NCBI GenBank assembly: GCA_964443985.1
Contig: CAYUFO010000001.1
Coordinates: forward strand, 1-27,687
Source: an uncultured archaeon
GTDB taxonomy: Archaea; Altiarchaeota; Altiarchaeia; IMC4; JBDREA01
Length of the DNA stretch: 27,687 nucleotides
Direction of reading: 5' to 3'
The notes under the pieces were generated by a model. The model saw nothing but the letters and a program-made list of their open reading frames with translations. It searched no databases and was not told the origin of the DNA. The translations under genes were made by a program, and so were the position numbers. Shown in pieces: positions 1-27,687 of this stretch; within the stretch, counting starts at the first letter, position 1, and every line of letters starts with the position of its first letter.

Positions 1-11
1 ATTAAATATCG

Positions 12-296
12 ATGCAGTGGCGGAATAACCGATGGATTGGCGCCGGCCTTTCGCTTTTTTTCGCGGGATTAGGGCACCTGTATCTCGCCAGCTATCGTCG
101 AGGCCTCTTCTTCATCGTCGTTGAGCTCGTGACGGCCCTGTTGGCCCTGTACCCCCACGCTATCGTCGAACTCGTCGTTGTCGGCGGCGTGGCCAACTTC
201 GCGGTGACGGTGACGGCGGCCGTCGACGCCTACCGGCTCGCCAAAAAACGGTCTACTCTCCGCAACAAAAAGAAACAAAAAGAATCAGCCGAATAA
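12..296 (+). CDS. Small membrane protein, TM2-domain-like
   Basis: WIGAGLSLFFAGLGHLYL resembles the TM2-type 'A..LS...PGLGH.YLG' motif. Two to three hydrophobic helices and a basic C-terminal tail. Overlaps the rpl10 stop convergently by 12 nt. Confidence 0.65.
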   Translation: MQWRNNRWIGAGLSLFFAGLGHLYLASYRRGLFFIVVELVTALLALYPHAIVELVVVGGVANFAVTVTAAVDAYRLAKKRSTLRNKKKQKESAE

Positions 297-1259
297 GGCG
301 GCCATGCCTTCAGCCGCGCTCTCTTCGCCGCCCTCTTTCTTGTCGTCGTCTTCCTTCTTCTCGGATTCAGAGGACTCCTCGGCCTCGGATTCCTCGGGAG
401 CCGGGGCGGGTTCGGCTGCGGGCGGCGCCTCGCCTGCGATGAGGGCCTTGACCGTGGCGGCGCTGGCCCCGGCTTCGGCGAGAAGCGACTCGATGGTTTC
501 CTTGGTGGGGATCTTGGCGGCGAGGGCCAGCGAGAGCGCCTTCCAGTGCGCCTGCCGGACGAAGGATTCCGTCGTCTGGGGCGTGAAGATGGTGGCGTTG
601 AACGCAAGATTGAGGGCCTGCTGGTGGGCGGTGGCGTATTTCGAGAACGTCTCCTCGTCGTCGATGTGCAGGATGTCGGCGGGATAGACGACGCCGTCCT
701 CGCGGGCCGCGTAGAGCTCGAGGCCTATCTCGAAGGGCTCGATGCCGAAGCGGTTGAGGACGGAGGCGACGTCGACCGAGATGGTGTCGCCTGCCGCGAC
801 GAGCTTCGAGGGTTCGGAGATGACGATCTTGCCCTTGTCGATCCTCGCCTTGATGCCCGCCGCCTGCAGCTCTCCTATGACGGGTCCCGCGGGGAACGGC
901 GTGTCGCCTGCTGGTATGACTATGTCGGTGGGCGCTATCTGCCCCGGTTTGGCGGGGGCGCCCGTCCGGGATCCCGAAAGGAGCCTCTCAAGCTGGAAGG
1001 GGGTGAGCTCGTCGGTGGTGATGACGCCCATCTCTCCCTGCACGTAGGTGGAGAGGTCGTCGGTGCCCGCGTCGGCGAGGGCGCGGCGGATGATGCGGTT
1101 CCTCGTGACCCTGAGGTCGACCTTGCCCCTGAGGGAGGTTCGCATCTGCTGGAACTGGCGGCTCGGGATGCCGTTGATGCCTGTAAGTCCCACGACCTTG
1201 GCCTTCTTGATGGCGGCAGACAGGCGCTTGACCTCCTCTTCCTTCCAGGATGCGACCAT
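285..1259 (-). CDS. rpl10: 50S ribosomal protein L10 (archaeal P0/uL10)
   Basis: WKEEEV, QFQQMRTSLRG, LRVTRN and AKPGQIAPTDIVIPAGDTPFPAGP motifs. Ala/Pro hinge, acidic tail and C-terminal EGMAALFG. Confidence 0.98.
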   Translation of the reverse strand: MVASWKEEEVKRLSAAIKKAKVVGLTGINGIPSRQFQQMRTSLRGKVDLRVTRNRIIRRALADAGTDDLSTYVQGEMGVITTDELTPFQLERLLSGSRTGAPAKPGQIAPTDIVIPAGDTPFPAGPVIGELQAAGIKARIDKGKIVISEPSKLVAAGDTISVDVASVLNRFGIEPFEIGLELYAAREDGVVYPADILHIDDEETFSKYATAHQQALNLAFNATIFTPQTTESFVRQAHWKALSLALAAKIPTKETIESLLAEAGASAATVKALIAGEAPPAAEPAPAPEESEAEESSESEKKEDDDKKEGGEESAAEGMAALFG

Positions 1260-1269
1260 TTTTACGTGA

Positions 1270-1908
1270 TTAGATGACTTTGGCGGGTTTGCCCATGGAC
1301 GTCTTGACGTACGCCGAGTGGATGTGTTCGCGGGGTATCTGGCGCTCGACGGCGGCCATGACGGCCTGGATGTTCTCGGCGACGTCCTCGTCGGGCATGT
1401 TTTCTGCGCCGACGGGTATCTGGACGGTCGGATTCTTTTTTGAGCGTATGCGGACCGTGTTCTTGAGGCGCGTGATGACCGCGGGCAGGTCGGCGTTGGG
1501 GGGGACGGGCTGCGGCATCTTGTTTCGGGGTCCGAGCACGATGCCCCAGCTCTTTCCGATGGTGCTCATGAGGTCGGGGGCGGCGATGAAGCTGTAGCAT
1601 TTGTTGGCGTAGGCGCGCATCTTTCGGCGGCTTGCCGCCATCTTCTCGAGCTCGGGCTTGGAGAGGACGTAGTCGCTGACCTTTTTCGCCTGGACGTTCA
1701 TGTCGCCGTCGGCGAAGACGCCGATGGCCACGTCCTTGCCGCGCCCCTTGGGCAGCTGGACGCTGAGATTGAGCTTGTGGGTGGGGTCCTCGATGTTGAT
1801 GTCTTTGAAGGTCAAAGACAATTCGAGGCTCTGGGTGAAGTTGCGGGAAGAACTCTCTTTCTTGGCCTCGGCGACTTTTTCCCGGTAGAGTCGTTTGTCG
1901 TCTGCCAT
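1270..1908 (-). CDS. rpl1: 50S ribosomal protein L1 (uL1)
   Basis: RNFTQSLEL, LPKGRGK, LGPRNKMPQP and VKTSMGKP motifs. GGAGG RBS upstream. Confidence 0.98.
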   Translation of the reverse strand: MADDKRLYREKVAEAKKESSSRNFTQSLELSLTFKDINIEDPTHKLNLSVQLPKGRGKDVAIGVFADGDMNVQAKKVSDYVLSKPELEKMAASRRKMRAYANKCYSFIAAPDLMSTIGKSWGIVLGPRNKMPQPVPPNADLPAVITRLKNTVRIRSKKNPTVQIPVGAENMPDEDVAENIQAVMAAVERQIPREHIHSAYVKTSMGKPAKVI

Positions 1909-1920
1909 TGGATTTCCCTC

Positions 1921-1942
1921 CTACCCTGGCGCTGCCGGGTAG
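1921..1942 (-). promoter_or_regulatory. Hairpin in the rpl1 leader abutting the Shine-Dalgarno sequence
   Basis: mRNA sense CUACCC-GGC-AGC-GCC-A-GGGUAG (6+3 bp stem) runs directly into (AG)GAGG before the rpl1 ATG. Confidence 0.5.
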
Positions 1943-1978
1943 TGCTGCGGGGCAAGGCTACTATATATGCACTGGGAA

Positions 1979-1986
1979 TTTATAAA
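1979..1986 (-). promoter_or_regulatory. Candidate TATA box of an internal rpl1-rpl10 promoter
   Basis: TTTATAAA just after the rpl11 stop, in an AT-rich 82-nt intergenic region. Confidence 0.5.
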
Positions 1987-1990
1987 TGGA

Positions 1991-2665
1991 CTACTTTTTG
2001 TCCTCGGTCTTCCTTCCCTCTTTGGCGTCAGCCTCGGCGGGTTTCCCTTCGGCGTCAGCCTCTTCGGGTTTCTCTGCGTCCTCGCCCTCTGCCTCGGCGG
2101 GCGCCTCTTCTGCTCCCTCGTCCTTGTGCTTTTCTTCGAGGTCGGCTTCGCGGCGCGCTTCCTCTTCTTCTTGGATGCGGCGCTCCTCCTCGCTCATCTC
2201 TTTGTCGAGGAGGCCTTCCTCTAGGGCTGCGTAGGCGTGCTTGGCGGTGCGGCCCTCGATGGTGACGCCGAGCGACTGGCAGCTACCGATGACTTCCTTC
2301 ATCTTGGCGGTCTGATTGGCGCCGAGGAGCTGGTCGGCCTTCATGGCGGTCACCTTGACGAGCTGGTCGTAGCTGAGGTCGGCGACGGGTTTGCCGTCTC
2401 CGGTGCCCTTCTCGATGCCGAGCTCCTTTTTGATGAGCGCGGAGGTGGGGGGGCTTCCGACTTCGATGTCGAACGTCTTGGTGGAGGCGTCGATGACGAC
2501 CGAGACGGGGACCTTCATGCCCGCGTAGTCGGCGGTCTTCTCGTTGATCGCGTTGACGACGTCTGCGATGTTGATGCCCGTGGGGCCGAGCGCGGGTCCC
2601 AGGGGGGGTCCGCCACTGGCCTGGCCGCCTTCGACGAGCACTTCGATGGTTTCCTTTTTCGCCAT
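1991..2665 (-). CDS. rpl11: 50S ribosomal protein L11 (uL11) with long acidic C-terminal extension
   Basis: EVLVEGGQASGGPPLGPALGPTG, MKVPV, EVGSPPTSALIKKELG and IGSCQSLGVTIEG. About 60 extra Glu/Ala/Lys-rich residues follow the core. Confidence 0.97.
   Translation of the reverse strand: MAKKETIEVLVEGGQASGGPPLGPALGPTGINIADVVNAINEKTADYAGMKVPVSVVIDASTKTFDIEVGSPPTSALIKKELGIEKGTGDGKPVADLSYDQLVKVTAMKADQLLGANQTAKMKEVIGSCQSLGVTIEGRTAKHAYAALEEGLLDKEMSEEERRIQEEEEARREADLEEKHKDEGAEEAPAEAEGEDAEKPEEADAEGKPAEADAKEGRKTEDKK
2021..2074. repeat. Imperfect 27-nt tandem duplication inside the rpl11 tail
   Basis: tttggcgtcagcctcggcgggtttccc / ttcggcgtcagcctcttcgggtttctc, encoding KPEEADAEG and KPAEADAKE. Confidence 0.75.
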
Positions 2666-2668
2666 GGT

Positions 2669-3181
2669 CTATGCCTCTTCGCCTTCCTTGTCTTCGTCGG
2701 CTTTCTGCATGATCTTGAGGTCGTCGCCGCGCACGACGACGGGGATGGGGACGGCGGCTTCTATGAGTTCGACGGTGATCTCGTTCTTGTCCTCGTCGAT
2801 GCGGGCGACGCGGGCTTTTTCGCTTTTGAAGGGGCCGGCGATGAGTTCGACGAGGTCGCCCTTGCTGACTTCGGTGACGACGGGCGTCGGCACGAGGGTC
2901 TCTTCGAGCTGGTCGATGCTGATGGTGCCCGCCGATTCGAGGCGACCCTTCTCCTTGAGCAGGAGGCCTCGGGTCTTGGGGACGTTGCGGGCGAGGTCTT
3001 CGACGGTGCCCGGGCCGTCGGCTTCGACGAGGATGTAGCCTTTGAGGCCGGTGGTGTACATGACGCTGTAGACGTCGCCGCCCTCCTTTTGGATGGCGTC
3101 GAGCTTGGTACTGGCGTCGCGGAAGAGGATTTCTGCCGCGACCTTCTCTTGGCCGGCCGTTGAGCGTACCGCATAGATCAT
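2669..3181 (-). CDS. spt5: Transcription elongation factor Spt5 (NusG family)
   Basis: IYAVRSTAGQE, LKGYILVEA, KOW motif GDLVELIAGPFKSEKARV, and ITVELIEAAVPIPV. Confidence 0.97.
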   Translation of the reverse strand: MIYAVRSTAGQEKVAAEILFRDASTKLDAIQKEGGDVYSVMYTTGLKGYILVEADGPGTVEDLARNVPKTRGLLLKEKGRLESAGTISIDQLEETLVPTPVVTEVSKGDLVELIAGPFKSEKARVARIDEDKNEITVELIEAAVPIPVVVRGDDLKIMQKADEDKEGEEA

Positions 3182-3212
3182 TTTTTGGGAAGGTATTGAT
3201 TGGACGTTTGCC

Positions 3213-3237
3213 TATAAAAAAACGGCCGCCTTTTTTT
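3213..3237 (-). terminator. A7-GC-T7 inverted repeat after secE, overlapping a TATA-like element for spt5
   Basis: Plus strand tataaaaaaacggccgccttttttt. The minus strand gives a T7 tract after the secE stop and TTTATA about 32-38 nt upstream of the spt5 ATG. Confidence 0.5.
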
Positions 3238-3412
3238 ACCGGATCGCCTGCGACACGAGGAATATCACGAATCCGACGAAGCCGATGGCGATGATGCCGA
3301 GCCCCGTGATGCGGGCGGTCTCCATGTATTCTGAGCGCTTGGGCTTGCGGGTGAGCCGGAGGATGCGGCGTGTCTCGCTGTAGGCCTTGGCGAGCCAGTC
3401 GGCGACGTTCAT
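3236..3412 (-). CDS. secE: Protein translocase subunit SecE (Sec61-gamma); not in the supplied ORF track
   Basis: Manual translation MNVADWLAKAYSETRRILRLTRKPKRSEYMETARITGLGIIAIGFVGFVIFLVSQAIR* (58 aa). RKP..EY and G...IG.VGF.I motifs, in the canonical ftsZ-secE-spt5 position. Confidence 0.96.
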   Translation of the reverse strand: MNVADWLAKAYSETRRILRLTRKPKRSEYMETARITGLGIIAIGFVGFVIFLVSQAIR

Positions 3413-3461
3413 GGTTTTTATCTCGAGGGTTCGGTGTCTGGGTCGATATGCCCTAACAAGA

Positions 3462-3486
3462 ATATTAAAAAAGGAAAAGGGGGAGG
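3462..3486 (-). terminator. Pyrimidine/T-tract after ftsZ with a TATA-like TTTAATAT for secE
   Basis: Minus strand CCTCCCCCTTTTCCTTTTTTAATATT follows the ftsZ stop. Confidence 0.4.
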
Positions 3487-3498
3487 GTGGTGGACCCT

Positions 3499-4650
3499 CT
3501 AGATGGACTTGAGGCCGAGTTCGAGGCGGTCGGCGCTGCCCCGCTCCAGGCGGTCTTCGAGCTCCTCTTCGTAGCCGGGGATCTTGACCCCGGACAATAT
3601 GATGAGGGTCTTGATGACGTTGCGGTCGAGTTCCTCGTCGATCTGGGCGCCCCAGATGATCTCGGCGTCGGCGTCGATGTTCTGGCTGACGATGCGCACG
3701 ATTTCTTCGGCCTCCTCGAGCGTCATGTCGCGGCTGCCCGTGATGTTGATGAGGGCGCCGGTGGCGTTGCTGATGTCGGTGTCGAGGAGCGGGGAGCTGA
3801 GGGCCTTTTCCACGGATTCCCGGCTGCGGTTCTCCATGGTGGAGTCCTTGCTCGAGGCGCCGAGGCCTATCATGGCGGTGCCGCCGTCCTTGAGGATGGC
3901 GCGGACGTCGGCGAAGTCGAGGTTGACGAGGCCGGGTTTGGTGACCATCTCGGTGATGCCCTTGGCGGCGTTGGCGAGGAGCTCGTCTGCGACCTTGAAT
4001 GCCGCGTTGAGCGGCAGGTTGGGCGCGACGTCAAGGAGCCGGTCGTTGGGGATGACGATGACGGTGTCGGCGAACTTCCTGAGCTTCTTGAGTCCCCGTA
4101 AGGCGTTTTGGGCGCGCACGCGGCCCTCGACGGAGAAGGGCAGCGTCACGATGCCGATGGTGAGGGCCTGGAGGTCCTGGCCGATCTCGGCGATGACGGG
4201 GGCGCTGCCGGTGCCGGTGCCGCCGCCGAGCCCGGCGGTGACGAAGACCAGGTCAGAGCCCTGGAGGAGCTCGCTTATCTTCTCGATGTCGACTTCGGCG
4301 CACTGCTCGCCGACTTCGGGGTCGTTGCCTGCCCCGACGCCGCCGGTGATGGAGGTGCCGATGAGGAGCTTGGAGTGCGCCTTGCTGTTCAATAGGTGCA
4401 GGGCGTCGGTGTTGACTTGCACGAGGTCGCCGCCTTCGATGCCCATGTCCATGAGCCGGTCGATGGTGTTGGACCCCGCGCCGCCTGCGCCTACGATCTT
4501 GATGGACGTCTTGATGCCTTCGACGATGCGTCGGAGTTCGTCTTCGCTGTCGCCGCGCTGCACGATCGGCTGTGCCGCCGGTGCGCTCGGCTGGTCTTGT
4601 GTCTCGTTGAAGTCGGCGTTGCCGATGGCTTCCTTTACAATTGATTCCAT
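3499..4650 (-). CDS. ftsZ: Cell division protein FtsZ (FtsZ1-type by synteny)
   Basis: GAGGAGSN, VNTDALHL, GGGTGTG, PFSVEG and NLDFADV motifs. Start moved to ATG 4650 (MESIVKEA), preceded by an AGGTGG RBS. The ORF-track extension to 4755 is AT-rich intergenic DNA. Confidence 0.97.
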   Translation of the reverse strand: MESIVKEAIGNADFNETQDQPSAPAAQPIVQRGDSEDELRRIVEGIKTSIKIVGAGGAGSNTIDRLMDMGIEGGDLVQVNTDALHLLNSKAHSKLLIGTSITGGVGAGNDPEVGEQCAEVDIEKISELLQGSDLVFVTAGLGGGTGTGSAPVIAEIGQDLQALTIGIVTLPFSVEGRVRAQNALRGLKKLRKFADTVIVIPNDRLLDVAPNLPLNAAFKVADELLANAAKGITEMVTKPGLVNLDFADVRAILKDGGTAMIGLGASSKDSTMENRSRESVEKALSSPLLDTDISNATGALINITGSRDMTLEEAEEIVRIVSQNIDADAEIIWGAQIDEELDRNVIKTLIILSGVKIPGYEEELEDRLERGSADRLELGLKSI

Positions 4651-4751
4651 TGTTCTAAACCCACCTTCCTTTCTAAAAACTAATCGAATTTCAGAAGTGA
4701 AACTCGTTCGCTGGATGCGACGGATACTATTACTTAGCGTGACTTTAAAAA

Positions 4752-5666
4752 TCAAAGGCCCTTCTCCTCGAGGGCGAGAAGGTGGCGCAGCGTGGCCTTG
4801 ACGTTTTCTTGGATTTTTCCGAGCGCCTCCTTGTCGGGCTCCGGCTTGAAGAGGTGGCGGAAGCGTCCCTGCAGCTTGAGGTAGTCTTCTATGGGTTTGA
4901 GGTCGTCGGGGTCGCGGGGCATGGTGACCTTGTGCTTTCCTTCGATGACCTCGTAGAGAGGGGTGGCACCGGTGGCGACGCCGAGCTTGGCGAGGCTGAT
5001 GGACTGGCTGGGGTCATAGCGCCAGCCGGGCACGCAGGGCGCGTAGATGTTGATGAAGGTCGGTCCAACGGTCTCGACTGCCTTCTTTATCTTCTTGTAT
5101 GCGTCTTGGGGGTGGCTCACCGAGCAGGTCGCCGCATACGGCGAGCCGTGGGCGACGAGGATGTGGACGAGGTCCTTTTTCCCCTCGGTCTTGCCGGGGA
5201 TCTTCTTGCCTGCAGGCGAGGTCGTCGTCGAGGCGAGATAGGGGGTGGCGCCGCTTCGCTGGATGCCCGTGTTCATGTAGGCCTCGTTGTCGTAGCAGAC
5301 GTAGGTGTAGTTGTGGCCGCGCTCGAAGGCGCCGCTGGTTCCCCGGATGCCGATGTCGTAGCTGGCGCCGTCGCCGCCGAGGGCGACGACGTGGACGTCC
5401 TGCTTGCCTTGGACCTTGAGGGCGGCCTCGATGCCGGCGGCTATCGACGAGTTGTTCTCGAAGGCGCCGTGTATCCAGGGGATGCGCCAGCTGGTCTCGG
5501 GGTAGGGCGTCGACACGACCTCCATGCAGCCTGTGGATTCGACGAAGATGCTGTTCTTTCCGGCGGCCTTGGTGATGAGGCGGACGGCGGTGGCGGCTCC
5601 GCATCCCGCGCAGGCGCGGTGGCCGGGGGCGAAGAGCTCTTCCTCGGGGAGTCCTGCGATGGCCAT
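4752..5666 (-). CDS. porB: Pyruvate/2-ketoisovalerate:ferredoxin oxidoreductase beta subunit
   Basis: PGHRACAGCG, TGCMEV, TPP-binding GGDGASYDIG...YDNEAYMNTG and APCVPGW. Substrate specificity (por vs vor) is not resolvable. Confidence 0.95.
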   Translation of the reverse strand: MAIAGLPEEELFAPGHRACAGCGAATAVRLITKAAGKNSIFVESTGCMEVVSTPYPETSWRIPWIHGAFENNSSIAAGIEAALKVQGKQDVHVVALGGDGASYDIGIRGTSGAFERGHNYTYVCYDNEAYMNTGIQRSGATPYLASTTTSPAGKKIPGKTEGKKDLVHILVAHGSPYAATCSVSHPQDAYKKIKKAVETVGPTFINIYAPCVPGWRYDPSQSISLAKLGVATGATPLYEVIEGKHKVTMPRDPDDLKPIEDYLKLQGRFRHLFKPEPDKEALGKIQENVKATLRHLLALEEKGL

Positions 5667-5667
5667 C

Positions 5668-6843
5668 TTAGTACATCCACTCCTCTTTTTGTCCTTTGTC
5701 GTCTTTCGTCATCTCGTAGACGGATCGGACGTGTTCGAGTTTTACGTCGCGGCCGCCGAGGCCGCAGATGAAGTTTCTGAGCGTGGGTCGCTCATCGTCC
5801 TCGTAGAAGAGCATGCCTATCTCGTGGTAGAGGATGCCGCCGGAGCCAGGCGAGAACGCCTTCTCCATGACGGCGATCTTCTGCACGTCTTTGAGGGCCT
5901 TTTTCAGCGCTTCCTTTGGGAAGGGCCGGTAGGTGATGAGCTTGAGCAGCCCGACCTTCTCGCCCTTGTCGCGCAGGCGGTCGACGACGACCTTGATGGT
6001 GCCGCACATCGACCCCATGCCGACAAGGACGACGTCGGCGTCCTCCATGCGGTAGGATTCGAAGTGGAAGTAGTCGTCTGGCCGGGAGCCCGGCATCTCG
6101 TTTTCGAACGTCTTGCTATACTCTTTAAAGACTTTTTCTATGACGGGAAGCGAGCCGTTGATGGCGTCCTCCTGCGTCCTTCGCAGCTCCATGTAGTGCT
6201 CGGGGAAGCCGATGGGGCCCAATGTCAGGGGGTCGTCGGGGTCCAAGTACGCGTGATATGGCTTGTAGGCCGGCAAGAATTTGTCGACGGCGTCCTCGTC
6301 GTGGACGGCCATGGGCTCATAGACGTGGCTCAACGTGAAGCCGTCGAGACACACCATCGTGGGCAACAGGACGTCGTGGTCCTCGCCGATCTTGTACTGC
6401 ATGAGGGTGAGGTCGTAGCTCTCCTGGGCGGTCTCGGCGTAGAACTGCAGCCAGCAGCTGTCGCGTTCGGCCATGGAGTCGCCGTGGTCGTTCCAGATGC
6501 TGATGGGCGCCGAAAGCGCCCGGTTGACGCACGTCATGCCGACGGGCAACCGCATGCCGCTGACGATGAAGAGGACCTCGTGCATGAGGGCGAGGCCCTG
6601 GCTCGACGTCGACGTGTAGGTGCGCACGCCCGTGGCCTGGGCGCCAAGGCACGCCGAGATGGCCGAGAACTCCGATTCGACGCGGACGTATTCGCCGCCC
6701 ATGGTGCCGTCGGCGACCCAGTCGCTGATGCGCTCGACGATGTGGGTCTGCGGCGTGATGGGGTAGGCGGCGACGACGCCGGGTTTTGAGGCCTTCACGG
6801 CCTCGGCGACGGCATGCGACGTCTCTTCTATGGTCTTCGTCAT
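5668..6843 (-). CDS. porA: Pyruvate/2-ketoisovalerate:ferredoxin oxidoreductase alpha subunit
   Basis: AAYPITPQT, VESEFSA, TSSQGLALMHE, NRALSAP, YRPFP and GLGGRD. Confidence 0.95.
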   Translation of the reverse strand: MTKTIEETSHAVAEAVKASKPGVVAAYPITPQTHIVERISDWVADGTMGGEYVRVESEFSAISACLGAQATGVRTYTSTSSQGLALMHEVLFIVSGMRLPVGMTCVNRALSAPISIWNDHGDSMAERDSCWLQFYAETAQESYDLTLMQYKIGEDHDVLLPTMVCLDGFTLSHVYEPMAVHDEDAVDKFLPAYKPYHAYLDPDDPLTLGPIGFPEHYMELRRTQEDAINGSLPVIEKVFKEYSKTFENEMPGSRPDDYFHFESYRMEDADVVLVGMGSMCGTIKVVVDRLRDKGEKVGLLKLITYRPFPKEALKKALKDVQKIAVMEKAFSPGSGGILYHEIGMLFYEDDERPTLRNFICGLGGRDVKLEHVRSVYEMTKDDKGQKEEWMY

Positions 6844-6846
6844 CTC

Positions 6847-7149
6847 CTATTTCTCCTCCGTCTTCATCTCGATGCACTTGACGGGGCATTCGACTGCGCA
6901 GATGCCGCAGCCCTTGCAGTAGTCGAGGTCGGCGGTGAATTTTCCCTCCTTGGTCTTTGTTATGGCGGCGTCTGGGCACAGGCTCCAGCAGATGCCGCAG
7001 GCCACGCACTTGTCGGTGTCGGTGACGGGGCGTTTGCTTCGCCAGCCGCCAGTCTTGTTGGCAAGCGAGCTGCCGTCGGAGGGGAGGACGGCGCCGATGG
7101 TGACTTCCGTGTCGCCGACCTTGCCGGTGATCTTCTTCATGTCTGCCAT
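6847..7149 (-). CDS. porD: 2-oxoacid:ferredoxin oxidoreductase delta subunit (2x[4Fe-4S])
   Basis: KTGGWRSKRP, CVACGICWSLCP and YCKGCGICAVECP. Confidence 0.95.
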   Translation of the reverse strand: MADMKKITGKVGDTEVTIGAVLPSDGSSLANKTGGWRSKRPVTDTDKCVACGICWSLCPDAAITKTKEGKFTADLDYCKGCGICAVECPVKCIEMKTEEK

Positions 7150-7152
7150 GGT

Positions 7153-7701
7153 TCAGCTGGCTGCGAGTTCTTTGGCCTGCTCGTAGACCTTCTCGACGAG
7201 CTTCACGTTCTTCTCGACGAGGTGGGGGGGCATCTCGTCTTCGATGGCGGCGATGATGGATTCCTTCTTGATGAGGCCGGTGATGGCGGCGAAGGCGCCG
7301 AGCATGCCGGTGTTGACGATGGGCAAGCCGAGGGTCTCCAACGCTTCCTTGGTGACGTCGAGCGTGTAGATTCTGTAGTCGCCGAGGCCGAGGCTCTCGG
7401 CCGGCTGGTTGCTGTTGACGATGATGATGCCGTCGTCGGCGAGTCCCTCCGTGACATCAATGACTTCCGTCAGGCTGGGGTCGAGGACGAGGAGAATCTC
7501 TGGTTTGTAGACGGCGCTCTTCTGGCGGATGAAGGCGTCGTCGATGCGGGTGAAGGCCTGGACCGGGGCGCCGCGGCGCTCCACGCCGAACTTGGGGAAG
7601 GCCTGCGTGTATTTGCCGTCCTTGAAGCCTGCGACCGCCAAAAGCGTCGCCGCGGTGACGGCGCCCTGTCCGCCCCTCCCGTGCAAGCGAATCTCCTTCA
7701 T
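7153..7701 (-). CDS. porG: 2-oxoacid:ferredoxin oxidoreductase gamma subunit
   Basis: True start MKEIRLHGRGGQG at 7701, with FGVERRGAPV and IVNTGMLGA. The ORF-track upstream extension is the antisense of the next gene. Confidence 0.95.
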   Translation of the reverse strand: MKEIRLHGRGGQGAVTAATLLAVAGFKDGKYTQAFPKFGVERRGAPVQAFTRIDDAFIRQKSAVYKPEILLVLDPSLTEVIDVTEGLADDGIIIVNSNQPAESLGLGDYRIYTLDVTKEALETLGLPIVNTGMLGAFAAITGLIKKESIIAAIEDEMPPHLVEKNVKLVEKVYEQAKELAAS

Positions 7702-7730
7702 GGTCAGAGAACATGTATTACTCCTCTGGG

Positions 7731-7738
7731 TATATAAG
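7731..7738 (-). promoter_or_regulatory. TATA box of the por operon in the divergent promoter region
   Basis: CTTATATA on the minus strand about 30-37 nt upstream of the porG ATG. Confidence 0.55.
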
Positions 7739-7779
7739 ACTATCGGCGCTTCGTATTTAGGTGGGTGGGATGATGGTTT

Positions 7780-9591
7780 TTGATGATGCAATCGAGGGAT
7801 TTTTTCCGCAGCGACTCGACAATCCTCTCCATCTTGCTTGTCCTCTCCCTCGTTTTTCCCCTTCTTTTTTTCCAGGAAGGATTCTTCTCCCCTGACGAGC
7901 GCGAATACACGTATCTCGCCCAAAACCTCGTTGCACATCAGTCGCTGGACGTCAGCCACCGCTTCCCCGCCTGGGAGGAGACTTATTCCTCTCTCGCCCT
8001 TCCACGGGGGTTTCTCGTCTCCCCCCACGATGCCGCCGTCGTCCACGCTGTCTGTTTTTTTGGCTATTCCCTCTTTGCCGCCCCCCTCGTCGCCGTGGTC
8101 GGGGCAAACGGCCTCATACTCTTTAACGTCCTTCTCACCGCAGTGTCCGTCGTCCTCGTGTATCTGGTAGCCCAACGCGTATGGTCACAGCAAGACGTCG
8201 CATTCATCTCTGCGCTTCTCTATCTGTTGGCAAGCCCTGCCCTCTTCTACGCCACCAGCTACTGGTATCACCCCCTCATCAACGGCAGCTTTCTTGCCTG
8301 TGTCTACCTGTTCGTCATCGGCTCCCGCCCGCGAGATGATTTCCTCTTTTTCATCGCTGCCGGTGTCTGTCTTTGGACGGCCTACTACATGATCGTGCCC
8401 CTTAGCGTGCTCGCGTTGGCCCGGGCCCATAGAGAAAGCAGCGGGTACGGGAGACTCGGCATCCTCTTTGTCTTCGGCGCACTGCTCCTTCCCACAGTCA
8501 TCTATAATGAATTAGTGTATGATGCCATGTTCACCGGCTATCTTGGCGGTCTTCTGCCGCCCTCCCAGGACACCGTTTCCCGGTCGGTACTCGGGCTCGT
8601 CTGGCATGGGGGCACCCTGGTGTTCTTCGGCGTCATGGGATTCTTCGTCTGCCGCATCTGCACGGCCTTGGCGTACCCTGATTTTTCGTATCTCCAGAAG
8701 GCGCTGCTCGAATCCTCCCCCCACCTCATCGCAGCCGTCCCGGGGTATCTGCTCGCCCGGGAGCGCTTGGCCGCTCCTCGCTGGCGGGCAGTCCTTATCG
8801 CCCATCTCCTCTATGCGGCCATGGTCGTCTGGGGGAAGACCAATTCCTTCGGGGGCTGGACGCTCACGGCGCGCTACATGCTCCCAGTCGTCCCCCTCCT
8901 CGTCGTCCTGGCCGCGGGTTACCTCGCGCGTGTCTGTCAGTCACGCTGGATCGCCTTCGTCATCGCCGCCTCTTTTATTGGCTCCCTGTTGGTCGCCCTT
9001 CCCGACGACCCCGCCATCGTCTGGGGCACCCAGTCAGGGACGTCGTTGGTTCTGCTCTCATTCACACTCTTCTTTTTTCTCATTTCTCGCCTGCACCCCA
9101 ATAGCAACCCGTTCTTGCTCTCCCTTGTCTTCTATCTCGCCGTGGGGGCGGGCGTCATGAACTCTGTCTTCGACGCCCGTCTGGGCATGGCGGTGCGCGC
9201 GCATTCGGGACAATTGAGCTCGGCGGTTGCCTCGGTGATTCCCGCCGGGGCGGCTGTCTTCATCCCCCAGACACTCTACTTTGATTTCGCAGATTACTCC
9301 CACCACCACGTCTACTGGTATCCGCCTGCATCCGATCCCTATCAAAACGCCACCCATGACGCCTCTGTTGCCGAGATGGCAGCAGTCATCGACCACTATC
9401 TCGCTCGGGGCACGGCCGTCTACGTCCTCGCCGACCACGACACCCTGATTAAGGCGTCCGTCTCTCCTCAACTCTCTGACCGATACTTGTTTGAAAAACG
9501 CGGTATCATCGATACCCGTTTCCTCCACTCCCCATTCTATCAACTCAGCGGAAAAGGTGAGGATCAAAGGACAAGACAATATTTCCTTTAG
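7780..9591 (+). CDS. Multi-pass membrane GT-C fold glycosyltransferase-like protein (ArnT/PMT-like)
   Basis: N-terminal TM followed by SPDEREY (acidic DE motif typical of GT-C), roughly a dozen hydrophobic helices, an ARYMLP motif and a soluble C-terminal domain. Confidence 0.7.
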   Translation: MMMQSRDFFRSDSTILSILLVLSLVFPLLFFQEGFFSPDEREYTYLAQNLVAHQSLDVSHRFPAWEETYSSLALPRGFLVSPHDAAVVHAVCFFGYSLFAAPLVAVVGANGLILFNVLLTAVSVVLVYLVAQRVWSQQDVAFISALLYLLASPALFYATSYWYHPLINGSFLACVYLFVIGSRPRDDFLFFIAAGVCLWTAYYMIVPLSVLALARAHRESSGYGRLGILFVFGALLLPTVIYNELVYDAMFTGYLGGLLPPSQDTVSRSVLGLVWHGGTLVFFGVMGFFVCRICTALAYPDFSYLQKALLESSPHLIAAVPGYLLARERLAAPRWRAVLIAHLLYAAMVVWGKTNSFGGWTLTARYMLPVVPLLVVLAAGYLARVCQSRWIAFVIAASFIGSLLVALPDDPAIVWGTQSGTSLVLLSFTLFFFLISRLHPNSNPFLLSLVFYLAVGAGVMNSVFDARLGMAVRAHSGQLSSAVASVIPAGAAVFIPQTLYFDFADYSHHHVYWYPPASDPYQNATHDASVAEMAAVIDHYLARGTAVYVLADHDTLIKASVSPQLSDRYLFEKRGIIDTRFLHSPFYQLSGKGEDQRTRQYFL

Positions 9592-11698
9592 CAGGGGTAG
9601 GCGGGGGCGAAATCCTCAGAAGCAGACCGTCACGCTCTGTTGCAAGGGCTGTCCCGTTTTGATGTGCCTGCCAGCCGGGATGGTAGGCCATCGATACCGT
9701 GATGGACTCGCAGGTCCCCGTCACATTCTCGACGACGACGCGGTCGTGGCCGAGGCTTGGGATGCGGGCGGGGCATCCAGGGGTCTTTCCCGCAACGTAG
9801 CCGTCCGGATTGGGGGGAACTCGATAGATGGCGAACCCGTCGATGACGGTTTCGAGCGTCGCCTGCCGATAGTCGGCGAAGAACTGCTTGCTCGGCCCGT
9901 GCCAGAGGACGAGGTAGCCGACATTGAAGCGATGCAGGGCCTCCCGCATCCCCTCGTATGTCATCTCTTCGACGGGCGTCCCGAAGAAGAGTCCCTCCAC
10001 GACGGTCAGGTTGCCTGCGCCCCGAAAGACGGGGAACGCCTGGGTCCGGGCGACGAATCGGAGCTCGTCGCCGGCATCCATGGGCGCGAGGGCCGGCATG
10101 GCCCCCTGACCCCACGGCTTTTTTACGAAGAAAGGATGCTCGACGTCCTCGAGGACGACCCGCGATGTCCCATCAGCGTGGTCGTAGAGCCATGCGTAGA
10201 CCGTTGAGACGTTTTCCGGCAGTCCCGCGCGCAGGACGGTCGACGACTCCTGGGACGCCCCATGGGTGTCGGCGAGGACGAGGCTCCCAAGGGGAGGGCA
10301 CAGGAGCACCGCGGCAAGCGAGAAGAGAGCCGCCACCCTCACGAGGCCGCCCCGCTCAAGGCCGGCGATGAGCGCCTCCCCCAGAGGGACGAGCAACGCC
10401 AAGGCGACGAGGGGGACGAGGTGCAGGAGCTCGAAATGCCAAAGCTGCGGGATGCCGCCTCCCGCGAAGGCCACGGCGTAAAGGAGAAGGGGAAAGCCAT
10501 ACAGGGACCGCCGGACGGGGTCCGTCCGCCGCCCGCTTTCGGCCAAGCGCCAGTAGCCCCACGCAAGAACCGGCCACGCCGCCAGGGGGAGCGCGGCCAG
10601 GAGGTTGACCTGCCAGTTGACGAAGCCGATGAGTGTCGAATACGAATGGAACGTCAATCCCGTGTCGTGGACATGGGCATCGCCTGCGAGGACGCCCGCA
10701 ATCGCGGGAACGCTCCAAAATCCCGTCGCCACGATTGGCAGGGCCACGGCCGAGAGTCCGATTGCCATTTTTTTCGTCGCAGGCATCCGCCATCCAACAA
10801 CCAGCGCCACGACCCCCACGACCATGCCCACGTGGATGACGGGGTGGGCGAGGAGGACGAGCGCTCCCGCCAGGACGAAGCCCGCGAACGCCCGCCAGGT
10901 CCCCGTGCGGAGGAATCGAAGGAAGAACGCCAGGGCCAAGGGCGCCAACCCCAGCGCCAAAAGCATCGGCGTCGTCCCCCAAAAGAGCATCTCGGCGAAT
11001 CGGGAGGACGGCATGGCGGACAAGAGCGCGACGAGCGTCTGCCCACGCCGAGGGAGCCCGGCTTCCCCGGCCAGCACATACATGGCTGCGGGCACCAGCA
11101 CGATGACGGCGAAGAGGACAATCCTGTAGGCGGTCGGCACCGACAGCAATCCTTTGGACCCGCCGGTCAACCCCGCGACGAGCATCGACACCAAGGGCGG
11201 ATAATACTGGTGGACCGGGTAACCTGCGAAGAAATGCTGGGTCCATCCCCACACGCCTTTCTGGTCGGGCAGCAATAATTCCTTCATGGCGTACGCGTGA
11301 TACTGATGCATGGGATGGTCCAAGGTGGCCACGACTCCTTCCCCGAACACGCCGAAGACGGTGGCATGGTAGGACGCGAGGACAAGGACGACCACCGCAA
11401 GCCAGCCGCGGGGCATCGACAACCCCCTGCGCACGCAGGCGACCAGGCGGTTGAACACGGGGTCGTGTGCGAGCCCGAAGAAAAAACGCCGGGCCACCCA
11501 TGCCCACAACGCGAAGGCGGCAAAGAGCACCACCGACGCGAGGAAGAGCTCGGCCGGCAACGGGAGGACGAACTCCGCAGGATAGCTCGGCTGGGCGTAC
11601 GACGAAAGCGAGATGAACAGGAAAAACGAGAAAAACAGGAGGCCCAAAACACCTTCCCCCAGTCCCAGCCGCTCGAGGCCCACGCCGTCGCCACCCAT
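9545..11698 (-). CDS. Membrane glycosyltransferase-like protein (PTPS-related membrane domain with YfhO-like C-terminus)
   Basis: LDHPMH and W..HFFAGYPVHQYYPPL motifs, many TM helices, and C-terminal VSMAYHPGWQAHQNG (YfhO-like). Start at ATG 11698 after a GGAGG RBS. Confidence 0.7.
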   Translation of the reverse strand: MGGDGVGLERLGLGEGVLGLLFFSFFLFISLSSYAQPSYPAEFVLPLPAELFLASVVLFAAFALWAWVARRFFFGLAHDPVFNRLVACVRRGLSMPRGWLAVVVLVLASYHATVFGVFGEGVVATLDHPMHQYHAYAMKELLLPDQKGVWGWTQHFFAGYPVHQYYPPLVSMLVAGLTGGSKGLLSVPTAYRIVLFAVIVLVPAAMYVLAGEAGLPRRGQTLVALLSAMPSSRFAEMLFWGTTPMLLALGLAPLALAFFLRFLRTGTWRAFAGFVLAGALVLLAHPVIHVGMVVGVVALVVGWRMPATKKMAIGLSAVALPIVATGFWSVPAIAGVLAGDAHVHDTGLTFHSYSTLIGFVNWQVNLLAALPLAAWPVLAWGYWRLAESGRRTDPVRRSLYGFPLLLYAVAFAGGGIPQLWHFELLHLVPLVALALLVPLGEALIAGLERGGLVRVAALFSLAAVLLCPPLGSLVLADTHGASQESSTVLRAGLPENVSTVYAWLYDHADGTSRVVLEDVEHPFFVKKPWGQGAMPALAPMDAGDELRFVARTQAFPVFRGAGNLTVVEGLFFGTPVEEMTYEGMREALHRFNVGYLVLWHGPSKQFFADYRQATLETVIDGFAIYRVPPNPDGYVAGKTPGCPARIPSLGHDRVVVENVTGTCESITVSMAYHPGWQAHQNGTALATERDGLLLRISPPPTPAKGNIVLSFDPHLFR

Positions 11699-11746
11699 TT
11701 TATATAGTCCTCCTTTCTCATTACATCTAGAAAAACCCCGCCTCCC

Positions 11747-11760
11747 GGAAACCGGTTTCC
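11747..11760. promoter_or_regulatory. Perfect 14-bp palindrome GGAAACCGGTTTCC in the divergent intergenic region
   Basis: Self-complementary. It lies between the ATG at 11698 (-) and the rpl21e ATG at 11840 (+). Confidence 0.45.
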
Positions 11761-11839
11761 GCGCCAAGCCCCGCTGATGGGAACCAAGGGTATTTTTAAG
11801 AGGAAACACCGTATTACATAGCCCTAACCCGGTGACACC

Positions 11840-12127
11840 ATGAAAGGATCGCACGGCTATCGCAGAAAGACGAGGAACCTCCACGTCGACCACCGCCGCA
11901 AGGGCAAGATACAGATTAGAAAGCTCCTTGCCGACTTCGCCGAGGGGGACATCGTCTCCGTCGCCATCGACGCCCGCTCCCAGGCCATCCCCCACCCCCG
12001 CTTCCAGGGGAAGACGGGCCGCGTCGTGGGCAGGCAGGGACGCTCGTTCTTCGTGGCGGTCGGCGACGGCAGCAAAAAAAAGAAGGTGCTCGTCGCACCC
12101 GAGCACCTCATAAAAGGGGGGGACTGA
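11840..12127 (+). CDS. rpl21e: 50S ribosomal protein L21e
   Basis: SHGYRRKTR and PHPRFQGKTGRVVGRQGR, ending in PEHL. Confidence 0.97.
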   Translation: MKGSHGYRRKTRNLHVDHRRKGKIQIRKLLADFAEGDIVSVAIDARSQAIPHPRFQGKTGRVVGRQGRSFFVAVGDGSKKKKVLVAPEHLIKGGD

Positions 12128-12130
12128 GCC

Positions 12131-12475
12131 ATGGACGTCATCTCAAGCGAACCCGTATCCATAGCGGACGTGAAAAACATTCTGGAAAAACGCGACAAGG
12201 AGGTGCGCGCCCTCGGAGAGGAGCTCTACTACGAGCAGCGCCGCGCCCTCGACCACGCCCAGCACTTCGCCAAGCTCGGCGTCACCGACACCCGCAAGCT
12301 CATAAAGGAGATTGGAGGACTCGACCTCGACCTCAACGCCGAACAAGTCATCAAGTTCGCCGACCTTTTACCTGAGACCATCGACGACGTCCGCGCCATC
12401 TTTGCCAAGGAACGCTTCAAATACGAGGCCGACGACATACGGAAGATCCTCGACGTCGTCGACAAATACCGCTAG
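12131..12475 (+). CDS. rpo4: DNA-directed RNA polymerase subunit F (Rpo4)
   Basis: EPVSIADVK, ELYYEQRRALDHAQHF, LLPETIDDVRAIFAKER and ILDVVDKY. Canonical position after rpl21e. Confidence 0.95.
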   Translation: MDVISSEPVSIADVKNILEKRDKEVRALGEELYYEQRRALDHAQHFAKLGVTDTRKLIKEIGGLDLDLNAEQVIKFADLLPETIDDVRAIFAKERFKYEADDIRKILDVVDKYR

Positions 12476-12523
12476 GCGGTGCCTGGAGGGATTGAGATTT
12501 TGGACCGCACCGATAGCCATACC

Positions 12524-13087
12524 ATGGACAAGGACTCCTACGCGCGCGTGCTCGACTTCCTGCCCAAAGGCAAATCCGACGTGCCCAGCCACAAGCGCAG
12601 GCCGCTCCTGCAGATAATCGGCGAGACGCGGTTCTCGCTTCTCGAGGTGACTCCAAAGGAGGGCCAGACCTTCGCCACCAATGAACGGGTGTACATCGGC
12701 GAGGGCAGCCGCGAGAAGATAGACCACATCGAGCGCCGCATCAAATACGAGTGGCTGACCCCCACCGCCAGGTCGGAGCTCCCCCACGTCCTCAAGGAGC
12801 TCGTCGAGGAAAACGAGGAGCGCTTCGTCGAGTTCTACAACACGGCCGGCATCATCTCCACGCGCCTGCACAAGCTCGAGACGCTGCCCAAGATAGGCAA
12901 ACGCCACCGAAACGACATCCTCGCCGAGAGAAAGCTCAAACCCTTCGAGTCGTTTGCCGACATGCATGAACGAGTCCGGAATCTCCCCGACCCCACCAAG
13001 ACCATCGCAGACAAGATCGTAGAGGAGCTCAAGGGCGAGAGCAAGTACCTCCTCTTCGTCCACCTCCCCAAAGACCAGATCAGATAG
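12524..13087 (+). CDS. DUF655 family putative RNA-binding protein
   Basis: YARVLDFLPKG, QIIGETRFSLLEV, RVYIGEGSREKI and RLHKLETLPKIGK. Conserved rpl21e-rpo4-DUF655 order. Alternative GTG start at 12479. Confidence 0.92.
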   Translation: MDKDSYARVLDFLPKGKSDVPSHKRRPLLQIIGETRFSLLEVTPKEGQTFATNERVYIGEGSREKIDHIERRIKYEWLTPTARSELPHVLKELVEENEERFVEFYNTAGIISTRLHKLETLPKIGKRHRNDILAERKLKPFESFADMHERVRNLPDPTKTIADKIVEELKGESKYLLFVHLPKDQIR

Positions 13088-13104
13088 CGAACAAACTACG
13101 CCAC

Positions 13105-13362
13105 GTGGTAAAAATAGCCCCCGTCATCACCATCGACAAAGACAAGTGCATCGCATGCGGGGCCTGCAAGACCGCCTGCCCCGTCCAGCTCTTCTCCATC
13201 GTCGACGACAAGGCCACCCTCACCGGGGACCCAGACAAGTGCGTCCTCTGCCAAGCCTGCGAGAACACCTGTCCCGTCGGCGCGATAAAAGTGAGCGAAA
13301 AAACCAAGGGGGAACAAGATGGACGAACACCAAGCGACAAGCGAGGAACCACGCACCACTGA
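13105..13362 (+). CDS. 2x[4Fe-4S] ferredoxin
   Basis: [12 protein letters not shown] and [19 protein letters not shown] start. The C-terminal tail overlaps alba. Confidence 0.9.
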
Positions 13363-13663
13363 ACCCGAAGCCGCCGCCCTGCCGTCCGCCCAGGACGGCG
13401 ACGAGCACACCGTCTTCATCGATAAAAAGGACATGAAAAACCACGTCATGGCGGTCCTCACCCAGTTCAACAGCGGCGTATCCGAGGTCACCATCAAGGC
13501 GCGGGGACGAGCCATCAGCCGCGCCGTCGACGTCGCCGAATACGTCCGCAACCGCTTCCTCGCAGACGTCGCCGTCAAAGACATCCGCATCTCGACCGAA
13601 GAGATAGCAGGCGACGAGGACCCCGTCAAGGTCTCGGCCGTCGAGATAAGCCTCTCCCGATAA
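13319..13663 (+). CDS. albA: DNA/RNA-binding chromatin protein Alba with acidic N-terminal extension
   Basis: [19 protein letters not shown] and [17 protein letters not shown] upstream. Confidence 0.95.
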
Positions 13664-13675
13664 CAGAAGAGAAAA

Positions 13676-14164
13676 ATGGGGCTGCCCATATGCGACCTGT
13701 GCGCGAAGACCGGCATCCTGTGCGGAGCCTGCGAGGATCGGATCGCGCGCAAGAAAATCTCGGACCTCGACGTCAAACTCGCCACCATCCTCTACGAGCT
13801 CGGCAAGGGTGAGATAGGGTTCGAGCGCGCCATCGAGACCGACGACGCCATCATCGTCCTCACCCCGAAAAAGGACGTCGGCAAGGTCATCGGCAAGGGC
13901 GGCGCCACCATCCGCCTGCTCGCAGAACGCCTCGGCAAACCCGTCCGCGCCATCAGCGTCGGCGACATCGATGCCACCATCCACGACTTCCTCGCCCCCG
14001 CCCGGGTGACGGGCACCAGCACGGTCTACAAGCCCGACGGCACCACCGTCCTGCGCGTCCGCGTCAACCCCCGAGACCGGGAAAAGCTCCGGATGGCCAC
14101 GGTCACCGTCGAGCAGCTCCTCTCCTCGCTCTCCGAAAGCGACGTTAAAATAACCTTCGCCTAA
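13676..14164 (+). CDS. Archaeal NusA-like KH-domain protein with N-terminal Cys4 motif
   Basis: PICDLCAKTGILCGAC and KH motif GKVIGKGGATIRLLAERLGKPVR. Confidence 0.88.
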   Translation: MGLPICDLCAKTGILCGACEDRIARKKISDLDVKLATILYELGKGEIGFERAIETDDAIIVLTPKKDVGKVIGKGGATIRLLAERLGKPVRAISVGDIDATIHDFLAPARVTGTSTVYKPDGTTVLRVRVNPRDREKLRMATVTVEQLLSSLSESDVKITFA

Positions 14165-14186
14165 ATGCTAACCCAGATGTGATACC

Positions 14187-15485
14187 ATGCGTTCCCACTA
14201 CACGAGCGAGCTCACCGCCGACCTCGACGGCACCGCCGTCAAAGTCGCCGGCTGGCTTCATGAGATCCGAGACCTCGGCAAGCTGAAATTCCTCCTCGTC
14301 CGCGACCGCGAGGGCCTCATCCAAGTCACCGCCAAGGAGGGCGTCACCGACGCGCGCCTCTTCACCGTCATCGATTCGCTCACCCGCGAGTCCGTCATCC
14401 TCGTCGAGGGCGCGGTGAGCGCGAACCCCAAGGCCCCAGGCGGCGTCGAATTGCAGCCCAAGCGCATCAAGATCCTCGCCAAGGCGAAGACGCCCTTGCC
14501 CCTCGACGTCACCGGGAAGGTCGACGCCGACCTCGACACCCGCCTCAACAACCGCTACCTGGACGTCAGGAAGCCGAAGGTCGCCGCCGTCTTCAAGGTC
14601 CGCAGCACCGTCCAGCGGGCCTTCCGCGAGTACTTCGCAAAGAACAAGTTCATCGAGGTCAATACCCCCACCGTCATCGCCGCGGCAAGCGAGGGCGGCA
14701 CCGACCTCTTCGCCATCAGCTACTTCGAGCGCGAGGCCTTCCTCGCCCAAAGCCCCCAGCTCTACAAGCAGATGATGATGGCATCGGGCCTCGACAGAGT
14801 GTTCATCACGACGCCCGTCTTTCGCGCCGAGACCCACAACACCACCCGCCACCTCAACGAGATTCTGCAGATGGACGTGGAGGTCGCCTTCATCCGCGAC
14901 GAGGAGGACGTCCTCAAGTACCTAGAGGGCGTCACCGCCCACATCTTCAAGAGCGTGGCAGAGGAGCGGGAAAAAGAGCTTGAGCAACTCGGCCGGACGC
15001 TTGCGGTGCCCAAGACGCCCTTCACCCGCCTCACCTACGACGAGGTCCTCGAGCTCCTTGCCGCCAAGGGTCTCGAACTCTCCTGGGGAGACGACATCGG
15101 CACCGAGGCCGAGAAGATACTGGGCGCAGAATACGCGGACCCCTTCTTCATCAAGCACTGGCCCATCGACGTCAGAAGCTTCTACAGCCGCCCCCTCGAC
15201 GACAACCCCAAGCTCTGCGGGGCCTTCGACCTCATGTACGCGGGCATCGAGCTCGCAAGCGGCGCCCAGCGCATCCACGAGGAGAAGCAGCTCGTCGAGG
15301 CGCTCGAGAAGCGCGGCCTGTCCGCCGAGAACTTCGAGTTCTACCTGAAGGCCTTCCGCTACGGCATGCCGCCGCACGGCGGCTGGAGCATCGGCGCCGA
15401 GCGCATCACCGAGGTCATCTGCGGCGTCAAGAACATCCGCGAGTGCGTCCTCTTCCCCCGCGACCGCACCCGCCTTGAGCCATGA
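14187..15485 (+). CDS. aspS: Aspartate--tRNA(Asp/Asn) ligase, archaeal non-discriminating type
   Basis: OB-fold GWLHEIRDLG, motif 2 LAQSPQLYKQ...FRAE, and motif 3 GMPPHGGWSIGAER. His and Pro (KAPGG) at the discriminator positions. Confidence 0.96.
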   Translation: MRSHYTSELTADLDGTAVKVAGWLHEIRDLGKLKFLLVRDREGLIQVTAKEGVTDARLFTVIDSLTRESVILVEGAVSANPKAPGGVELQPKRIKILAKAKTPLPLDVTGKVDADLDTRLNNRYLDVRKPKVAAVFKVRSTVQRAFREYFAKNKFIEVNTPTVIAAASEGGTDLFAISYFEREAFLAQSPQLYKQMMMASGLDRVFITTPVFRAETHNTTRHLNEILQMDVEVAFIRDEEDVLKYLEGVTAHIFKSVAEEREKELEQLGRTLAVPKTPFTRLTYDEVLELLAAKGLELSWGDDIGTEAEKILGAEYADPFFIKHWPIDVRSFYSRPLDDNPKLCGAFDLMYAGIELASGAQRIHEEKQLVEALEKRGLSAENFEFYLKAFRYGMPPHGGWSIGAERITEVICGVKNIRECVLFPRDRTRLEP

Positions 15486-15901
15486 AGCAGGAGGAATACG
15501 CGCTCGCCGCCGTCATCGTCGTGGTCGTCGTCTTCGCGGCCTATTTCTTCTTCCAGGGCGAACAAGAGAAGACCTTTCAGCGTCTCCTCGACGCCGAGTG
15601 CCGGGCGCTCGAGGCAGGTGACGTCGAGCAACTGCTCGCCCACACGACCCTCGAGAAGGGAGCAGACGCGTACCTGCAAAAGATCGCCGAAAAGCAGGAG
15701 CTTCTGGCCACCGTCGACGTCGTGTCCTGTCGCCAGGACATCGTATCCCTTGACGGGGGCGACGGCCGGGCCGTCGCCCAGGTCGACCTCGCCATGACGC
15801 TCGCCGCCCAAGGCCAGCAGCATTCGACGGTCAACCGCAAGTCCACCACGTTCGTCGCCACGCCCGCGGGCTGGAAGATAGAGCCCCACGAGGGCTTCTG
15901 A
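15482..15901 (+). CDS. Membrane-anchored small protein, possibly NTF2/SnoaL-like fold
   Basis: N-terminal TM helix, then ALEAGDVEQLL and beta strands ending GWKI. ATGA overlap with the aspS stop. Confidence 0.6.
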   Translation: MKQEEYALAAVIVVVVVFAAYFFFQGEQEKTFQRLLDAECRALEAGDVEQLLAHTTLEKGADAYLQKIAEKQELLATVDVVSCRQDIVSLDGGDGRAVAQVDLAMTLAAQGQQHSTVNRKSTTFVATPAGWKIEPHEGF

Positions 15902-15932
15902 TTTTTTATTGTGTCTCTCCCATTCCTTTCCC

Positions 15933-16472
15933 ATGTCAGCCCCGAAGGTCGTCTTGGTCCTCGCGCCCCTGAACTTCCGCGACGACGAATACAAAAAACC
16001 GCGCAACGTCTTTGAGCAGGCGGGCTTTCGCGTCGAGGTCGCATCTGCCGGATTCATGGAGGCCCGCGGCATGCTCGGCACCGAGGTCGCCGTCGACGTG
16101 TCTCCCGCGGACGTCGACGTCGATGCAGTCGACGCGGTCGTTTTCGCCTCCGGTCCCGGGCTCTCCCGCTATTTTTCCGATCCCGCTATGACGTCCCTGG
16201 CCCGCAGGGCCTTCGAGGGCGGCCGCGTCCTTGGCGCCGTCTCCATCGGCCAGATGGTGCTCGCCAACGCCGGCGTCCTCGCGGGCAGGCGGGCCACGGT
16301 GTGGTCGTCGGGGTCCGACCTCTCTTTTGTCCGGGCCATAAAGGATGCGGGGGCCGTCTACGTCCCCGACGAGCGGGTCGTCGCCGACGGCAACCTCGTC
16401 ACGGCAGTCGGCCCCGAGGACAGCCAGGCCTTCGCCGAGAAAGTGGTCGAGATAGTCACAGGCCGAGCCTGA
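15933..16472 (+). CDS. DJ-1/PfpI family protein lacking the nucleophilic Cys
   Basis: NFRDDEY, DAVVFASGPG, LAGRRATVW and VVADGNLVTAVGP. The nucleophile elbow reads AVSIG. TTTTATT lies about 25 nt upstream of ATG 15933. Confidence 0.88.
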   Translation: MSAPKVVLVLAPLNFRDDEYKKPRNVFEQAGFRVEVASAGFMEARGMLGTEVAVDVSPADVDVDAVDAVVFASGPGLSRYFSDPAMTSLARRAFEGGRVLGAVSIGQMVLANAGVLAGRRATVWSSGSDLSFVRAIKDAGAVYVPDERVVADGNLVTAVGPEDSQAFAEKVVEIVTGRA

Positions 16473-17205
16473 AGAAGTCGCTCGCGTTCTTGGTCGTGAC
16501 GGCTTCGACCTCGTCGCGTGTCACCTCCTTGACGTCGGCGACGACGCCCGCGCTCTGGATGATGTTGAGGGGCGTGTTTCGGGTCTTCGGCACGGGAGCG
16601 AGGAAGGGGGCGTCTGATTCGAGGACGATGGACTCCAAGGGCAGTTCGCGGACGAGCTTCTTTTTCGGGTTGCTGTAGCACACCGACGTCGGAATCGAGA
16701 TGAGGCAGCCGAAGGAGATGGCTTTCCTGGCGAGTTCGATGGACCCCGAATAGCAATGGAGGAGGGCGGGGGCGTCGTTTTCTCTCAGGAGACGAATGGC
16801 ATCTTCTTCCGCATCCCGGGAGTGGATGACGAGGGGGAGGCCGAGCTCCTTCGATAAGGCGATGAATCCCTCGAAGCATCTTCGTTGCTCTGCGTACTTC
16901 TCCTTCTCCTTCACCCAGTAGTAGTCGAGTCCCACTTCTCCGAGGCCGACGACGTCGTTTTTGAATTTTCTCAGGAGGGCGACCGCGGCATCGAAGGACT
17001 CTTGCGTTATCTCGGCGGGGCCGCAGCCGATGCAGCAGTGGAGGTTGTCGCGGGAACGAGCGAAGTCAAGGAATGCCTCGGCGGATTGGAGGTCGACGAT
17101 GGAATCGACGACGACGATGTCTTTTTCGGCGCACTCTCGCACAATCGCCTTTCGGTCGCTTTCGAAGGAGGGGAACTCGAGGTGGGCGTGGGCGTCGACG
17201 AGCAT
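16456..17205 (-). CDS. tatD: TatD family metal-dependent nuclease/hydrolase
   Basis: True start MLVDAHAHL at 17205. GEVGLDYYW, VIHSRDA, LHCYSG and ESDAPFL: all metal ligands present. Confidence 0.95.
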   Translation of the reverse strand: MLVDAHAHLEFPSFESDRKAIVRECAEKDIVVVDSIVDLQSAEAFLDFARSRDNLHCCIGCGPAEITQESFDAAVALLRKFKNDVVGLGEVGLDYYWVKEKEKYAEQRRCFEGFIALSKELGLPLVIHSRDAEEDAIRLLRENDAPALLHCYSGSIELARKAISFGCLISIPTSVCYSNPKKKLVRELPLESIVLESDAPFLAPVPKTRNTPLNIIQSAGVVADVKEVTRDEVEAVTTKNASDFFRLGL

Positions 17206-17210
17206 CGTCG

Positions 17211-17966
17211 CTACTCTATCTGCAGCTGGTCGCCGAGCGCGACGCCGAGCGTCTTGGCGGCGTCGCCCTGGTTGATGTCGACCTCGTAGAACCCGTGGCT
17301 GCCCCGCAAGAGGATGAGCTCGCCCTTGGGTGCGTCCGAGAAGGTCTCGACGACGCGGGCGGAGAAACCCCCCGCATTCGTCGAGAGCGTCACGGCGTCT
17401 CCCGTCGCGTAGTCTCCCTGGTTGTTGAAGATGACGTTGCCGAAGCTGTCGATGTGCAGCACCTGGTTCTCCCATAGGTCGATGGACGCATAGGATTCCG
17501 TGATGACGCCGAGTTGCTCGGGACTCAAGCCCATGGACAGGAGCGCCGCGGTGGGGGCGAAGATGTCTCGGCCGTGGAAGGTCTTGCTGGCCTTGCCCCC
17601 GATGATGGGATGCATGAGGGAGACGACCTTCGCTTCGTCGATGGCGAGCGACCGGATGAGGTGCTGCTCTGAGAGGGCGAGGGTGAACAACCCGTTGTCG
17701 GGGCCGACGAACAGGCAGTGGTCGGTCTCGAAGATGACGCCCTTGCGCCCTGATCCCACGCCGGGGTCGACGACGCCGAGGTGGATGCTGCCCCGGGGGT
17801 AGTACTTCCACGCCTGGCTGAGGATGAAGTTGCCCTCGAGGATGCTTTGGGGGCTGATGTGGTGGTAGAAGTCGACGACGCGTTCCGTTGGATTGAGGCT
17901 GTGGATGACGCCCTTCATCTGGCTGACGTAGTAGCCTGTGCCGAAGTCGGTGGAGACCGTGATCAT
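17211..17966 (-). CDS. SAM hydroxide adenosyltransferase / SAM-dependent halogenase family (DUF62)
   Basis: TDFG, YVSQMKGVI, VVDPGVGSGR, VGPDNG, TFHGRDIFAP and HIDSFGN. The intact HGRD triad region favours the hydrolase over fluorinase/chlorinase. Confidence 0.93.
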   Translation of the reverse strand: MITVSTDFGTGYYVSQMKGVIHSLNPTERVVDFYHHISPQSILEGNFILSQAWKYYPRGSIHLGVVDPGVGSGRKGVIFETDHCLFVGPDNGLFTLALSEQHLIRSLAIDEAKVVSLMHPIIGGKASKTFHGRDIFAPTAALLSMGLSPEQLGVITESYASIDLWENQVLHIDSFGNVIFNNQGDYATGDAVTLSTNAGGFSARVVETFSDAPKGELILLRGSHGFYEVDINQGDAAKTLGVALGDQLQIE

Positions 17967-17970
17967 GGTG

Positions 17971-19230
17971 TCACGCCCTTTGCTGGGAGATTTTTTGCAT
18001 CACCGTGAGCGCCCGGTCGTTCATCTCGGGCGTCCCGATGCTGATGCGCGAGAAGTGTCTGCCTTCAAAGCCCGGGAATGGTGGCTGTGGGCGGATGTAG
18101 GTGTCGTCTTGTTTCATTCGTTTGAAGAGGTCCTTTGATGAGACGCCGAGGTCGGTCGTTTCGACGAGGAGGAAGTTGGTCTTGCTCGCGAGCGCCGACA
18201 CGCCGTCGATGGCGTTGAGCTCGCCGTGCATGCGCTCGCGCTCGTCGACGACTTTCCCGACGTTGTCGCGCATGTAGGCGAGGCTTTCCGGGTCGAGGGC
18301 AGCTATGCCCGCGAAGAATGCGGGGGTGTTGACGGGGAATGTGAGGTCCTGGCCGCGGACGGCGTTGAGGGCATCGGGGTTGCCGTAGAGGGCGCCGAGC
18401 CTCAGACCTGCAAGCGCGTGGACTTTCGACATGCTTCGGAGCACCATGAGATTGGGATAGTCCTCGATGAGCGTGGTGGCGTCAAAGCCGGCTTTTTCGT
18501 TGAAGGTGCCGTCCGGCCGTCGCTTGCCTGCGAACTCGTAGTAGGCTTCGTCGACGAGGGTGGGTCTGCCTTCGTCTAGGATCCTTCGCAGGTCTCCTTC
18601 ACCGAGGCGCTGTCCCGTGGGGTTGTTGGGGGAGTCGACGAGGACGAGGCAGGCGTCCATCTTGCGCATCGTCTTGACGAAGTCGTCGACCGGGAAGCTG
18701 AAGTCGTCGTTGAGGGTGACGCCGTGCTGGTCGACGCCCGCCTGCCCCGCTTCGACGGGATATTTGACGAAGCCCGGCGAGAAAAAGACCGCGGGGCCCT
18801 TGAATGTCGAATACACGAGGCGGATGGCTGCTTCGCCGCCGTTGGTGGCCATGACGTGGTCGCCCGGGACGCCGACGTAGTCGCCGAGCTTGTATTCGAG
18901 GGCCTTGATGTCGGGTTGGTAGAGGCCCGCCTTCGGGATGGCCAGCTTCAGCGCTTCCTGGATGTGGGGGCTCGGCGGATAGGGCATCTCGTTTGAGGCG
19001 AGCGAGGGGGCGAGGCCGGCAATCATCTCGGCGACGGGCGCGTCCCAGCGGACTTCTCCCTTCGCTCCGGGCACGTACTTGTAAGGATTCGATAGGACAT
19101 GGGCGCGGATGAACGACGTCATCTCGCCGGGCGTCTTGTCGCTCTCCTGTGACCGTTCCATGGGGCGTCCCATGCGCTCTTGCATGGGATGCTCGGTTGA
19201 CGTGCGGGGTATTCGTTTCTCAATCGACAT
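17971..19230 (-). CDS. hisC: Histidinol-phosphate aminotransferase (class II PLP)
   Basis: LASNEMP, TNGGEAAI, PNNPTG, VDEAYYEF and RSMSKVHALAGLRLG (PLP Lys). Start at ATG 19230 after GGAGG; downstream in-frame ATGs are alternative starts. Confidence 0.85.
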   Translation of the reverse strand: MSIEKRIPRTSTEHPMQERMGRPMERSQESDKTPGEMTSFIRAHVLSNPYKYVPGAKGEVRWDAPVAEMIAGLAPSLASNEMPYPPSPHIQEALKLAIPKAGLYQPDIKALEYKLGDYVGVPGDHVMATNGGEAAIRLVYSTFKGPAVFFSPGFVKYPVEAGQAGVDQHGVTLNDDFSFPVDDFVKTMRKMDACLVLVDSPNNPTGQRLGEGDLRRILDEGRPTLVDEAYYEFAGKRRPDGTFNEKAGFDATTLIEDYPNLMVLRSMSKVHALAGLRLGALYGNPDALNAVRGQDLTFPVNTPAFFAGIAALDPESLAYMRDNVGKVVDERERMHGELNAIDGVSALASKTNFLLVETTDLGVSSKDLFKRMKQDDTYIRPQPPFPGFEGRHFSRISIGTPEMNDRALTVMQKISQQRA

Positions 19231-19298
19231 CGGCCATCTCCTCCATGCACTGGTGTAATACAAGGGGGGCTTCAAGGATAAAAGGATGCCGGAGGGCG

Positions 19299-20030
19299 TC
19301 ACCCGGTCCCCGCCGCGAGGAGCTCCCCATAGTCGAGCTTGTTCTCGTAGAGGGCCTTGCCGATGACGACGCCCCAGGCCCCCGTCGTCCGGATGGCGGC
19401 GAGGTCGGCCTTGCTTGAGATGCCCCCCGAGACGATGACCGGCTTGTCGGTGGCGGTGACGGCCGCCTCGACGGCGGCGAGGTCGATGCCCCCCATACGG
19501 CCCTCGACGTCCACGTTGGTGGCGAGGAACCCCCAGCAGAGGCTCTGGGTGCCCTTCATGAACTCGTCGACGGCCACCGTCGAGTCCTCCTGCCAGCCGT
19601 GCAGGACTATGCGTCCCGCCCGGAAGTCGGCAGCGAACATGACGCGCTCGACGCCGAAATCGGATTTGAGGTTTTCGAGACCCTCGACGTTCTTCTCGTG
19701 GTAGAAGAGGAGGGCCCAGGTCCCGAGGATGATGCGGTCGATGTCGGTGGCGAGGAGCTCGCGGGCGTAGTCCATGCTCCTGATGCCGCCGCCGACCTGG
19801 ACGGGGACGTTCACTGCCGAGACGATGTCGAGGATGGCCTTCTTGTTGTTCTTCTCTCCCGAGCTTAGCGCGGCATCGAGGTCGATGACGTGCAGGAGCT
19901 CGGCGCCTTGGCCCTCCCACGACGTCGCGATGTCGACGGGGTCGCCGTAGTAGGAGGCCGTGGCGGGGTCGCCGCCGACGAGCTGGGCGCATTTTCCCTC
20001 ATAGATGTCGATGGCGGGGATGATGTTCAT
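19299..20030 (-). CDS. hisA: ProFAR isomerase HisA
   Basis: IIPAIDI, LHVIDLD, VQVGGGIRS, TNVDVEG and SGGISS...GVVIGKALYE. Confidence 0.95.
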   Translation of the reverse strand: MNIIPAIDIYEGKCAQLVGGDPATASYYGDPVDIATSWEGQGAELLHVIDLDAALSSGEKNNKKAILDIVSAVNVPVQVGGGIRSMDYARELLATDIDRIILGTWALLFYHEKNVEGLENLKSDFGVERVMFAADFRAGRIVLHGWQEDSTVAVDEFMKGTQSLCWGFLATNVDVEGRMGGIDLAAVEAAVTATDKPVIVSGGISSKADLAAIRTTGAWGVVIGKALYENKLDYGELLAAGTG

Positions 20031-20036
20031 GGTCGC

Positions 20037-20528
20037 TTATTGGTTGAAGAAGTCGGAGAAGACGCTCTCCCCCTCCGTGGTTTCCTCTCGGGTTTCCTCA
20101 TCCCAGGAGTAGCCTTTCTCATCTCCCTGGGTTGGCGAATCCGTCCGGTCCTGATAGTATTCGAGCGACGAATGGGTGGTGTAGCTTCGTTGGGGTCCGC
20201 CGGCCTCGAGGGCGGCGAGCCGCTGGTTGATGCGCCGCAGGTTTCGGTCGATCTCCTTGAGGTAGGCGACAACGGCCTGGACGTCCTTTTTCGTGATATG
20301 GGCCTCGTCTGCGGGGTCGTCTTGGCGCAATTCGAGGGCCGTGGGGGTGAGTCCCGCGATGTCGCCTGCGACAAGGCGTTGGTGGAGGGCTTGGATGTTT
20401 CGGCCGGCCCCCTCGACGACGCAGGCGAGCTTGTTGGGGCGGATGGTGATGACCGAGCCCGCCAGGCCGTTGGCGGCGATGGCGTCCTGGATGGCGACGG
20501 TGTGGCTATCCTCGACGTCGCCCATCAC
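20037..20528 (-). CDS. Hypothetical protein: degenerate acylphosphatase-like N-terminus, coiled coil, acidic tail
   Basis: GTG start overlapping the upstream TGA (GTGA). GDV...GLAGSV...VVEG...IQAL pattern followed by the heptads YLKEIDRNLRRINQRL. Confidence 0.6.
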   Translation of the reverse strand: MMGDVEDSHTVAIQDAIAANGLAGSVITIRPNKLACVVEGAGRNIQALHQRLVAGDIAGLTPTALELRQDDPADEAHITKKDVQAVVAYLKEIDRNLRRINQRLAALEAGGPQRSYTTHSSLEYYQDRTDSPTQGDEKGYSWDEETREETTEGESVFSDFFNQ

Positions 20529-21844
20529 GTAGAACTTTGCCGTAGCCGTCGTAATCCCTCCGCGAGGTCGGCGAGCGCCTCCGAGCTCTGGAGGACGCGG
20601 GCGCCGTCACGCATTCTGTTATAGGTCTCATCGGTTAAAAGAGCTACGAGGGATAGGTCGAGGTTCTTGCAGGCGGCAGCGAGCGCGTGATGGGAGTCGG
20701 CGTCGGGTTTGAGGTAGCAGGCTATGGTGTCGTACTCGTCCCGGTGCGCGGTGAGGTAGGCCTCGATGCGCTGCCGGGTGACCTCGCGGTAGCGTTCCCC
20801 TATCTCTGGCGTCTCGCGGCGCTCCTCCCAGTCGTAGTGGGCGAAGGGGTAGCGGGCCTCGAATTCCCGGGGTACGACGCCGGCGTTGCTGAGCATGACC
20901 TCGTGAACTTTTCCGCGCAATTCTTCTTCTTCGAGCACGCCGAGGATGGCTTGGTGCGTCTTCGAGCGCGAATAGGGTTTGGTGAATGTGCAGGGCAGGA
21001 AGAGGAGGGTTCTTTTCCCCGGCGGCGGCCGATACCATCTGGCGAGGTAGTCCTGCCAGACCTCGAAGTGTGGGTGGGTGAGGTAGGGCTCCCCGACGCC
21101 GGCGAGGGGTTCCTGCAGCTGTCTGGGGAACGTGGGCACGAACCGGAACGTCTCCTCATCGAGCAACACGTCCTCGTCATTTTTCCAGGGCGCGGTGAGC
21201 TCGCAGAACTCCTCGCGGCTGAGATAGCGCCATTCGCCCGAGAGCCACTGCCGCATGAGGGGTGTGGCGCCGTGGGGCAGCAGGTTGATGACGACGAGGT
21301 CGTCGGCGTGCCTTCGGGCGACGTCTATCGAGCCCCCCAGGCTTTCGGGGATGTCTGCGACGTAGGGTGGGTTGGCAAGCAGGTAGGCGCGCACGCGTCC
21401 GCCGGCCTCGTGGATGGCCTTCGCCGCGGACTCGAAGTCGGCGACGGTGAATCCCTTTTTCAATTTTTTCAGCACGGCGTCGTCGGCGACCTCCAATCCG
21501 ATGGCGACGGCGTATTCGAAGCCATCGAAGTCGGCCAGTTTTTCAGCCGTGACGTGCTCGGGCCGGGATTCCACGATGACGCGTCTGACGCCCTTCTTTC
21601 GCAATGCAGAAAGCAGGTATCTCCTGGATTCTGCGGGGACCTGAGCTTCGTCGAGGAAGCTGCCCGAGCCGAACACCTTGACCGTGCGAGCGTCGGCGGG
21701 GGTCGTTTCGAGGAAGGAGTCGAACTGCTCTTTTAGGGATTCATGCGTCGGCGGGTTTCCAATGAGTTTGCCGTAGCCGCAGAACGCGCATCGTGCCCAC
21801 GAGCAGCGTCCCGCCGAGAATATGAGTGTGGCGTCGCGGGCCAT
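20525..21844 (-). CDS. Fusion of a RaSEA-like radical SAM domain and an ArcS-core (DUF5591-like) domain; putative archaeosine synthase
   Basis: N-terminal C14-x4-C19-x2-C22, GSGSFLD, VESRPE and AIGLEVA (RaSEA/TIGR01210-like). C-terminal LFLPCTFTKPYSRSKTH and GVVPREFE..YPFAHYDW (ArcS core-like). Confidence 0.8.
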   Translation of the reverse strand: MARDATLIFSAGRCSWARCAFCGYGKLIGNPPTHESLKEQFDSFLETTPADARTVKVFGSGSFLDEAQVPAESRRYLLSALRKKGVRRVIVESRPEHVTAEKLADFDGFEYAVAIGLEVADDAVLKKLKKGFTVADFESAAKAIHEAGGRVRAYLLANPPYVADIPESLGGSIDVARRHADDLVVINLLPHGATPLMRQWLSGEWRYLSREEFCELTAPWKNDEDVLLDEETFRFVPTFPRQLQEPLAGVGEPYLTHPHFEVWQDYLARWYRPPPGKRTLLFLPCTFTKPYSRSKTHQAILGVLEEEELRGKVHEVMLSNAGVVPREFEARYPFAHYDWEERRETPEIGERYREVTRQRIEAYLTAHRDEYDTIACYLKPDADSHHALAAACKNLDLSLVALLTDETYNRMRDGARVLQSSEALADLAEGLRRLRQSST

Positions 21845-21854
21845 GGTGCGGGCG

Positions 21855-24587
21855 TCAGACGAGCTTCTCCTCTTCCTCGCGGATGCGGGCGAGCTCGGCT
21901 TTGATGCGGTCGACGGTCTCGCTCTTCTTCTCGGCGGCCTTGCGGGCCTTCTCGCTTATCAGTGCGAATTCGACGTCGCCGAAGAGGACGGGCTTCTTGA
22001 TGTCGATGACGCCCTCGTCGCGGAGCTCCCGCGCCCAGGTCTTCACGACGGCAGAGGAGGCGCCGAGCGCCTTGACGGCGTCCTTGAATTTCACCTTCCT
22101 CTTCTTTTGGAGGAGGTCTGCGAGGTCCTGGGCGCTCTTACGCTCTCCTTTCTCCTCCCGTTCTTCTCGTTTTTCGGCCTTGTGGAATCGGGCCTTGGAT
22201 GAGGAGTCCTTCCAGTGCTCGGGTTCGGGCGTACTGGCATCGATGCTGAGCTCCTTGTCGTCGGCGGATGTTCCCTCGCCAGCCGCCTTTGCAGGTGGTG
22301 TGTCCCCCTTTTCGAGGGATTGGGATTTTTCCCGTGAAGGCGCTTCTGATGGCGTTCTCCCTGCTTTTTTCCCACCCTTCGATGCCGGGGGTTTCTCCTC
22401 AGAGGGTGATTTCCCGGTATCGTCTTTCTGCGCGTCCTCCCCGCTTTTAGATGATGTGGCGGGGGGTGTTGGGGAGGTGGGGTGTTCCTTCTCCGGCTTT
22501 TCCTCTGACACCGGGTGGTCTGCCTGCTCTTTTCCCTTTTCTTGGGGGCGTTTCCCGTCTTCTGTTTCCTGTTCGGCAGCTGCTTTCTTTTCACTCCCGT
22601 CTTTCGTCGATAGTGCCTGGCGGTCTTCTTCAACACCTCTCTTTTGCGGCCCTGCTTCCTTTTCGTCTCTTGTCTCTTTGTCGTTGGTCGTGCTTTGCTT
22701 GGAAGAAGGCGCGTCAACCTCGCCTTTCTCAGGCCGGTGTCCTGCTTCTTTGGGCTCTTTTTTTGGTTGAGGCCCGTTTGGGGGCTCTTTTTTCGGCTTC
22801 TCCTGCTTCCCTCCTCCCAGCAGGTTCTTCAGAAATCCGCCGGCTCCTTTTTCCGGAGGTCCGTGGTCTTCTTTTTCGCGTTTCTCGTCGCCGGGCGCAG
22901 ATACTTCCTCCTTGTCGGGGGGGGAGGGTGTTCCCTCCCGAGCGTCTTCCGGCGCCGTTGCTGGGACGCTCTCGCCTTCTCTACCCTGTTCTTCATTCGG
23001 GGCCCCGGGCTCGCGCACGAGCTCCTCCTTGTCGGGGATGGAGGGCAGCTCTTCCTTGGCCGTCCCCTCGAAGACGTCGGGGGGGGGTTCCTCGGGTTCG
23101 AGCTTCTCGCCGACGAGCTCTCCGAGGTCCTTTTCGATTGACCGCAGCTCGGCCATCCGTTTCTTGAAGGTGTCTTCGAGCTCGACGCGCCCCTCGTCGA
23201 GGTCGGCGACCTCCTTTTTGATTTTCTCCTCCTCTTCCTTGAGCTCCTTTCTGATGGCCAGGAGCTCTTCCTCCTTTTCTTGGATGTGCTTCTCCCATTC
23301 GGCGAGCTCGGCTTCGTGCTTCTTGAAGCCTTCCTCCTTTTGCTTCTCCTGTTCGGCGAGTGCCGCTTCCTGTTTTTTCCGCTCCTCTTCGAGGCGGCGG
23401 CGCTGCTCTTCCTCGCGCTTTTTGAGGTCCTCCTGCTTGCGCTTGAGGTCGGTTTCGAGCTGCCTTCGGCGCTGCTCGTCGGCTGCCTTTTTCTTCTCGA
23501 GGTCCTTTTCCTTTTGGGCTATCTGTTTTTCTTCGGCGTCGAGTTCGGCTTTCTTCTCCTCGTAGATCTTTTCGATGTGTTCTTCTTTTTCCGTGAGGTC
23601 TTCTTGCTCCTTGCCGAGCTCTGTGAGGTAGCCTTCGAGCTCTTGTTTGGCCTTGATGCGTTCGGCGCGTTCGGCTTCGAGCTCTTTTTTGAGCTCGGCG
23701 AGGTCTTCTCCCCCCTCTTCTCGCTTCTCGAGCTCTTCGAGCCTCTTTTCGACGTCGAGGCGTTTTTCATGCTCTTCGTCGAGGCGTTTTTGGAGGTCGG
23801 CGACGACCTTGTCCTCGGATAGTCCGCCGTCGGCGACGAGCTCCTTCTCGTGTTCTTCGAGGGACTTGACCTTCTCTTCTAGCTCGGTGAGGCGTTCGTG
23901 CTCTTTTTTCAGCTCGGCTTCCTTCTCCTGGAGCTCGGTCTTCTCCTTTTCGAGCTCTTCTGCGGCATTCTTGCGCTCCTCGCGCTCGGCGATGAGCTTC
24001 TCCTGGAGCTCTTGGAGGTCCTTCTGGTCGCCGATGCCCGCGCTTCGTATCTTCTCCTTGAGCTCCTCGATTTCTTTTTGGAGGGCCTGCATGCGCTCGT
24101 GCTCCTTTTTGACCTCGACGTCCTTGTCGACGACCTTGTCCTTCCACTTCTTGAGCTCCTCTTCGAGCTCCTCGCGCTTCTTTCGCTCGAATTCGAGCTC
24201 CTCCTCCTTGAGGTGGAGCTTTTCGGCGGCGAGGCTCTGGGCCGCGCCCGTGGATGCGCCCCCGCCCCGGGACGGAGCTGCCACCTTCTTCTTCATGGAT
24301 TCGAGCTTGCGCATGAAGCTTCGAGTGGGGCTCAGGGTGGGGTTGCGGTCGTCGGGGTTGTCGATGTCGATGAGGCCTTTCTTGGCGAGCTGGCGGCTCC
24401 AGCTTCGCATGATGCCGAGCTCGACCCCGAGGATGTTGGCGGCGTCGGTGACGGTTATCTCGCCGACGCGGGCGATGAGCTTGAGAAGGTCTTTGGGTCC
24501 CGAGTCCCTGCCGTCACCGCTCCCAGAGAGGTGCTGGACATCCAGGGTCGGCGGGGGGCCGCGGGGGTTGGTGGGCATCGGGGACAT
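21855..24587 (-). CDS. 910-aa protein: N-terminal wHTH, long Glu/Lys coiled coil, disordered linker, C-terminal wHTH
   Basis: ITVTDAANILGV...SWSRQLAKKGLIDI and VKFKDAVKALGA...TWARELRDEGVIDI. About 350 aa of heptad-rich E/K sequence. No Walker A motif seen. Confidence 0.8.
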   Translation of the reverse strand: MSPMPTNPRGPPPTLDVQHLSGSGDGRDSGPKDLLKLIARVGEITVTDAANILGVELGIMRSWSRQLAKKGLIDIDNPDDRNPTLSPTRSFMRKLESMKKKVAAPSRGGGASTGAAQSLAAEKLHLKEEELEFERKKREELEEELKKWKDKVVDKDVEVKKEHERMQALQKEIEELKEKIRSAGIGDQKDLQELQEKLIAEREERKNAAEELEKEKTELQEKEAELKKEHERLTELEEKVKSLEEHEKELVADGGLSEDKVVADLQKRLDEEHEKRLDVEKRLEELEKREEGGEDLAELKKELEAERAERIKAKQELEGYLTELGKEQEDLTEKEEHIEKIYEEKKAELDAEEKQIAQKEKDLEKKKAADEQRRRQLETDLKRKQEDLKKREEEQRRRLEEERKKQEAALAEQEKQKEEGFKKHEAELAEWEKHIQEKEEELLAIRKELKEEEEKIKKEVADLDEGRVELEDTFKKRMAELRSIEKDLGELVGEKLEPEEPPPDVFEGTAKEELPSIPDKEELVREPGAPNEEQGREGESVPATAPEDAREGTPSPPDKEEVSAPGDEKREKEDHGPPEKGAGGFLKNLLGGGKQEKPKKEPPNGPQPKKEPKEAGHRPEKGEVDAPSSKQSTTNDKETRDEKEAGPQKRGVEEDRQALSTKDGSEKKAAAEQETEDGKRPQEKGKEQADHPVSEEKPEKEHPTSPTPPATSSKSGEDAQKDDTGKSPSEEKPPASKGGKKAGRTPSEAPSREKSQSLEKGDTPPAKAAGEGTSADDKELSIDASTPEPEHWKDSSSKARFHKAEKREEREEKGERKSAQDLADLLQKKRKVKFKDAVKALGASSAVVKTWARELRDEGVIDIKKPVLFGDVEFALISEKARKAAEKKSETVDRIKAELARIREEEEKLV

Positions 24588-26733
24588 CGTGGGTGGGTTT
24601 TCCGTCGGATTCGAGCGCCCAGCGGAGGGCGAAAATCGCTAATCCTATTAGAAGTATTGTTACTAAAAGCAGTGCGGCTAATAAAACCCCGGGGTTTCCG
24701 TTTGGGGGGTCTTCCATTGCATGCTTGATGGCGCGGCCTGTCGGTGCGGTGATGGCGTGTTCGGTCGGGGCTCCTTTTTCCGGCAGTGGGGCTGGGAGCG
24801 TTGCCCTATCGGGGAGGGGGGTCGTTGTCGGGGGTGTTTTTTCTTTTGAGTAGCTATCGTCGGCAAGGGTTCGGATCTCTTGGGTGTCCTCGAGATTCCC
24901 CTCTTCTGTCTTCAGTCTTGCCTTGAGGACATATTCTCCTGCCGCGGTGTCGGCATCGAGCATCCTCAACGCAACGGAAACATTCCTCCTCTCCCCTGTT
25001 GCCACCGACACGTTCACGGCGTTGGCATCCCACCGGCGTGACCACTTCCCTCCGTCGAATCCCTCAGAGAGCAACTGGTTCCCATCGTATATGTAGGCGT
25101 ATAGTTTTCCCTCGATCGATTCATTTTCCGCCCGGATCCCAACGACGACTTCGAACTCTTCACCACGTGCGACGTCGCGGGGGGCCTCTAGGATGCGAAA
25201 AGACGGTTCCTCTTTTTCCTCTCGTTCGTTTTCTTCCCCTCCGCTCTCCTCTTCCTCGACATGCAGTCCTTTCACATCCCCCTCTCTCCCATCCTCCGCA
25301 TCCTTGGGTCGCTCCTTTTCGATTTCGTCACCGCAGACGGTGATGGTGCGCTCGGAGCGTTCGCCGAGTCCTTCGGCGACGACGCGGATGGTGTGGTTGC
25401 CGGCTGGTCGCGTGTCCTTGAGCAACAAGGGTACTGTGAATTCGTTTCTCGTGTGCTTGGCGTCGATGTTGACTTTGAGCGTTGACGAGGCCTTGTCCTC
25501 CTGTTCGTCTTCGGCCCACACCCGCACTTGGTATTTGCGGGTGTCGCCGCGGTAGACGTCGAGCTTCACGGATACGGTGTCGCCCCATTCGTACGCTTTG
25601 TCTTGGTCGACTTCGAGGTCGAGGTCGGAGCGGGATGGGTGCCGCACGGCCCGCGGCCGCTCGCCCACGACGACGACGGGCTGCCAGGCGCTGAGGCTGC
25701 CTGCATCGATGCGGCATCCTGGTTCATCGATCTCAAAAACGAATCGATAGGCGTTGACGCCCGATTCAACTGGCGGCCGCATCGAACACGTAGTCCTCCT
25801 TTCCCCGTCGATGAAGGATACGCCGTCTTCTTCGTCGAGGAGTCCGCCGTAGAAGTCTTCGAGCCGGCATCGGTGGTGGAGGTTGTGGGGTGTTGTGGTG
25901 TTGGAGGAGACGTTGATGTGAAAGCCTTTTCCTTCGTAGACGACGGGGGTGTCAAGGATGGGGGTAATATTGCAGGATTCGTTGACGGCATGAAAGGATG
26001 CGGTGATGGCTTCCCGTGCCCGGTCGTTTCCTGTCTGCGTGTCCTTGCAGCTGATGCTTGCAAGGTGGGCGTGGATGTGGTGGGTTCCCTCGTCGTCTGC
26101 CGTCCACGAGCGAAGGCTCGACGCCTGCTCCTCCACGACGCCTGCCGCCGTCCAGTTGTAGGGTTTCTTGACGACGACACCGTCTTCGTCTTCCACCCAG
26201 TAGGAGACGTCGAGGCTCTCGGGGAGGCCGGTGCAGTCCGTACAGTTGACGGCAAGACTGAACCGCGCGGCTTCCCCGATGGCGAGGCCGGACTTTTCGG
26301 GGACTATGGCGACCTGCCAGTCGCACGCCAGCGTGGAGGTGTCGTGGATTGAGACGTTCTTTGCGGCCGCATCGTTTTCGGGGTTCGGGTCGTCGGACTC
26401 GTTTCCGTTCGTTATCCGTCCCTCGATGCGGTGTCTGCCTTCCGACGTCGGCGTCCACGACCCGGTCCCCGCCGTCTTCCAGGAGTTGACGCCTGTGATA
26501 GTGAAGGAATCGTTGACCGACGTGTTGGTGGCGAGATTCGTTAACGCGTAGTCGACGGCCACGGTGAGGTTCTCCCTCGCGCCCGTCTCGTGGTCGAGGT
26601 TGCGGATGGTGAACAGGTCTGTCACGGTGCTCCCCGCCGTCGCCTCGTCGGGGGCCGCCACCTCGAGTGCGAGGTCGTAGGCGCTCGTGGTGGGTGCGAG
26701 AAGGGCGATAATCAGGCACAAGCTCCATTTCAT
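24514..26733 (-). CDS. Secreted, C-terminally anchored cell-surface glycoprotein with CARDB/Ig-like domains
   Basis: Signal peptide MKWSLCLIIALLAPTTSA. CARDB-like D.NP.ND signatures, about 15 N-x-S/T sequons, a Thr/Pro linker and a C-terminal TM helix (VLLAALLLVTILLIGLAIFAL). Confidence 0.8.
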   Translation of the reverse strand: MKWSLCLIIALLAPTTSAYDLALEVAAPDEATAGSTVTDLFTIRNLDHETGARENLTVAVDYALTNLATNTSVNDSFTITGVNSWKTAGTGSWTPTSEGRHRIEGRITNGNESDDPNPENDAAAKNVSIHDTSTLACDWQVAIVPEKSGLAIGEAARFSLAVNCTDCTGLPESLDVSYWVEDEDGVVVKKPYNWTAAGVVEEQASSLRSWTADDEGTHHIHAHLASISCKDTQTGNDRAREAITASFHAVNESCNITPILDTPVVYEGKGFHINVSSNTTTPHNLHHRCRLEDFYGGLLDEEDGVSFIDGERRTTCSMRPPVESGVNAYRFVFEIDEPGCRIDAGSLSAWQPVVVVGERPRAVRHPSRSDLDLEVDQDKAYEWGDTVSVKLDVYRGDTRKYQVRVWAEDEQEDKASSTLKVNIDAKHTRNEFTVPLLLKDTRPAGNHTIRVVAEGLGERSERTITVCGDEIEKERPKDAEDGREGDVKGLHVEEEESGGEENEREEKEEPSFRILEAPRDVARGEEFEVVVGIRAENESIEGKLYAYIYDGNQLLSEGFDGGKWSRRWDANAVNVSVATGERRNVSVALRMLDADTAAGEYVLKARLKTEEGNLEDTQEIRTLADDSYSKEKTPPTTTPLPDRATLPAPLPEKGAPTEHAITAPTGRAIKHAMEDPPNGNPGVLLAALLLVTILLIGLAIFALRWALESDGKPTHDVPDAHQPPRPPADPGCPAPLWER

Positions 26734-26757
26734 ACAAAAATATAAATTAACTTAAAG

Positions 26758-26765
26758 TTTATAAA
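26758..26765. promoter_or_regulatory. Palindromic TATA box TTTATAAA in the divergent promoter
   Basis: Sits 25-32 nt upstream of the ATG at 26733 (-), consistent with a leaderless transcript. AT-rich context. Confidence 0.6.
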
Positions 26766-26834
26766 TAGCATCCACCCCCAAAAATCCCCATCAAACGACC
26801 CTCTTATACCTTTCCCTCCCAATAGGGAACACCC

Positions 26835-27487
26835 ATGGAAAAGAAAAAGCCACCCAATCACGCCGGCGCCCCGAAAAGCCAAAGATCCTCTCGGGAGAGG
26901 AACCGCGGCAGGCCCCGACAGACGGCAACCTCATCCGACCGCCCCTCAAGCAGGACGAACTCCTCCCCAGGCAAATCGACGCATCCCTTGCACGCCTCGG
27001 CCCCCAAAAGCAGGATTCTGAGACGTATCACCTCCTCCTCAACCCCGACGGCACCCTCAAGGACATAACCCACACCCTGCTCAAAGCCGACCGAAACATG
27101 GTCGGAGCATACCGATCGGTCGCCTACCACAAACCTCTCAAAAGAATGTATTGCATCTACCTGACCACAGACACTCCCTTCAAACCAGAAAAAGGCAGCA
27201 GCAAACGGCGACACGTCGAGACGCTCATGACGGCCACCGACCTCCTCGCCGAGAAACTCGACGCAAAAACCATCACGATGAAGACGTGGATGTGGGCCGC
27301 CTACCCCCGCCTCATGCAGCGATACGGCTACGAACCCGTCAATCGGCAAAGACACCAAACCCTGGTTGAACGCTACCAGCGCTACCGCGACGCCAACCGG
27401 CGAAAGACACCAGACGCCGATGGAAACGAAACGGCCCGCGCCCCGGACCGCACCCCCCTACGGATGGATAGAGACGAAACAGTATGA
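26835..27487 (+). pseudogene. Frameshifted gene, weakly GNAT-like; may extend to 27527 through a second shift
   Basis: ATG 26835 lies about 26 nt after CTTATAC, but the typical codon usage sits in the -1 frame, which is open 26765-27487 with no ATG until 27098. The C-terminal part (LMTATDLLAEKLDAKTITM...YPRLMQRYGYEP) resembles GNAT motifs. Confidence 0.5.
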
Positions 27488-27523
27488 CTCCTACAAAAAG
27501 ACCATTAGAGAAACCCTTCCACC

Positions 27524-27600
27524 CTAACCCGTCTTATACCTGTGCTTCAGCACGGCTCGCATCTCCTCGGCCTTTCCCTTCCCGATGCCCTCGATGTCTC
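27524..27600 (-). pseudogene. Orphan 3' fragment of a helix-hairpin-helix protein (Hef/XPF/ERCC4-like C-terminus)
   Basis: Translates as DIEGIGKGKAEEMRAVLKHRYKTG* with host-like codons. No in-window start; the frame continues upstream only as non-HhH sequence overlapping hicA. Confidence 0.55.
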
Positions 27601-27687
27601 CTACTCTCCCCTCCTTTTTTTCAGATACTCTTCTCGTGTGAGGTTTATCTCCTTGAGTATCTGTCTGAGGAGGGTGGGGCTTATTTC
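27601..27687 (-). CDS. hicA: 3' end of a HicA-like type II toxin (partial, runs off the window)
   Basis: EISPTLLRQILKEINLTREEYLKKRRGE* matches the HicA C-terminal 'I.P..L..IL....IS.EEF' pattern. Lower GC than its flanks. Confidence 0.65.
   Translation of the reverse strand, partial: EISPTLLRQILKEINLTREEYLKKRRGE

Follow-up and report, generated by a model that had tools for sequence, protein, structure and literature searches.

A predicted one-polypeptide archaeosine synthase that joins RaSEA-type and ArcS C1 domains in Altiarchaeota and other DPANN archaea

A window of 27,687 nucleotides, the whole stretch of DNA analysed here, from an uncultured member of the Altiarchaeota was found to contain a single open reading frame in which a RaSEA-type radical-SAM domain, placed first, is joined to the catalytic C1 domain of ArcS, and we predict that its product is probably a one-polypeptide archaeosine (G+) synthase. 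The reading of this gene as a single-protein RaSEA–ArcS fusion had been put forward in a preliminary description of the DNA and is supported by the domains, by recurrence and by genome context. The protein is most likely a minimal one-chain enzyme that would add an amine (probably lysine) to preQ0-tRNA and then release G+ by radical cleavage. No earlier description of such a fusion was known to the preliminary description, and none was found in the literature searched, outside which lie the founding RaSEA paper (Yokogawa 2019) and Phillips 2012; NCBI holds no dedicated model for a RaSEA–ArcS fusion.

The boundaries that had been assigned to the frame proved to be exact (Table 1). That it is uninterrupted also held, but the gene had to be moved to the minus strand, as a plus-strand reading of the same interval contains many in-frame stops and was ruled out. 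The start is an ATG at 21844, located 8 nt past the stop of the upstream gene. The ATG of the downstream neighbour overlaps the TGA of the fusion (TGATG), so the two genes may be translationally coupled. This neighbour gave no Pfam or NCBIfam match; a homologue lies directly 3′ of the fusion in three of the eight distinct related contigs checked, and its homologues display 54% identity within the same genus and 25–28% in loci L013 and L017/L018.

Table 1. Positions of the fusion gene, its parts and its downstream neighbour in the window
Feature	Coordinates	Strand	Basis or remark
Whole fusion ORF	20525..21844	minus	439 aa + stop; RaSEA-like radical-SAM domain joined to ArcS C1 (DUF5591) domain
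N-terminal radical-SAM domain, ~aa 1–240, partial TIM barrel of RaSEA type	21125..21844	minus	TIGR01210, Foldseek
Codons of C14-x4-C19-x2-C22 (CSWARCAFC), predicted [4Fe-4S] ligands	21779..21805	minus	translation
DUF5591 / ArcS C1 catalytic domain, aa 263–384	20693..21058	minus	Pfam PF17884
Codons of the ArcS C1 signature PC-X3-KPY-X2-S-X2-H, aa 284–297, PCTFTKPYSRSKTH	20954..20995	minus	translation
C-terminal helical tail, aa 385–439	20528..20692	minus	occupies the place of canonical ArcS C2 + PUA
Downstream neighbour ORF, 162/163 aa, not a proven part	20037..20525	minus	no assigned family

The identity proposed for the N-terminal half was confirmed by profile searches, in which the NCBIfam RaSEA model TIGR01210 was the best family (131.7 bits, E 3e-38, residues 5–164) and the next radical-SAM family reached 31 bits. 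Pfam Radical_SAM matched residues 13–151 with 34.8 bits (cut-off 29.5). Elp3, HemN, MnmL and other radical-SAM families were rejected at 31 bits or fewer, and HAD hydrolase Pfam matches (E ~0.01, below cut-off) were set aside as chance matches to an α/β barrel. Residues 6–180 are 38% identical to a canonical RaSEA, and in a search of 1.8 billion proteins the closest stand-alone relatives of the domain were bona fide RaSEA proteins, scoring 305–453 bits against a cut-off of 212. In addition, residues 4–237 superpose on stand-alone radical-SAM proteins of 311–335 aa with an rmsd of 2.2–2.6, the Foldseek matches being radical-SAM barrels. The radical-SAM Cys triad and the ESRPE and IGLE motifs noted beforehand were both seen in the translation, with VESRPE at residues 91–96 and IGLE at 115–118. 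Several properties of this domain count against a G+ synthase. Its score misses the TIGR01210 equivalog cut-off of 212.15 bits; the match covers model positions 16–184 of 313 (to ~228 in relatives) and, in comparison with euryarchaeal RaSEA, ~15 N-terminal and ~85 C-terminal model positions are unmatched. Most stand-alone RaSEA proteins have a Cys loop longer by three to five residues: CX4CX2C occurs in 114 of the 120 best homologues, whereas CX7-9CX2C is found in 66 of 93 mostly RaSEA-like stand-alone proteins matched by the N-domain HMM. Finally, the fused N-domains form a clade of their own apart from canonical RaSEA (FastTree support 0.99).

The C-terminal half, proposed earlier to be the catalytic part of ArcS, has both a DUF5591 match (Pfam PF17884, 66.9 bits against a cut-off of 26) and an intact C1 motif, and with RaSEA as the best N-terminal family this disposes of the concern that the protein might belong to another radical-SAM family and lack DUF5591. 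The ArcS models NF040592 and NF053620 gave 69.4 and 68.5 bits in the C1 region only (NF040592 positions 255–395); their equivalog cut-offs of 440 and 600 bits were not reached, which again counts against a G+ synthase. The domain shares 36% identity with a canonical ArcS of 555 aa, and is matched both by sequence (E 6e-9) and by fold (Foldseek) by PDB entry 2q07 (AF0587), which combines the same C1 domain with a PUA domain. The translation carries FLPCTFTKPYSRSKTH at residues 282–297 and GVVPREFEARYPFAHYD at 322–338, the former including the pattern given for ArcS C1 by literature quoted in PMC10516641, and this signature is also kept in loci that bear the labels of other DPANN lineages. No TGT, TGT_C2 or PUA domain was matched in the fusion by Pfam; the TGT-like N-terminal part and PUA domain of canonical ArcS are thus missing as first described, and so is C2. 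The tail, which has no Pfam match, is predicted by AF2 to form helices at residues 383–394, 405–411 and 421–438, and its conserved positions include N401, L402 and L403. A further point counted against a G+ synthase is that the C-domain is closest to stand-alone DUF5591 proteins of 200–280 aa and not to canonical ArcS, although the tree was built from the 150 best representatives, with one canonical ArcS among them, and this placement is not robust.

Both domains were then viewed together by aligning 46 homologues that share 49–56% identity with the fusion. No motif residue is less than 90% conserved among them: C14, C19 and C22 reach at least that level, and GSGSF, ESRPE and GLE, together with C285, K289, P290, Y291, S294 and H297, are invariant. 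As judged from these sequences, motif conservation across the two domains is far beyond chance. The AF2 model of the 439-aa protein is compact with two domains (mean pLDDT 93.5, pTM 0.87). No solved ArcS–RaSEA complex was present among six PDB sequence matches (E ≤1) or among the best 50 of 131 Foldseek matches.

The source MAG (86% complete, 282 contigs) holds one DUF5591 gene and one RaSEA-like gene, both being the fusion ORF, and no stand-alone arcS or raSEA was found in it. The partner genes whose presence had been named as a check were recovered: a TgtA (arcTGT) scoring 477 bits (cut-off 350) and carrying TGT_C2 and PUA domains, and a queD–queC–queE cluster on one contig. In addition, 17 tRNA genes were detected in this MAG, 11 of which carry G at nucleotide 15. 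Gat-QueC and QueF-like proteins are the alternative G+ synthases of Crenarchaeota, and perform the same overall conversion of preQ0-tRNA into G+-tRNA as is predicted for the fusion, although with folds and chemistry that are unrelated to it. No QueF-like gene was found in the MAG, and its queC is packed so tightly between queD and queE that there is no room for a Gat domain; the QueC frames in relatives, at ~220–345 aa, are therefore also plain QueC. At 86% completeness, the MAG leaves the absence of any other G+ synthase from the source genome unproven.

Given that the RaSEA part is trimmed and belongs to a separate subfamily, we considered that the same scaffold might yield, in tRNA, a 7-deazaguanine derivative different from G+, for example by retaining the amino-acid adduct, by cleaving it differently or by using another amine donor. 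The scores of both domains below their equivalog cut-offs, the missing C-terminal third and shortened Cys loop of the RaSEA part and the separate N-domain clade all lean this way, as does the occurrence of members of the fused-type clade in clusters that do not look tRNA-related, near SPASM and B12 radical-SAM enzymes, a nucleoside deoxyribosyltransferase and Vut_1. Nevertheless, both domains keep their catalytic signatures strictly, no other type of G+ synthase was found although the genomes retain arcTGT and the preQ0 genes, and a covalent ArcS-C1/RaSEA pair is most simply read as carrying out the known two-step reaction; we regard a different product as unlikely.

The suggestion that the fusion might recur in relatives was amply upheld. 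The ~430-aa architecture was present in 292 database proteins, in ~47 of the 61 genomes of the phylum and in MAGs labelled as belonging to other DPANN lineages. The fusion is thus a conserved feature of Altiarchaeota and of other DPANN archaea, in which it is common, and is not private to the source genome. DUF5591 was detected in 48 of the 61 Altiarchaeota genomes, the matches uncut by contig ends lying in open frames of ~425–545 aa; RaSEA-like matches were found in 46, and all but one weak match correspond to the N-domain of the fusion. The TIGR01210 cut-off was exceeded in none of the 61, with matches reaching model position 228 at most. Both arcTGT (50/61) and queC (44/61) are similarly widespread, whereas one family of eight genomes lacks the fusion, arcTGT and queC alike, and a further genome (91% complete) has neither arcTGT nor the fusion. 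Thus the fusion, arcTGT and queC co-occur across the phylum.

The spread of the gene also bears on a role outside tRNA like that of ArcS2, in which the preQ0 to be converted into G+, or into a related base, would sit in DNA or in a free nucleoside or nucleotide. C1-only ArcS homologues (archaeal DUF5591 proteins and phage or virus ArcS2) have the same minimal C1 domain and motif, but unlike the fusion are not joined to a radical-SAM domain. ArcS2 of phage nt-1 co-expressed with DpdA2 in E. coli gave dG+ (PMC10516641), and ArcS takes preQ0 nucleoside and its 5′-monophosphate (PMC11298593). The lack of a PUA or other RNA-binding domain in the fusion and the 200–280-aa relatives of its C-domain would fit such a role, as would a fusion in the reverse order, DUF5591 followed by a RaSEA-like domain, which adjoins a short gene of the TGT superfamily on a contig of bacterial appearance. 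However, the partner of ArcS2 is DpdA, acting on DNA, whereas the only TGT-family gene found in the source genome is TgtA, above its cut-off and with the C2 and PUA domains of the tRNA type; this MAG (86% complete) yielded neither a second TGT nor a DpdA-like gene, and the DpdA model gave only 23.8 bits, on the same TgtA protein. The fusion also tracks arcTGT across the 61 genomes, and it is a single-copy gene, conserved across the phylum and beyond, in a syntenic housekeeping neighbourhood that is neither a mobile nor a defence island. Such a role is therefore very unlikely for the protein described here. A broader view, which we offer tentatively and hold to be doubtful, is that ArcS-C1 and RaSEA form a portable two-step nitrile-to-amidine cassette that can do without a nucleic acid-binding domain of its own, used as a minimal single chain by DPANN archaea for tRNA G+ and by subclade relatives for other 7-deazaguanine chemistry on DNA or small molecules. 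Two such relatives from the same radical-SAM subclade are the reverse-order fusion and an unfused ArcS-C1/RaSEA pair that lies inside a radical-SAM/nucleoside cluster.

The fragmented MAG behind the window might suggest that a chimeric assembly, a frameshift or an overlooked stop had turned two neighbouring genes into one. This is refuted by the recurrence of the unbroken architecture in many independent assemblies, among them a 1.56-Mb contig, a one-contig genome and a single-cell genome, by single open frames with no internal stop at each of the 18 loci examined and by an inter-domain region that is both conserved in the alignment and modelled with high confidence. The RaSEA–ArcS C1 fusion is real and no assembly artefact, and the same recurrence makes the stop or misassembly at the junction that had been allowed for earlier very improbable. 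An apparent canonical ArcS-to-RaSEA fusion (P0231) is internal on a 2.2-kb contig with both domains truncated, and it was not counted as evidence because of this.

For the one-chain G+ synthase, we infer both activities, the amine donor, the G15 target in tRNA and the G+ product, and the pathway would run as follows. QueD, QueE and QueC would make preQ0, and TgtA (C1, C2 and PUA domains), the single TGT-family enzyme of the genome, would place it at position 15 of tRNA. The ArcS-C1 domain would join the amine donor to the nitrile carbon of preQ0; by analogy with ArcS from T. kodakarensis, M. acetivorans and T. acidophilum the donor is probably lysine, and the intermediate would be a preQ0-Lys amidine. 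The RaSEA-type domain, with a predicted [4Fe-4S] cluster on C14, C19 and C22 and reductive cleavage of SAM, would then remove the lysyl carbon chain by radical chemistry to leave the formamidine of G+. The donor is uncertain because, for ArcS from M. jannaschii, direct use of ammonium, glutamine or asparagine has been reported. The two-step chemistry and the ArcS–RaSEA complex have been published (Yokogawa 2019, as summarized in PMC11298593), and the fusion has in common with the euryarchaeal systems of T. kodakarensis, M. acetivorans and T. acidophilum both catalytic modules, the pathway context of arcTGT and preQ0 genes and physical coupling, with the covalent linkage perhaps standing in for their tight complex. 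It differs from them in being one chain, RaSEA first, instead of two, and in the loss of the TGT-like N-terminal, C2 and PUA domains of ArcS. It had been argued that so reduced an enzyme must recognize tRNA differently. This argument is weakened by the finding that the minimum substrate of T. kodakarensis ArcS is preQ0 nucleoside, the 5′-monophosphate also being accepted (PMC11298593); as ArcS needs no tRNA architecture, an enzyme without a PUA domain is plausible.

As a natural Rosetta-stone fusion, the protein provides independent support for ArcS and RaSEA acting as one unit. It also defines minimal catalytic parts, in that neither the C-terminal third of RaSEA nor the TGT-like, C2 and PUA domains of ArcS seem to be required, which agrees with the activity of ArcS on preQ0 nucleoside reported in 2024 (PMC11298593). 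Its compact size of 439 residues and confident model commend the protein for work on the structure of the RaSEA step and on its radical mechanism. As the fusion falls below both equivalog cut-offs, annotation pipelines label it ‘DUF5591 domain-containing protein’ or ‘radical SAM protein’, and G+ synthesis is therefore under-called in DPANN genomes. On the reading preferred here, the lysine/radical-SAM route to G+ would extend past the Euryarchaeota to the Altiarchaeota and other DPANN lineages.

The preliminary description had proposed a RaSEA-like radical-SAM domain followed by an ArcS part in one uninterrupted frame, and translation gave a single unbroken ORF on the minus strand that contains all of the claimed motifs (see the table); a plus-strand reading of the same interval was ruled out, as stops break the frame. 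The ATG lies 8 nt past the stop codon of the upstream gene. Pfam placed a Radical_SAM domain at residues 13-151 (34.8 bits) and a DUF5591 domain at residues 263-384 (66.9 bits), both exceeding the gathering score, and a scan of the whole protein found neither a TGT nor a PUA domain, in agreement with the proposed loss of these parts of canonical ArcS. The RaSEA assignment was likewise upheld with NCBIfam: TIGR01210 was the best model for the N-terminal half (131.7 bits, E 3e-38, model positions 16-184 of 313, below the 212-bit equivalog cut-off), and the second-best radical-SAM family, MnmL/YtqA, reached only 31 bits. The two ArcS models (cut-offs of 440 and 600 bits) each matched the C-terminal half with approximately 69 bits, in the region of the catalytic core (C1) only. 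The ArcS C1 signature PC-X3-KPY-X2-S-X2-H (quoted in PMC10516641) is whole at residues 284-297, and the sole solved relative by sequence was AF0587 (PDB 2q07), a DUF5591-PUA protein (E 6e-9).

Features of the fusion gene, its neighbours and two loci with other architectures
Feature	Position	Strand	Remarks
Fusion ORF	20525-21844	minus	439 codons, uninterrupted
CSWARCAFC	C14-x4-C19-x2-C22		N-terminal half; seen in translation
VESRPE	residues 91-96		seen in translation
IGLE	residues 115-118		seen in translation
FLPCTFTKPYSRSKTH	residues 282-297		seen in translation
GVVPREFEARYPFAHYD	residues 322-338		seen in translation
162-aa ORF	20037-20525	minus	downstream; start ATG overlaps fusion TGA (TGATG); no family match
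673-aa ORF	17971-19992	minus	HisC-like aminotransferase, 213 bits, residues 330-670 only
910-aa protein	21855-24587	minus	upstream of fusion; no Pfam match
HhH-like stretch (…VGDIEGIGKGKAEEMRAVL…)	27524-27687	minus	terminal, frame open to window end
P0152, 680 aa	L019:6855-10043		DUF5591 then RaSEA-like (reverse order); TIGR01210 132 bits
P0151, 544 aa, and adjoining 208-aa stand-alone DUF5591 gene	L020:8001-14127		unfused pair; P0151 has a C-terminal RaSEA-like domain

A first homology search returned 292 homologues, and nearly all of the best 120 were 415-465 aa long with both Pfam domains; these 120 were mostly labelled Candidatus Altiarchaeota or Altiarchaeales and carried the names 'DUF5591 domain-containing protein', 'radical SAM protein' or 'archaeosine synthase (alpha-subunit)'. 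Among 46 aligned homologues, which share 49-56% identity with the query, conservation of the Cys triad was at least 90%, and GSGSF..D, ESRP and GLE were invariant in the N-terminal half, as were C285, K289, P290, Y291, S294, T296 and H297 in the C1-motif region and, further on, S319, G322, P325, E329, Y332, P333, F334, Y337, D338, W339 and C376. The AlphaFold2 model built from this alignment (mean pLDDT 93.5, pTM 0.87) predicts with confidence a compact two-domain protein, as pLDDT was at least 50 in every segment. Foldseek searches of the PDB matched the N-terminal half to the radical-SAM barrels MgmA, Elp3, viperin and HydE and the C-terminal half to 2q07; no structure of an ArcS-RaSEA complex was among the matches listed. 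In the AlphaFold DB clusters each half superposed on stand-alone proteins, residues 4-237 on radical-SAM members of 311-335 aa (rmsd 2.2-2.6) and residues 245-435 on DUF5591 members 195-226 aa long.

When 1.84 billion cluster representatives were searched with phmmer, 1407 matched at E <= 0.001, and those listed were sorted by HMMs made from each half of the 46-homologue alignment. Among them, approximately 13 clusters (50% identity level) were full-length fusions with radical SAM ahead of DUF5591, sharing 34-49% identity with the query, and the next-best matches of the N-terminal half were proteins of 330-360 aa, of which all eight scanned were bona fide RaSEA (305-453 bits, cut-off 212). One canonical RaSEA showed 38% identity to fusion residues 6-180, and a canonical ArcS of 555 aa (DUF5591 and PUA) 36% to residues 206-378. 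In a FastTree phylogeny the fused N-domains formed their own clade (support 0.99), separate from canonical RaSEA and including a few unfused proteins. The cluster loop of the fusion subfamily is also shorter, being CX4CX2C in 114 of 120 fusions as against CX7-9CX2C in 66 of 93 stand-alone proteins matching the N-domain HMM (mostly RaSEA-like). The closest relatives of the C-domain were short stand-alone DUF5591 proteins.

Other arrangements were also seen. A 376-aa TGT-superfamily gene (96.8 bits for arcTGT and 29.7 for DpdA, both below cut-off) directly precedes P0152, and two proteins without a family match follow it. Its 80 kb JGI metagenome contig carries OEP/RND efflux genes and looks bacterial. 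Together the two genes may form a bacterial module for 7-deazaguanine (G+-type) modification. The RaSEA-like domain of P0151 falls within the fusion N-domain clade; its cluster also encodes a SPASM radical-SAM enzyme, an amidohydrolase, a B12 radical-SAM enzyme, NUDIX, a Vut_1 (YhhQ-type) transporter, thymidylate kinase and nucleoside deoxyribosyltransferase, and resembles a set for the hypermodification of deazapurine nucleosides or DNA. An apparent canonical ArcS-to-RaSEA fusion, P0231, was discounted, both domains being truncated on a 2.2-kb contig.

The expected pathway context was also present in the MAG (1.84 Mb, 282 contigs, 86% complete), in which no gene other than the fusion is a DUF5591 or RaSEA-like one. 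Its sole TGT-family gene encodes a 589-aa TgtA/arcTGT (477 bits, cut-off 350) with TGT_C1, TGT_C2 and PUA domains, and queD-queC-queE are tightly packed on contig C180; this QueC has no Gat domain, and a QueF-like gene was not found in the MAG. Across 61 species genomes of the phylum, we detected DUF5591 in 48 (open frames of approximately 425-545 aa where uncut by a contig end), arcTGT in 50, queC in 44 (every one plain, without Gat) and RaSEA-like matches in 46, none above the cut-off and all but one weak match being the fusion's own N-domain. The eight genomes of one family (f9, 63-87% complete) lacked all four, and the few discordant genomes were 57-89% complete. Neither arcTGT nor the fusion was found in G031 (91% complete), which keeps a divergent QueC (169 bits). 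Two genomes of genus g25 (G050 and G051, 90-92% complete) keep arcTGT and the fusion, with QueC not found, which suggests preQ0 salvage. In addition, a scan of GTDB species genomes gave 64 fusion loci, including Altiarchaeota (Altarchaeum sp., IMC4 and WOR SM1 MAGs) and MAGs labelled Nanohaloarchaea, Iainarchaeum, Parvarchaeota, Aenigmatarchaeota and Nanobdellati; all 18 loci checked were single stop-free frames (381-546 aa) with the Cys triad and C-X3-KPY-X2-S-X2-H. The architecture clearly recurs as a DPANN-wide feature, although submitter labels may be imprecise.

The fusion lies in a housekeeping neighbourhood, syntenic in relatives, and not in a defence or mobile island. The order in relatives is Hef, a long Pfam-less protein, the fusion, a small ORF or FAA hydrolase and a HisA/F-like gene, followed at one locus (L017) by SAM hydroxide adenosyltransferase and TatD. 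Homologues of the 910-aa protein, in which the C-terminal end alone weakly matches a family (Sul12a-type chromatin protein, 20 bits), lie directly upstream of the fusion in the other phylum genomes with flanks fetched (L010-L018), making a conserved gene pair with no obvious functional link. Because a full hef gene (helicase-ERCC4-HhH) occupies the equivalent upstream position in relatives, the terminal 'orphan Hef tail' may simply be the last part of hef, truncated where the window stops; it is overlapped by a second frame on the minus strand. Homologues of the 162-aa ORF (54% identity within the genus, 25-28% in two other relatives) directly follow the fusion in some relatives, not all, and by eye its N-terminal region looks like an acylphosphatase/ACT-type fold. 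The first 330 residues of the 673-aa ORF either lack a family match or reflect an over-long call.

According to Yokogawa (2019), as cited in PMC11298593, ArcS moves lysine onto preQ0 at tRNA position 15 and RaSEA, tightly bound to ArcS, uses SAM to convert preQ0-Lys into G+. By analogy, TgtA would make preQ0-tRNA, on which the fusion would carry out both the lysine-transfer and radical-SAM steps, the covalent link standing in for complex formation. Both activities, like the donor of the amine and the resulting product, are our inference; the donor is uncertain, since M. jannaschii ArcS is reported to take ammonium, Gln or Asn directly. ArcS also acts on the preQ0 nucleoside and its 5′-phosphate, so the tRNA L-shape is unnecessary (PMC11298593, 2024), and the chief argument against an enzyme lacking PUA loses its force. 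Of 17 tRNA genes found in the MAG, 11 carry G at nucleotide 15, which is weakly consistent with this reading. Trimming and divergence of the RaSEA module leave a small chance that the product is other than G+. An ArcS2-like role on DNA or nucleotides, to which the C1-only nature of the DUF5591 domain and the phage ArcS2 data (PMC10516641) would point, is quite improbable, as no DpdA-type gene was found in the MAG and the fusion is co-distributed with tRNA-type TgtA. Because the same architecture recurs elsewhere, an assembly artefact is excluded.

No RaSEA-ArcS fusion was described in the literature searched, with a passing mention in Yokogawa (2019) possible; databases show the architecture as a pair of Pfam domains, and its annotation is generic because no dedicated NCBIfam model matches it and it scores below both equivalog cut-offs. 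For a protein putatively acting as a one-chain G+ synthase, the chemistry is as expected, and what is new is the reduction to one minimised chain, together with its distribution across DPANN.
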